Source: a virus
Lineage: Duplodnaviria > Caudoviricetes
Virus record (IMG/VR): IMGVR_UViG_3300037722_000443
Location: 1-54,680 of that record
Reading direction: 5' to 3' (one strand)
DNA length: 54,680 nt
Shown: positions 1 to 54,680 of the stretch, one piece after another
How the letters are laid out: every line of letters starts with the position of its first letter
How positions within the stretch are numbered: position 1 is the first letter of the stretch
Position numbers and translations under genes: made by a program
The notes under the pieces: model-generated
Told to the model about the DNA's origin: nothing
Database searches by the model: none
What the model saw: only the letters and a program-made list of their open reading frames with translations

Positions 1-32
1 CTCTCCGTCTTCGGCTGTCTGTGCCTCTTTTT
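1..32. repeat. 32-bp terminal direct repeat (circular assembly overlap), left copy
   Basis: ctctccgtcttcggctgtctgtgcctcttttt at 1-32 is identical to 54649-54680. Confidence 0.97.
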
Positions 33-51
33 TCAGGGCCAGTTCACTCAT
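1..51 (-). CDS. erf: N-terminal part of ERF-family ssDNA-annealing protein (continues across the circular join at 54648)
   Basis: ATG at 51 gives MSELALKKEAQTAEDGE, in frame with AFHTGEAFH...KFDYRGIE at the other end of the window. Confidence 0.85.
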   Translation of the reverse strand, partial: MSELALKKEAQTAEDGE

Positions 52-271
52 CGTCTGTTACTCCCGTGCCGCCATCAGCGGCTTTGATTGATTCGTTCAG
101 GCCAGCGTGGGTGGCCACGTAGGACGCGCCGGCGTGGAAGGCCTCGCGGCATAGGGCGCTCAGGTAATCATCGAGGCGCTGGCCAGCGTGCTGAGGCAGC
201 TTGCTGCCGACCTCCCACCACCACTGCGTGAAGCGGGCCTCGGTTTGTTGGGCACTTGGCGCGGCGATCAC
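44..271 (-). CDS. hypothetical early protein
   Basis: GTG start overlapping the upstream stop (GTGA); 3' part of track ORF 44..379. Confidence 0.5.
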   Translation of the reverse strand: MIAAPSAQQTEARFTQWWWEVGSKLPQHAGQRLDDYLSALCREAFHAGASYVATHAGLNESIKAADGGTGVTDDE

Positions 272-411
272 AACGCACCCCGTATCGGCCCCAGCGCCTG
301 TTCCAATGCCGCAAAAAGGTTCCAGCCCAATATGCCAAGGACCAGACCAAACACAGTCCATCCGATAACCCTCGCCCAATCGCGGGCGCGTTGAATGTCG
401 TTATGCAGCAT
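268..411 (-). CDS. small membrane protein
   Basis: MLHNDIQRARDWARVIGWTVFGLVLGILGWNLF; one hydrophobic helix; GGAG RBS upstream. Confidence 0.6.
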   Translation of the reverse strand: MLHNDIQRARDWARVIGWTVFGLVLGILGWNLFAALEQALGPIRGAL

Positions 412-616
412 CTTGGGTCTCCTTTTTGAAAGGCACCACATTTCCCTTAATGCGCTGCCAAGGGAAAGTGGGCTGCGATACTGGCAATGGCATCCGACCG
501 AGGCGGGAAATCCAGGCAACGTACCGATCTGAGTCAGTCGGGGGGTTGATGCCTGCAAAGATAGCGCCCACTGTTCCGGGCGCTTCTTCCTGGCGGTGGC
601 GACGTGATTGGTTCAT
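401..616 (-). CDS. hypothetical early protein
   Basis: ATGA-coupled to the upstream ORF; ends NVVPFKKETQDAA. Confidence 0.55.
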   Translation of the reverse strand: MNQSRRHRQEEAPGTVGAIFAGINPPTDSDRYVAWISRLGRMPLPVSQPTFPWQRIKGNVVPFKKETQDAA

Positions 617-975
617 GCAACCCTCCGAAATTCGTGATACCTGCCGAATTGACCCTGCTGGCGGCGCACCTGGATAAGCCCACGGTCGGCCAGCGTCAGC
701 AGGTCGCACGACCATGCCGGGATTTGCAGCATCGGGGTCCAGTCAGCAGGCACCAGTTCCAGCGCACGGTCGAGGCGGGCCTGGATTGCGTCGGGGGATT
801 CAATGACGGGAATTGGGTTGGTTGTGGTGGTCATACGGGCCTCCGAAAGAAATATCTGCCGCTCAAGCTCCGCGTGCTTGCGGATGGCCCGGCGCACTAC
901 CGCGAATGCAGCGTCGAACCTGCTCAAGGCATCGCGCTGTTCGGCGGTCAGTTGGGGTTGGGTTGCGGTGTTCAT
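613..975 (-). CDS. hypothetical protein, first gene of the PL transcript
   Basis: ORF starts 6 nt after the PL -10 hexamer. Confidence 0.6.
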   Translation of the reverse strand: MNTATQPQLTAEQRDALSRFDAAFAVVRRAIRKHAELERQIFLSEARMTTTTNPIPVIESPDAIQARLDRALELVPADWTPMLQIPAWSCDLLTLADRGLIQVRRQQGQFGRYHEFRRVA

Positions 976-981
976 GCTGCA

Positions 982-1023
982 AGACTACACAATAAGTGAT
1001 AGTCCTGTCAACACGTAACGTGT
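982..1023 (-). promoter_or_regulatory. PL promoter and OL operators
   Basis: TTGACA(1011-1006)-18 nt-TAGTCT(987-982); operator-like ACAC-N5-GTG(T/A) at 987-999 and 1011-1023. Confidence 0.75.
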
Positions 1024-1113
1024 ATTTATTGCACGCGGTAACGGAACAGCGGAAATTGCTGGTTATTCGGGGCTCAGAATCGAACGGTCAATGACAGCCG
1101 AGTAAAAGCCCGG

Positions 1114-1542
1114 CTAGTTGGCACCATGAGCTTGGTTATTGTCGCTTCCCTCACGGTCTAAAGGATAGACCGGTTGAGCATCCGCAACGCCCTGTATGGC
1201 CTTTCTCCCCCGCTCATCGGTGCCACGATACTTGCCTAGCAGCACGCGTTCCTGTTGGTCCTTCGGAGCATCCGGGGCATCCGGGGCGCATAGAATCCAG
1301 GCATACGAAACCCGATAGAACTCGGCCAGGGCCATGATCATTCTCAAATCCCGCGCGGTCCGTGTGCCTTGCTCCCAGTTGGCAATCAGCGAATACCCGA
1401 TCGCTTCCCCTTTGTCGTTGCTAAAGCCCCTTCGTGTCAGTTGCTCGGCAGCATCTTGCTGTGTGAACCCCGCGTTATTTCTGGCTTTAGACAGGCGCCT
1501 GCCAATCTCTTTGCTCAAACTGTCACGATCATGAAAGTCCAT
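1114..1542 (-). CDS. cI: CI-like XRE HTH repressor (no S24 peptidase domain)
   Basis: IGRRLSKARNNAGFTQQDAAEQL...IANWEQGTR HTH; divergent from the cro-like gene; start reassigned to ATG 1542. Confidence 0.85.
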   Translation of the reverse strand: MDFHDRDSLSKEIGRRLSKARNNAGFTQQDAAEQLTRRGFSNDKGEAIGYSLIANWEQGTRTARDLRMIMALAEFYRVSYAWILCAPDAPDAPKDQQERVLLGKYRGTDERGRKAIQGVADAQPVYPLDREGSDNNQAHGAN

Positions 1543-1549
1543 ATCCAAA

Positions 1550-1631
1550 ATGCTACCTACACGGTCCGCAGCCTCACAGATGCAATTCGTGTACAAAGAG
1601 GCTTGCGCTAATAACACGCATTGTGTAGTAT
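1550..1631. promoter_or_regulatory. PRM/PR divergent promoters with OR operator
   Basis: PR TTGCGC(1603)-17-TAGTAT(1626-1631); minus-strand TAGCAT (1555-1550); operator ACACGCATTGTGT at 1614-1626. Confidence 0.7.
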
Positions 1632-1639
1632 GCGTTTTC

Positions 1640-1849
1640 ATGAGCAAATCACTCCCAGAGTTCATCGAAGATGTCGGCACCAAAGAGGCTGCCCGGCTGT
1701 TCAAAGTCAAAGAACGCACCGCCGCATCCTGGAAGCGTCGCGAACGGTATCCGAGGCCAGCGAAGGCACCGGAGATTATCGCGGCCACGCGCGGCGTCGT
1801 GGACTACCGGGGGATTTACGGGCCCGCCGACCAACAGGTCGCAGCCTGA
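1640..1849 (+). CDS. cro: Cro-like HTH protein
   Basis: 69 aa, VGTKEAARLFKVKERTAASWKRRERYP; divergent from cI. Confidence 0.8.
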   Translation: MSKSLPEFIEDVGTKEAARLFKVKERTAASWKRRERYPRPAKAPEIIAATRGVVDYRGIYGPADQQVAA

Positions 1850-1954
1850 CATCGTTTTTTTAGCCGATGGCGTCAATCCGACGCCATACGTACGCGAAAA
1901 AAAAGTATCGGCGTGCATCGGAAAGGCCAGCTTTAACGGAGATATGTAGCGGCT

Positions 1955-2365
1955 ATGGATCAGGGGAAACTCTTTTTTGAAGACATCGAAGAAGCGATCA
2001 GGGACACGATCCGCGCCCTCGGTGGACCAAAGGCAGTCGGCAACCATATCAAACCAGAGATGAAACCAGATGCGGCCGGCCGTTGGCTGAACGACACGCT
2101 CAACGATGCCAGGCCGGAGGTGCTTTCTTTCCGTCAGTTCATGCTGATAGCGCAAATGGGACGCCGCGCTGGCGTGCACAACGTTGCCACCCAGTTCATG
2201 CGCGAATGCAATTATGCCGACCCGACGCCGGTTGAGCCAGATGATGAAGCGGCCCAACTCGAAAAGGAATTCATCCGCTCGATTGACCGCGCCGGTGAGC
2301 TTGTCGGGCGTCTGGAAAAACTCCGCGATACCGCCCCGCTGAAAGCCGTGCGGAGCGGCACATGA
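1955..2365 (+). CDS. CII-like phage transcriptional regulator
   Basis: Position after cro; ALGGPKAVG...WLNDTLND...LSF pattern of CII-like regulators. Confidence 0.65.
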   Translation: MDQGKLFFEDIEEAIRDTIRALGGPKAVGNHIKPEMKPDAAGRWLNDTLNDARPEVLSFRQFMLIAQMGRRAGVHNVATQFMRECNYADPTPVEPDDEAAQLEKEFIRSIDRAGELVGRLEKLRDTAPLKAVRSGT

Positions 2366-2387
2366 ACCGGCGGCAAAGGGGGTTGGC

Positions 2388-2630
2388 ATGAGCAATGTTT
2401 TCGGGAAGGAGGGAGTGCCGAGCTTCGCCGAACCGGAACACAACAGGCGGGATAGTGTTGACCATGCCAGCGAAGGCCCATTGCACCCGGAGATTAGCGC
2501 TGCCTACGACTACGTGGATTCAGTGCTGGAGACATCCGAGTTCGATACGCCCTACTACCTGTGGTGCGGCTGGTCGATGAGAGAGGCATTCCTCGCCGGT
2601 ATCACGTATGCCAGGCGGCAGCCTGGATGA
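2388..2630 (+). CDS. hypothetical protein
   Basis: ORF in the rightward early operon. Confidence 0.45.
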   Translation: MSNVFGKEGVPSFAEPEHNRRDSVDHASEGPLHPEISAAYDYVDSVLETSEFDTPYYLWCGWSMREAFLAGITYARRQPG

Positions 2631-2693
2631 GGGCCGCAAAGTGAGCCGAATTTTTTTACCCCGCGAATGTAACAGCCTTCGGGTGAACACCTG

Positions 2694-3665
2694 ATGGGCA
2701 CGGTCCGCGGCGGTCTGATGTTGCCAGCCGTTCCGAGCGCAGGTACGCCAGTCACCGCTGCCGATATTCAGCGGATCGAATCCATTGTTGCGGAGTGTGT
2801 CCGCGCCGTTGAAGACATTGAGGAACTTCAAACATGGCGTGACCAGGCCGCTGCGCTGGAAGCCTATCTCAGAAGCAAACAATTACAGCGGCCCATGCTG
2901 GGAGCCCAGCGCCGCATCGAAGCCCGAATCGGCGAGCTACTTGGGGAGGCGCCCGGGCATGGGCCGGGACGCGGAAAAAAGAATACGCACGCGGAGGGTT
3001 TATCTCGCGACGGAGACCGCTCCGACTTCCGCATCCTCGCGAGGGGGTTTGGCTGCCTTGATGAGGATGAGTGGCGGAAGTCGCGACGGGCTCTGGTATC
3101 GCTCCTTCGTCATCGGCTTCATATGTTGCCCGAAACGCCGCCGCTACCGGAGGGCAAGTTCCGGTGCATCGTGGCGGACCCGCCGTGGCAACTGGATACC
3201 GGGCCGAATGTATTCGGCGGTACTGGTGAATCCGGGCATGACAATCTGGAATACGAACAACTTTCCGTAGACGACATCAAGCAGCTTCCGGTCGAAAAGA
3301 GCGCGGCCGATGACGCCCATCTCTATCTGTGGACCACCAACAAGTACCTTGAGGCCAGCTACAGCGTAGCGCGGGCGTGGGGCTTTAAGCCATCCGTGAT
3401 ACTTGTTTGGGCGAAGACGCCGCGAGGCGTCGGGCTTGGCGATGCCTTCAAGCTCACAACAGAGTTTTGCCTATACGCGCGTCGAGGGAGCCTGAAGGAG
3501 CGCATGGTAGTTGAGCGGACATGGTTCGAATGGGCGCGCCGAAGGCACTCAGAGAAGCCCGAGGCTTTTTATGAAATGGTCGAGTCAGTAGCACACGCGC
3601 CGTTTCTGGAAATGTTTTCGCGGCGGAATCGTGACGGATGGACGCATTGGGGCGAGGAAGCATGA
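2694..3665 (+). CDS. MT-A70 family N6-adenine methyltransferase with N-terminal helical extension
   Basis: FRCIVADPPW, HLYLWTTN, AWGFK, HSEKPEAFY, LEMFSR motifs. Confidence 0.9.
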   Translation: MGTVRGGLMLPAVPSAGTPVTAADIQRIESIVAECVRAVEDIEELQTWRDQAAALEAYLRSKQLQRPMLGAQRRIEARIGELLGEAPGHGPGRGKKNTHAEGLSRDGDRSDFRILARGFGCLDEDEWRKSRRALVSLLRHRLHMLPETPPLPEGKFRCIVADPPWQLDTGPNVFGGTGESGHDNLEYEQLSVDDIKQLPVEKSAADDAHLYLWTTNKYLEASYSVARAWGFKPSVILVWAKTPRGVGLGDAFKLTTEFCLYARRGSLKERMVVERTWFEWARRRHSEKPEAFYEMVESVAHAPFLEMFSRRNRDGWTHWGEEA

Positions 3666-4273
3666 GCGTCCACTGCCAGGACATCGCCGGAGATCGCAAA
3701 CTTGGCGAGTATTGGGAACGCAAGTTTTGCGCGATGGCCGCCCGATATGGGAGATCTTTCACGCCGCATCAAATTGGGAAGAGCAAATCAGCGGCAGCGG
3801 CTTACCACTATGAAGACCGATACCACTTAGCAACCCTTCCCGATGTGACTGTATGGACCAGGCCAGGCGAACACCACGAGATAAAGCATAAAGACCCGAC
3901 AAGGGACGGAATGTTCGGACTAGAGCAGTATCGCGTGGACGCGCTCAGATGGTTCGCGGAGGAAACCGGGCAGAGCGTTTATTACACCATCCACTGCTAC
4001 GACTTCGTTCCGCTATCAACACGACAGGAGCGAAAATTCTACAGAAAAAACCACGAAAGCCACTGGCTGACGGCTTCAATTTTGGACCTTTTGAGCCGGG
4101 AATATCGAGTGGCTCGATCCGGCAGCGCCGCCGTCTCAATCGTCAACGGAAAGCGGCGGGAGGGCGTAAAAATACTTTACTGGCCTATGGATGCATTCAT
4201 TCCACTTTCAGCGCTGTGGGACTTCGTAGCGCGGCCTTTAGACGCGCCAATACTGCAGGGCCGCCTTCTATGA
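3662..4273 (+). CDS. putative PD-(D/E)xK nuclease-fold protein
   Basis: E..F helix, LPDVTVW and HEIKHK (PD...ExK); ATGA-coupled to the MT-A70 gene. Confidence 0.5.
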   Translation: MSVHCQDIAGDRKLGEYWERKFCAMAARYGRSFTPHQIGKSKSAAAAYHYEDRYHLATLPDVTVWTRPGEHHEIKHKDPTRDGMFGLEQYRVDALRWFAEETGQSVYYTIHCYDFVPLSTRQERKFYRKNHESHWLTASILDLLSREYRVARSGSAAVSIVNGKRREGVKILYWPMDAFIPLSALWDFVARPLDAPILQGRLL

Positions 4274-5082
4274 AAATCGACGGCCTCACACACCCGAAAA
4301 CAAAGGAACTGGCGTACACGTTAGACATACCTCTTCCACACGCTATCGGCTTGCTGGAGTTGTTGTGGGCGTTCGTCGCACAGCAGACACCAAAAGGCAA
4401 CGTGGGTAAGTGGTCAAATGCGGTGATTGCGGGCGAGGCTGGATGGACAGATGACCCCGATATCTTCATTCAGGCACTGATTGACGTTCGCTACCTGGAC
4501 GCGGAAGAAAACCACCGCCTGCTCGTTCATGACTGGCCGGAGCACGCTCCGAACTGGGTACACGCGAAATTAAAGAAAAAGGGGCTGGCTTTTTATCAAA
4601 CAAAACAGCCACCTATCTTAGACCCTATCTCAGAGCAGCCTAAGAGCAACGCCAGCGACAACTCAGACCCTATCCCAGAGGCCTCTACTAGCCTAGCCAA
4701 GCCTAGCCAAGCCAAGATCGGCGCTGACGCGCCCGAATCCATGTGGGACGTTGGAGAAAAAGCCGGTATCCCAAGAGCGGTAATCGGAAAAGCGTGCAAG
4801 TCGCACACGGAAACCGCCGTGGCGAACGCGATTGCTGCTGTAGTGCAGAAACGGCCTGCTGACCCGAAGGCATTTTTTATTGGGTTGCTGCGCGAAAATC
4901 CCACGAACGGGGCCAAGCCGGAATGGTCCCGGATACCGTATGACGATGATGACCTGGTTCCGTTTGCGGTTGAGCACGGCTTTTACAAATCCGACAAAAC
5001 CGGGGCGAAGACCTACAGACAAATCCGGGCCGAACTGGGGAGCCTGATAACCAAACGGCTGGATCAAGAGGGCCTGACATGA
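4270..5082 (+). CDS. phage replication initiator-like protein
   Basis: HPKTKELA...AIGLLELLW...HDWPEH N-terminal domain, low-complexity linker with DNA repeats, position in replication module. Confidence 0.65.
   Translation: MKIDGLTHPKTKELAYTLDIPLPHAIGLLELLWAFVAQQTPKGNVGKWSNAVIAGEAGWTDDPDIFIQALIDVRYLDAEENHRLLVHDWPEHAPNWVHAKLKKKGLAFYQTKQPPILDPISEQPKSNASDNSDPIPEASTSLAKPSQAKIGADAPESMWDVGEKAGIPRAVIGKACKSHTETAVANAIAAVVQKRPADPKAFFIGLLRENPTNGAKPEWSRIPYDDDDLVPFAVEHGFYKSDKTGAKTYRQIRAELGSLITKRLDQEGLT
4612..4716. repeat. iteron-like repeats, putative replication origin
   Basis: AGACCCTATC(T/C)CAGAG at 4620-4635 and 4665-4680, partial copy at 4612, AGCC(T/A) 5-mer run 4690-4716, next to an A-rich tract. 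Confidence 0.55.
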
Positions 5083-5360
5083 GCGAATGGAAATCTCACT
5101 GGGTAAACCCGTACAAGCGCCACAAGTCCGTGATCCGGATTGAGCAGGCCAAGCAAATGGCGCTGTGCGGTTATTCGCCGATCCGCAATGTGGAGACGAA
5201 ATCCATCGTGGACAACTGGACGCGGGAGGATGCGATCGAGATGCAAGGGCTGATCCAGAAATGGGACAAGGACAGCGGACTTGGTGGCCTGAATGCCCTG
5301 ATTGACGGGCACCGATTTTCTGGCGGAACGCACCGCGAAGTGCTGGCGAGAAGCAAGTGA
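5079..5360 (+). CDS. hypothetical protein
   Basis: ATGA-coupled ORF. Confidence 0.6.
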   Translation: MSEWKSHWVNPYKRHKSVIRIEQAKQMALCGYSPIRNVETKSIVDNWTREDAIEMQGLIQKWDKDSGLGGLNALIDGHRFSGGTHREVLARSK

Positions 5361-5472
5361 ATCCACGCCGCGTTCAAGCTAACTGCAAGCCGGATCGACC
5401 CGCAGTCGTTGTGGTGCAGAGGCCCCTGGGCGCGGCGTGTTTGTTTCGTGACCATTACCCAAGGAGCGTGGC

Positions 5473-6957
5473 GTGAGCGGCCCGGTGCAAATAGGCGACG
5501 CCACCTTGCATTTGGGGGACTGCCTTGCTGTGCTGGCTACGCTGCCAGAGCAGTCCGTGCAGACCTGCATCACATCGCCGCCTTACTTCGGCTTGCGTGA
5601 CTACGGCCACGAAGGACAAATCGGCCTTGAGCAAACGCCGGATGAGTACGTGGCGAAGATGGTGGCGGTTTTCCGTGAGGTCCGGCGGGTGCTGGCCGAT
5701 GACGGGACGGTTTTTCTTAACCTCGGCGACTCTTACTTTTCCTCAAGTGTTCGGCGTGAAGCCCCTTGTGGCACCTCCGACAAAGAACCTGAAGGTTCGA
5801 TAGGTCGTGGTTGTCTTTGCGGAAGTCTATGTGGTGCGTGTCGCAGGGCTTATCAGATTGGCAAATCTCACAGCGATGGTCAGCGCGCTCCCACGCCAGC
5901 GCTTTCACCTTACGGGTCCATCCGCGAGCATACGGAATCGCCGTCCGACCATCTTCCCACATCGGGTTCATCGCGCCTGGCGACCCGCAGCGAAGCCGCC
6001 ATTCCTGCCTCTGCGCGTTCTCAATCCCTCGAATCCGGGCAGCTTCCCGCATCTGTGGGGTCCATGCCTTTTGAATCTTCTTCGCAACACCCGGAAGGCT
6101 GCCGCCAGTCGGATATGCCTTCGGTTTGCCCGTTGTGCGAGCAGACATTAGAGCGCGATGCGCAGAAGTACGCTCGTATGCCGGATTGCACTTGCGGCAT
6201 TGGCTCGCCTTCGGGTGCATCAACCCGGCACATGTCGGACAGTTCTTCTTCGGACTCGGCATACCCATATTCTACCACAGCGTCCCTCAAGCCCAAAGAC
6301 CTCATCGGCATTCCGTGGCGCGTCGCCTTCGCCCTGCAAGCCGACGGCTGGTATCTGAGGCAGGACATCATCTGGCACAAGCCGAACCCGATGCCAGAAT
6401 CCGTGCGGGACCGCTGCACGAAGGCGCATGAGTACATCTTCCTGCTGTCGAAGTCGGCCAAGTACCGCTACGACTACGACGCCATCGCCGAACCGCTGGC
6501 ACAGTCCAGCATTGATCGCGTGAGCCAGAATAACTACGACCATCAGGCAGGCAGCGACCGAGTTCCGGGCAAGACGAACGGACCCATGAAGGCGGTTGTT
6601 CGGTTTGGCGGCAGCAAATACGGCGAAGACAGCCGCGAGGAATCGCGCACGAAATCCGGCAACGCTTGGGAGCCAACAGGGGTGCGGAACCGCCGCTCCG
6701 TCTGGACCGTCGCAACGCAGCCGTATTCCGGCGCCCATTTCGCCACATTCCCGCCCGCGTTGATCGAGCCGTGCGTGCTTGCCGGATGCCCTGCTGGTGG
6801 TGTCGTGCTGGATCCATTCACCGGCAGCGGCACGACCGGACAGGTCGCGCTGGACATGGGCCGCAAGTTCGTCGGAATTGAACTCAACAGTGATTATCTG
6901 GAATTGGCCGTGAATCGCATTAAGCCGTTCGCGGATCAGATGAGGCTATTCGCATGA
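5473..6957 (+). CDS. beta-class N4-cytosine/N6-adenine DNA methyltransferase with ~183-codon in-frame insertion
   Basis: TSPPY, NLGDSY, LKPKDLIGIPW, IIWHKPNPMPES, HFATFP, LDPFTGSGTT motifs. Confidence 0.92.
   Translation: MSGPVQIGDATLHLGDCLAVLATLPEQSVQTCITSPPYFGLRDYGHEGQIGLEQTPDEYVAKMVAVFREVRRVLADDGTVFLNLGDSYFSSSVRREAPCGTSDKEPEGSIGRGCLCGSLCGACRRAYQIGKSHSDGQRAPTPALSPYGSIREHTESPSDHLPTSGSSRLATRSEAAIPASARSQSLESGQLPASVGSMPFESSSQHPEGCRQSDMPSVCPLCEQTLERDAQKYARMPDCTCGIGSPSGASTRHMSDSSSSDSAYPYSTTASLKPKDLIGIPWRVAFALQADGWYLRQDIIWHKPNPMPESVRDRCTKAHEYIFLLSKSAKYRYDYDAIAEPLAQSSIDRVSQNNYDHQAGSDRVPGKTNGPMKAVVRFGGSKYGEDSREESRTKSGNAWEPTGVRNRRSVWTVATQPYSGAHFATFPPALIEPCVLAGCPAGGVVLDPFTGSGTTGQVALDMGRKFVGIELNSDYLELAVNRIKPFADQMRLFA
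5717..6262 (-). CDS. HNH homing endonuclease nested antisense in the methyltransferase
   Basis: CPTC..CRKC Zn ribbon, GAMNPMWEDG (NUMOD3-like), CEIC...HHIDFRKDNHDLSNLQVLCRRCH HNH core. Confidence 0.88.
   Translation of the reverse strand: MPSPKKNCPTCAGLMHPKASQCRKCNPAYERTSAHRALMSARTTGKPKAYPTGGSLPGVAKKIQKAWTPQMREAARIRGIENAQRQEWRLRCGSPGAMNPMWEDGRTAIPYARGWTRKVKALAWERADHRCEICQSDKPCDTHHIDFRKDNHDLSNLQVLCRRCHKGLHAEHLRKSKSRRG
6269..6277 (-). promoter_or_regulatory. extended -10 promoter for leaderless HNH transcript
   Basis: minus strand TG-G-TAGAAT, 6 nt before ATG 6262; no SD sequence. Confidence 0.6.
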
Positions 6958-7376
6958 GTGAAATCATTATGAGGCGCACAATCGCCGGCCTGGCCCCGGT
7001 GGACCAGTTCAACTGGGAACAGTTGGTCGGTGACCGCATCAAGGTCGGGGACGATGTGAAGTGCAAGGTCACGAAATCCCGCAACCTGGATTTTCACCGC
7101 AAGTTTTTCGCCATGCTCCGCGCAACCTTCGACATGCAGGATGAGTTCGAGACGATGCCGCAATGGCGGGCGGTGGTGACAGTCGGTTCCGGGCATTGCG
7201 ACCTGGTGCCCGGCACGGATGGGCAGCCGGTGGCAATTCCGAAGTCCATTGCGTTTCACAAGATGGACGAAACCGAATTCAACCGCGTTTACCAAGACGC
7301 CCTGACGTTCATTTGCGGTCGCTACGTGGACGATTCCCCGGAGCGGCTGGCGACGGTGCTGGAGTTTACATCATGA
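6954..7376 (+). CDS. DUF1367/NinB-like recombination protein
   Basis: RNLDFHRKFFAML...PKSIAFHKMDETEF..VY motif. Confidence 0.8.
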   Translation: MSEIIMRRTIAGLAPVDQFNWEQLVGDRIKVGDDVKCKVTKSRNLDFHRKFFAMLRATFDMQDEFETMPQWRAVVTVGSGHCDLVPGTDGQPVAIPKSIAFHKMDETEFNRVYQDALTFICGRYVDDSPERLATVLEFTS

Positions 7377-7726
7377 CCAATCCGACCAAATCCGAATTGC
7401 GCCGCTTCACCCTGTTGGCAAGGGACGTTGGGTGCCTGGCTTGCCGCAAGGATGGCCGGGCCAATTTTGCCGACATTCACCATCTGGTTGAAGGTGGGCG
7501 CCGCAGGGGTCATTCAGAATCGGCGCCATTATGTCCGTGGCACCATCGCGGCATCAAGCCTGATCCGTCCAAGTCGGTGATCCTGAATGAGCAAATGTTT
7601 GGTCCATCGTTGGCCCGCAGCAAGCGAGCCTTTGTGGAGCGTTATGGAACCGAACGCGAGCTTGTGAAGCTGGCTGACAAGCTGCTGGCGAAAGTTGAAA
7701 CAAACATCGTCGGGAGGGTGGCCTGA
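7373..7726 (+). CDS. Ref-like (RecA-dependent) HNH nuclease
   Basis: GCLAC...DIHHL...GRRRGH...PLCPWHHRG...FVERYGTERELV. Confidence 0.75.
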   Translation: MTNPTKSELRRFTLLARDVGCLACRKDGRANFADIHHLVEGGRRRGHSESAPLCPWHHRGIKPDPSKSVILNEQMFGPSLARSKRAFVERYGTERELVKLADKLLAKVETNIVGRVA

Positions 7727-7824
7727 GTGATGGGCAAACGAGCAAGACGCGGCCCCCGGGGCCCGGTTCGTACCCGTACCGGCACTCCGCCCGGGGGTCG
7801 TTATCACCAGAGGGTGTTGGTGGA

Positions 7825-8136
7825 ATGAGGCCGCGCAACCGGCACAAGTTCCGCGCAGTGGCCACCGAGCTTGATGGATATCGCTTCGACTCGAAAAAAG
7901 AGGCCAGATATTACCGGGACCTGAAATTGAGGGCGCGGTCTGGCGAGGTGGTGTTTTTTCTGCGCCAGGTTCCGTTTCACCTGCCCGGTGGCGTGACCTA
8001 CCGGGTGGACTTTCAGGAATTTCACGCTGATGGCACGGTTCACTTCGTTGATGTGAAGGGCATGGTGACAAAGGACTTTACGATGAAAAAGAAAATGGTC
8101 GAGGCGCTGTACCCGGTGGAGATCGAGCTGGCATGA
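7825..8136 (+). CDS. DUF1064 family endonuclease (putative resolvase)
   Basis: KFRAVATELDGYRFDSKKEARYY...YRVDF...VDVKG. Confidence 0.85.
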   Translation: MRPRNRHKFRAVATELDGYRFDSKKEARYYRDLKLRARSGEVVFFLRQVPFHLPGGVTYRVDFQEFHADGTVHFVDVKGMVTKDFTMKKKMVEALYPVEIELA

Positions 8137-8416
8137 GCAAGGCCGGCCAACTGATCGGGTGCGGGAAGCGGCGCAAGCCGGTGCTGCTGTTTGTCCTGCA
8201 GAAGGGCCGCTGCGCGATTTGTGGCAAGCCGAGGGCGGCGGTCGGGAGAGTAACCTGGTGCTGACGCATTCGGCCTGTAACAACAAGAAAGGCGGCGACA
8301 TGCCGCTGAAATACATGCGCCGGATGGCCGCTGATCTGGACGCGGTTTGCGCCTTCCTTGAGCAGCACAAGGCCGAGTTGAACCCCCGCCAAAAGACAAT
8401 CCTGTTTGGAGGCTGA
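8133..8416 (+). pseudogene. HNH endonuclease broken by internal deletion/frameshift
   Basis: Frame from ATG 8133 gives QKGRCAICGKP then stops; another frame gives EGGGRESNLVLTHSACNNKKG; the central DH segment is missing. Confidence 0.65.
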
Positions 8417-8417
8417 T

Positions 8418-8924
8418 ATGGGCGTAGCACACCAACTGGCAAGACTCACCGCGCAATCGCCGCCGATGGAATTGCTGCCAGCCGGCGGAATTCCCGAGGT
8501 CACGAGGGAAATGGTGGCCTTGGCGGCCGCTTCCCTGGATGACGATCTGGCCTACCACTTGGTGATGGGCCGATACATGGACAGCATTGCCAGCAAGAGC
8601 CGGTCCTTGCCGCTGATCGAACAGGAGAGCCAGCGGATATGGGTGCGCGCCAACCGTGGCCAGATTCGCAAGCTGGATTCCTTTGACCGGCTGACGGTGC
8701 TGGTCCACGCGACTTACTTCAACAACCCAGAGGGCCGGGCTCAGGGTGAGAAAACCGGGCGGAATACGCTCACCGCTGCCGAGCGGGCAAGGTTCTGCAA
8801 TCTCTCGGAGAGCACATGGCATTCGCGGTGGGGTCAGCAGTTCGCGGACCTGGTGGGCTGTCTGGACGGGCGCGAAGGCTGTCTCATGCGGTGGATTGCC
8901 AAGAACATCTGGAGGATGGAGTAA
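8418..8924 (+). CDS. Q-like late antiterminator
   Basis: End of nin region; N-terminal LARL...GGIPEVT..MVALA and C-terminal HTH-like TAAERARFCNLSESTWHSRW. Confidence 0.6.
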   Translation: MGVAHQLARLTAQSPPMELLPAGGIPEVTREMVALAAASLDDDLAYHLVMGRYMDSIASKSRSLPLIEQESQRIWVRANRGQIRKLDSFDRLTVLVHATYFNNPEGRAQGEKTGRNTLTAAERARFCNLSESTWHSRWGQQFADLVGCLDGREGCLMRWIAKNIWRME

Positions 8925-9193
8925 TGGGAGTAGTGCCCGCCAAAGAAAACTGGGCAAGCGGTGGGCCGATTCGTGATTTCCGCGGGGGTTGGGCGAAAGT
9001 ATTGTTTGGTCCGAGCGGACTCACCAGATCACAGCGTGTTCATTGGTGGGACGCTGTGAGCGAAAGCGAAGGCATGGCTTTTTACTCATCAGCGTGTGGA
9101 CTGCTTCGTGCAGCGACAGACGGGGTGCCGGTGTTGGCTGGTGGCAGCTGGCCGCGCTGTAAGAATTGCTTGAAAGCAACACGGCAAAAATGA
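8924..9193 (+). CDS. hypothetical Cys-containing protein
   Basis: TAATG-coupled; SACG...CKNC. Confidence 0.55.
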   Translation: MGVVPAKENWASGGPIRDFRGGWAKVLFGPSGLTRSQRVHWWDAVSESEGMAFYSSACGLLRAATDGVPVLAGGSWPRCKNCLKATRQK

Positions 9194-9780
9194 CGGAGGA
9201 ACCCATGGACTCAGCCACCCGCTCGGAAGTTGTATTTGGCCACCTGATGAACTGCCTGCCGGAGCTGGTGAACGAGAGCAATGCGCCCATTTATCGGTAC
9301 GTTGGCAACGTGCTGTGGCGGGTCGGCCCACCCTTTCAGGTATTCATGATGAGCGCCGGGGAGTCCTACCCGCAGTACGTGACGCTCGGTGTTGGCAAGA
9401 ATTTGGAAGAACGGATAAGGCGCCTGATTCGATCCTCGCCGGTGCAAACCAGGGTGGCTGTGTACACGATGGTGCCGAGTTTCAAGCAGGCTTTGGGGCT
9501 GCGCGAGCAACTGATTGCTGAACTGGATGCAGCCTTTCCCGGTGTGCGCGGGCGGGTTGGAAGCTGGAAGGACTGGTACAACCTGGCGGGTGAGGATACC
9601 GAGGGCACCACGGCGCTTGAGCGGGCGACCTTGCTGCTGACCAAGCGCGTGCAGCAAACTCCGTATGCGACCAGGCTGTACAGGTACGAGCCGGCGGTGA
9701 AGCCGGAAGCGATACGCGGGGTCAAAGAGAGCGTGGAAGCCTTGCGAGATACCATTGAGAATGAAGTGGTTTCCCATTGA
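9190..9780 (+). CDS. hypothetical protein, possibly degenerate GIY-YIG/T5orf172-like
   Basis: YVTLGVGKNLEERIRRLIRSSP resembles the KIG.S..PE.R...LQ..SP motif. Confidence 0.45.
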   Translation: MTEEPMDSATRSEVVFGHLMNCLPELVNESNAPIYRYVGNVLWRVGPPFQVFMMSAGESYPQYVTLGVGKNLEERIRRLIRSSPVQTRVAVYTMVPSFKQALGLREQLIAELDAAFPGVRGRVGSWKDWYNLAGEDTEGTTALERATLLLTKRVQQTPYATRLYRYEPAVKPEAIRGVKESVEALRDTIENEVVSH

Positions 9781-9791
9781 ACAAAGGTCTT
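9777..9791 (+). repeat. 15-bp direct repeat, left boundary of the Y RNA-Ro cassette
   Basis: TTGAACAAAGGTCTT, identical to 11530-11544. Confidence 0.9.
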
Positions 9792-9819
9792 GGCAATCGC
9801 TTCCTAAAGTGTGTACAAT
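9790..9819 (+). promoter_or_regulatory. sigma70 promoter for the Y RNA-Ro operon
   Basis: TTGGCA-18-TACAAT; predicted start ~9826-9827 coincides with the 5' end of the first RNA stem. Confidence 0.7.
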
Positions 9820-9826
9820 GGGTGTC

Positions 9827-9892
9827 GCTCGTGGTGAAGAATTCGGATACTTCTCATTGGTTGAAAAACTCCGGTTTCGCTTGTTCCCGAGC
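9827..9892 (+). ncRNA. short Y-RNA-like ncRNA (Ro-binding stem only)
   Basis: GCTCG/CGAGC terminal stem, inner GAATTCGGA/TCCGGTTTC pairing; shares GTGGTG.AG, TACTTC and TCGCTTGTTCCC with the next RNA. Confidence 0.75.
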
Positions 9893-9904
9893 ACTGGTTT
9901 AACG

Positions 9905-10028
9905 TCCGGTGGTGTAGGTAAGAGTTACTTCGCCTCTTAAGCGAGTGGTCGCAGGTTCGAGTCCTGCTCGGCTTTGCCGGTAGCTCAGTGGTTAGAGCAC
10001 TTATTACTCTTGTCGCTTGTTCCCCGGA
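9905..10028 (+). ncRNA. yrlA: YrlA-like Y RNA with circularly permuted tRNA-Lys(CUU) domain
   Basis: TCCGG/CCGGA and AAGAGT/ACTCTT closing stems; inside: anticodon arm, variable loop, T arm GCAGG-TTCGAGT-CCTGC, loop-closed acceptor stem, D arm TAGCTCAGTGGTTAGAGC; directly upstream of the TROVE gene. Confidence 0.88.
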
Positions 10029-10046
10029 TTTATTCAGGAGAATTCC

Positions 10047-11411
10047 ATGCGTACTAACGTCGCAGCAGATTATTCAACCGTCCGCACTCACGAAGGCGCA
10101 CAAGCCTTTCCCCACCTCAAGCCTATTGACCAGCTTCGCCGGTCTGTGTTGGCCTGTATGCTGTGGGAGCGGCAATTCTATGAGGGCGGTCAGGATATTG
10201 CCGACCGGATTGCGGACCTAGCCAAGACGGTTGACCCGGAAGATGTGTCCGCGCTGGCAATCGAGGCCCGGAGCGTTCACAACTTGCGCCACGCCCCCTT
10301 GTTGCTGGCCTGTGGCCTGATTCCGCGAGGCGGAAAGGTGGTGTCAAAAACCATTGAGCAGGTCATTCAGCGACCGGATGAAATGGGCGAACTGATTTCC
10401 CTGTACTGGCGCGATGGCAAAAAGCCGCTGTCCGCGCAGTTGAAAAAGGGATTGACGAAAGTCTTTCGGAAGTTCGATGCCTACCAGTTGGCGAAGTACA
10501 ACCGGGCAGATTCAATCAAGCTGCGCGATGTGATGTTCATGACCCACCCGAAGCCCAAGGATGAGGCGCAGGCCGAGGTCTGGCGCAAGCTGGCCGAGGG
10601 CACGCTGGAATCCCCGGATACTTGGGAGGTTGGACTGTCATCTGGCGCGGACAAGCGGGAAACGTTTACCCGGTTGCTGGCCGAGGGCAAACTGGGCTAC
10701 ATGGCTTTGCTGCGTAACTTGCGGAACATGAGCGAGGCTGGCGTTGACGATGATTTGATTACCAATGCTATCCTGGCCCGCAAGGGCGCGCACCGTGTCC
10801 TGCCGTTCCGGTACGTGGCAGCGGCCCGCGCCTGCCCGCGCCTTGAGCCGGCTTTGGATCAGGCTTTGGTCGCGTCTATTGCCGAGGCAGCGCCGCTGCC
10901 GGGCAAGACGGTGATTGTGGTGGATGTTTCGGTGTCGATGAATGACGGGTTGTCAGCTAGGTCGGAACTGACCCGCCTTGATGCCGCCGCCGCGCTGGCG
11001 TCGGTGGTGCCGGGCGACGTTCGGGTATTTACGTTTTCATTCCGTGGTGCCGGGTATGGCCACCAGGGCTGGCAACATGATGGCAAGACCCCGGTGCTGG
11101 TGGAAGTGCCGCCGAGGCGCGGAATGTCGGGCGTTGATGCCGTCATAAACTCGCAGGAACGGTCGGGCACTTTGTTGGGCCGGGCAGTTACTGAGGCAAA
11201 CGCGATTCCTCATGACCGGCTGATTGTCATCACCGACGAGCAAAGCCATGACACGGTGCCCGATCCGGTGAGCGAGAACGCCTACATGATTAACGTTGCC
11301 TCGAACAAGAACGGTGTTGGCTATGGCAAGTGGACGCACCTGGACGGGTTTTCCGAGGCGGTAATCAAGTGGATTCAGGCTTATGAAGCGAATCAACATT
11401 CACCTGCCTGA
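10047..11411 (+). CDS. rsr: Ro60/Rsr TROVE-domain RNA-binding protein with C-terminal vWA domain
   Basis: LWERQFYE, FDAYQLAKYNR, KLRDVMFMTHPKP, DTWEVGLS, LGYMALLRNLRN; MIDAS DVSVSM, ITDEQ; AGGAG RBS before ATG 10047. Confidence 0.95.
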   Translation: MRTNVAADYSTVRTHEGAQAFPHLKPIDQLRRSVLACMLWERQFYEGGQDIADRIADLAKTVDPEDVSALAIEARSVHNLRHAPLLLACGLIPRGGKVVSKTIEQVIQRPDEMGELISLYWRDGKKPLSAQLKKGLTKVFRKFDAYQLAKYNRADSIKLRDVMFMTHPKPKDEAQAEVWRKLAEGTLESPDTWEVGLSSGADKRETFTRLLAEGKLGYMALLRNLRNMSEAGVDDDLITNAILARKGAHRVLPFRYVAAARACPRLEPALDQALVASIAEAAPLPGKTVIVVDVSVSMNDGLSARSELTRLDAAAALASVVPGDVRVFTFSFRGAGYGHQGWQHDGKTPVLVEVPPRRGMSGVDAVINSQERSGTLLGRAVTEANAIPHDRLIVITDEQSHDTVPDPVSENAYMINVASNKNGVGYGKWTHLDGFSEAVIKWIQAYEANQHSPA

Positions 11412-11517
11412 GCCTATGCTCAAAAGGGTGCGTGCTGAGGTAAAAAAGACAGGCCTGTCTATCGCCGAGATCATTCGCAGGGCGCTGGACATGTATCTCG
11501 AAAAGCGCGGCAAATAG
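11383..11517 (+). CDS. 44-aa ribbon-helix-helix (CopG/Arc-like) DNA-binding protein, absent from the ORF track
   Basis: MKRINIHLPEPMLKRVRAEVKKTGLSIAEIIRRALDMYLEKRGK; overlaps the TROVE stop. Confidence 0.85.
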   Translation: MKRINIHLPEPMLKRVRAEVKKTGLSIAEIIRRALDMYLEKRGK

Positions 11518-11529
11518 ACACAGCCAGCG

Positions 11530-11544
11530 TTGAACAAAGGTCTT
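11530..11544 (+). repeat. 15-bp direct repeat, right boundary of the Y RNA-Ro cassette
   Basis: TTGAACAAAGGTCTT, identical to 9777-9791. Confidence 0.9.
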
Positions 11545-11571
11545 TACTGGAGGGGTACCCCCTGTTAATAT
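11543..11571 (+). promoter_or_regulatory. pR'-like late promoter
   Basis: TTTACT-17-TAATAT with TG extension; followed by a short leader, a terminator and lysis genes. Confidence 0.65.
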
Positions 11572-11598
11572 CCATACTAAGCAAAGTTGTCACCAATG

Positions 11599-11620
11599 AA
11601 CCGCCTTCGGGCGGTTTTTT
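11599..11620 (+). terminator. tR'-like intrinsic terminator
   Basis: AACCGCC-TTCG-GGCGGTTTTTT. Confidence 0.85.
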
Positions 11621-11642
11621 GCGTCTGGAGGCGGGGTTCCGA

Positions 11643-11978
11643 ATGAGCAAACTCATGGATGGGCTGACAGCCTGGCAGAAGGTAGCGGCTGCGGTGGTGA
11701 TTACGGCGGCCCTGGTTGGCGGCGGTAAGACCGGGATCGAGGCATGGCTGATGCCGAGAGCCGAGGCGTCGCAGGCGATCGAGGAACTGATCTGGCGCGA
11801 ACTCCGGGATGTGCGCGAGCAGCTCAGGAAACAGAAAATCTACCGGGCGCAGGTGGCGTCAGACGAAAAAATAAATCAGTCACAGAAAACCATCCTGCTG
11901 GCTGAAATTGAGGTCGAGCTTGAGGAACTGGCGAAAGAAGAAGCCTGCCTGGAGTCCGGCCGACTGAGATGCAATTAA
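11643..11978 (+). CDS. membrane-anchored coiled-coil protein
   Basis: N-terminal hydrophobic helix; GGAGG upstream. Confidence 0.6.
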   Translation: MSKLMDGLTAWQKVAAAVVITAALVGGGKTGIEAWLMPRAEASQAIEELIWRELRDVREQLRKQKIYRAQVASDEKINQSQKTILLAEIEVELEELAKEEACLESGRLRCN

Positions 11979-12056
11979 CCGTGTCGCAACGGAGGCCGCT
12001 GAAGATCGCGGGCATATATGGAAACTGCGGAATGCGTATTTGCGAGGGGTCACAGA

Positions 12057-12410
12057 ATGCAGTCGTTGCTAACGGACTTGGTGTTCAAGGATCTGGACAA
12101 GGAGCAGCGGACCGCTATTTGGCGGACGGCGGTGACGCTCGGGCTGGTGTTTCATGTGGCGCTGGTGCATGGCTGTCTGCCGGGGGTTGCCGGGTTTGCG
12201 GACGCTGAAACCGTGGAGACCATTCAAGTCACGATGCTGGAGGAGAGCATCATCGAGGCTCAAGGGCGGTTCTGCACATCGCAAATGAACGAGAACAGCG
12301 AGGCATTGCCGTTCACCGAGCAGCGCCGACGCCGACTGGCGCAGAAGTGGCTTGAATTGAAGCGCACGCCGTTCGACATACCATCATGCGCCGCGCTGGG
12401 AATCCGGTGA
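12057..12410 (+). CDS. membrane-anchored hypothetical protein
   Basis: Hydrophobic segment, two C-terminal Cys; GAGG RBS. Confidence 0.6.
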   Translation: MQSLLTDLVFKDLDKEQRTAIWRTAVTLGLVFHVALVHGCLPGVAGFADAETVETIQVTMLEESIIEAQGRFCTSQMNENSEALPFTEQRRRRLAQKWLELKRTPFDIPSCAALGIR

Positions 12411-12411
12411 A

Positions 12412-12738
12412 ATGGAGGCCGAAGATCTGCGTCACGTTGAGTTGCTGGTATCCAAGGAGCGGGAACTCCGCGAACAGCAGTTTGAATCGGCGCAAGATGC
12501 GATTCGTAAGGAAGCAGTCAATATGACTTTGCGGCTGGAGGCACAAAACGGTGTGCTGACCCTAATGAAAGAACAGCAGCAGTTTTTTGTCCGGACAGAG
12601 ATCAAGGATGAAATCGAGCGGCGGCTCACCGCGCTTGAGCGGCAGCGGGATACCTGGAAGGGCGGCGCTTCAGCCCTGTGGGCTGCTGCCGGCGCTGTCG
12701 TGGCATTGATCGCGGTATGGGCGGGAGTATTCCGATAA
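12412..12738 (+). CDS. coiled-coil protein with C-terminal TM helix (lysis region)
   Basis: Coiled coil then WKGGASALWAAAGAVVALIAVW. Confidence 0.65.
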   Translation: MEAEDLRHVELLVSKERELREQQFESAQDAIRKEAVNMTLRLEAQNGVLTLMKEQQQFFVRTEIKDEIERRLTALERQRDTWKGGASALWAAAGAVVALIAVWAGVFR

Positions 12739-12757
12739 GCCATTGGAGGAAATTGAA

Positions 12758-12916
12758 ATGAGTGTTGGAACTCTGTTACTAATCGTTTTGATACTGGCCC
12801 TGGTCGGCGCTTTCCCATCCTGGGGCCATAGTCGCAGTTGGGGCTATGGGCCATCCGGTGTGCTTGGCTTGATCGTGGTGGTGCTGGTGATCCTGCTGTT
12901 GCTGGGGAAAATCTAA
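12758..12916 (+). CDS. DUF3309-family small membrane protein (not in ORF track)
   Basis: MSVGTLLLIVLILALVGAFPSWGHSRSWGYGPSGVLGLIVVVLVILLLLGKI; GGAGG RBS. Confidence 0.85.
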   Translation: MSVGTLLLIVLILALVGAFPSWGHSRSWGYGPSGVLGLIVVVLVILLLLGKI

Positions 12917-12917
12917 C

Positions 12918-13085
12918 GTGGAAGCCTATGGCTGCGGAGTGGTCGTGCTTAGCTGTATCCAAACCGTGCTGGTGCTCCAAAAGCTGATTCACTTCATTGA
13001 CTGGTCCTGGTGGTGGGTGCTGACTCCCATGTGGATAGTGGTTGCGGCAACGATAGCCCTGGGCATGTACGGGGTGTTCAAGTGA
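12918..13085 (+). CDS. small two-TM membrane protein (not in ORF track)
   Basis: GTG start; KLIHFIDWSWWWVLTPMW motif typical of small phage membrane proteins. Confidence 0.7.
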   Translation: MEAYGCGVVVLSCIQTVLVLQKLIHFIDWSWWWVLTPMWIVVAATIALGMYGVFK

Positions 13086-13092
13086 GGCGCGT

Positions 13093-13329
13093 ATGCTGAT
13101 CGAATTCCTGGTATCCAAGTTCTTTTTCCTGGTAATCCTTGCAGCCGCATTTGGCGCGTATGTGGGCATGACCAGATTTCACAATTGGAGCATCGGCCTT
13201 GGGTGGAGTATCGACATCTGGCCAGCGATCAAAAAAGACCCGCGAGCGGTGGCGGATTATTTCCGCACGGTGCGGCTTGGCTTTTGTATCATCATTGGCC
13301 TGGCACTCCTCGCAGGCGCAATTTCCTGA
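13093..13329 (+). CDS. putative holin
   Basis: 78 aa, two TM segments, overlaps the endolysin. Confidence 0.6.
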   Translation: MLIEFLVSKFFFLVILAAAFGAYVGMTRFHNWSIGLGWSIDIWPAIKKDPRAVADYFRTVRLGFCIIIGLALLAGAIS

Positions 13330-13813
13330 CCAGTACGACCAGTGGTTCCGCGAGACCGCGATCCGCTATCTGTACACCTACCTGCCGGATGACGATTGGC
13401 GCTGGTGGAAGGCGCAGTGCTATCAAGAGTCACGCCTGAAGCCGGATGCAGTGAGCCCGGCCGGGGCGGTCGGGCTGTGCCAACTGATCTCTGGTGCGGC
13501 TCAGGATGCCGGACTAGATCCTGAATTGCGCACGGATGCCCGGAGAAACATCAAGGCGGGCGCGTGGATACTGCGCCGCAATTTGCGGGTATGGTGGCGC
13601 CGGGATGAGCGGCTGGAGCATCTCAAGCTGGGCTGGGCCGGTTACAACGCCGGGGCCGGGCACATCATCAAGGCACAGTCATTGTGCGATGCTGCGCCCT
13701 TGTGGGACGGTATCAGTCAATGCCTGCAATGTGTCACCGGGCCGAAAAATAGCGCTGAAACTATCGGCTACGTTCGGCTAATCCAGCGTTGGTACGCAGC
13801 CCTTGCAGAATGA
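13199..13813 (+). CDS. SLT lytic transglycosylase endolysin (start uncertain)
   Basis: QESRLKPDAVSPAGAVGLCQL, GYNAGAG, ETIGYV motifs. Confidence 0.9.
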   Translation: MGGVSTSGQRSKKTRERWRIISARCGLAFVSSLAWHSSQAQFPDQYDQWFRETAIRYLYTYLPDDDWRWWKAQCYQESRLKPDAVSPAGAVGLCQLISGAAQDAGLDPELRTDARRNIKAGAWILRRNLRVWWRRDERLEHLKLGWAGYNAGAGHIIKAQSLCDAAPLWDGISQCLQCVTGPKNSAETIGYVRLIQRWYAALAE

Positions 13814-13952
13814 TCTTTGACGATCCACCGGGTTCGCGCTGACCCTGTTCCCAGAATATCACTGCGCGGCGGGTAACACCGCAAGCCTCAGCCAGACGCT
13901 CTTGCGTCCAGCCGAGGGCTTTTCGGAGTTCGCGGATTTCGGGGCCGGTCAC
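13761..13952 (-). CDS. small XRE HTH regulator (moron gene 3)
   Basis: TGPEIRELRKALGWTQERLAEACGVTRRAVIFWEQG; GTGA-coupled. Confidence 0.85.
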   Translation of the reverse strand: MTGPEIRELRKALGWTQERLAEACGVTRRAVIFWEQGQREPGGSSKIILQGLRTNAGLAERSR

Positions 13953-14152
13953 TTGCGGGCCTCTCGTGGATGCCGTGCGGCGAACTCTGCCACTTGCCGG
14001 TGCTTGAGCGAGTCCCAAACCTCGACCGATCCGTAGGTGAGGCTGTCGGCTATGATTTCGGCGGCGCTGATTGCCTCCGGCTCGGTGCGATACCGCGTGA
14101 CTTCGCGGCGGTCATCGAAGTGGTAAACGGTCACTGAGAATGGGTTGTTCAT
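13949..14152 (-). CDS. hypothetical protein (moron gene 2)
   Basis: AGGAG RBS, MNNPFSVTVYHFDD. Confidence 0.7.
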   Translation of the reverse strand: MNNPFSVTVYHFDDRREVTRYRTEPEAISAAEIIADSLTYGSVEVWDSLKHRQVAEFAARHPREARK

Positions 14153-14219
14153 GATGTTTGCTCCTGTATCGGGAATCTCCCCGCTACAGCCGCCCCTCAA
14201 GCGGCTGGTGCTGGGTGAC

Positions 14220-14480
14220 TCAGGCGGTGCGGCGCGGGTCATACACCGGGCGTCCGGTTGACTCCTTGCGCATCTCTTGTCCGGCGCGATAACAGGCGTA
14301 TGCAATGCTGCCCGCAACGGGGGCGCGGCGGTCACCGAGAAGGCCGCCCCAAAATGCGTCGCGATAAGTGGCGGAGCGGTGCGGTGTGCCATCAGCGCGG
14401 AGCCAATGACCTTGCCGGTAGTTCTCAACTGCGTTGTCGTAGGCGGCGCGCAGTGTCGGGTTGCGGAATCGGTTGGTCAT
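14220..14480 (-). CDS. hypothetical protein (moron gene 1)
   Basis: AGGAG RBS, MTNRFRNPTLRAAY. Confidence 0.7.
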   Translation of the reverse strand: MTNRFRNPTLRAAYDNAVENYRQGHWLRADGTPHRSATYRDAFWGGLLGDRRAPVAGSIAYACYRAGQEMRKESTGRPVYDPRRTA

Positions 14481-14514
14481 CTCACTTGCTCCTGGTTGGT
14501 TAACTGACACTTAC

Positions 14515-14543
14515 AATATAGTGTACAGTGTGCACTATTGCAA
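14515..14543 (-). promoter_or_regulatory. moron promoter with palindromic operator in the spacer
   Basis: TTGCAA-17-TATATT; near-palindrome TAGTGTACAGTGTGCACTA at 14519-14537. Confidence 0.75.
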
Positions 14544-14582
14544 GGGTTATCTTCATTCGCTTCGTCGCAAAGAGGAAACACC

Positions 14583-14690
14583 ATGTTTGCATTCATTTTC
14601 TACGTGCTCGGGTCAATCGCCTGCCTGATCTACATTGCCGACAACTGGCAGCGCCTGAAGAACGCCTTTCGCGCCGTCTCGGGAGACTAA
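14583..14690 (+). CDS. 35-aa membrane peptide (not in ORF track)
   Basis: GAGGA RBS; MFAFIFYVLGSIACLIYIADNWQRLKNAFRAVSGD. Confidence 0.55.
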   Translation: MFAFIFYVLGSIACLIYIADNWQRLKNAFRAVSGD

Positions 14691-14734
14691 GTGCTCTACG
14701 GACTGGGTGCCTGCCTGGCGCAGGCGAGACTCTG

Positions 14735-15205
14735 ATGTGGCTGAAGGTCGGCGCCATCGTGGGTGTGGCCCTGCTGGTCTGGGCACACTTCGCGCAGGAC
14801 AGCCGCACGGCCGAGAAGCTGGATGACGCCAGGGCCGAGCTCGCCAAGTCGGAACAGAGCCTTGCCACCCAGCAGCAAACCAACGCCGACAACCTGATCG
14901 AGATTGACAAACTCGAAGCGGCCAACCAGGCATGGGCCGACCAATGGGAACAGCACGCAGGCAACTGGAACGAACGGCTCAACTTCCTGCGCAACGAACT
15001 GGAAACTGAAAGACAGGCACGCGCCCGGGATCGGGCAGCGGCCGCCGCCGAACTTGAGAGGATTCTCGCCAATGACCTGGATGCCGCAACGTGGAGTGCT
15101 CAGCCTGTGCCTGATGCTATTGGTGGCTGGCTGTGCAGCACAGTCGCCTGGCCCTGTGCGAGTGGAAACGAAGGAGATCAAGGTTCCGGTCCCGACGGCG
15201 CTTGA
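14735..15205 (+). CDS. Rz: inner-membrane spanin
   Basis: N-terminal TM helix plus long coiled coil, WSAQPVPD tail. Confidence 0.8.
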   Translation: MWLKVGAIVGVALLVWAHFAQDSRTAEKLDDARAELAKSEQSLATQQQTNADNLIEIDKLEAANQAWADQWEQHAGNWNERLNFLRNELETERQARARDRAAAAAELERILANDLDAATWSAQPVPDAIGGWLCSTVAWPCASGNEGDQGSGPDGA

Positions 15206-15353
15206 GGCCGCATGGACGGAGCGTTGCATAGACGACACCCCAATCGCAAAGCCCGCGGTCAACGACAGCCTGTTGGCTATCATCGAAATCTACGATGGGG
15301 CCTTGAAGGACTGCGATGACCGCATGACCAAGATTCGCAAGGCCCAGCCATGA
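15081..15353 (+). CDS. Rz1: outer-membrane lipoprotein spanin
   Basis: Lipobox LLVAG-C, Pro-rich, overlaps the Rz 3' end in another frame. Confidence 0.8.
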   Translation: MPQRGVLSLCLMLLVAGCAAQSPGPVRVETKEIKVPVPTALEAAWTERCIDDTPIAKPAVNDSLLAIIEIYDGALKDCDDRMTKIRKAQP

Positions 15354-15556
15354 CTGACTACATCAAGGCCGATGTGGGGCTGATGACAGTGATTGAGGAC
15401 GGCCGGGAGCGCACCATCAAGACCTGGGCGCACCGCAAGCCAATGCCGCATGAGGTAGAGGCGCGTCGGAGCTGCGCTTCGATGTTGAGATGCAAACGGA
15501 TTGCCCGGATCGCCAAATGGCGGCAACAGGGCATGAGCGGAGGAAGAACCGAATGA
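15350..15556 (+). CDS. hypothetical protein
   Basis: ATGA-coupled. Confidence 0.5.
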   Translation: MTDYIKADVGLMTVIEDGRERTIKTWAHRKPMPHEVEARRSCASMLRCKRIARIAKWRQQGMSGGRTE

Positions 15557-15876
15557 GCAAGCAATTGACCCTGGCCAACCTGGGTACGTCGGAGGAAACG
15601 ACGGCCGGCGATATCACGTTCCAGATACCGGGCTGGATGTTCCGCAACAACTCCAAGCCAAGTTTGGTATGCGCTGGTATCACTGGCGCCGAGACCGTGA
15701 CGCTGTGGCACGCAGACGGCTCCGGCTTCCAACAGACCTACGACGACCAGGGAGACGCTGCCCAGCTTGATCCGACCAACAGCAAGACCTCGATCACCCT
15801 GAATACGCCCGGACTGTTCTCGGTGACTCATTCAGCGCTGGCCGCGGCACGCAAGTTGAGAGTGCTGTTCGGCTGA
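15553..15876 (+). CDS. hypothetical beta-rich protein
   Basis: GGAGG RBS, ATGA-coupled. Confidence 0.6.
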   Translation: MSKQLTLANLGTSEETTAGDITFQIPGWMFRNNSKPSLVCAGITGAETVTLWHADGSGFQQTYDDQGDAAQLDPTNSKTSITLNTPGLFSVTHSALAAARKLRVLFG

Positions 15877-15877
15877 C

Positions 15878-16081
15878 ATGCGCGGCATACAGGTTGCCGG
15901 CGGCACCAACCGGACAGATGAGCAACGGGAGCTACAGAGCCAGTTCCCGGCCCTGATCGGCATGTGCAAGCGCGGCCTGTGCGCGGTCGGTCCAGAATGG
16001 TGCTATCTGCGCCCCGGAGCGAACAAGGTGCTAGTCAAGATTCCAACACCCATGGCCGAGCGATTCTTCGCCAACCTGTGA
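15878..16081 (+). CDS. hypothetical protein
   Basis: Tightly packed ORF. Confidence 0.5.
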   Translation: MRGIQVAGGTNRTDEQRELQSQFPALIGMCKRGLCAVGPEWCYLRPGANKVLVKIPTPMAERFFANL

Positions 16082-16683
16082 TGGCTGCCAGGAAGGCGAA
16101 GAAGAAAGCCACCCGAAAGAAAACAGCCCGGAAGAAGGCGAACGGCAAAAGCGTAGAGGGTGAGTTCATACCCGGAAAGGGTGGACGCCCGACCAAGTTC
16201 AGGAACGAGTTTATTGAGGAAGCGTTTCGGCTCGCATTGCTCGGTATAAGCGATGCGAAAATAGCCGAGGCTCTGGAAGTCACTGAAACTACAGTCAATA
16301 ACTGGAAAATCAAGCACCCGGCGTTTTTTGAGTCCATTCGCCGGGGCAAGACTCTGGCTGATTCCGAAATAGCCCACGCGCTGTATGTGCGGGCTAAAGG
16401 CTGTTCAACCACTGACGTGAGGGTTGTCCTGGAAAAGGACGGGGAAGGCGTCAGGCAGGAAGTACGAAGGGAGGAATTCACCAAGCACCACCCGCCAGAC
16501 ACCAAGGCTGCAAGCCTGTGGCTGCGCAATCGTCAGCGTGAGAACTGGCGCGAAGAAAAGCACGTTCTGAGCCAACGCCCCCTTGAGGAATTGACCTGGG
16601 ATGAGTTGGAAGAACTGCGGGAGCGCCTTGAGCGTGAGAAGCAGGCGCTACTCGGGCATGACGGTGGTGCTGAAAATCAATGA
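16081..16683 (+). CDS. terS: terminase small subunit
   Basis: GGRPTKF...LGISDAKIA...TVNNWKIKHPAF...PPDTKAASLWLRNRQ. Confidence 0.88.
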   Translation: MAARKAKKKATRKKTARKKANGKSVEGEFIPGKGGRPTKFRNEFIEEAFRLALLGISDAKIAEALEVTETTVNNWKIKHPAFFESIRRGKTLADSEIAHALYVRAKGCSTTDVRVVLEKDGEGVRQEVRREEFTKHHPPDTKAASLWLRNRQRENWREEKHVLSQRPLEELTWDELEELRERLEREKQALLGHDGGAENQ

Positions 16684-16839
16684 CTTACGATTCCCTGATA
16701 GTCTTTGCCTATCAAAACATGGGCAAAGTGCGAAGATTCTCGGGGATATATCGGGCTTGGCATAGCCAATGCCTATCAATAGCGTGGCTGGATTGTCCGG
16801 CTGCAGCAATGGCGCGGAGAACGCGCGGGAGCAGTAACC

Positions 16840-17466
16840 ATGAGTAATCGAGCAACCAGGAGCGGGTTGAAGCGCTCCATTCAGGCTGCGGCATTGTCCC
16901 TGCCTGGCATCAAGAAGGCGATGGTGGACCTGGTGGACACGCTTGCCCTGAAGGCTGGCGAGGAACTGGCTACCGGGGCCGGTACTGGCATTACCACCGG
17001 CACGGGCACGGTCTATCAGTCGTCTGTGACGGAAAACGGCGGGATCATTACCACCCGCATCCTGCTGGACCTGACCGGACTGCATTCGGCGGACAGTGAC
17101 CTGGACGTGATTGGTGTCGAGGATACCGCGCTGCCCTGCCACTTCGGGCAGATCACGGATGCTGAGAACGGCTCGGTTTTCGGCGGCACGATTCAGTGCC
17201 TGGAAGCTCCCTTGAGCCTTACGGACCTCGGCATCTACGCGGACGGTGACGGAACGCTGGTGTACGAGGATGCGATCGCAACGGCCGGCGACGGGGAAAC
17301 ACTGATCGTGACCCCGGCTGTTCAAGCGGTATCCGATGGCGCAGTGCCTATTGCGGGCGTCCCGCCAGCCAATTCGTACTTGTATGTTGTCAACGGCGCG
17401 GCTGACACGCCGGACATTTTCACCGCCGGCAAGTTCCTGATCGAACTGCTGGGCTATCGCGCTTAA
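16840..17466 (+). CDS. hypothetical, probable virion protein
   Basis: Acidic, G/T/A-rich beta-type sequence followed by a terminator. Confidence 0.6.
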   Translation: MSNRATRSGLKRSIQAAALSLPGIKKAMVDLVDTLALKAGEELATGAGTGITTGTGTVYQSSVTENGGIITTRILLDLTGLHSADSDLDVIGVEDTALPCHFGQITDAENGSVFGGTIQCLEAPLSLTDLGIYADGDGTLVYEDAIATAGDGETLIVTPAVQAVSDGAVPIAGVPPANSYLYVVNGAADTPDIFTAGKFLIELLGYRA

Positions 17467-17483
17467 TCGGCGCGGCTAATTGG

Positions 17484-17512
17484 GCCCCGGTTCTGGCCGG
17501 GGCTTTTTGTTT
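17484..17512 (+). terminator. intrinsic terminator
   Basis: GCCCCGG-TTCTGG-CCGGGGC-TTTTTGTTT. Confidence 0.8.
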
Positions 17513-17514
17513 CT

Positions 17515-17590
17515 CGCAGGGTAGATCAATTGGCAGATCGTCGGATTCATATTCCGAAGGTTGCCGGTTCAAGTCCGGCCCCTGCAACCA
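17515..17590 (+). tRNA. initiator-type tRNA-fMet (CAT) with variant anticodon arm
   Basis: 76-nt cloverleaf, C1:A72 mismatch, A11-U24, CAT at 17548-17550, TTCAAGT T loop, encoded ACCA. Confidence 0.92.
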
Positions 17591-17604
17591 CAAAGGCGCA
17601 TGAA

Positions 17605-17844
17605 ATGACCCGCATCAACCTGGTGACCAACAAGCGGCAAAATCGCCTGTACCGGCAACTGCGGGGCGGGTATCGCATTTATGAGCGGCGCTGCTATGCG
17701 ATTGGCGTCCAGATGTGGGCATGGATTATCCGCTGGCAGGCGTGGCGCTTTGGCCGTGCAGTGGTTGGTGACAGGGGTAAGCGCTATCCGATCGAGGCCA
17801 GGTTCTACGGCCCGCTGGTCAGAGTGCGGCGGGTCCGGGTATGA
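17605..17844 (+). CDS. hypothetical basic protein
   Basis: ORF after the tRNA, coupled to the next gene. Confidence 0.5.
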   Translation: MTRINLVTNKRQNRLYRQLRGGYRIYERRCYAIGVQMWAWIIRWQAWRFGRAVVGDRGKRYPIEARFYGPLVRVRRVRV

Positions 17845-18092
17845 GCGGCTGGATTTACGTCCAGGAGGACAAGCAGGGTAAGACCCTGGTGCGCGCGATC
17901 AAGGCCGACCAGGTGCAGCAGGTGGTGGTCGAGGTCAAGCAGATCAGTGGCAAGGACACCCGGCGCTGGTCACTGGTTTTCAATGATGGCGGGCTCTACG
18001 AATTGCCCGACGATGCGACGGTGCTGACGCGCGAGACTGATCCGGAGTTTCTGCTGTTGCTGGAAAACATCGCCAAAGTCCTGCAGGTGTAG
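17841..18092 (+). CDS. hypothetical protein
   Basis: ATGA-coupled, directly before terL. Confidence 0.6.
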   Translation: MSGWIYVQEDKQGKTLVRAIKADQVQQVVVEVKQISGKDTRRWSLVFNDGGLYELPDDATVLTRETDPEFLLLLENIAKVLQV

Positions 18093-18095
18093 CCC

Positions 18096-19553
18096 GTGGC
18101 CAGGGCGGAGCGGGTTGACCAGGCGCTACTGGAAAACAAGCTCGCCGGGATCAGGGCGTTGCAGGAGCAACTGCACCGGTTGAAGTTCCAGAAGTTCGAC
18201 GGGATGTTCCCGGATGAGGGGCCGCTGCGCCGGGAGTTGTATCCAAAGGCCCTGGACTTTTTCAAGGCTGGCGCCGAGTACAAGGAACGCTGCCTGATGG
18301 GCGGCAACCGAACCGGCAAGACTGAGACCGGGGCCTATGAGGCCACCGCCCACGCCACCGGGCGCTATCCGAAATGGTGGGAAGGGCGGGAGTTCCACCT
18401 GCCCACTTCCGGGGTGGCCTGTGGCAAAAGCGGCAAGGTCTTGCGCGACACGGTGCAGGTAAAGCTGGTGGGATTTCCGGCCGGGCCGATGGGCTCCGGG
18501 ATGATCCCCGCTGATTCTCTGATCCTGGATGATTGCAAGCGCGCCGGCGGAACTGCTGACCTGCTGGACGTGATTGCGGTAAAGCACGTCAACGGCGGCA
18601 AGTCGATCATCAATCTCAAGTCCTACGATCAGGGTCGGGAGGCTTTCGAGGGCACTGGCCGCGATTGGGTTTGGGAGGACGAGGAAGCCGATACCGCCAT
18701 CCACGGCGAGAACATGGCCCGGACCATGACCACCAACGGCATCGTGTGGAACACCTACACGCCGCTGAAGGGCCAGACGGCGCTGACCATGGACCTGACC
18801 AATCGGTCGCAGGGCGCAAGCCCGAGCGTCTACCTGGTGCGGATCACCTGGGACGACGCGGCGCACATCACGGCGGCGATGATGGAGGCCATGGAGTCGA
18901 TCTACAAGCCCCATGAAATGAAGGCGCGGAGGTGGGGTATTCCAAAGATGGGTTCTGGTGCGATCTACACGATGGACTGGGACGAGGTTTCAGTACCGCC
19001 TCGGGCCATCGAGCCGTACTGGACGCGCTGTTATGGACTGGACTTTGGCTGGACCCACCCGACGGCCGCCCTGTGGCTGGCGCATGACCGCGACAACAAC
19101 GTCACCTACGCGTATTCCGAGCACCGCCGGGCAGAGGCCAGGCCGGGCGAGCACGCGATAGCGATCAAGGCGCGTGGCGAATGGATCAGGGGTGCATCGG
19201 AGACCGCTGGCGGCAACCCGGAAAACGGCAAGCGGATGATCGACATCTACCGCGGGCTTGGCTTGCACCTGGTCCCGGCTGAAAAGGCCGTGTGGCCCGG
19301 CATTGAGTCCATCCGGGAAGCGCTGACTACCGGCCGATTGAAGTTCTTTAGAACATTGCATCTGTTGCGCGAGGAATACGAGGGATATCAGACCGATGAG
19401 AAAGGCAAGATCGTCAAGGAACGCGATGACCTGCTGGACTGCCTGCGCTATGGGTGGAACGCGCACAAGCAGATTGGCCGCGTGCAGCCGCCCAAGCGCC
19501 GCCCCGGTTCTGGTGTGAAAGCCGTGAAATTCTCCGAACGGAAGCTGTTTTGA
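18096..19553 (+). CDS. terL: terminase large subunit (P22-like)
   Basis: Walker A GGNRTGKT, Walker B VWEDEE, TYTPLKG, nuclease GLDFGWTHP, DDLLDCLRYG. Confidence 0.95.
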   Translation: MARAERVDQALLENKLAGIRALQEQLHRLKFQKFDGMFPDEGPLRRELYPKALDFFKAGAEYKERCLMGGNRTGKTETGAYEATAHATGRYPKWWEGREFHLPTSGVACGKSGKVLRDTVQVKLVGFPAGPMGSGMIPADSLILDDCKRAGGTADLLDVIAVKHVNGGKSIINLKSYDQGREAFEGTGRDWVWEDEEADTAIHGENMARTMTTNGIVWNTYTPLKGQTALTMDLTNRSQGASPSVYLVRITWDDAAHITAAMMEAMESIYKPHEMKARRWGIPKMGSGAIYTMDWDEVSVPPRAIEPYWTRCYGLDFGWTHPTAALWLAHDRDNNVTYAYSEHRRAEARPGEHAIAIKARGEWIRGASETAGGNPENGKRMIDIYRGLGLHLVPAEKAVWPGIESIREALTTGRLKFFRTLHLLREEYEGYQTDEKGKIVKERDDLLDCLRYGWNAHKQIGRVQPPKRRPGSGVKAVKFSERKLF

Positions 19554-21919
19554 TGGCCGAGACACCGAACTACGCGGAGAACATTCGCTCAAGCTATGGC
19601 GAAGCCCAGGGTCAGGGCGCGCGCCCGCATGACCAGCAGGGGCTTTTGATTGATCTGGCCACCCGGCTTGAGCCGCTGCGTGACCGGGCCATTCGCCACA
19701 AGGGGCCGATCGAGGAACGGATTGTCGAGGCGTTGCAGCAGTACAACGGCTGGACCGATGGGGCGAACGAGAACACCAAGAACAAGCCGATCAGAGGGCG
19801 CAAGACCGCTGACGAGGCGCCGGTGGTGCACATCACCCGCCAGATCACCGACCAGATCACGGCCAAGATCATCAACATGCTGCTGCCCTCGAACGAGCGT
19901 GGCTGGGACATCGACCCAACGCCCGATCCGGAGTTGCAGGAAGCCATGGCCCACCCGGCGGTGATGGCTCCGGTGCTCAACGGCATGGGTCAGGAGATGC
20001 CGCCCGAGTTGATGATGGGGGGCGAACAGCCGATGACCACGGCCGACATCGCCGCCCAGGAACTGGACGAGGCCGAGAAGCGTTGCGCGGGAATGCGCAC
20101 GGTGATGGACGATCAGATGAGCGAGGCCAAGTTCCCGAAGCTGGGCCGCCAGGTGATCAAGTCGGCGTGCAAAGTCGGTTCCGGGTTTGTCCATGGTCCG
20201 ATCATGACCGGGCGCACACGGGTCAAGCGCAGTCGGACCCAGGGTGTGGATGAATTGGGCAACGCGGTGGCGCAGTGGGTCAAGGAGATTCAGGAGGATA
20301 CCCAGCCGGACTTCGCGTTCGTGGACCCGCTGGCGTTCTATCCGGAGGACGCGGAGAGCCTGGACATCGCCGAGTGGGCCTGGTTGTGGGAGTCAATGAG
20401 CCCGTCGCGCGTCGAGAAGCTGAAGCGCTGGCCGGGGTTCATGGCCGAGCAGATAGACGTGCTGCTGAAGCTCAAGCCCGATCATGGAGAGTTGAAATCA
20501 CGCCTGGCCAAGCGGCGCAGTGTCGAGGGCTTGTTGAGCGAGCACGAGGACAAGAATTATTCGATGTGGCGGTATTTCGGGCCGGTGCCGAACGCCACCT
20601 TGGCCCAGTTGGGGGAGATGGAAATACCGGAGACGGGTGACGAGGATGATCTGAGCCGCAGCACCATGGCCGAGGTGTGGATGAGCCAGGGCATCGTGCT
20701 CAAGGTCAAGATCACTCCGATGGAGGAAACCGACCGGCTGCCGTTCTACGGCATGTGCTATCAGGAGTCGGACTCATCCATTTTCGGCTACGGGGTTCCC
20801 GATCAGGTACGCGATTCCCAGGCCGTGATTGACGCTTCCTGGCACATGGTGCTGCACAACGCGGCAATCAGTGCCGGGCCGCTGGTGATCCGCCTGGCCG
20901 GGGCGCTAAGGCCTTTGGATGGCGATAACAACATCGACGGTGGGCTCAAGCAGTTCGAGGTGGACACCTCCGAGATTGCTGACTTCAAGGGCATGGACCA
21001 GGTTATCAAGGTGGTCCAGATCGACCCGCGCATTGACCAGTTGATGGCGATCAACGAGCGGGCCATTGAGCACGCCCAACGGGAAACCAATTTCCCGGTC
21101 ATGGCCCAGGGCGAGCCGACCGAGCCGGTCACGACCGCTTCCGGTCTTGCAATGCTCATGAACGCGCAGACCGTGCATCAACGGATGGTGGCGCAGCGTT
21201 GGGACGATGACGTGATGATCCCGGCGCTTGAGGCTTTGTACGACTGGAACATGACCTATCACCCGGACGATGAGATCAAGGGTGACTTCGAGATCGTGGC
21301 CCATGGCGCGACCCGGCTGGTCAACAAGGACATGCAGGCCCAGCACCTGCAGGTCATCGCCGCGCTGTCGGACAACCTGCGCTTCCAGCCGTTCTCGAAG
21401 GACTACGAGTTGTACAAGGAGCTGGTCAAGGTGTCCGAGGCCAATGTGGACAGCCTGGTTATTTCCGATGACGAATACGAAGCATTACAGCAGGCCGAGC
21501 CGTCACCGATGGAGCAGGCCGAACTGGCCGAGAAGCAGGGCAAGGCCCGCAAGGCCAGTGCCGAGGCGGCCGAGATCGAGGCGAAACTGCAGCAAGGCCC
21601 GGAACAAGGGCCGGACCTGGAGCATGTCATTGCCCTGGAGAAGCTGAAGCTGGAGGACATAGGCCAGGTTCGCAAGTTGCAGGAAAAAATGATGGAACTC
21701 GAATCCGCGGAACTCCGCGCGCTGGCTGCTGGCGAGATTGAACTGGCGCAGATCGAGGAACGGCGCCGGGAGCGCGAGGCCGACGTGGACCTGAATTCGG
21801 CGCTCAAGCTGCGTGAGATCAACAGCAAGGAGTTGTTGAAGGGCATGGACCTGCGGCTTGGCCTTGAGCGGGAGAAAAACCGCGACCGCAATCTGGACAT
21901 GGGGCGCGATTCATTCTGA
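19553..21919 (+). CDS. portal protein
   Basis: Large helical protein after terL; SIFGYGVP, TASGLAMLMNA, IKGDFEIVAHG podovirus portal motifs. Confidence 0.9.
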   Translation: MAETPNYAENIRSSYGEAQGQGARPHDQQGLLIDLATRLEPLRDRAIRHKGPIEERIVEALQQYNGWTDGANENTKNKPIRGRKTADEAPVVHITRQITDQITAKIINMLLPSNERGWDIDPTPDPELQEAMAHPAVMAPVLNGMGQEMPPELMMGGEQPMTTADIAAQELDEAEKRCAGMRTVMDDQMSEAKFPKLGRQVIKSACKVGSGFVHGPIMTGRTRVKRSRTQGVDELGNAVAQWVKEIQEDTQPDFAFVDPLAFYPEDAESLDIAEWAWLWESMSPSRVEKLKRWPGFMAEQIDVLLKLKPDHGELKSRLAKRRSVEGLLSEHEDKNYSMWRYFGPVPNATLAQLGEMEIPETGDEDDLSRSTMAEVWMSQGIVLKVKITPMEETDRLPFYGMCYQESDSSIFGYGVPDQVRDSQAVIDASWHMVLHNAAISAGPLVIRLAGALRPLDGDNNIDGGLKQFEVDTSEIADFKGMDQVIKVVQIDPRIDQLMAINERAIEHAQRETNFPVMAQGEPTEPVTTASGLAMLMNAQTVHQRMVAQRWDDDVMIPALEALYDWNMTYHPDDEIKGDFEIVAHGATRLVNKDMQAQHLQVIAALSDNLRFQPFSKDYELYKELVKVSEANVDSLVISDDEYEALQQAEPSPMEQAELAEKQGKARKASAEAAEIEAKLQQGPEQGPDLEHVIALEKLKLEDIGQVRKLQEKMMELESAELRALAAGEIELAQIEERRREREADVDLNSALKLREINSKELLKGMDLRLGLEREKNRDRNLDMGRDSF

Positions 21920-22149
21920 TGACTCCCATTCAACTGGCTCATGAACAGCGTGATCACGCGATGGTCGGGCACAGCCATGCGATCAATCTGTTGTGCGAGC
22001 GCGACCGGGAGATTCGGCGGCTGCGTGACAAAAACGCCATGGCGATTCGCCAGAACCACAGGCTGGCCCGTGAGAACGCCGCGCTGGCCGTGCGTTTGCG
22101 GGAGGTGAGTCCCGACGACCCGGTGCTGGCGAAACTGCTGGGAAGATGA
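21919..22149 (+). CDS. hypothetical coiled-coil protein
   Basis: TGATG-coupled. Confidence 0.55.
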   Translation: MTPIQLAHEQRDHAMVGHSHAINLLCERDREIRRLRDKNAMAIRQNHRLARENAALAVRLREVSPDDPVLAKLLGR

Positions 22150-22424
22150 CGATGCAACCAAAGGTGGACCATGAAAGCGAAACGTGGGCAGCAGTCCAGG
22201 AAGCGGCGCAAGAAAGGCTGTTAGAACTGCGGCGGGCCCGGGAGCACCCGGCCGCCGAGTTGCGCGACCTGGACCGCAAGCTGGGGGGAATCGCGGAACT
22301 GGAAAGGCTGCTGCGCCTGCCGGTGCGGCAGAGCACCAAGGAGCCGGACACTGCTGACGTGCGCGGCAATCACGGGTTCACAGCGCCCCGAATCCACAAA
22401 GCGCTGCCCGAAGAACCGGAGTAA
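22146..22424 (+). CDS. hypothetical head-module protein
   Basis: Small helical ORF between portal and scaffold. Confidence 0.65.
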   Translation: MTMQPKVDHESETWAAVQEAAQERLLELRRAREHPAAELRDLDRKLGGIAELERLLRLPVRQSTKEPDTADVRGNHGFTAPRIHKALPEEPE

Positions 22425-22427
22425 GGA

Positions 22428-23627
22428 ATGGGCAAGCCAAAGAAAGAGGACCTGGAGGAACAGGAAACTCCCCAGGGACAGTACGACGAGGACGCATTCA
22501 ACCAACTGGTTGAAAGCGATCCACGGGCCACCCAGGACGAGGACGATGGCATCCTGGACACATCTTTTGACGATGAAAGCCAAGAAGGCGCCGAGGGCGA
22601 TGACGGCAAACCAGCCGACACCGAGACTGAGGAACAGCCGGAAGGCGCGGAAGATGATGATGGTGCAAGTGACGAAGGCGCGGACGATCCCAAGGCCAGC
22701 AAGGAGGATGGGCCGGAATTGCCAGCATGGATCGAGGCGATTCCGGAGGATCAACGCGATGCCGCCGTTACCGAGCTGATTGGTATGCACCAGGCCATCG
22801 ACAAAATGCAAACCCGTTATCAGGCCTTGCACGGGCAACTGGCCCCGACCCAGCGGAAGCTGTCGAAACTGGAAGAAGTGGTACGCCATTTCTCCACGGC
22901 AACCCGACCTGGCGACGACCTGAAGACCAGACGCAAGGCGCTGGATAGCTGGATTGAGAAACACGGCGAGGACTACCCGGACGAAGCCACAGAACTCAAG
23001 GATGCCTTTGAGGCCTATGCTTCGGCGGTCGAGCCCGATGCCGAGAAATACCGCACGAATTTGACCAGGACTGACGATGATGACGTGGTGGACACCTCGT
23101 TGCAGCGTCGGCTTCTGGAGCGTATGGACGGCGAGGCCGCGCAGATCAATGCCGACCCCCGCTTTGCCAGTTTCTTGAAGCAACACCCTGACTTGCGAGT
23201 CCAGGCTCAAAGTCCGTTTGCACACGATGTCATTGAAGTGCTTGACAAGTTTCGTGAGCAAACGGAGTGGCAGCCACCGCTGCGAGCCGAGGAATTTGCA
23301 ACACCCAGCCAAATGCTCTCATCCCACCTGTTACCCGGGTGGGCGGCGGCCATTGGTATGAGCGTGGAGCAAATTGCCCGGATGAGCGAGGTGGACAAGG
23401 GCAAGGTGCTCTACAGCTTCAAGAAGGATCTGGAACAGGCATACGTTACCGAAACCGACGATGACGACGATGCTGGCGATGACGGCAACGACGCTCAGGC
23501 AAGGAAATTGGCGGAACAAAGGAGCAGGCGCTTGCAGGACCGCTCACCGAAGGCTCGCAAGACCGGCACCCGCGGGGGTGCTGGCGAGTTGACTGGTGAG
23601 GCCCTGTTCGATTCGCTTGATGTGTAG
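22428..23627 (+). CDS. putative capsid scaffolding protein
   Basis: Very acidic N-terminus, coiled coils, directly before the capsid gene. Confidence 0.7.
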   Translation: MGKPKKEDLEEQETPQGQYDEDAFNQLVESDPRATQDEDDGILDTSFDDESQEGAEGDDGKPADTETEEQPEGAEDDDGASDEGADDPKASKEDGPELPAWIEAIPEDQRDAAVTELIGMHQAIDKMQTRYQALHGQLAPTQRKLSKLEEVVRHFSTATRPGDDLKTRRKALDSWIEKHGEDYPDEATELKDAFEAYASAVEPDAEKYRTNLTRTDDDDVVDTSLQRRLLERMDGEAAQINADPRFASFLKQHPDLRVQAQSPFAHDVIEVLDKFREQTEWQPPLRAEEFATPSQMLSSHLLPGWAAAIGMSVEQIARMSEVDKGKVLYSFKKDLEQAYVTETDDDDDAGDDGNDAQARKLAEQRSRRLQDRSPKARKTGTRGGAGELTGEALFDSLDV

Positions 23628-23677
23628 CCAACGGCCTGTAGGGGGAACCTGACGGGCCTTGCCAAAAGGACAACATC

Positions 23678-24676
23678 ATGGCTTTTAAAGCATACCAATC
23701 CGGGGTAGTGCCGGACAGTAATACCTACCACATGAAGCGCACCCTCAAGTCAACCGAGGCGTTTGTGATCATCCCGCGCTATGGCATGAAGTGGAAGTTG
23801 CCGCGCAACAAGGGCGAAACCCTGTCTGCCGACCGCTACGAGGAATTTTCCTACGATGCCACGGCAGCCACCGAGGGCGTGAGCCCCGTTCCGTTGTCGT
23901 TCACCACCACCACGGTGCAAGTCACCATCGAGCGATACAACGATCTGCGCCGGGTCAGCGCCAAGAAGCTGCACCTGTCACCGCAGGACACGTTGAACAA
24001 CGTCGCTGACAAGCAGGCCAACCACCTGCAGAACGTCAACGAGTTGCTGGGCTGGAATGAATTGATCGGCGGGACCAACGTCGAGTACAACTCATCCGCT
24101 CACACAGCGCGTACCGACGTGGACGGCGCGGTCAATGCCGGAATGGTCAGGCGCATCGTGCGCACCCTGGATCAGAACAAGGCCGAGCACATCAGCAAGA
24201 TCAACGGTGGCGGCCTGAATCAGGGCACCGTGACCTCCGAGGCGGCGTTCGTTGCCCTGGGTCACACGGATATGAAGTCCGATCTGGACGACATGCCCGG
24301 CTTCAAGACCGCTGATACCTACGGCGATGGCAAGCGCAATCCGCATGAGTATGGTCAGATTGGGTCGGTGAAGTGGGTTCTGTCACCGCAGTTCACCCCG
24401 ATCACTGACGCTGGTGCGACCACTGGTTCCACCGGCATGATCTCCAGTGGCACCAAGGTGGACGTGTACCCGTTCGTGGTGGTTGGTTCCGATGCCTATG
24501 CCTGCGTGATGCTGCAGGGCTTCGAGGATGTTGAACCGAACATCCTGGACAAGGCTGACAAGGCTGACCCGACCAACGAGTGGGCGGATGTGGCGATCGC
24601 CTGGTACTTCGCTTGCAAGCGGACCAACGAGAACTGGATTGTGCGTGGCGAGGTTGGTGTAACCGAATCGCCGTAA
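23678..24676 (+). CDS. major capsid protein (N4-gp56-like)
   Basis: TEGVSP, AFVALGHTD..SDL...PGF...YG...HEYGQI, DKADP motifs; AGGA RBS; strong terminator. Confidence 0.9.
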   Translation: MAFKAYQSGVVPDSNTYHMKRTLKSTEAFVIIPRYGMKWKLPRNKGETLSADRYEEFSYDATAATEGVSPVPLSFTTTTVQVTIERYNDLRRVSAKKLHLSPQDTLNNVADKQANHLQNVNELLGWNELIGGTNVEYNSSAHTARTDVDGAVNAGMVRRIVRTLDQNKAEHISKINGGGLNQGTVTSEAAFVALGHTDMKSDLDDMPGFKTADTYGDGKRNPHEYGQIGSVKWVLSPQFTPITDAGATTGSTGMISSGTKVDVYPFVVVGSDAYACVMLQGFEDVEPNILDKADKADPTNEWADVAIAWYFACKRTNENWIVRGEVGVTESP

Positions 24677-24689
24677 CACCAGTGATGTG

Positions 24690-24716
24690 AGCCCGGGGGC
24701 AACCCCGGGCTTTTTT
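24690..24716 (+). terminator. intrinsic terminator after capsid gene
   Basis: AGCCCGGGG-GCAA-CCCCGGGCTTTTTT. Confidence 0.9.
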
Positions 24717-24796
24717 GTGCCTGACAGGCACGTTCAAGATCGGCGGTCAACCGGCCGTCGTTTTCCATAATCCTGCACACAGGAAGGAGCACCATC

Positions 24797-25288
24797 ATGC
24801 CCAATCAAAAGGATCTTCGCGGTTCACGCGGGCTGGCTGATATCAATCACTCAGCCCTTCGCAACAACTTGTCTTGCTATTGCCGAGCGGCGGCTGGACT
24901 GACGCTTGAGGCCGGGGACAAGAACGATGTGGAAACCGCCGGCAACACGATTGATACCGTGATCGACGGGCTGTTTTATTCCGCATCCGCGCTGGCCGAT
25001 GAGAATGTGACCCTTTTCCGTTCGGAAGATGATTCCATTCTCCAGGCAGCCGACACCACCTGCTACTACGTGTTCACCATCGACGCTTCGGACGTGGTGC
25101 GCCTGTACAAGCAGGCCGACGGCGTGGCCGCGTATCCGGCCATTCCGGAAACCGGCGAGGCCCCGTTCGCGGTGCTCAAGGTGGTTACCGTGGCGGTGAC
25201 CTTCACCCCGGGCACCACCGACTACGACGCCTCTGGTGTGACTTCGACGTTTACCGACGTGCGCAACGTACCGGCGGCGGTGGTTTAA
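24797..25288 (+). CDS. probable capsid decoration/virion protein
   Basis: AAGGAG RBS, beta-rich, FTPGTT motif, own terminator. Confidence 0.6.
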   Translation: MPNQKDLRGSRGLADINHSALRNNLSCYCRAAAGLTLEAGDKNDVETAGNTIDTVIDGLFYSASALADENVTLFRSEDDSILQAADTTCYYVFTIDASDVVRLYKQADGVAAYPAIPETGEAPFAVLKVVTVAVTFTPGTTDYDASGVTSTFTDVRNVPAAVV

Positions 25289-25296
25289 CCAACCCT

Positions 25297-25321
25297 TCCC
25301 CGGCCTTCGGGCCGGGGATTT
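25297..25321 (+). terminator. intrinsic terminator
   Basis: TCCCCGGCC-TTCG-GGCCGGGGA-TTT. Confidence 0.75.
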
Positions 25322-25344
25322 CACTACTTACCAAGGAACCTCAC

Positions 25345-26214
25345 ATGAGTCATGACATTCTCCTGAGTACCGACAGGGAGCAACTGAAGAAATTTGCCAA
25401 GCAGCTTGGCGCTCGGTTGGACTCCACTGACGACATCGACCGGATCAAGGCCAAGATCGCGGAGAAATTGGGCGAGTTTGGATTCGACAGCCTGGCGGGC
25501 ACCAACGCCTCGGATGACGTGAAAGAACAAGCCAAGAACGCCGCGATTGAAACCATCATGTCTGGAAGGGCGGAACTGGCCGGGTTGAGCCCGTATCCCA
25601 CTGACCTTCCCAAAGGCAGGTTGCCGAACCTTTTGCCGTTCAAGAACCCATGGGGCGGGCGCCGGATGCGCCTGAAGCGGATTCTGGAAAAGGACGCGCA
25701 GCGGATTTTGTTCATTCACTGGAATGGCTATCCGTATGTGATGGGCATGGAAGCGGAGTATGCCGATGTGCCGTGGCCGCACTACCTGGTGCTGCTGAAT
25801 GCTCGTTCACAGAAGTTGAGGCAGAAAAAGCGTACCGACGATGAGGGCCGGGCCATGTATGAAAACACCTTCTACACGGTCAACAACTTCCCGATCGAGC
25901 GTTTTGGCGTATCTCCTGGCACCGAGAAGCTGCCGCGCTCGCTCAAGGAGTTCATCTATGCGGCCTACATCGAGGGTTTCCCGGCCTGGACGCCGATGAT
26001 GTGGAAGCAGGTGGCCAGCGCCTATTCCTATGGCGACAAGCAGTTGGGCATTGTGCCGAGTATGCCGGCCCTGAAGCAGCAGGAAACCCGTCGTCTGATG
26101 GTCCTGGATCGCCTGGGCCTGCCGGACATTGGCGATGAGAGCGATGACCGCGAGGAACGCGAGAACAATGTGGCGGCCCTGCTGCGGGAAAGCCCGATAG
26201 CGGAAGCCGCATGA
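25345..26214 (+). CDS. hypothetical virion-module protein
   Basis: AAGGA RBS; in structural operon. Confidence 0.7.
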   Translation: MSHDILLSTDREQLKKFAKQLGARLDSTDDIDRIKAKIAEKLGEFGFDSLAGTNASDDVKEQAKNAAIETIMSGRAELAGLSPYPTDLPKGRLPNLLPFKNPWGGRRMRLKRILEKDAQRILFIHWNGYPYVMGMEAEYADVPWPHYLVLLNARSQKLRQKKRTDDEGRAMYENTFYTVNNFPIERFGVSPGTEKLPRSLKEFIYAAYIEGFPAWTPMMWKQVASAYSYGDKQLGIVPSMPALKQQETRRLMVLDRLGLPDIGDESDDREERENNVAALLRESPIAEAA

Positions 26215-26215
26215 C

Positions 26216-26908
26216 ATGACCAGGCTGGAGCTCGTTCAATTCGTGGCCCAGAACCTGGGTACGGAAGACCGGGACGAGATCACGTCCACCACCTCGCCAA
26301 ACCGGGACTACACCCGGGATATCGTGGAGGCGGTGGACGCAGCCTGGGAGGAAATTCAGGTCATGCACGAGGGCACCTGGCACTGGCGCCGGGAGCAGCA
26401 AACGTTTGCCACGGCAGTAAGTGACCGAGAGTACGCCTTCACCGACATTGACGCCGATACCGTGGGCATTATTCCGTTCCGGCACAGCCCGGATTCGGAG
26501 TCCTACATCCTGATCGACGATAACCCGGTGTACTTCATTCCGTACCAGCAATGGCGTGGGTATTGGGACCGGGGTACGCGCTCGGTGCAGCGTCCGCAAT
26601 ACTTCACGATCCGCCACGACGGGGGTGGCAAGATCGAGTTCGACCCGACCCCGGATGCGGTGTACACGGTCACTCTGGACATTCTGCATGACGTGCAGGA
26701 CCTGACGGCGGATGCGGATGTGCCGTTGATGCCGCCCCGGTTTCACCGGGTCATTGCCCTGCTGGCCGCCCGCTATCTGGCCGAGTATGACGAGAGTCCG
26801 CGGCTCGCGTTGTTTGAACAACGCTACAAGCGCTGGATGAACGATCTGCGCGAGGACCAGTTGCCCAAGCAGCGCTGGACGGTCACCCCGATTGGGTTCA
26901 ACAGATGA
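26216..26908 (+). CDS. head-tail adaptor (tail tubular protein A-like)
   Basis: MTRLELVQ...W.W...PTPDAVYTV...DADVPLMPPRFH..I pattern. Confidence 0.75.
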   Translation: MTRLELVQFVAQNLGTEDRDEITSTTSPNRDYTRDIVEAVDAAWEEIQVMHEGTWHWRREQQTFATAVSDREYAFTDIDADTVGIIPFRHSPDSESYILIDDNPVYFIPYQQWRGYWDRGTRSVQRPQYFTIRHDGGGKIEFDPTPDAVYTVTLDILHDVQDLTADADVPLMPPRFHRVIALLAARYLAEYDESPRLALFEQRYKRWMNDLREDQLPKQRWTVTPIGFNR

Positions 26909-29900
26909 CCATTGAAGCCATCCTCAAGGGTGGCCTTGATCTGCGCACCGCCAAATCGAAGGTAGTCCCGGGCCGGTTGCTGGACTGCAAGAACTACGAG
27001 ACCACCACCGATCAGGATGGCTATTCGTCAATCGGCGGGTTTGAGGGCTTCGATGGTCACATCAGTCCCTCGTCGCATGATGTGTGGCGCCTGACAGTAC
27101 CTCTGGCATCGGTCACTGGCGACTTTACCGCTGGCGAGAACGTCACCTGGGACCTGAGTGGCGAGACCGGGGACATGGGCGTGGTGGCGGTGTATGCCGA
27201 GCCCCCGTTCAGCGGGAACGCCGTGATTACCTTCGTGTACTGGAAGGCCACCGACTACATTCCGGACGGGGCCACGATTACCGGCGATGATTCGGGCGCC
27301 ACGTTCACCTACGATCTGGCCGCGCATACCCTTGAGCACGTCACTGTCTATGCCGCCGACGTGGCAGGGCTGCTGGGCGAACTGGAGACCACCTGGGACG
27401 CGCTCAGGGCGCCGATTACACAGGTTCCGGGGATGGGCCCGGTGTTGGGCATCAAGCGCTTCGAGGAAGCGACCTACGCAATCCGCAATCATTTCCACTT
27501 CGGGTTTGATGAGGGGAGCGCGGAGCCGGAGAATTACCAGCGGATTCGGGATGCCTCGGACTATGAGGGCATCGTGATCGGCTATTCGCTGGACTCCGGG
27601 GTCTTTTCCTCTGGAACGGCGGCTGGCGACATCATTGTGGCGGCGATTGACCGTGAGTTTTCGGTGGCCGACAACGAGCAATTTGATCTGTTGGGCGAAC
27701 TGCATTTTGACAGCGGTTCGGAAGAGCCGAGTGTCGGGGACACGATCTCTGGCGCTACCAGTGGATCGACGGCGGTGGTTCACCGGGTTTTGCTGTTATC
27801 CGGCACCTGGGCTGGCGGGGATGCCACGGGGATCATCTACATCCTGACCGAGAGTGCGCCGTTTAACGTGGCGACCCCGGAGAACATCGACAACGACACC
27901 AGCACCGATACCAATGTCGCGACAATGGTGGCCCATACCCTGCACGCCACCGATGACGCTCTGAAGTCCACGGCCGAGGTGCTGATTGATTCGGCCAATG
28001 CCGACATGTGGCGCAGTACGCGGGACGGTTGGGAGCCCGTTGAGCTGGGCTGGGAACTGACCTACGACACCGGCGGCAACGAGCCTCCGACCGTGATCCT
28101 GGGCGGCACCGACGCGGAGGTGGCTACCGAGCAGGAACAGACGGACTGGATGACCGCCAACAGCATCACCGAGTTGACTGGCGGCTTTGCCTGGTCCGGC
28201 CTCACTTCCGGAAACCTGGCGGCCGATGATGCCGCCGAGGCGACGGTGGCCATGAGCGGGGTGGACGGCTACGTTTCCAACGAGGTCCAGGCCAAGGACT
28301 TCAGGTTTGAGTTGAAGCCCAGCGATGCGGTGCTCGGGTTTGAGGTTGATTTCCGCACCCGGCGCACGGCGGGAACCTCGAAGGGCCGAATCAAGGCCGA
28401 TTTCCTGGCCGTGTTCGGTTCCAGTCCGTTCATTTGGTCACAGGAGTCAAAGGCTTCGGGTTACCTGCTGGACAGCGCTACCGAGCAAACGATTGCGTTT
28501 GGCGGTGATGCCGACCTGTGGGGCGGGATGTACAACGGCCCGCTCACGGTCACCCACATCAACAGCACTGATTTTGGCATTCAGTGGGAGATTGGCCGGT
28601 TCACCATCGCCGACGGAACTTTCGCGGTTGATCGGCTGCGGATGCGCATCACCTACCTGCCGGCCGGCAAGAAGGTGTACTTCTGGGACTCAAGCGGGTC
28701 CGAGGATTTTGGCCAGGCGGTGATCACCAATGACTATCTGCGCTCTGGAACTTATGCGGGTTCGGATGCGGCGGGCACCTATTCACTGGCCGACCTGACC
28801 CGTTTTGACCTGTATCCGGGGCTGCAAATTCGCTCTGACTCTGGCGGTGGTGGGGTTCTGTACGCGCTGGTGGCTGGACCCCCAGCCCGCGTGACGATGC
28901 CAGGCTATGCGGCTTTGCAGGCCGAGGACAGCCGCTATGAAATGATCGAAAACAATTTCTACGCCTCCGATGATCTCAACGCTTTGTGGGGGGTCTCGGG
29001 CGCCGGACTGGCGTTTGTCTGGGATGGGGTCTATTTCCGCCAGATAAGGACCGGTGTGGCCGAGGCGCGGGATAAGCCGAGACATCTTGAGGCCTTCCAG
29101 TTTCGTCTGGTTTTGGGCTATTCGTGGGGTGAGTTGAACTGGTCGGTGGCCGGTACGCCGCTGAGTTTCGACGGGTCGCTGAACGCGGCGGCTACCGGTT
29201 TCGGGTTCAAGATCGTTGGTTTGAAAAAACTGTCCGGCCAGATGCTGGCGGTGTTCACCGATGGCGGGGTGTTTGCCGCCGTGGTGTCGGGCTCCAATTT
29301 CGACCAGCAGATACTGGCCCCGGACTCCAAGGTCGTCGAGTACAGCGTGCAGAAGTTCGGCAAGCAGGTGGTGTTCTGCGACCAGAACGGGGTGCGGGAC
29401 CTTTCCAGTTCTGAAAAGTACGGCGATTTCGAGGCCGGGACGTTGAGCCGGGACGTGAACAAGTGGCTGCGCCCGCGGCTGCGTCAGGTGGCCGACAGCG
29501 GGCCACGTAACCGGAATTTCGTCAACAGTACCATCGTGCGCTCGAAGGGCCAGTACCGGATGTACTTCGCCGATGGCTGGGCGCTGACCATGACCTTCGA
29601 TTATCAGGAGCCGCCTGAATTCACCTTCCAGAAACTGTGGCTGGATGATGACGAGGATGCGTACCTGCGGGTGTTCGCCACCGATTCCGAGCAGGACGAT
29701 GATGGCACCGAGCATGTTTATTTCAGCACATCGCCCCGCGATGACTACGACCACGGCACTGATCTGGGCTTTGTGTTGCAGTCTGATCGAGGTACCACTT
29801 TCGACGGTGACGGGATTGCCGGCTATTGCTCGCTGTCGTGGTTGAACGGCGGCGACCCGATCACCAACAAGCGGTCGACCAGTTGGATTCTGGAGGGCAT

Positions 29901-30276
29901 GGCCTACAACTACGCCACCCCTGCGGCTGACTTTGCGGTGGACTTCGAGGATCCGGATGGAGTTGGCGGGGAAACCCTGCGCATCGGGGCCACCACCGAT
30001 CCCCCGATATTGGAGTCCAGGGCGTTCTTCACCAAATTCAGGAGCCAGAAGCGCGGGCGCAACATTGCGCTGCGGTTTGATTACAACTCATCCCCGGTCG
30101 ATGCCCTGGACTGCTTTTTGTTGATCGAGAGTTCCGGCGACCCTTTGATTCTCGAATCGAGCGTCACGGGCGAGGACTACCTGGCTATCGAGTCATGCGT
30201 CACATCCCCGCAACTGCCGCATTTGCTGCAACTGGTGTACTCGGTGGATGAATCAAGTGGACGAAAGGAAGTGTAA
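26905..30276 (+). CDS. tail nozzle/stabilisation protein (tail tubular protein B-like) with insertion domains
   Basis: GGLDL...NYE...GY..IGG.E.FDG N-terminus; beta-propeller-like C-terminal half; follows the adaptor. Confidence 0.75.
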   Translation: MTIEAILKGGLDLRTAKSKVVPGRLLDCKNYETTTDQDGYSSIGGFEGFDGHISPSSHDVWRLTVPLASVTGDFTAGENVTWDLSGETGDMGVVAVYAEPPFSGNAVITFVYWKATDYIPDGATITGDDSGATFTYDLAAHTLEHVTVYAADVAGLLGELETTWDALRAPITQVPGMGPVLGIKRFEEATYAIRNHFHFGFDEGSAEPENYQRIRDASDYEGIVIGYSLDSGVFSSGTAAGDIIVAAIDREFSVADNEQFDLLGELHFDSGSEEPSVGDTISGATSGSTAVVHRVLLLSGTWAGGDATGIIYILTESAPFNVATPENIDNDTSTDTNVATMVAHTLHATDDALKSTAEVLIDSANADMWRSTRDGWEPVELGWELTYDTGGNEPPTVILGGTDAEVATEQEQTDWMTANSITELTGGFAWSGLTSGNLAADDAAEATVAMSGVDGYVSNEVQAKDFRFELKPSDAVLGFEVDFRTRRTAGTSKGRIKADFLAVFGSSPFIWSQESKASGYLLDSATEQTIAFGGDADLWGGMYNGPLTVTHINSTDFGIQWEIGRFTIADGTFAVDRLRMRITYLPAGKKVYFWDSSGSEDFGQAVITNDYLRSGTYAGSDAAGTYSLADLTRFDLYPGLQIRSDSGGGGVLYALVAGPPARVTMPGYAALQAEDSRYEMIENNFYASDDLNALWGVSGAGLAFVWDGVYFRQIRTGVAEARDKPRHLEAFQFRLVLGYSWGELNWSVAGTPLSFDGSLNAAATGFGFKIVGLKKLSGQMLAVFTDGGVFAAVVSGSNFDQQILAPDSKVVEYSVQKFGKQVVFCDQNGVRDLSSSEKYGDFEAGTLSRDVNKWLRPRLRQVADSGPRNRNFVNSTIVRSKGQYRMYFADGWALTMTFDYQEPPEFTFQKLWLDDDEDAYLRVFATDSEQDDDGTEHVYFSTSPRDDYDHGTDLGFVLQSDRGTTFDGDGIAGYCSLSWLNGGDPITNKRSTSWILEGMAYNYATPAADFAVDFEDPDGVGGETLRIGATTDPPILESRAFFTKFRSQKRGRNIALRFDYNSSPVDALDCFLLIESSGDPLILESSVTGEDYLAIESCVTSPQLPHLLQLVYSVDESSGRKEV

Positions 30277-30278
30277 CC

Positions 30279-31328
30279 ATGACTACTCAATACACCTTGC
30301 CACAGACGGCATATCTACAACCGCAACCGCAACCGTCGTCGGAAGACTATGTGCTGAACACGCAGATCAACCAGCAAGACCCCAACACGATCACGGCCGG
30401 CATGTCGCCAAATCTCCTGGACAGCCTTTATCCGAATGCGGAGAACATGAACCTCGACCCGACCTCCTACGCGAGCGCCGGGCAGGCCAGGACGTACACC
30501 CGCCAAGTGGGCGACAACGAACTGGCCAGTTCCAATCTGGACCGGATTCTGGCCCATGACAGCCCATTGCGGCGTAGGGCTTTGCAGGAAGGGATTGACT
30601 ACGCGGCCAGCCGGGGGCTGGTGAATTCCTCGATTGCCGGCGGTAATGCGTTTGGGTCCCTGATTGACCGGGCGACGCCGTTGGCGACCTTCGATGCTTC
30701 GGCCTACCAGACCGGGGCGCGGGATAACCAGACCGCGCAGAATCAGGTTGGTCTGTTCAATGCCGGTCAGCGCACCCAGACGAGTCTGGCCAATGCCGGG
30801 GCCGACAACCAGTTCCGCAATCTGCTGGCTCAGGGACAGATTGGCAGCATGGCCGATGTGCGCCAGGCACTGTTCGGGATTGAAAACCGGGAAGATCAGC
30901 AGGCATATGGCACCAGCGAACGCGAGGGCTCGCAGGGATTTCAGACCGGTGAACGACTGGGGTCACAGGGTTGGCAGACTGGTGAGCGCGAGGGTTCGCA
31001 AGACTTCCAGATGCTGTTTCAGCAAAGCAATCAGGATTTCGAGGAATCCATGCGCGCCCTGGACCGGGATCTGACCCGCGAGGGGTACGATGCGCAGACC
31101 CGCCAGTCCATTTTGCAGGCGCTCACCCAGGCGCGCAGCAATCAGGCGCAGATTGAATCGAACGCCGCGCTGGCCATTTACCAGAACCCGAATCTGGATG
31201 CCGGGCAGCAGAATCGGGCGTTCAGCGATTTCCGCACCTCGGTGAGCAACGATATTTTCAACTCCATCGTCGCCGACTTTCCGGACATGCCTGACCTGTT
31301 CCCCGGCATGTTTGGTGGCGGTGGGTGA
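30279..31328 (+). CDS. internal virion (ejection) protein
   Basis: Q/N/A/G-rich; AASRGLVNSSIA motif; 11-aa repeat GERxGSQxxQT three times. Confidence 0.7.
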   Translation: MTTQYTLPQTAYLQPQPQPSSEDYVLNTQINQQDPNTITAGMSPNLLDSLYPNAENMNLDPTSYASAGQARTYTRQVGDNELASSNLDRILAHDSPLRRRALQEGIDYAASRGLVNSSIAGGNAFGSLIDRATPLATFDASAYQTGARDNQTAQNQVGLFNAGQRTQTSLANAGADNQFRNLLAQGQIGSMADVRQALFGIENREDQQAYGTSEREGSQGFQTGERLGSQGWQTGEREGSQDFQMLFQQSNQDFEESMRALDRDLTREGYDAQTRQSILQALTQARSNQAQIESNAALAIYQNPNLDAGQQNRAFSDFRTSVSNDIFNSIVADFPDMPDLFPGMFGGGG

Positions 31329-31756
31329 AAGTCCGCCCGGCGCTACTGACCGACATTACCCGGATCATCATTTTTTGTCGTGCCCATGAGCATTTGCTCC
31401 GGGATGACGATCCCCGTGTGGATGCCGGTTACTTGCGGCGCCAGTTGCGCAATTGCATCAAGGACTCTGAGGCGGTGGTGCTGGTGGCCATTGGCGGCAA
31501 TCAGATCAAGGGCGTGCTGATCGGCTGGCTGATGAACTGGGCGTGGAACCCGCAACGTTATGGCACTGACATTCTGTTTCTGGCTGACCAGGGCGGTGAT
31601 TACCTGATGCGCAAATTCGAGGCTTGGTGCCGCCAGCACGGGGCGCGACGGGTACTGCAAACGACTCACCTTGAGTACCAGGCGGACAGGGTTGAGAAAT
31701 TTTATTCACGCTCCGGTCGGGTAAAGACCGGGCATGTGTGGGAGAAGATGCTGTGA
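31325..31756 (+). CDS. GNAT-fold protein of the podovirus tail/ejection module
   Basis: VRPALLTDI...GDYLMRKFEAWCRQHGA...KFYSRSG. Confidence 0.75.
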   Translation: MKVRPALLTDITRIIIFCRAHEHLLRDDDPRVDAGYLRRQLRNCIKDSEAVVLVAIGGNQIKGVLIGWLMNWAWNPQRYGTDILFLADQGGDYLMRKFEAWCRQHGARRVLQTTHLEYQADRVEKFYSRSGRVKTGHVWEKML

Positions 31757-32565
31757 GCGGTGTATTCAAGGGAATCATAAAGCGGGCCAAAAAGCCCTTC
31801 AAGTTTGTGAAGAAGTACTGGAAGGAGATTCTCATTGTCGCCGCCGTGGTGTTTACCGCCGGGGTGGCCACGGTCGGCTTTGCCGGGATGAGTGCGGCGT
31901 TTGGGACAGCTACCGCATCGGCAGCCGCTGGTGGCTTGGGCATGGGTGCATTTCAGGCCGCCCTGTATGTGGGCGGTTCAACGCTGTGGGCCGGTGCGAC
32001 CGCGATTGCTGGCTCGATGGGGATCGGCGCTGGCGCGAAAGGGTTTGTGGCTGGAGCGGCCGGGATGCAGGGCGCGACGCTTGGAACAGGTGCTTTGGCC
32101 GCGAAGCTGGGCGGTAAGGCGGCGCAGGCGAACATGGCGAATGCGGCGGCGAATTCCACGGCGGCTGGCGGGTCTGGGCTGGCGGCGAGTGCTGGTGGTC
32201 AGAATATCGCGCTGATGGCCCCTCAGGCTGCCCCGGCTGCTGCTGGTGCAGGTGCAGGTGGCGCTGGTGCCGCCTCTGGTGGTGGGGTGGCTCCTGTTGC
32301 TCAGGCAGCGGCCAAGAAACCTCTGTTGGACACCCTTGGCGGTCAGGCCTTGGTTCAGGGCGGCATGGGCATGGCGCAGGGCTACTTTCAGGGCAAGGCG
32401 ATGGAGGAAGGCGAGCCGCTGGCGGTGTTTGGTCAGAACCTTGATGGTTCGATGCCGAGCTTCATGCTACCGGGGCAGATTGACCCGCGCACCGGACGGC
32501 CGATGACCGAGGAAGAAGTCCGGGTCTACAACGAACAGATGGCCGGTGGGCCGGTGCCAGCCTGA
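31753..32565 (+). CDS. A/G-rich membrane-active ejection protein
   Basis: Basic amphipathic N-terminus then long hydrophobic A/G-rich helices. Confidence 0.7.
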   Translation: MSGVFKGIIKRAKKPFKFVKKYWKEILIVAAVVFTAGVATVGFAGMSAAFGTATASAAAGGLGMGAFQAALYVGGSTLWAGATAIAGSMGIGAGAKGFVAGAAGMQGATLGTGALAAKLGGKAAQANMANAAANSTAAGGSGLAASAGGQNIALMAPQAAPAAAGAGAGGAGAASGGGVAPVAQAAAKKPLLDTLGGQALVQGGMGMAQGYFQGKAMEEGEPLAVFGQNLDGSMPSFMLPGQIDPRTGRPMTEEEVRVYNEQMAGGPVPA

Positions 32566-33404
32566 TGGGCATGGTTGGACGAATTGCGCGATCAAACCAG
32601 ATCGTCACGGGCATTCGCGGGCCGATGGTGGGTGGCCCAGCAGGTTCTGGTTGGTCATACGCCACAATAGCCGCTGCTGAATCATCCGGTGACACATGGG
32701 CCGAAGGCGCGATTATCACGATTACCGGGCTGTCTGATCTGAAACTGATTTACTACTCCGCGCTGGAAGTCGATGGACACTCGGGCCTGATCCACGCCTT
32801 CCCGTTTGGCGATGCCGTAACCCACAGCGCAGCGGCGGTGATGTTCGATGAAGCCGAGGGCGTTGACCCGGATTCGTGGTCCGGATTCACGGACATGGGC
32901 ACGGGGACCAAGCCGACAGACTACGATTACGACGTAGATGGTGGTTTGGCCCGGTTGCGGAATATAACGGGGAGCGGCGCATTCAGGGTGGACGCTACCG
33001 CGCCGACCTCTGGACAAGTATTCACCTTCACGGTGATTGACAGTCTATCGGTGTCCACCGGATACAGCGCGGGTATAGCGGCTGACATATTCCCGCGAGC
33101 CTATTTGGACGGTGTTAGCACCTACCAGTGCAACATAAACGTAAACAAGAACATCGATGCCACTAACTGGCTGTTGTCGCCCGGCGGGGTGGACACCGGG
33201 ATTCCGTTTGGTACAGCTAGCAGGGTATGGATTTATCTGGATGATACCAATGCTGCCGTGTGGTCGGATACCGACAGTTCGCCGACCGTGATTTCATCCG
33301 GCACTGGCGGCAATGTGGGGCTGTTGCTGCGGGCTGCCGTGGCCGGTAACAGCACAGCTATGAAATGCGGCTATTTCGTTAACGCAAGCCTGACAGCGGC
33401 ATGA
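32565..33404 (+). CDS. beta-rich tail-associated protein
   Basis: T/S/G-rich ORF in the tail module. Confidence 0.6.
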   Translation: MGMVGRIARSNQIVTGIRGPMVGGPAGSGWSYATIAAAESSGDTWAEGAIITITGLSDLKLIYYSALEVDGHSGLIHAFPFGDAVTHSAAAVMFDEAEGVDPDSWSGFTDMGTGTKPTDYDYDVDGGLARLRNITGSGAFRVDATAPTSGQVFTFTVIDSLSVSTGYSAGIAADIFPRAYLDGVSTYQCNINVNKNIDATNWLLSPGGVDTGIPFGTASRVWIYLDDTNAAVWSDTDSSPTVISSGTGGNVGLLLRAAVAGNSTAMKCGYFVNASLTAA

Positions 33405-33444
33405 TGGACTTCCTCACCTCAAGGTAGCGGCTTAGGAGCATTAA

Positions 33445-34764
33445 ATGGCTAGCGAAAAACTCTCGACAATCCGCGAGGACCACCCATCCGTTGCCCAGCC
33501 CGGCGATGTGCTTTATGGCATTCGTGGGGCGCAGGAATACGGCTTGCTGGTTGCCGAAGTCGCGGCCGTGGGCACCAACCAGCAGAACACCAATACCCGG
33601 CTGATTTCCGGTAGCGTGACCTGGATTTCCGGGCTCACGTTTGAAGTCAGCGAATGTGTTTATCTCATCGAGGGGGACAGCTATACATCGGCGCCGGCCA
33701 CGATAACCCTCGACGCATCGGACATCACCCATCCGCGCATTGATGTGCTGTATGTGGACACCGACTCTCTGGCCGGGGAAATTGCTGGTACACCGGCCGC
33801 CTCTCCGGCCAAGCCGGAAGTGGACCCGCTCACGCAATTGGAGTTGACTTTCGTCACGGTCGAGGCTGGGGCCACTACCCCCACGGGAATATCAGCCATG
33901 CTGCTGTATGGCGACAACGTGGGCGATCCGACCGAATGGGATGCCACGGCAAGCGCGGGGACCATCGACGTGGACAACACCGATGATCCGTATGCGGGCA
34001 CCAAGGCGATCCAGTTCTGGGACGCGTTTGCGGGTCAAAGGGCGATGCTGGACGCGGGCAGCGGCAACGAGTTGACCGTGGGCACCCTGGACTTCCTGGA
34101 ACTCCATGTCAAGGCGATCACCTGGCCCGGTTCCACGCGTTTGCGGGTGGCGTTTTTCAACGGCCCGACGCGCATTTCGACATGGGTTGATATCAAGGAC
34201 GGGAATTTTGGTTTCGACAGTTCCAACACGTCAGACTATCAGACCGTGGGTATCCCGAATTCCGCGTTCGCCTTCACCGACACGGTAGCCGATGCCGTGT
34301 GGATACAGATGAATGGCAGTCCGGGCGGCAGTTTTCAGGCTTATGTGGATCATGTCAGGGCTCAGAGTGGCCTGACCATCATCAACAACTTTATCGGCAT
34401 GACCGAAGAAGATTTGGTCAACAACGTCCGGACCTTTCACGCCCAACAGGCGTTTGGTAACGATACTCTGATCGACGGGGCAACCATCCCGTGGAATCTT
34501 GACCGGCAGATGATCGCCACGGTCACTCTTGAGGGTAATCGCACGCTCTCCAGTCCGACCAATATCCGGGCGGGAGGCACTTACTATCTGCGGGTGATTC
34601 AGGACGGTACGGGGTCAAGGACTTTGGCCTATGGAGCGGCCTTCCTGTGGCCCGGTGGCATCGCCCCGACCCTGAGCACTGGGGCAGGGGCCGAGGACAT
34701 CCTGACGTTCGTGAGTTTCGATGGCACCAACCTCTACGGTGTCGATGTGCTGGACTTCTCCTGA
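33445..34764 (+). CDS. tail fibre/receptor-binding protein
   Basis: HPRIDVLYV anchor motif, central jelly-roll-like segment, C-terminal IQDGTGSRTL...WPGGIAPTLST domain. Confidence 0.75.
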   Translation: MASEKLSTIREDHPSVAQPGDVLYGIRGAQEYGLLVAEVAAVGTNQQNTNTRLISGSVTWISGLTFEVSECVYLIEGDSYTSAPATITLDASDITHPRIDVLYVDTDSLAGEIAGTPAASPAKPEVDPLTQLELTFVTVEAGATTPTGISAMLLYGDNVGDPTEWDATASAGTIDVDNTDDPYAGTKAIQFWDAFAGQRAMLDAGSGNELTVGTLDFLELHVKAITWPGSTRLRVAFFNGPTRISTWVDIKDGNFGFDSSNTSDYQTVGIPNSAFAFTDTVADAVWIQMNGSPGGSFQAYVDHVRAQSGLTIINNFIGMTEEDLVNNVRTFHAQQAFGNDTLIDGATIPWNLDRQMIATVTLEGNRTLSSPTNIRAGGTYYLRVIQDGTGSRTLAYGAAFLWPGGIAPTLSTGAGAEDILTFVSFDGTNLYGVDVLDFS

Positions 34765-35531
34765 TGTTCATCCGCCCACTGGGGCACAGGGCGACTCAAG
34801 TAGCTCTGGGCGGTCAGAACGCTATTCAGGTGGATGCCCCGTCCGGGAATTATCTGGAGGGCGGGGCCACCAGGTGGGCACCGGCGGACAATGCAAACCT
34901 GTCCATAGTGTCTTGGCTGAAATTTGGTGATGTGGCCAATATAACGGTGTTTGGCGAAGATCACTTCAGCACCCTCATCAACATATTTATTCGGGCCGAA
35001 TGGGATGCCAGCCTTCCCGTCAACACAATGTCCATAACCCTTGAGGATGGTGGTGGCGATATATTAAATATGCAAACCCTGGGCTTTGGTACTCATGGGC
35101 TGACCACCAACACATGGTTTCCGTTCTTTTTCTCCACGCGGCATACAGCCTCGCCGGTGGTTCGTACCTGGTTTGGCAACACCAATGTCTTCCAAACCCC
35201 AAGCGCTGGCCCTACAGCGAATAGGGTTATTAACCTTAATGATGCGGTCAAGCCGTTTTTGGGAGTAAACAAAAACGCCGCGAATGGCGTTTACGAGCTG
35301 TCTTCCATCTGGATAGACGACTCCTATATCGACTTCGATGTGGAGGCCAATCGTGAACTGTTCATGACCGCCGCTGGGTTGCCCAAACATCTCGGGAGTC
35401 AGGGAGAGATTCCCACCGGCTCCCAGTGCCTGCACTACAACCCGAACGGGGACTTGACCGACAACTTTGGCTCCGAGGCCAATTGGGTCGAGGTGGGTAC
35501 GGTCTCCACCGTGGACGGCCCAGCCGCATAA
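34764..35531 (+). CDS. ConA/LamG-like tail-associated protein
   Basis: LSIVSWLK...NTWFPFFFS pattern; TGATG-coupled to the fibre gene. Confidence 0.55.
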   Translation: MFIRPLGHRATQVALGGQNAIQVDAPSGNYLEGGATRWAPADNANLSIVSWLKFGDVANITVFGEDHFSTLINIFIRAEWDASLPVNTMSITLEDGGGDILNMQTLGFGTHGLTTNTWFPFFFSTRHTASPVVRTWFGNTNVFQTPSAGPTANRVINLNDAVKPFLGVNKNAANGVYELSSIWIDDSYIDFDVEANRELFMTAAGLPKHLGSQGEIPTGSQCLHYNPNGDLTDNFGSEANWVEVGTVSTVDGPAA

Positions 35532-35546
35532 CAGAGGAACACAACC

Positions 35547-36131
35547 ATGGCAGTATCGCTACTGGACAACCAGCAATCATCAGGCCCCAGCCCCGAGGAT
35601 GCCATGCGCCGGATTTCCGAGGGCATTGCAGAAACCATCCACGGGCCAGCGCGGGAGCGGATTTTGCAGACTTTCGAGCAGGACCCGAGCCCCAAGGCGG
35701 CGGCCGGTGTTTTGTACAAGCCAGCCCGGCAGGCGATTGGTCAGGCCGAGCAGGCCGGGGTCGAGGTGGAGGAAGAATTTATCTTCTCGGTGGTGGCCGA
35801 TGGGATTGACATGCTGGCCGAGATTCTGGAGGCCATGGGTCAGCTTGAGGATTCCGAGCAGGCGCTCAACGAGTTCCGCCAAGCCACATTGATGGAGGTT
35901 CTGATGCTCCATGCAGAGCAGGTGGGCGATGACCCGGATCAGCGTCAGGCGGCGCAGCAGGCGCTGGCCATGTACGCCGAGGACGGGACCTTGGATCAGG
36001 TCATTGGCACGGTTGAGAAGCAGGCCAAGGGGGCTGGTCTGGACCCGGAGCAGTTACGGGCAGAGGGCCAGCAGATGGCCATGCCAAAGCGTGATCCGGT
36101 GGCAGAGGGTGTGGAACAGGGGTTGATGTGA
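35547..36131 (+). CDS. hypothetical acidic helical protein (ejection module)
   Basis: GAGGA RBS. Confidence 0.65.
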   Translation: MAVSLLDNQQSSGPSPEDAMRRISEGIAETIHGPARERILQTFEQDPSPKAAAGVLYKPARQAIGQAEQAGVEVEEEFIFSVVADGIDMLAEILEAMGQLEDSEQALNEFRQATLMEVLMLHAEQVGDDPDQRQAAQQALAMYAEDGTLDQVIGTVEKQAKGAGLDPEQLRAEGQQMAMPKRDPVAEGVEQGLM

Positions 36132-36132
36132 G

Positions 36133-36978
36133 ATGGCGCGCAGAAAGTACGCTAAATACATGGCACTGGCCGGGGCGGTCCAGGGTGTTGGGCAGGCTGC
36201 TTTGCAATGGAATGACGAGCGTCGCCGTCAAAGCCTGCTGGAGATAGAAGCCCAGTACCGGCAGCAGGAGCGTGAGGAAGATCGGGCGTATCGGACTGAG
36301 GAACGCGCAGAGGACCGGGACTTCAAGCTGAAACTGGCAGATCGGGATGAGGCGTTTCGCACCGACATGGAAGCCACCAGTCAGGCAAGCCGCTTGAGCG
36401 AACTGGAACGCGCCGACGAACTGAAAAGGAAGCCGAATCTCAACGACCCGAAGCTGGCCAAGGATTATACCGGTGAGTCTATTGAAGCGGCGCGCAAGTC
36501 CGGCAACATCGCGTTGCTGGAACCGCGCAAGGATGCTGGCAGCGATTCGGACGCCATCGTGAAAACCGACTGGTATCTTCAGGCCACGCCAAAGGAGCGC
36601 GCGGTCTATGATCGAGTCAACAAGATATCGGATGATCGCGGCACCCTGAGCGCCGAAGAACGAGCCAAGCAGGTGGCCAGCCTGTACTCCGCGTTCGCCA
36701 AGCTCCCCAAGTACGAGCGGCGTGACCGGCTCAAAAGCATGGGACTGGATGAGGATGCCATGGAGGGCAGGGCGCTGGAAAATGCGGTCATTGACTACTA
36801 CCGCGATGCCGTGGACTTCATCGCACCACCGTCTACCGGAATCTCCCTGCTGGACGACAATCCTGGTCAGCAAGGCGCTAGCCGCGACAACCCGCTGTCC
36901 GTGGGCCCAAACGACCCGCCGCCGCCTTCCGGGACCTGGGTGCGCCTGCCCGATGGTCGCGTTGGACAAGTGCCGTGA
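36133..36978 (+). CDS. internal virion (ejection) protein
   Basis: ALAGAVQGVGQA N-terminus, charged coiled coil, PPSGTWVRLPDGRV tail. Confidence 0.7.
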   Translation: MARRKYAKYMALAGAVQGVGQAALQWNDERRRQSLLEIEAQYRQQEREEDRAYRTEERAEDRDFKLKLADRDEAFRTDMEATSQASRLSELERADELKRKPNLNDPKLAKDYTGESIEAARKSGNIALLEPRKDAGSDSDAIVKTDWYLQATPKERAVYDRVNKISDDRGTLSAEERAKQVASLYSAFAKLPKYERRDRLKSMGLDEDAMEGRALENAVIDYYRDAVDFIAPPSTGISLLDDNPGQQGASRDNPLSVGPNDPPPPSGTWVRLPDGRVGQVP

Positions 36979-39900
36979 GCGAATGGTGGGATTCCCTGAA
37001 ATTTGCCGAACCCCAGAGCGAGCCTGCACCTTCGTGGTGGAACGACCTCCAGTTCGATGAGCAGGATGAAGTTCAGCGTGAGCGGTTCGCCAAGCGTTTT
37101 GGCGAAGACAACCCAGCACTGAGCGGCCCTCGTTCAAGCTACGAAACCACCCGCCCGTTTCAGGGCACTTCCGAATCTCAGAATCCAGAACTCCTGGAAT
37201 CCCCGTACATGCGTCCCTTTGCGTCTGCGCGGGATGCCCTTGGCCGGGAACTCCCTGAGCCCGTTGATCCATCCTCCCCCGAAGAACTGGCGGCCCTGTC
37301 TTATTTTCGGTCCAACACGGATCGTCAGGGGCTTGATGATGAGCCGATAGACACCGGCTGGCTGTCTGGTACTGCCAAAGGCCGCATGGCAACCGCCAGG
37401 GAACTGAGTTCCGGCCTGTGGAAGGGCGCGGCTGATGCTTTGGAGGCGGTCAACAAGGGCTATGCCAAGATGTTTGGCGAGGAAGGTCAAGCCCTTGCCG
37501 ATGCCACCAACTGGCTGGACAAGATGGGCTCGGACGTTCAGATCAGGGCCGCCTATGACCGGATGATCGAGGCGGAATCTACCCCTGAAAACGCGTTACT
37601 TCGTACCGTATCTTCAGGCGTCAGGGCAATTCCCGACATGGCGCTGGTAATCGGCACCACGGCATTGACCCGCAACCCGAACGCAGGCTACGCGGCGATG
37701 GGCGGGCAGGTGTTTTCGCAGGAGTATGGGCGCTCCCGTTACCTGCACCAGAACGACATTGACACCGCGCTGATGGATGCAACCGCAGCTACCGCGTGGG
37801 AATTGGGACCTGAGCGCGCTTTCAGGGTGCTAGAGCCCATTGCCAAGGGTTTGCCGATTGGCAAGATGCTGGGGCAAGTGGCGCTTGCCGAGGGCCTTTC
37901 GGAGGGCACCACCGAAGGGCTGACCATGTTCGATGATTGGGCCAGGAAGGGCGAGGATGCCCCTGGTCTGGTTGAGGGCTTGGCGCGAGCAGCCGAAGCG
38001 GCCGGCACCGGTGTGGTGATGGGCCTTGGCATGGCCGGTGGTGGTAGCGCCATTCAGTCAGTGGACAACAAGATCGCTTTGGGCAAGTTTCAGGGCGATT
38101 TCAACGCCTACCTGCAGCAGAAGGCCCACCATGACGCGAATCGCGCACTGGACCCAAACAGATCGCCCGTGGCCCTGCTGGACGACCCCAGCCCGTCGGG
38201 CGGCATGTCGGAGGCTTTCGATGCCGGGTTCAAGGCGGTGGACGATGCCCTGGGCCAGGAGCGTGCCGAGGTAGGCCAGCTTGGCGCGGAACTCGAGTCC
38301 GTGTTTGGCCAGGAGGCACCTATTTCCCTGCTTTCCGATATTGCGCCCCCGGCTCAGGTAGCAACACCACCGCTGAACAACGTGGAACCGATGGTCGAGC
38401 AGCCTGAGTCTGGGGTGCAATTCCAGCAGCAAGCGGCACCAGAGCAAGCGGCAGCCCCTGAAGTCGAGGTACGCGCCCCGGTTACCGGCCGGGAGCAGCT
38501 TCCAAAGGTGAAAAACGAGCAAGGCGAGTGGGTTGCTGGTGATCCGCGCCTGATGCGGCAGGAATACCGGGATGGGCTGACTCAGTTGACGACCGAACTG
38601 GTCAAGGGTGGCGGCATAGCCCTTGTTCAACAGGGTGGCCCGCGGCGCGCGGATGGCAGTCTCAAGCAGGATTACGAGGACGTTGTTCGCACTCCATCCG
38701 AGAATCCGGCATGGTTCCAAGGACTGTCGGCCAACACCGGAATATCAACCGTTGGCGTGAAGCGTGCGGTACAGGCCGCGCTCGAAGGCCGCAAGTTGGG
38801 CGTTCGCCAAGCGGAAGTGGTGGACACGATGCTGGAAATTGTGCGGGATGCACGTACCGGCGTTGATCCGCGTTTCGGCCCGGAATTCGACTCATGGCGT
38901 GATATGCTAGGGAAGTATCGGACCATGCGTGCCGAGGAAAGAGCACCGGTAGTCGAGGCCGAGTTCGGTAATCTGGATGGCTGGGAGACGGAACTGGCCG
39001 ATGAAGCCACGGAGCGTTACGCGCAAGCCTATGAGGAATATGCCAATGACTTTACCCCCGAAACTGGAAAAGCAGATAGTGGAGAAGGCGCAGAGGGACT
39101 TCCGCGAGGGCAAGTTCCTGAATATGCGGCTCAAGCAGGAGCCAGCGAAGCCGAAGCAGGACCAGAAGCCGCCAGCCAGCAAGTAGCGCCCGCTACTGGG
39201 AAGAAAGATTACACCAATGAGTTACGCGAGGACTTGGGAGTATCGCAAGACCTGATAGATTCCTATGTGCCTGAAAACGCTGTAGAGAAGCTTGGCAGAG
39301 ATTGGTACTACACCACCATCGACGGCGCTGACGTTCCGCACGAGTTCAAAACCAAGAAGGCGGCTATTGCTGCGGCAGAGAAGCATAAGGCGCTGAAACA
39401 GGATCAGTTCGAGAATCCGGCCTCGTATCGCAATATTTATTCTGTACGCGCACGCAAGCGCCTTGCCTTGATTCGGAAATACATGGATCAGGGGATGACT
39501 GAAATGGAAGCAGGCGCCAAAGCTCGCGCTGAGATTCCAGAGGTCGGAAAGAGTCAAGCCCCTGTAGCGCCCGTACAGCCCGCCGAGGGCCAACAGGCTA
39601 CCCCCATACAGGAAAAGGCAGAAACGCCAGCAGCGTCTACAGCGGCTACCACGGCGCCAGAGATTCAGGCCGAGTCTGCCCCCGAACAAGCCCAGCCGCA
39701 GGAAACAGCGCCAGAGGGCAAGACTGAGGACTTTGGCGAGAAGATAGGCGGCGCGCCCAAGGATACCGCCGAGCCTGCTGCCCAACGCAGCACAGCGGCA
39801 GGCGATGAACGCACCGGCCCCGCCCTTTCTGTTGAGCGCATTCAGGCCATCGTGGACGAGCACAAGGCCCCCAGGGCGTCCAAATTCAAGGTAGTGGAGT

Positions 39901-42900
39901 CACGGGCCGAGGTTCCAGAATCAGGCAATCTGGAACCACTGAGCACGGTATTCCAAGGCGAACTGGAAGCCTACCGCAAGCGCCGTGAATGGATGCTCCG
40001 CAATCAGCCGGAGAGCGAACGCAAGGAGCGCAAGGGCGATCAACGCGGTGAGGTCATTACCGACGTGCCGTTTGGCAAACAGAAAGGTGATACAATTGAG
40101 GGCGATGAAGTACGGTATGACAGAATCGAAGGGACTTCTCCTGGACGGGGAGATGACACCCTACAGGGTGAGCTTTTTCTCTCGAATGAAACACCATCTC
40201 CTGCTCCCGATAAGCCGTATGTCAAGGTGGTTCAAACGGGGACCGTACACACCGGACTAACGTCCGCAACGACCCCGAGCGAAATCGCCCACATCGCGGC
40301 CCCGCTCAGAAAAGAAGCGCAAGAGTCCCTCATCGCCGTGGTTACGGGCGATGCCGGCAAAGTCCTTGCCGTTGCCCGGCACACCATTGGCGCTATTGAT
40401 TCAGCATTCGTGTACCCGGGTGTGGTCGGTGGGGTCATTACGTCTATCCCTGGGGCCAGGCATGTGTGGTTTGTGCACAACCACCCAAGCGGCAAGACAA
40501 AGCAGTCCGCGGCCGACATTCAAATAACGAACAAGATGCACGATCTGCTCCGGGGTTCTGGTGTTGAGCCGATGGGTATGCTGGTAGTCACCACTGGGGG
40601 AAAAGCATCGTACTTCCGTCCAGAAGACCCCGGCGGTGGGGCGTCCACAGACATTGACATTCAGCCGGCCGCCAGGCGGCAACAGGTTCCGCTTGTTGAG
40701 CGCAGGATGCGTGGCAGGGATCCTACCGACAGATCCAGTGCGATACAGGGTTCTGGAGATGCCCGCGCGGTCATGCGCGAAATGGCCGGCGAAAGGCCTG
40801 GGGTGCTTTTACTCAACGCCGGGCACAACCCGCTCAAGTTCATCGAAATGAGCGAACAGGAAATGGCCTCGCTTCGGACAGGGGACCCGTCTTCCGGGGT
40901 GGGGCGATTGTTGAAAGAGGCTGGCGGGGTAAACGCCAGTAATGCAGTTATCAACTTTCCGCATGGTGAGTCTTTTGATCGCGGAAACCTTTCCCCGGCA
41001 CATAACCTTGCCAAGGCGCTGAACGCATCACAAATCAGGGTGCTCGACATTCTGCTTAAAGGCTACGAAAGCCATCAGGTAAGCAACGGGATGATCCCTT
41101 CGGGGGAAGACTTCAAGTCAACACGGGAACCTGGCCTTGGGGCTGGCGTCGAGGGCCTGTACGACCCGGATGGCGACACCATTTACCTGTTTGCCGACCA
41201 GTTCCGGGACGAGAACCGGGTACGGTGGGTTTCGTGGCATGAGTTGTGGCACAGGGGCGCGCGCGTTGCCTATGGTGATGCCCTGGACAGCGCACTTGGC
41301 GAAGCACGCTCAAATCCGGTTGTGCGCCGCCTGGCGAACGCTATCTATCGTGACCGGGACATGGCCGCCGATGTGGCCGATGGTCGTTTCACCGAGGACC
41401 GGGCCCGGCTGATAGCCGCCGAGGAAGCGCTGGCCGAACTGGACGCGGCCCGCTTGACCGGCGACTTCGAGCATATCCGGGAGCGGTACAAGGTGCGCGT
41501 GCCGGGCGGGCTGAAGTCCGGTTGGCGCAAAGTGGTCGCTGACTTCTTCGATGCCTTGCGGCGCGTGCTTGGCCGGGTGCTGGGGCGCGATGCTTCCGGC
41601 ATGACCGATCAGCAGGTGCGCGAGGTCATTCAGCGGGGCTCGGAGGCTTCTGGCGGGGCGATGGGAGAGGTTCAGGGCGCGGCAATGGCCAGTGAGGCCC
41701 AAGGCGGCCTGTTGGACGAGCCGACCAGTCAGGAGCAACTGAAAGACCGCCAGCGCCGCATTGATGAGCGTCTAACCGGCAAGGACCGTGAACTGGTGGA
41801 CGTTGACGAAGGCCCGGGTGGCCTGTTTGGCGAAGATCCAACTACGAAGGGCCAGCAGCCGCTATTGAGCAAAGCCCCCGGCCTGGACTTTAACCCCGAC
41901 TTCAGTAATTGGACTCTGCCCACCATGCGCCTGGCCGAGGCGATGAAGGATGAGAGCCTGACTCTGATGGACAAGGCTTTGGATGGCACGGCGAATCTGC
42001 GCCTGGACGCGCGCCAGTGGCTTCAGGACAAGATGATTCCGGTGCGCCGAATCCAGGAGGCGGTCGAGAAGTCGGGCGCCACGATCAGCGAATTCGCCAA
42101 CGTGTACGAGAAAGAGCAACTGATGTCCGGCCGCGTTGAAGATCGTTTCAAACAGATGCAGGACCAGGACCTGCACCCGCTTACCGTGCTGATGAACAAG
42201 CATGGCGTGAACCGCGAGCAGTTGGGCGAGTATCTGTATGCCCGACACGCCGAGGCGCGTAACGAGCGAATTGCCAGCATCAACGAGAAACTCCCGGATG
42301 GCGGTTCGGGGATGACCAATGCCGAGGCGCAAAAGGTACTGAAGCAGTTTGAGGCCGATGGCCTGACCAAGCCGCTGCAGGAAATGGCGGCCATCGTTGA
42401 CCGGATCACCACCAAAACCCGCGAGAACTTCCGGGAATATGGCTTGCTTGACCCGATGGTTCTGGATTCATGGGAGCAGGACACCGCGTTCAACAACACC
42501 TACGTGCCGCTCAGGGGCTTTGCCGATGCGCTGCAGGAGGAATTCGGGCGTCCGGGCAAGGGCTTCGACATTCGCGGCGATGAAACCAAGCGAGCACTGG
42601 GCCGGAGAAGCAAGGCCGGGGACATAATCGGACACGTCCTTTCAGCCTACAAACTGAGCGTGATTCGTGGGGAGAAGAACCGTGTTGGTCAATCGCTGCT
42701 GCGCCTGGCCCTGGACAACCCGAACCCGAACCTGTGGGAGATCAATCCGGTCGGGATGAAGACCGTGCTGGACCCGAAAACGGGCATGACCACCGAGGTT
42801 CTGGACCTGAATCTCAGTGACCCGAACATGTTTTTCACCAAGGTGGACGGCAAAGCCTGGCGCATTGAACTGAAGGACAAGCGCCTGAGCGTGGCCATGA

Positions 42901-44699
42901 AGAACCTTGGTGCCGACAACATGAAACCGTTAGTGCAGGCGCTGTCACTGACCACCCGCTATCTGTCACTGACCCGCACCATGCTGTCCCCTGAATTCGT
43001 GATTACCAACTTCATGCGCGATGCGCAAACGGCCGCGATCAACCTGTCCGGTGAGCAGGGTTCGGCCATTGCCAGGGCGGCGCTCAACCGCAAGTCCATC
43101 ACGCACTCGATGCGCGCCATGTTCAACGAACAACGGAGTGGCAAGAAGGGTGATCCGGAGTGGCGCCGGTATGCCCGCGAGTACACCGAAGACGGCGGCC
43201 GGGTTGCTTTCTTCCGGGCCGAGAGCGTAGAGGAACTGGCGCGCAAGCTGGACCGTTTGCAGTGGGCCGCCGGGCCGAGCAAGGCCGCGGCTGGCTTTCG
43301 GGGGCTGAAGGCTGGGTATGAGTTCATCGAGGACATGAACCTGGCCGTGGAGAACGCGGTACGCCTGGCTGCCTACAAGGCGGCGCGGGAACACGGGGTG
43401 AGTCGGCAGAAGGCGGCGGTGCTGGCCAAGAACCTGACCGTGAACTTCAACCGCAAGGGCACGGCCGGCCCCGGAATCAATGCGTTTTACATGTTCGCCA
43501 ATGCCTCAATTCAGGGCGTTCAGCGTACCCTTCAGGCAGCCAAAAACCCGAGGGTGCAGAAGATACTGCTGTCTTCGGCCCTGTTCGGCACGCTGATGAC
43601 GATACTCAATGAACTCGCTGGTGGTGAAGACGACGACGGGGAGAGCTTCTATTCCAAGATTCCGGATTCCGATAAGGGCCGCAAGCTGATTTTCATGATT
43701 CCGCAGGCGGTGGTCGAGCAGGTAGGCGATCTGCCCGGAATGAGTTTCGTGGACAGCGAGCGCAAGCGCGGCGCCTATCTGACCATCCACCTGCCTTACG
43801 GCTACTCGGTGCCCTACGTGATGGGCGAGATCATGGGTTCAACGATGTTCGGTGTCGAACCGAGCGAGGCAGCCACGCGCATGATCTCGGCGATCAACAA
43901 CAGCTTCAACCCGCTTGGTGGATCTGATCTGTTCAGCACCTTTTCTCCGACCCTGGTGGACCCGTTCGCGGAAGTGGCGCGGAACAAGAACTGGTATGGC
44001 GGCCAGGTTCATCCGCAAGAAAATCCGTTCGACAACACGCCGGCGCCCAAGAGCGGGCAGGGCTGGAGTTCAACGGCCGGGCCATACAAGTGGGTGGCTG
44101 GGAAAATGAACGAGTGGAGCGGCGGCACGGACGTTCAGCCTGGCTGGTTCGACTACCACCCGGAAACCTACCGGCACTTCCTTGAGTTCGCCGTGGGTGG
44201 AACTGGGTCGTTCTTCGAGCGCGTGGGCGATAACGTTCATGCGGCAATCAGCCCGGAGCGCGAAGTGGATGTAAACCGCATTCCGTTCATGCGCCAGTTC
44301 TTCGGCACCACCCGCGATTTTGCCGATCGGGATCGGTACTACCGCAACATCCAGGGCCTTGAGTATCTGGCCAAAGAGGACGAGGATCGGTACAACAAGG
44401 TCACTGATGGCGAAATGCGCAAGGATCGGTACGAGGAATGGTTCAATGACCGCGAGGAAGTATTCGATTCGGGGCTGATCGGAGAGGCCAAGGGCACTGA
44501 AAAAGTTTTGCGCAAGGTACGCAAGGAACTGAAGGACGCAAAGCAGCATGGAGCGCCCGCCAATGAGGTCAAGGAACTGGAAGACGAAATCCTGAGGATT
44601 CAGCGCGAGTTCAACACCGAATACAACAAGGTGATGCTGGACCGTGGCTGGCTGCGCTCAGTAATCGAAAAACGGGGCAAAGACAAAGACCAGGAATAG
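36975..44699 (+). CDS. large polyvalent internal virion protein (JAB/RadC, zincin metallopeptidase, LPD38-like C-terminus)
   Basis: HNHPSG....S..D JAB motif; EGLYD...IYLFAD...HELWH; NLTVNFNRKG, LPYGY, FNPLG, NKNWYG C-terminal motifs. Confidence 0.85.
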   Translation: MSEWWDSLKFAEPQSEPAPSWWNDLQFDEQDEVQRERFAKRFGEDNPALSGPRSSYETTRPFQGTSESQNPELLESPYMRPFASARDALGRELPEPVDPSSPEELAALSYFRSNTDRQGLDDEPIDTGWLSGTAKGRMATARELSSGLWKGAADALEAVNKGYAKMFGEEGQALADATNWLDKMGSDVQIRAAYDRMIEAESTPENALLRTVSSGVRAIPDMALVIGTTALTRNPNAGYAAMGGQVFSQEYGRSRYLHQNDIDTALMDATAATAWELGPERAFRVLEPIAKGLPIGKMLGQVALAEGLSEGTTEGLTMFDDWARKGEDAPGLVEGLARAAEAAGTGVVMGLGMAGGGSAIQSVDNKIALGKFQGDFNAYLQQKAHHDANRALDPNRSPVALLDDPSPSGGMSEAFDAGFKAVDDALGQERAEVGQLGAELESVFGQEAPISLLSDIAPPAQVATPPLNNVEPMVEQPESGVQFQQQAAPEQAAAPEVEVRAPVTGREQLPKVKNEQGEWVAGDPRLMRQEYRDGLTQLTTELVKGGGIALVQQGGPRRADGSLKQDYEDVVRTPSENPAWFQGLSANTGISTVGVKRAVQAALEGRKLGVRQAEVVDTMLEIVRDARTGVDPRFGPEFDSWRDMLGKYRTMRAEERAPVVEAEFGNLDGWETELADEATERYAQAYEEYANDFTPETGKADSGEGAEGLPRGQVPEYAAQAGASEAEAGPEAASQQVAPATGKKDYTNELREDLGVSQDLIDSYVPENAVEKLGRDWYYTTIDGADVPHEFKTKKAAIAAAEKHKALKQDQFENPASYRNIYSVRARKRLALIRKYMDQGMTEMEAGAKARAEIPEVGKSQAPVAPVQPAEGQQATPIQEKAETPAASTAATTAPEIQAESAPEQAQPQETAPEGKTEDFGEKIGGAPKDTAEPAAQRSTAAGDERTGPALSVERIQAIVDEHKAPRASKFKVVESRAEVPESGNLEPLSTVFQGELEAYRKRREWMLRNQPESERKERKGDQRGEVITDVPFGKQKGDTIEGDEVRYDRIEGTSPGRGDDTLQGELFLSNETPSPAPDKPYVKVVQTGTVHTGLTSATTPSEIAHIAAPLRKEAQESLIAVVTGDAGKVLAVARHTIGAIDSAFVYPGVVGGVITSIPGARHVWFVHNHPSGKTKQSAADIQITNKMHDLLRGSGVEPMGMLVVTTGGKASYFRPEDPGGGASTDIDIQPAARRQQVPLVERRMRGRDPTDRSSAIQGSGDARAVMREMAGERPGVLLLNAGHNPLKFIEMSEQEMASLRTGDPSSGVGRLLKEAGGVNASNAVINFPHGESFDRGNLSPAHNLAKALNASQIRVLDILLKGYESHQVSNGMIPSGEDFKSTREPGLGAGVEGLYDPDGDTIYLFADQFRDENRVRWVSWHELWHRGARVAYGDALDSALGEARSNPVVRRLANAIYRDRDMAADVADGRFTEDRARLIAAEEALAELDAARLTGDFEHIRERYKVRVPGGLKSGWRKVVADFFDALRRVLGRVLGRDASGMTDQQVREVIQRGSEASGGAMGEVQGAAMASEAQGGLLDEPTSQEQLKDRQRRIDERLTGKDRELVDVDEGPGGLFGEDPTTKGQQPLLSKAPGLDFNPDFSNWTLPTMRLAEAMKDESLTLMDKALDGTANLRLDARQWLQDKMIPVRRIQEAVEKSGATISEFANVYEKEQLMSGRVEDRFKQMQDQDLHPLTVLMNKHGVNREQLGEYLYARHAEARNERIASINEKLPDGGSGMTNAEAQKVLKQFEADGLTKPLQEMAAIVDRITTKTRENFREYGLLDPMVLDSWEQDTAFNNTYVPLRGFADALQEEFGRPGKGFDIRGDETKRALGRRSKAGDIIGHVLSAYKLSVIRGEKNRVGQSLLRLALDNPNPNLWEINPVGMKTVLDPKTGMTTEVLDLNLSDPNMFFTKVDGKAWRIELKDKRLSVAMKNLGADNMKPLVQALSLTTRYLSLTRTMLSPEFVITNFMRDAQTAAINLSGEQGSAIARAALNRKSITHSMRAMFNEQRSGKKGDPEWRRYAREYTEDGGRVAFFRAESVEELARKLDRLQWAAGPSKAAAGFRGLKAGYEFIEDMNLAVENAVRLAAYKAAREHGVSRQKAAVLAKNLTVNFNRKGTAGPGINAFYMFANASIQGVQRTLQAAKNPRVQKILLSSALFGTLMTILNELAGGEDDDGESFYSKIPDSDKGRKLIFMIPQAVVEQVGDLPGMSFVDSERKRGAYLTIHLPYGYSVPYVMGEIMGSTMFGVEPSEAATRMISAINNSFNPLGGSDLFSTFSPTLVDPFAEVARNKNWYGGQVHPQENPFDNTPAPKSGQGWSSTAGPYKWVAGKMNEWSGGTDVQPGWFDYHPETYRHFLEFAVGGTGSFFERVGDNVHAAISPEREVDVNRIPFMRQFFGTTRDFADRDRYYRNIQGLEYLAKEDEDRYNKVTDGEMRKDRYEEWFNDREEVFDSGLIGEAKGTEKVLRKVRKELKDAKQHGAPANEVKELEDEILRIQREFNTEYNKVMLDRGWLRSVIEKRGKDKDQE

Positions 44700-44849
44700 C
44701 AGGAACATCACGCCGGTGGCCACATTGGCCAGCGCCTTGGTAAACCATTTCCCGTTCTCGGGGTAGAAGATGTTCCAGAAAGCGAAGGCTAGAATCCCGC
44801 CGAATGCGATGCACACGGCGGCGGTGATGGTCAGCAGGATGATACTCAA
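44658..44849 (-). CDS. possible small two-TM membrane protein
   Basis: Fills the gap after the large gene; two hydrophobic helices; start uncertain. Confidence 0.4.
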   Translation of the reverse strand: MSIILLTITAAVCIAFGGILAFAFWNIFYPENGKWFTKALANVATGVMFLLFLVFVFAPFFDY

Positions 44850-44875
44850 CACAGCAACATGATGGAGTAAAGACG

Positions 44876-45379
44876 ATGGACATGCAACGAATTCAGGCAT
44901 TGCAGCAGCAGCTTGGAAGAGGCGGCTACGGCTCGCCCTCAAGCGTTCCCGAGATTCAGAACGCGCGGCAAATGGGCTCCAATATGAGCGCCTATAACCG
45001 GATGCCGGCCATTCAGGCGCTCCGGCAGAAGCTGTTCGGACAGGGTAACAAAGGCGGTATGACCCGGCCCGGCCCGGTCACCGGTGGCGGATTTGGCGGG
45101 CAGGCTGTACAGCAACCAGGACAGATGGGCAACAAGGGTGGGATGACGCGCCCTGGACCGGTTGTCGGTGGGCCTATTCCCGGTGCCCAGGTTGCCGGTC
45201 AACCGATTATGGCGCCGCTGCCCCAAAGGCCCGGGGAGATTGTGCAGGCTCCTGGTCAGCAAACCGCGCAGCTGTCGCCCGGTGTGCAGGCGCTCCGGCA
45301 GGGGCTGCAGTCTGGGTTCCAGCGGCCACTGGAGAATCTGTCCCCGATGCCCATGGTGCCCAGTTACATGCGTAGGTAG
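44876..45379 (+). CDS. low-complexity Q/G/P/M-rich protein
   Basis: GGAG RBS; duplicated GNKGGMTRPGPV.GG. Confidence 0.65.
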   Translation: MDMQRIQALQQQLGRGGYGSPSSVPEIQNARQMGSNMSAYNRMPAIQALRQKLFGQGNKGGMTRPGPVTGGGFGGQAVQQPGQMGNKGGMTRPGPVVGGPIPGAQVAGQPIMAPLPQRPGEIVQAPGQQTAQLSPGVQALRQGLQSGFQRPLENLSPMPMVPSYMRR

Positions 45380-45402
45380 GCTGATTGGTTCAAGCGCAAG
45401 AC

Positions 45403-45635
45403 GTGTTCCAAAAATGTTCCATTCGGTTCACCCTGATACGCCCATGTTTGACCTAACCTGTTGATTTTCGCCCCGCTGAAAACCGCATCAAATCAGGCTC
45501 AAAGCCAATAGCTGCGCGGGTTTGAATAATGGTCGGGGCGAGAGGATTCGAACCTGTGGGCGGTATTGGCCTAGCGTATTGAAAACACGATGGTTGTTTG
45601 ACCAGGATTTTCGGCGTGTTCCATTTTCGTGCCAC
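45403..45635. mobile_element. attP: core identical in form to a tRNA-Pro 3' end, with IHF and arm-type sites
   Basis: Minus strand 45555-45530 AGGTTCGAATCCTCTCGCCCCGACCA; IHF consensus AATCAACAGGTTA (minus, ~45455-45467); TGTTCCA repeats at ~45404, ~45415, ~45617; adjacent to int. Confidence 0.85.
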
Positions 45636-46811
45636 TCAGGCCGTTTTTTGAGCTCCAAATCCACCGTCATAATCATCCTTCCATGCCTCAACCCACCGCG
45701 CGTACACGTCCTGCATGTTGGTCCCGCGATGGCCTGATTGAGCGGCCACGTACAGGGGATTCTCGCCGCTGCCAAGCATGTGGGTGATGTAGGTATGGCG
45801 CGTGTGCTTGAACGACCGATAGCGTACCCCTGCACGCTTGAGGATGGTGCGCCAGCGTCGGCTGATATGCTTGTACGCAGCAATCGGTCCCGGGCTCGCC
45901 AGTCGGCAAAACACTTGCTCCTTGCGCCAGCGGGTTATCGGTAGCTGCCGGCGCAATGCGTCTTGTGCCCTGGGCAACAGGTTCACGATACGTGCACTGG
46001 CCGCCGTCTTTGGCTCCTTGGTGGCTGCCGTGTACATGGAAAGCATCGTCGCGCGCTTCACTTCAACCTGCCCCTCCTTCAAATCCTCCCACCGCAAGCC
46101 AGCCAGTTCCTCAATCCGCAGTCCGGTGAAGAAAGCAAACTCGATCAGGTTCCAGGAGCGCTCGCAATAAACCCTGGCCGCCTCGATGATCAACTCCATT
46201 TCCGCCTGGGTGAACGGGTCCGGCAGCGGCTTTTCCGCCTTTGGCACCAGCTCATCAATGACCACCCGATCAAGGGGGCTGAAATTCAGCACGCCATCAT
46301 TGACCTGGCGCCGGAGCGCACGGCGCAGCGGCAGCAAGTCATTGGCCCACATTTTGCGCGACACGGGCCGGCCCCGAATCATGTCACGGATATGCTCGGG
46401 TTTGAGGTCCACCACGCGAATGTCGCCCAGCCATGCATTATTGCGCGCTGCCGAACGACGATAGGCGGCGATGGTGGTCCGGGCCCGGCCGGCGGTTTCA
46501 AGATCGGCAATCAGCGCTTCCTGAGCTTGCGCCACGGTCTGCTGGGACACGGCAAACCCGAACGCCCGGGCTTTGTCTGACTGCGGGAAAAAATCGGTGT
46601 AAACGAAAGTGCCGCGGGCTTTCAGGTACTCGATCTGCGCCTTGATGTTGTTGGCGTAACGGCGGTCCTGGTTCTTGTCCGGGTCATGGCCGCGCAGTAC
46701 TTCCTTGCAGGTCACGCCCCGGTACTGGAATTGAATTTGCAGGATGCGGTGGCCGCCAGGGTATTTCCTGACGCTCACGCCGCGATTGAGTTTGGTCCTT
46801 CCTCTACCCAC
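45636..46811 (-). CDS. int: tyrosine integrase with N-terminal arm-binding domain
   Basis: FTGLRIEEL, PKT, HTRHTY, GH, VYARW catalytic set. Confidence 0.95.
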   Translation of the reverse strand: MGRGRTKLNRGVSVRKYPGGHRILQIQFQYRGVTCKEVLRGHDPDKNQDRRYANNIKAQIEYLKARGTFVYTDFFPQSDKARAFGFAVSQQTVAQAQEALIADLETAGRARTTIAAYRRSAARNNAWLGDIRVVDLKPEHIRDMIRGRPVSRKMWANDLLPLRRALRRQVNDGVLNFSPLDRVVIDELVPKAEKPLPDPFTQAEMELIIEAARVYCERSWNLIEFAFFTGLRIEELAGLRWEDLKEGQVEVKRATMLSMYTAATKEPKTAASARIVNLLPRAQDALRRQLPITRWRKEQVFCRLASPGPIAAYKHISRRWRTILKRAGVRYRSFKHTRHTYITHMLGSGENPLYVAAQSGHRGTNMQDVYARWVEAWKDDYDGGFGAQKTA

Positions 46812-46981
46812 TGAAAGAACCTGGTTGGGCTGGCATAAATGCGGCCTTCTCGGTATTGGGTAATGGTGCCGTCGGGCCAGATCCCACGTTTTCTGCGAGA
46901 CCTGACCGTTTCCGGCTTGACGCCTGTGAGTTCCTCGAACTTCTCAAGCGTAACCCATTCGTCTGTGAATCGTCTATTCAC
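46775..46981 (-). CDS. xis: excisionase
   Basis: WVTLEKFEELTGVKPETVRSRRKRGIW winged HTH; overlaps the int start. Confidence 0.85.
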   Translation of the reverse strand: MNRRFTDEWVTLEKFEELTGVKPETVRSRRKRGIWPDGTITQYREGRIYASPTRFFQWVEEGPNSIAA

Positions 46982-46993
46982 CGTTCCGCAGCT

Positions 46994-47371
46994 TTATGTG
47001 TTTGGGTCATCAATCCGCGTGATCTTCGCCCAACGGGCAGCCCTGGCGATTGCCCGCAGGCCCCGGTGTACGCTGGCTTTTCGAGTGTAGGTTTCCGTGG
47101 CCGCTACAACGTCCACGCCCACATCCTCAGACCTGATTCGGGCGTAGAACTGGCCGTCCGCGCTCTCCAGAATATCAACGTAGCGCTCTCGTACTTTGGG
47201 GACCAGCAGCACCGTCCATTTGTGGATAAAGGTTATGTCGTCTACGCATCCGGTCTCATCGGAACACACATGCCCCATCTTGTTGTCCAGCACAATTCGG
47301 TGGTTCCCGGCCCTCAAATGCCAGTACCACTGGTTGTCTTTTACACTTTGCCAATACCTAAATTCGCTCAT
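46994..47371 (-). CDS. YegP/DUF1508-like tandem-domain protein
   Basis: DNQWYWHLRAGNHRIV and DGQFYARIRS...ETYTRKAS repeats. Confidence 0.75.
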   Translation of the reverse strand: MSEFRYWQSVKDNQWYWHLRAGNHRIVLDNKMGHVCSDETGCVDDITFIHKWTVLLVPKVRERYVDILESADGQFYARIRSEDVGVDVVAATETYTRKASVHRGLRAIARAARWAKITRIDDPNT

Positions 47372-47565
47372 GGCCGTTCTCCTTTACTCATAAGCCGATC
47401 AACCTTGGCCTCCAATTCGGCGATGTAGTCTTGCTGGTCAGCGATTATCTGCCGTGCTTCGCCACCCTCATATAGAGCAAGCGCAGCATGTATTTTTCCC
47501 CAGTCACCAGCGCGTCTTAGCCAATCCGCTGCCCTTCTCTGTAGGTCTTTGCTGTTCATCGTCAT
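47368..47565 (-). CDS. hypothetical protein
   Basis: GAGGA RBS; ATGA-coupled downstream. Confidence 0.55.
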   Translation of the reverse strand: MTMNSKDLQRRAADWLRRAGDWGKIHAALALYEGGEARQIIADQQDYIAELEAKVDRLMSKGERP

Positions 47566-47571
47566 ATCCTC

Positions 47572-48372
47572 TTATGCAATCGGAAATTGCTTCAGTCTAT
47601 CTGCCCCTGCAATAATAATGTCTTGCTGCGGACGCAGAGTTAGGGTCTCAATGGTTTCGTATTTTACTGGCATCGGGTTGTCTCGTTGGCCATTGATTAC
47701 TCGCTTCATAACCGCCTGATCCACCTCATCGGTCACCGGGTGCACAATCCCAATTTCCCATTCTTGTGTGTGGTTTCCCGGCGGATAAAATCCACCCCAG
47801 GGTTCGTCGGACGGATGGTTCCAAAAGTTATGAATTACGGTTAAGCCTTTCGGCAAATACATGAGCATGTAGCCACGCTTGCTGGCTTCATCAAATTCAT
47901 TGCTGTCTGGTTTCAGCGGTATCCATGGCCCTGAGCGCGGGTCTTGTGATAAGCCTAGTGCGGATAACGGGAAACCAAAGCTGCCGGTTTCTTCAGTGTT
48001 CATTTTGAAGTATCCGGTTTTCGGTCCATCAAAGTAAATCTGTGCGACACCCACCGGATACTCCACGACTTCCAGCGCACCGGTCTCCGGGTTACGAACT
48101 AGCTTGGTGCTGGACAGAGTGAATTCGCCGTGGTTCTTGTGCGGGCAAAAGAACGTGTAATGTCGCCGGGAGTGGTGGTTCCACTCAAAGGTGTACAGGA
48201 TACCCATACCTGTCGTTTGGCCCCCTTTAAATGAAATACCTTCGGCTGAGGTTTTGTTGCCTTCCGTGGGAGTTTCAGCCATTGCCTGGTGCGCTGCCCA
48301 CAGCCCCGTATGCTCAGGTGTGGGCCGGGAGTTTTCGGGTGGTGGAGATAAACTGGTTGTCAATTCGCTCAT
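47572..48372 (-). CDS. hypothetical protein
   Basis: 266-aa ORF coupled to the upstream peptidase-like gene. Confidence 0.65.
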   Translation of the reverse strand: MSELTTSLSPPPENSRPTPEHTGLWAAHQAMAETPTEGNKTSAEGISFKGGQTTGMGILYTFEWNHHSRRHYTFFCPHKNHGEFTLSSTKLVRNPETGALEVVEYPVGVAQIYFDGPKTGYFKMNTEETGSFGFPLSALGLSQDPRSGPWIPLKPDSNEFDEASKRGYMLMYLPKGLTVIHNFWNHPSDEPWGGFYPPGNHTQEWEIGIVHPVTDEVDQAVMKRVINGQRDNPMPVKYETIETLTLRPQQDIIIAGADRLKQFPIA

Positions 48373-49229
48373 TGTTCAACCCTCAAGAGTATTTGGTTCA
48401 CATTCGCTTCAAGGGCTTCTACAGTCCACCCATTCGGCATTTCTTTTCGCTCCCCTAACTGGAAGTCATACTCACCACGGAATGACTTGTCCGTGCCGTT
48501 TACGTGGTCCCGCCAGTGGACGAATACAGTGTCTGCATAGCTAGGCCCGACTGTCGCTTGGTACCCCCTGACCTTTCTGCGTGACAGCACTAGCTCACGA
48601 TGCCAGCCGTTGCCCGTTGGCAGCACTAGCAACTGCCATTCGTTCTCATGCCTGCATGGCAACGGCGTTTCCAAGCATCCGAGTACAAAATCGCCGGGTT
48701 CTGTTATTTCCACGACTTTGTTGGCCAGGTGCAACTTCCGATAATTCAAACCGTGCCAGGCGGTGGGACGGGGCTTACGGCCCATTATGTCTGTCTGGTC
48801 TTTGTACTCTATGATTCGCCAAACCCCGTCCACCAGCATTGCCGTATTGGAATGCGATACATCCCGCAAATGCCCTTCCTCGTGGAACATGGTTTCTTCA
48901 TCGCAGTGCCTGGTAGTCACACCGTAATTACCATTCAGCATCGCATACCCACAGCGGCTGGGGTCCGAGCCGCCCCACAGCATTGTCTTATGGATTAAAG
49001 GCCCATTGTGCTGATCTACAATGTCCGTCCAAATGCTTGGACTGAAGATGGGGTATATAGTGCTTGGTACTGGGCGGTCTGACTCTACCAGCTGGGCGTG
49101 TACCCGATCATCGAACCAATATCGGCGCTTCATGCGCTCCAGCGCGAAGCCGGCGGTAAGGGCTGTATCCAGTTCGGACTGATTAGATCCACCAAGAGGA
49201 ACCTTGCGATAAAGGCCAAGGGTAATCAT
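48369..49229 (-). CDS. metzincin-like (M11 gametolysin-like) zinc metallopeptidase
   Basis: HEEGHLRDVSH (HExxHxxxxxH) followed by EYKDQTDIMG Met-turn. Confidence 0.65.
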   Translation of the reverse strand: MITLGLYRKVPLGGSNQSELDTALTAGFALERMKRRYWFDDRVHAQLVESDRPVPSTIYPIFSPSIWTDIVDQHNGPLIHKTMLWGGSDPSRCGYAMLNGNYGVTTRHCDEETMFHEEGHLRDVSHSNTAMLVDGVWRIIEYKDQTDIMGRKPRPTAWHGLNYRKLHLANKVVEITEPGDFVLGCLETPLPCRHENEWQLLVLPTGNGWHRELVLSRRKVRGYQATVGPSYADTVFVHWRDHVNGTDKSFRGEYDFQLGERKEMPNGWTVEALEANVNQILLRVEQ

Positions 49230-49444
49230 TGGCCCTCCGCGCGTGGTGCGGCGTTCCAGGCTTGGGTGGCGAGGTTCTGAATTTTGCCGGGGTCTCTTTC
49301 ATAATTGTTGCGGAACGCGATTGACCACGCAGAGCAGCAACTTCTTGGATACACAGTGCCCCACATCGCCCCTACGTGGCATTCGATAACCAGTGAACGC
49401 ACTCTCGGCACCTCCCCACACGGGCATGGTTTTAGGGTGGTCAT
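49226..49444 (-). CDS. Lar-like restriction alleviation Zn-binding protein
   Basis: LKPCPCGE...CC...A.QAWN. Confidence 0.6.
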   Translation of the reverse strand: MTTLKPCPCGEVPRVRSLVIECHVGAMWGTVYPRSCCSAWSIAFRNNYERDPGKIQNLATQAWNAAPRAEGQ

Positions 49445-49806
49445 TTCAGGGCTTCCTCTTTCTGAAATTCATCCAATCTGGCACGCTTCCTGGAGTAAAT
49501 CTTTTTGCGGCAGTCGTTCCATCCGTTAGCGTAGTCATCGCTCTCCGGGATTGATCCAACGGTCGCCTTGAACATGTCGTGCAGCGCGGCTTCGGCCCGC
49601 TCAACCTTCGCCTCAAGTTCGGCGATGCGCTTTTTCAGGTCAATGTTTTCATATTCTGTTATCGCCAATTCATCTTGTGTGCTGGCAATCTGTGAAGCCA
49701 CCAGCAGATCACGGTTGTCCCGTTCATGCTTCAGGTCGGTGCGTAACTGCTCGTTTTCCAGCTTCAATGCCGCCATCTCGCTGGCCAGGTCGCCAATGTC
49801 ACTCAT
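49441..49806 (-). CDS. coiled-coil early protein
   Basis: RIAELEAK, YANGWNDCR motif common in phage early genes. Confidence 0.6.
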   Translation of the reverse strand: MSDIGDLASEMAALKLENEQLRTDLKHERDNRDLLVASQIASTQDELAITEYENIDLKKRIAELEAKVERAEAALHDMFKATVGSIPESDDYANGWNDCRKKIYSRKRARLDEFQKEEALK

Positions 49807-50032
49807 CAGCTTTCCCTCCGTAAATGCTTCCTGGCTGACCCGGCTCATTGCTGGCAGTGCACGCCAACCTGTGGTCGCTTGCTTTTGGGCAGCGTTTATT
49901 GCCGCAATCCGGGCACACAATCATCTTCCCGGCGCTGAGTGGTAGCGCATCAACAAATCCATCACCTGCTCCCATCGTCAGGCCAAGCTCTGCAATGCAC
50001 GCATGGCACTCACACGGCTTTGCCTCACCCAT
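49799..50032 (-). CDS. small Cys-rich early protein
   Basis: CECHAC...CPDCGNKRCPKASDHRLAC. Confidence 0.7.
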   Translation of the reverse strand: MGEAKPCECHACIAELGLTMGAGDGFVDALPLSAGKMIVCPDCGNKRCPKASDHRLACTASNEPGQPGSIYGGKADE

Positions 50033-50363
50033 CACCTTTCTCCTTCAGTAACGCAGGGCACGGCCCCGGTGCTACATCATCATGTGGTGTCCCGCAGTGC
50101 TCGCACGGGTCGCCTTTATGAGATACCTCGCTTAGGCTGGGTCCGCCGTGAGACTGACACGCTAACCCTGGAATGTACCCGTTGTATTTGCCATCGAATC
50201 GGTGTATTTCACCAGTGTCTGGATCGCGCCAACCTTTACCGACAGGGCGCGTGCCATATGCGGGTTTATCACAGAATCCGGCAGGTAGCCCTCTACACCA
50301 CATGGGCACGGAGCATTTGCCGATACCATTTACAGGTTTGTGATGGCCCTCATCTGTTCTCAT
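50025..50363 (-). CDS. small Cys-rich early protein
   Basis: GKCSVPMW...GFCD...LACQSHGGP. Confidence 0.65.
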   Translation of the reverse strand: MRTDEGHHKPVNGIGKCSVPMWCRGLPAGFCDKPAYGTRPVGKGWRDPDTGEIHRFDGKYNGYIPGLACQSHGGPSLSEVSHKGDPCEHCGTPHDDVAPGPCPALLKEKGDG

Positions 50364-50524
50364 CTTCCCCTCCGCGTTTCCAGCAACCGATCCCGCACCA
50401 CTTCCAGCAGGTCCGACAAATGAGGCGGCGTGTTGCCGCGTAGCTGCACCAGCTTTGTCAACTCAGCCAACTCCGCGTTGGTCTTGTGTTCAAGCGACCT
50501 GGCTATGGGGGTGAGGTTAGTCAT
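50360..50524 (-). CDS. hypothetical 54-aa protein (not in ORF track)
   Basis: MTNLTPIARSLEHKTNAELAEL...; overlaps both neighbours and fills the gap exactly. Confidence 0.55.
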   Translation of the reverse strand: MTNLTPIARSLEHKTNAELAELTKLVQLRGNTPPHLSDLLEVVRDRLLETRRGR

Positions 50525-50774
50525 TGGGCTGATCTACCGAATCCTTCACCGTTTCATAAAAGACTTCAGCAACGGCTTGGTCGTTGATTTTGCAATACAG
50601 CTCGTCACCCTTGTAGATCAGGTAATAAATTCGCGTGCAGTACGGCTCTGGGGAATATTCCTCCCAATCTATGCGAGTCACGCCATTCGACCCAACTTGA
50701 TAGCATGTGGGATATTCATCCTTGCGTCGGGGTTCTAGGCCGTAAATAGCCTTAATGCCAGTGTGTTGCATCAT
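50517..50774 (-). CDS. hypothetical protein
   Basis: AGGAG RBS. Confidence 0.6.
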   Translation of the reverse strand: MMQHTGIKAIYGLEPRRKDEYPTCYQVGSNGVTRIDWEEYSPEPYCTRIYYLIYKGDELYCKINDQAVAEVFYETVKDSVDQPND

Positions 50775-50867
50775 CTATCTCCTAAAGGGTGGAGCGGGCC
50801 GGGGGCGCAAACCCTCCCCGACTAAGCGCACTTTGGGGTGATCGGTCAATGCCGCCGCTCCATAATC

Positions 50868-51164
50868 TCAATTCGCCTCGCTTAATTGCCTATTCCACTG
50901 GTCCGTCGAGCCAAATCCCTCACGCTCGCGGTCGTAAACATCGTCAGCCATGTCAGCCAGCCGCTCCCACTTGTCCGGGTCAGGCTGTCTGTAATCGCAA
51001 TCCAGGCAGTAGGTCACGCCAACTGTTGCAGGCTCATCGTGGTAGCCGGGATCGCCGGACTCCTTCTGCAACTGGTCCACCAGTTTTACCAAAGCATCAT
51101 TCAGTCCTTTGGAGACGATGTGATGGGTTATGACCTCAATGGCCCTGAGTTTGTTAAGGGTCAT
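50868..51164 (-). CDS. hypothetical protein, C-terminal paralogue of 52447..52704
   Basis: Shares YCLDCDYRQPDPDKWERLADMADDVYDREREGFGS. Confidence 0.65.
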   Translation of the reverse strand: MTLNKLRAIEVITHHIVSKGLNDALVKLVDQLQKESGDPGYHDEPATVGVTYCLDCDYRQPDPDKWERLADMADDVYDREREGFGSTDQWNRQLSEAN

Positions 51165-51373
51165 TGGGCTGTTCCGTCAATTGCGTCCGCCATTTCTCTC
51201 AGCAGCTTGCTGAACCGCGGAAGCGAGCACGCATAAACGCGATCTGCCTCCCCGGTTATAGCAGCGATCAAACCAAATAGGTCTGGGTGGTGCGGAATAT
51301 TGGCCATGTCCCCGGCCCGTGTTCCCGCGCACTGTTCATAAAAAAATCTCGCTGTAGTTTTATCCATCATCAT
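51161..51373 (-). CDS. hypothetical protein
   Basis: AGGAG RBS, ATGA-coupled. Confidence 0.55.
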   Translation of the reverse strand: MMMDKTTARFFYEQCAGTRAGDMANIPHHPDLFGLIAAITGEADRVYACSLPRFSKLLREMADAIDGTAQ

Positions 51374-51555
51374 CTCCTAAAGGGGTGGAGCGGTTTCTGC
51401 TCAATCTTTTTCCGTAATATCCGGGGATACCCGCAGCCGGAGCATACGATCAGGTCATGCGTCAGCAGGAGCGCGGTTGCCTGTTCATCCAGAGCCAGGC
51501 CCGGCCGTGGCGTCGTATGGTCGAAGTGCCGGGGGCAATCCTGGGGCCTACTCAC
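51370..51555 (-). CDS. small Zn-binding-like protein
   Basis: GTG start after GGAG; CPRH..HT...CSGCG. Confidence 0.5.
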   Translation of the reverse strand: MSRPQDCPRHFDHTTPRPGLALDEQATALLLTHDLIVCSGCGYPRILRKKIEQKPLHPFRR

Positions 51556-51572
51556 TTAACCGCTCCATAATC

Positions 51573-51815
51573 TCAATCCTCTCCCGGTTGCCGGGGTATG
51601 AACATCTTGCATTGCTCATTTGAAAGCCCATCCTTGCTCAGCGGTATCAGCGTATGCAGGAAGCTGCCGGGGTCGTTGGCCCCATCGTAGTTGTGCACCA
51701 GATGCAGCAACCACACAGGACAGCCCGGACCTTCGTCGGGGCCATAATGGACACATCGCTGGCAGTACCTCGCCTCATAGTCCATCCCTTCCGTGCCGTT
51801 GGAAAAGTAGCCCAT
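51573..51815 (-). CDS. small Cys-rich early protein
   Basis: MGYFSNGTEGMDYEARYCQRCVH...CPVW. Confidence 0.7.
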   Translation of the reverse strand: MGYFSNGTEGMDYEARYCQRCVHYGPDEGPGCPVWLLHLVHNYDGANDPGSFLHTLIPLSKDGLSNEQCKMFIPRQPGED

Positions 51816-52219
51816 CAATCCTCCCCAGTTCCGCCGCCATGAACGGCAGGGGGGAAGCCCACGTCATACAAGCGCAGTATCATTGCTCGCGCCTGATTGG
51901 CGTCAAATAGGTTGGTTCCTGTGGGCCAAGAGGGCGAACCAAAGGGGTGGGTAGGCTTGAATTCAATGCCCGCGTCAGGCGCGAAATCCTCAGGCAGCGG
52001 CCACGCTAGAAACCTCTCAACCATTTCAGGAATATGCACATGTTTAAGCCTATCGTACATAGCGTCGATGGCCTTCTGCCGCTCGTTTACGATGCCCAGC
52101 GCATCGCGCACTTCATCCAGCTTTGCCGCCTGGTGCTCAAGCAATGCACCGCGCTGTGGCTCTCTCAGGTCTTGCGCGACCTCGTTTAACTTTTTCAAGC
52201 ACCATTCAAGGTTGTTCAT
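51815..52219 (-). CDS. hypothetical early protein
   Basis: MVERFLAWPLPEDFAPDAGI...PTGTNLF...QARAM. Confidence 0.7.
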   Translation of the reverse strand: MNNLEWCLKKLNEVAQDLREPQRGALLEHQAAKLDEVRDALGIVNERQKAIDAMYDRLKHVHIPEMVERFLAWPLPEDFAPDAGIEFKPTHPFGSPSWPTGTNLFDANQARAMILRLYDVGFPPAVHGGGTGED

Positions 52220-52446
52220 CGTGGTTCTCCTAAGTAATCTATCTCGTCCTTCGGTTTCCAGTGAGTCGGCTTCGGATCAAACGACCCCCACCCGAGCATT
52301 GACCCAAACCACGCACACCATTCACCCTCATGAAATTTGGTTGTCACCGGCAATGAAAACTGAGGGAAAGCCTTTCGTAATCTGGTTGCGGTGTATATCT
52401 CAGTACCGTCCTTCGGCGCTGTTTCTATTGGCCTCCAGTCACTCAC
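52216..52446 (-). CDS. DUF551-like early protein
   Basis: WRPIETAPKDGTEI...PTHWKP. Confidence 0.75.
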   Translation of the reverse strand: MSDWRPIETAPKDGTEIYTATRLRKAFPQFSLPVTTKFHEGEWCAWFGSMLGWGSFDPKPTHWKPKDEIDYLGEPR

Positions 52447-52704
52447 CTAATCCGCCTCGCTTAATTGCCTTTCAATCGGGTCCAGCGAGCCAAACCCCTC
52501 CCGCTCGCGGTCGTAAACATCGTCCGCCATGTCCGCCAGCCGCTCCCACTTGTCCGGGTCAGGCTGGCGATAGTCGCAGTCCAGACAGTAGATCACGCCA
52601 ACGGTTTCCGGCTCATCAAAGCAGCCGGGATCGCCGGACTCATAATCCAGTTCGCCGCCGCACTCAGGGCAGCCTTGAATGAAGTCTGGTGCTGGGTGGG
52701 TCAT
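52447..52704 (-). CDS. Zn-ribbon protein (CPEC...CLDC)
   Basis: Two CxxC pairs. Confidence 0.65.
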   Translation of the reverse strand: MTHPAPDFIQGCPECGGELDYESGDPGCFDEPETVGVIYCLDCDYRQPDPDKWERLADMADDVYDREREGFGSLDPIERQLSEAD

Positions 52705-52922
52705 TGCCCGTATACCTCGGTGAGAATTTTCTTCGCCCGCGCCTTTTTCCTCGGTGACTGGCTTCGCATGAACTCAAGTGCCTGCATCGCGGGCTTCTCG
52801 TTCCTGTACAGCCCAACCCCAGCCTCGCAACAGTCAACAGCAACGGGAACGCCCGGACCCCCAAAGCCAACATCAACACGGTGAAACGGGTCTAATCCAC
52901 AAAACGGGCAATATTCGCTCAT
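52701..52922 (-). CDS. small Cys-rich early protein
   Basis: CPFCG...VDVGFG...DCC; GGAG RBS. Confidence 0.65.
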   Translation of the reverse strand: MSEYCPFCGLDPFHRVDVGFGGPGVPVAVDCCEAGVGLYRNEKPAMQALEFMRSQSPRKKARAKKILTEVYGQ

Positions 52923-53120
52923 GCCGCTCTCCGTGCCTTTTGTTCAAAAGCGAGGCAGGCCGGGTAAGGGGAGCCCCGACCCGCCTCCTGTGCGGCGTCT
53001 CGTTGGATTTGAAACCGCACGGCCAGCATTGCCCGGCTGGCTCGGGTTCCTCCCGGCTGGGAGGGATTGCCCGACAGCGCCTTTGTGGGGAGTGGGGGAG
53101 GCGCCGCCGGGGCTTGGTGG

Positions 53121-53396
53121 TCAGTATGGAACATCAAAATCATCCTCAGACGGGTCAGGCTTGCCCGCTGGCCCGGACTCCGGCTTCCAGTCATCCACCA
53201 CCGCGTAACCCTTCCCGGCCTTGCTGACTTTCAAGTCGATGTTCAGCCAGTCTTCGCCGGGGTGGGCCTTGATGTGGTCCTTCATCCACTCACGAAACTG
53301 CGCGATGTTGATGCTCAGCTTGCCGATAACAAAGTCCGGCGCCGCTGGTGCTTTGGGCTTCGGGTACAAGCCTCCGACAAAATCTGCGTCATTCAT
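53121..53396 (-). CDS. putative ssDNA-binding protein
   Basis: Follows erf and exonuclease; APDFVIGKLSI...GKGYAVVDDWKP; acidic DDFDVPY tail. Confidence 0.65.
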   Translation of the reverse strand: MNDADFVGGLYPKPKAPAAPDFVIGKLSINIAQFREWMKDHIKAHPGEDWLNIDLKVSKAGKGYAVVDDWKPESGPAGKPDPSEDDFDVPY

Positions 53397-54019
53397 GCTG
53401 CTTTCCTCATTCTGTTTTCAAGTTCGCCCACAATCTTCTCCACTTCGTCATTGGCCTTGATGCAGGTCTGTTCCAGTTCCTTGATTGCATCCTCATCGCG
53501 CTCAACCCTGACCGTCGCCAGCCGGGTTCCTTCGGGGAAGCGCGGGTCGTAGCTGCTGGCGTCAACCCAGTCCCGCACGGCAACCCATAGCTGGCCCTGC
53601 AACTGCCACTTGTATTCGACCGTGTGAGCGCCCCTGAGCAGCGCGTCAAGGTGCTTTGCGGCAGCGTAAGGGCACTTGCCCTCCCACATGCCCTCATCGC
53701 CCACAAGGCCGTCAGGGGAGCACCCAACGAACGGGTATTTGGGGTGCTGGATAAACGCAACCTCATCCACCGCTACCAGGTTTTCATCCTCATAGGCGGC
53801 CCGGGCCTCCGGCTCCATTTCGATGCCGCGCAGCATGGCCGCGTTCTGGTAGGTTTCCATGCACTGGCCGGTGATACGCTCCACCGCCAGTTCGGTAATC
53901 AGGTTGAAATACGATGCCGCAGGCTTGCCGCTTGCCAGCTTGGCCATCAGCATGTTGAACCGCGAACCGGTGAACTTTCCGGCGCGGGCCGCAAACCATT
54001 CCTCGCTGCGCTGTTCCAT
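53393..54019 (-). CDS. lambda-exonuclease/YqaJ family exonuclease
   Basis: QRSEEWFAARAGKFTGS, AMLRG..MEPEAR, GCSPDGLV, EGKCP, QLQGQLWV. Confidence 0.92.
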   Translation of the reverse strand: MEQRSEEWFAARAGKFTGSRFNMLMAKLASGKPAASYFNLITELAVERITGQCMETYQNAAMLRGIEMEPEARAAYEDENLVAVDEVAFIQHPKYPFVGCSPDGLVGDEGMWEGKCPYAAAKHLDALLRGAHTVEYKWQLQGQLWVAVRDWVDASSYDPRFPEGTRLATVRVERDEDAIKELEQTCIKANDEVEKIVGELENRMRKAA

Positions 54020-54680
54020 CACTTGGCCTTCTTCACTTTGGCCAGCAAGTTCGCGGCCTGCTCATCGGTCAGGCTCCAGTCGCGTTTTTCCAGCCAGGCC
54101 ACGGTCTTGTCCGGCAGCGTCCCGGCCTCGAAGTGGTCCCGAATCGCGGCCATCTGTTCGTCCGTGGCAGAGGTTGTGTCATCTTCCTTCGGCCCGCCGC
54201 TGTCCGGGTCAACCGTCGGAATCATGAATATCTGCGACAACACCGTCTTGTGCGCCATTGTCATGGCCTTGGCCGATGCCTTGTCGCCGGAGTCCATGCC
54301 CTGCCCTTCCGCAACCGACGCGACACAGGAACCGTCCAGCGCACAATGGAAGGTGTAACGTACCCGCAAAGTAACGGCATACATCTTCCCGCCGGCCTTG
54401 GTGTCGCGTACCTCATCCCTGCTTTCCAGCACTTCCGATGTGGTGAACGCCGAGTGTTTGGCAAACAACCGATGAAGGTGGTTGTAAACACGCTCAATGC
54501 CGCGATAGTCGAACTTCTGTTGCGGATTCCAGTCGCCCTTTGGAATCGCGCCTATTTCTTCATTGATTGCCTGTAGCGCCGCATAAATTGCTCCGGGCTT
54601 GGCTGCGTAGGACTCGCCAAGGTGGAAGGCCTCTCCGGTGTGGAAGGCCTCTCCGTCTTCGGCTGTCTGTGCCTCTTTTT
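54019..54680 (-). CDS. erf: ERF-family ssDNA-annealing protein (main part; starts at 51 across the join)
   Basis: KFDYRGIE.VY..L..LFAKH and GQGMDSGDKASAKAMTMAHK...F.IPT.DPD. Confidence 0.88.
   Translation of the reverse strand, partial: KEAQTAEDGEAFHTGEAFHLGESYAAKPGAIYAALQAINEEIGAIPKGDWNPQQKFDYRGIERVYNHLHRLFAKHSAFTTSEVLESRDEVRDTKAGGKMYAVTLRVRYTFHCALDGSCVASVAEGQGMDSGDKASAKAMTMAHKTVLSQIFMIPTVDPDSGGPKEDDTTSATDEQMAAIRDHFEAGTLPDKTVAWLEKRDWSLTDEQAANLLAKVKKAK
54649..54680. repeat. 32-bp terminal direct repeat, right copy
   Basis: Identical to 1-32. Confidence 0.97.

Follow-up and report, generated by a model that had tools for sequence, protein, structure and literature searches.

The window analysed here, 54,680 bases of DNA that form a complete viral record with terminal repeats, carries at positions 9905-10028 (+ strand) a YrlA-class Y RNA. 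With moderate confidence, we read this RNA as a permuted tRNA body that retains an anticodon arm, whose loop design is selected and which is a putative target of loop-reading enzymes. The RNA is a further member of the YrlA family; what is new is the reading of one of its arms. For hairpin-type YrlA RNAs the analysis shows the sequence, a conserved secondary structure and the loop profile. The original prediction, that the RNA resembles a permuted tRNA and has a complete hairpin of anticodon type, was supported by the arms as read in the sequence, by a peak in hairpin geometry among relatives, by covariation and by the loop profile.

The Y RNA and its locus

The element at 9905-10028 matched the Rfam YrlA family (RF02553) at 42.1 bits (E = 3.3e-8) and our own covariance model, R1, at 118.6 bits, the window RNA itself being one of the R1 training rows. 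It ends 19 nt upstream of rsr (10047-11411, + strand), which encodes a Ro60 orthologue of 454 amino acids with a TROVE domain (PF05731, E = 5.6e-16). The RNA and rsr lie on the same strand, and the RNA thus has a Ro60 (TROVE) gene on its own strand within a few kilobases, as is characteristic of YrlA. A promoter-like site, TTGGCA-18-TACAAT (9790-9819, + strand; 10 of 12 consensus matches, a match to consensus only), lies 5' of rsr and of both Y RNA-like elements of the locus. No terminator-like site was found on either strand between 9600 and 11700, and hence none between the Y RNA-like elements and rsr. The Y RNA and rsr are probably expressed from one transcript.

The other Y RNA-like element (about 9826-9896, + strand) was assigned tentatively, from shared motifs read by eye, as a small YrlB-like hairpin with no tRNA-like module. 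The motifs common to it and the larger RNA are GGUGAAG near the 5' end and CGCUUGUUCC near the 3' end. At the place aligned with the published GNCGAAN0-1G motif (PMC4201824), the small element has GGUGAAG and the larger RNA GGUGUAG, which differs from the published motif at two positions. The predicted fold of the small element was no better than that of shuffled sequences (z = -0.27; 70 of 200 as good), and R1 did not match it.

By Rsr, the nearest cultured relatives are Xanthomonas phage Tenjo (60.7% identity) and Caulobacter phage CcrColossus (53.4%), and megablast of positions 9000-12000 against cultured phages gave no match. Ten ORFs around rsr were scanned, of which four had a family match and six did not. 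The upstream neighbours are DUF1367, a RecA-dependent nuclease and DUF1064, and an SLT transglycosylase lies downstream; no RNA-repair or defence gene was found beside rsr among these ten ORFs, six of them without a family match. The sole tRNA called by ARAGORN in the window was a tRNA-Met at 17515-17590, so that no tRNA was called in the native sequence at 9905-10028, and an Rfam scan of the window at the gathering score also returned nothing but this tRNA-Met.

Architecture of the RNA

All arms were confirmed by reading the sequence to lie where they had been placed originally. An outer stem (9905-9909 with 10024-10028) closes the RNA. Its 5' strand region (9905-9919), which contains GGUGUAG at 9911-9917, is the presumed Ro60-binding side and aligns with the bacterial YrlA blocks GUGCGAAGG and GUGCGCAGG (alignment A2). 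A connector stem follows (5' strand 9920-9928; pairing 9920-9927 with 10004-10011, including one U.U), and its 5' strand ends in the conserved GUUAC (YUAY motif), which is near-invariant in relatives but was part of the search pattern. The anticodon-arm look-alike occupies 9929-9945 and reads UUCGC-CUCUUAA-GCGAG, with its stem at 9929-9933 and 9941-9945 and a loop at 9934-9940 that has C32, U33, A37 and A38; the triplet CUU is at 9936-9938. A variable loop of class I type, UGGUC (9946-9950, positions 44-48), leads into the T arm, GCAGG-UUCGAGU-CCUGC (9951-9967). The acceptor-like stem, UCGGC-UUU-GCCGG (9968-9980), has 5 bp closed by UUU, no free end and no CCA, and all five of its pairs covary in the family. 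It is followed by UA at 9981-9982, the equivalent of U8-A9, and the D arm GCUC-AGUGGUUA-GAGC (9983-9998). The D stem was invariant in all 47 rows of a set of full-length relatives, but TAGCTCA belonged to the search pattern. After the D stem comes a 5-nt linker (9999-10003), and the RNA is completed by the 3' halves of the connector stem and the outer stem (10004-10028), which include CGCUUGUUCC at 10014-10023. In a tRNA, one nucleotide (26) stands at the place of this linker.

In the window RNA the T arm leads to the closed acceptor-like stem and this, by way of UA, to the D arm, which is the order of a YrlA RNA, and the arms have tRNA-type invariant bases. The RNA has in addition a feature of canonical tRNAs, an anticodon arm of 5 bp and a 7-nt loop with U33 and purine 37 that is followed by a variable loop of 4-5 nt. 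Classification as a canonical tRNA was rejected, the acceptor being 5 bp closed by UUU without CCA versus 7 bp with a free 3' end.

Single-sequence folding gave a five-way junction that included the hairpin at 9929-9945 (-45.2 kcal/mol), weakly better than shuffled sequences (z = -1.98; 7 of 200 as good). As this margin is slight, the case for the hairpin rests on comparison with relatives. The score of the window RNA against RF02553 is under the gathering cut-off of 69 bits, as are those of all other hairpin-type YrlA RNAs tried (37-45 bits in phages, where 5 of 13 scanned loci gave a hit; best matches of 38.8-45.6 bits in each of three bacterial genomes with a hairpin-type YrlA), and this model has no states for the hairpin. 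The Rfam tRNA model placed the window hairpin at its anticodon arm while deleting the D arm of the RNA (22.5 bits versus a cut-off of 29, E = 0.02).

The hairpin in related RNAs

Relatives were drawn from three sources: 24 viral loci with Rsr relatives at 42-51% identity; a pattern scan of viral contigs, in which GTTAC, the T loop and TAGCTCA were fixed and 8-38 bases were left free at the site of the hairpin; and the same scan of bacterial and archaeal genomes. The scans were agnostic to the hairpin but dependent on exact GTTAC, T-loop and TAGCTCA motifs. The Rfam YrlA model was rejected as a hairpin-neutral detector, since in the 13 of 24 Rsr loci scanned with it there were hits in five, all below the cut-off. 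Because of this insensitivity we built R1 instead, which was trained on hairpin-bearing rows and so leans towards hairpin-bearing RNAs; of the 24 Rsr loci, 20 gave a match to it over the full length. An anticodon-like hairpin was recognised by eye in 15 of these 24 loci, with only three pairs in two of the 15.

Among the matches listed, the viral set (Rsr loci and window included) held 119 unique RNAs, of which 20 were dropped, their acceptor segment not being a closed hairpin and many of them resembling tandem tRNA genes, and 99 were kept. The bacterial set held 121 unique RNAs among the matches listed, 98 of them with a closed acceptor. For each set, helices of at least four contiguous pairs were scored on a grid in which the spacing from the T stem ran from 2 to 8 nt and the loop from 3 to 11 nt. 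The cell for a 5-nt gap and a 7-nt loop contained 29 of the 99 closed-acceptor viral RNAs among the matches listed; the other cells contained 0-16, and several of the higher ones were registers of the same helix. The bacterial grid peaked in the same cell (24 of 98 among the matches listed). The dominant geometry among the 196 closed-acceptor YrlA-like RNAs in the matches listed was therefore that of the window: 5 bp, a 7-nt loop and 5 nt to the T stem. Under a lenient rule (at least three contiguous pairs, gap of 4-5 nt), 70 of the 99 viral RNAs among these matches fitted, a few evident false fits included, and for both sets combined the rule was satisfied by 120 of 196, again with some false fits; the strict rule (at least four pairs) was satisfied by 63 of 196. 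Copies of YrlA without the hairpin also exist, and in many of these the D arm is followed by a hairpin with a tetraloop. Judged from these sequences, a complete anticodon-type hairpin appears widespread in the YrlA-like RNAs of phages and bacteria, and among the matches listed it was as common in chromosomal bacterial YrlA RNAs as in those of phages.

Covariation and controls

In a MAFFT alignment of 77 RNAs that were not selected on pairing, the hairpin helix was 66.8% paired, with double changes at four of its five pairs. The covariation score of the hairpin and T arm was 0.525 in these 77 rows, compared to 0.173 in shuffled alignments, none of which reached it in 500 trials, and shifted registers scored 0.08-0.17; this alignment mis-registers the class with 19-21 nt. 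RNAalifold analysis of the 47 full-length RNAs yielded a five-way junction composed of the connector stem, the hairpin with its 7-nt loop, the T arm, the acceptor and the D arm. These 47 rows, and the strict sets of 53-60 RNAs used below, were picked for a paired hairpin, so that pairing percentages in them are circular and the informative quantities are the types of pair and the loop profile. With that limit, the five-helix model was 94.4% paired in the 47 rows, the T arm 99.6% and the connector helix 85.3%, the last with double changes at six of seven pairs. Among 53 strict RNAs, pair 30-40 mirrored exactly (G in 33, C in 18 and U in 2, opposite C in 33, G in 18 and A in 2), and so did pair 31-39 (A in 33, C in 9, G in 6 and U in 5, opposite U in 33, G in 9, C in 6 and A in 5). 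A competing pairing of AAGCGA (9939-9944) with UCGCUU (10014-10019), implied by the Rfam alignment, was rejected: it was 55.8% paired, and 153 of 500 shuffles were as good.

When the arms were re-joined in tRNA order, ARAGORN called 103 of 120 sequences as tRNA. In a control, however, all 45 re-joined sequences were accepted and 40 of the 45 were still accepted after the hairpin had been shuffled, and acceptance by ARAGORN was dropped as evidence for the hairpin.

The loop compared with real anticodon loops

Across the 53 strict RNAs from the matches listed, U33 was present in all 53, C32 in 45, a purine at 37 in 51 and A38 in 49, while positions 34 and 35 exceeded every other position of the stretch in entropy. 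The five nucleotides after the hairpin followed R-G-G-U-Y (G45 in 46 of 53, G46 in 53, U47 in 49 and a pyrimidine at 48 in 53). Our reference was a set of 936 real tRNAs from these same loci. In 60 strict hairpins U33 was found in 59, versus a frequency of 0.90 in real tRNAs, and the corresponding frequencies were 0.82 versus 0.64 for C32, 0.93 versus 0.93 for purine 37 and 0.88 versus 0.73 for A38. A34 was rare both in Y RNA hairpins and in real tRNAs. The step from 36 to 37 follows the tRNA rule, with U36 always accompanied by A37 and G36 by G or A. R1 positions 38-76, which cover the hairpin, variable loop and T arm, matched real tRNAs, including the tRNA-Met of the window, and a tRNA reading was also given independently to Y RNAs of Tenjo, by ARAGORN, and of CcrColossus, in its GenBank record. 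By sequence, therefore, the loop of the Y RNA hairpin appears as tRNA-like as the loops of real tRNAs, or more so.

The hairpins and real tRNAs also differed, in comparisons made by Fisher tests that ignore relatedness. U36-A37-A38 was enriched (35 of 60 strict hairpins, versus 0.26 of real tRNAs), A36-A37 (1 of 60 versus 0.20) and C36 (4 of 60 versus 0.21) were depleted, U36AAU39 was present in 23 of 60 versus 0.08, and Lys, Thr or Asn triplets in 24 of 60 versus 0.15. Drift from an ancestral GUU loop could give a similar picture of U36 excess, since the modal bases at 34-36 are G, U and U.

Anticodon arm or variable arm

By its position, after YUAY and before the T arm, the window hairpin is the V stem-loop of published YrlA RNAs, a fourth hairpin of lower conservation that was equated with the variable arm of tRNA and has YUAY at its start (PMC4201824). 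Under the published reading, the hairpin would mimic a class II-type variable arm, the Ro-linked stem would be the equivalent of the anticodon stem, and there would be no anticodon arm. It is drawn so in that paper, and in the crystal structure of Salmonella YrlA the Ro-linked stem is stacked as an anticodon stem under the D stem (10.1101/312249). Salmonella YrlA is without such a hairpin, and consequently its structure does not test the V reading. In the text of Chen et al. (2014) the word 'anticodon' is used three times, all on Deinococcus Yrn1 (PMC4201824). Nowhere in the literature reached, which for PMC4201824 means its text, did we find the V stem-loop described as an anticodon arm, and within that literature the anticodon-arm reading appears to be new.

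Several features argue against a variable arm. The strand that immediately precedes the variable loop has a different partner in the two types of YrlA. In the Rfam (Salmonella-type) consensus, where this loop has 4 nt, the partner is the strand directly after the D stem; in the window RNA and its relatives, where it has 5 nt, the preceding strand forms the 3' side of the hairpin. By position, this 3' side is the equivalent of 39-43, which places the insertion of the Ro-linked stem at 26/27; as it folds back on its partner across a loop of 7 nt, the anticodon arm is retained in full. The permutation break would accordingly lie at 26/27 in the hairpin type, versus in the anticodon loop in Salmonella YrlA. 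Variable arms of class II tRNAs have short loops of 3-5 nt, with about 2 nt before them and about 1 after. The hairpin of the window has instead a 7-nt loop, 0-1 nt before it and 5 nt after it, and the same holds for its relatives, which have 0-1 nt before the hairpin and a linker of 5-6 nt between the D stem and the Ro-linked stem. The U33, purine 37 and A38 of the loop and the R-G-G-U-Y that follows the hairpin likewise count against the V reading, which we regard as unlikely. Both position and loop profile appear to fit an anticodon arm better than a variable arm. We infer that the hairpin stacks under the D stem, and the tetraloop hairpin found after the D arm in hairpin-less copies fits a need for some helix there.

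The triplet and tRNA identity

The hairpin had originally been read as that of a tRNA-Lys(CUU). CUCUUAA is indeed a textbook tRNA-Lys(CUU) loop, and ARAGORN does call the re-joined window sequence tRNA-Lys(ctt); as ARAGORN also accepts constructs with a shuffled hairpin (40 of 45), the call says little about the hairpin. Lysine identity itself was not supported by comparison with homologues. CUU occurred in 3 of 60 strict hairpins and in none of the 15 hairpin-bearing Rsr-linked loci, whose triplets were TTG, TTT, ATG, ACG, ACT, CGT, GTT, ATT, GTG, TGT, TAT and TAC. The stem of the window, UUCGC/GCGAG, was found with four loops, ACG, GTG and TGT triplets among them, and the stem UUCGA/UCGAG with nine different loops in the 53 strict RNAs. 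A conserved 7-nt C/U-U-NNN-A-A loop with varying triplets, which the original prediction had proposed to look for in homologues as a sign of function, was what we found. From these sequences, the CUU of the window appears to have no 'lysine' meaning, and the triplet does not appear to be selected. Mimicry aimed specifically at tRNA-Lys, with LysRS or Lys-specific nucleases as its targets, is thus very improbable, and the acceptor end for LysRS is also absent. Still less probable, to the point that we give it hardly any weight, is a genuine permuted tRNA gene, from whose transcript a working tRNA-Lys would be made by cutting and re-joining. Such processing was raised as a possibility for YrlA (10.1101/312249), the YrlA of M. 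smegmatis is cut by RNase P and gets CCA (PMC4201824), and 109 of 196 family members among the matches listed have at least seven contiguous acceptor pairs. The acceptor of the window RNA, however, has 5 bp, is closed by UUU and lacks a discriminator and CCA, many relatives close the acceptor with stable tetraloops, and the Ro-type stems are conserved.

Possible role of the hairpin

We propose that the Y RNA at 9905-10028 is the non-coding partner of the Ro60 encoded just downstream, with a whole tRNA body in permuted order as its effector module. The Ro60-binding stem would enter between the D arm and the anticodon arm, at 26/27, and not via the anticodon loop. Selection would hold C32, U33, purine 37, A38 and, mostly, U36-A37, and would leave the triplet free. 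The arm may complete the L shape by stacking beneath the D stem, and enzymes that recognise anticodon loops without reading positions 34 and 35 may take its loop as a substrate or be engaged by its likeness to one. In that case Ro60 would bring a mimic of the whole tRNA body, itself unchargeable, to a putative tRNA-binding partner.

The first candidate for such a reader is the t6A37 machinery. Its determinants are C/A32-N33-N34-N35-U36-A37-A38 together with G10-C25 and C11-G24, with 34 and 35 free; they were established with eukaryotic and mitochondrial enzymes, some of which also need a CCA end (PMC8887486). The window RNA has C9934, U9938, A9939 and A9940 in the loop and G9983-C9998 and C9984-G9997 in the D stem, which is a match of sequence only. 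The family consensus, C32-U33-N-N-U36-A37-A38 with an invariant GCUC/GAGC D stem, likewise appears to match the published determinants, and the most economical reading is a generic anticodon arm, probably modified at position 37.

A rival reading is that the unchargeable arm, held by Ro60, serves as a decoy that would soak up anticodon nucleases or toxins (PrrC, AriB, colicin or VapC types) or as a sensor that would report their attack, its triplet shifting fast in an arms race. YrlA was already suggested as a competitor of an anticodon nuclease (PMC7790460), and the excess of U36-A37-A38, U36AAU39 and Lys, Thr and Asn triplets relative to real tRNAs is in keeping with this, as is the variation of 34 and 35 among RNAs with identical stems. 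U36AAU39 is common to the targets of AriB (Lys UUU, Thr UGU, Asn GUU and Thr CGU; PMC12409363), and t6A is a positive determinant for PrrC, according to a title in the reference list of that paper. AriB of PARIS had been thought in the original prediction to cut in the anticodon loop; the actual site is between 40 and 41, in the anticodon stem (PMC12409363). On this basis hairpin-type YrlA RNAs could be Ro60-mounted, t6A-bearing baits that bind, or are nicked by, nucleases or toxins of the PrrC and AriB kind, serving phages as anti-defence and bacteria as a report of attack, and free 34/35 with an excess of U36-A37-A38(-U39) would be the trace of the conflict. We consider the decoy unlikely, and the bait that elaborates it unlikely to the same degree. 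Drift from GUU would give the same triplet spectrum, the window arm has UAAG and not UAAU, no defence or RNA-repair gene was seen beside rsr (ten ORFs scanned, six without a family match), and Salmonella YrlA, which has no such loop, was not cut by the DNA-damage nuclease (PMC7790460). Among the matches listed the hairpin is, moreover, equally common in chromosomal bacterial YrlA RNAs, so that a counter-defence role in phages alone cannot be the general explanation. About as unlikely as the V reading is a relic of an ancestral tRNA or tRNA dimer, its arm kept for stability of the fold alone and its loop unread. This accords with the model of a dimeric-tRNA origin for YrlA quoted in 10.1101/312249 and with the existence of hairpin-less YrlA RNAs, often with a plain tetraloop hairpin after the D arm. 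A helix kept for stacking only would, however, tolerate any stable loop, as the tetraloop variants illustrate, whereas U33, C32, A38, purine 37 and G46 persist in different phyla at frequencies that equal or exceed those of real tRNAs while 34 and 35 drift.

YrlA RNAs are the best-studied bacterial tRNA mimics, and the sole solved example is without an anticodon loop. If most of them carry a true anticodon-arm look-alike with t6A37 determinants, the search for partners widens from 'elbow readers' to readers of the anticodon loop, modification of A37 and cleavage of the arm by anticodon nucleases become cheaply testable, and the tRNA-dimer origin of YrlA gains a concrete relic. In practical terms, the Rfam model under-detects hairpin-type YrlA, and such RNAs are taken for tRNAs by tRNA finders and in at least one GenBank record: the native Y RNA of Tenjo was called tRNA-Asn(gtt) by ARAGORN, and the CcrColossus record has a 'tRNA-Gln' annotated inside a Y RNA with the hairpin loop AUCUGGA.

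Comparison with known systems

The reference for the family is YrlA of Salmonella Typhimurium (RF02553; tRNA-like domain in PDB 6CU1, 10.1101/312249), which like the window RNA is adjacent to rsr on the same strand, has YUAY, and shares the permuted order of T arm, closed acceptor, UA and D arm. It 'lacks the anticodon loop' (10.1101/312249), whereas the window RNA has the extra 17-nt hairpin, and its D stem runs straight into the Ro60-site stem to form a four-way junction in the Rfam consensus, compared to a five-way junction in the window. Closer in described position of the hairpin are the V-stem-loop YrlA RNAs of P. fulva, R. etli, M. smegmatis and mycobacteriophage ET08 (PMC4201824). The YrlA RNAs of Tenjo and CcrColossus lie upstream of rsr and have the same hairpin geometry as the window, with UUCGA-CUGUUAA-UCGAG in both phages and also UUCGC-AUCUGGA-GCGGG in CcrColossus. 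Unlike in the window, the triplets are GUU and CUG, the RNAs occur as tandem copies (three and five model matches, respectively) and some copies are without a hairpin.

More distant systems resemble the window RNA in single features. Yrn1 of Deinococcus radiodurans is a Ro60-bound Y RNA that, like the window RNA, has a T arm and a possible 5-bp 'anticodon arm', but it has a 6-nt loop and another order of arms, and was judged to have evolved separately (PMC4201824). In red algae and an archaeon, circularly permuted tRNA genes also have a closed acceptor loop and a transcript that ends elsewhere in the cloverleaf (10.1101/312249). They are spliced into working tRNAs, of which the window RNA, with its 5-bp acceptor and no CCA, shows no sign. 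Phage T5 encodes tRNA-Lys, tRNA-Thr and tRNA-Asn variants that neutralise PARIS (PMC12409363), and these share with the window RNA a phage-encoded anticodon arm of the U36-A37-A38 class. The T5 tRNAs are chargeable and replace cleaved host tRNAs, whereas the unchargeable RNA of the window could act by binding only.

Detection and annotation of hairpin-type YrlA RNAs

We scored YrlAs carrying the anticodon-arm look-alike (hairpin-type YrlAs) with the Rfam YrlA model, RF02553. Scores ranged from 37 to 46 bits for the RNAs of the window, loci L003, L006, L007, L008 and L013, and bacterial genomes G001-G003, against a gathering score of 69. Since every hairpin-type YrlA tried fell below the gathering score, standard annotation would miss this large subclass of YrlAs. 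The tRNA-Gln annotated in the GenBank entry of Caulobacter phage CcrColossus (JX100810.1; L266:1637-1704) sits within a Y RNA, which was matched by our covariance model trained on hairpin-bearing sequences (the Y RNA model) at 1621-1807, and the "anticodon" of the annotated tRNA is the hairpin triplet, CUG. In Xanthomonas phage Tenjo, ARAGORN similarly reported a tRNA-Asn(gtt) within a Y RNA (L265:2324-2394). In the native spans of the 196 closed-acceptor YrlA-like RNAs sampled, which included 40-50 nt of flank, ARAGORN made 29 tRNA calls. Other hairpin-type Y RNAs have probably also been mis-annotated as tRNAs elsewhere. The sole canonical tRNA of the window phage is a tRNA-Met(CAU) at 17515-17590 on the plus strand.

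Tandem copies and structural variants

Upstream of the TROVE gene, the Y RNA model has five matches in tandem in CcrColossus (L266:1449-2429) and three in Tenjo (L265:1851-2469), and hairpin-bearing and hairpin-less copies are adjacent in these arrays. In YrlA copies without the 5' hairpin (L007:1049-1205, L019:960-1113, in L028 and L253, and others), the D arm is often separated from the connector stem by a GNRA-type tetraloop hairpin, such as GCC-GAAA-GGC. A tRNA-like RNA with a T arm, a closed acceptor and a D arm was detected at L023:2952-3111, downstream of an rsr relative. Here, an anticodon-type arm (CCGG-CUCAUAA-CCGG) follows the D arm, which is the natural tRNA order, indicating that the break point differs in this RNA. 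At L015:2758-2853, just 3' of an rsr relative, a plant microRNA precursor model matched both strands at ~42 bits, below the cut-off; this element is presumably a long palindromic hairpin.

Genomic surroundings of rsr and a smaller upstream element

In the window (region 10047-13813), rsr lies 3' of nin-region-like genes (DUF1367, DUF1064 and a RecA-dependent nuclease) and precedes an SLT transglycosylase gene (13199-13813). A lysozyme gene is located directly 3' of rsr in Tenjo, and endolysin, holin and spanin genes lie beside it in CcrColossus; rsr neighbours lysis genes in these phages.

A second, smaller Y RNA-like hairpin is present in the window at 9826-9896 on the plus strand, directly 3' of a promoter-like site. 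Its fold was no better than that of shuffled sequences. The element and the YrlA-type RNA have in common GGUGAAG near the 5' end and CGCUUGUUCC near the 3' end. Like Salmonella YrlB, it lacks a tRNA-like module.
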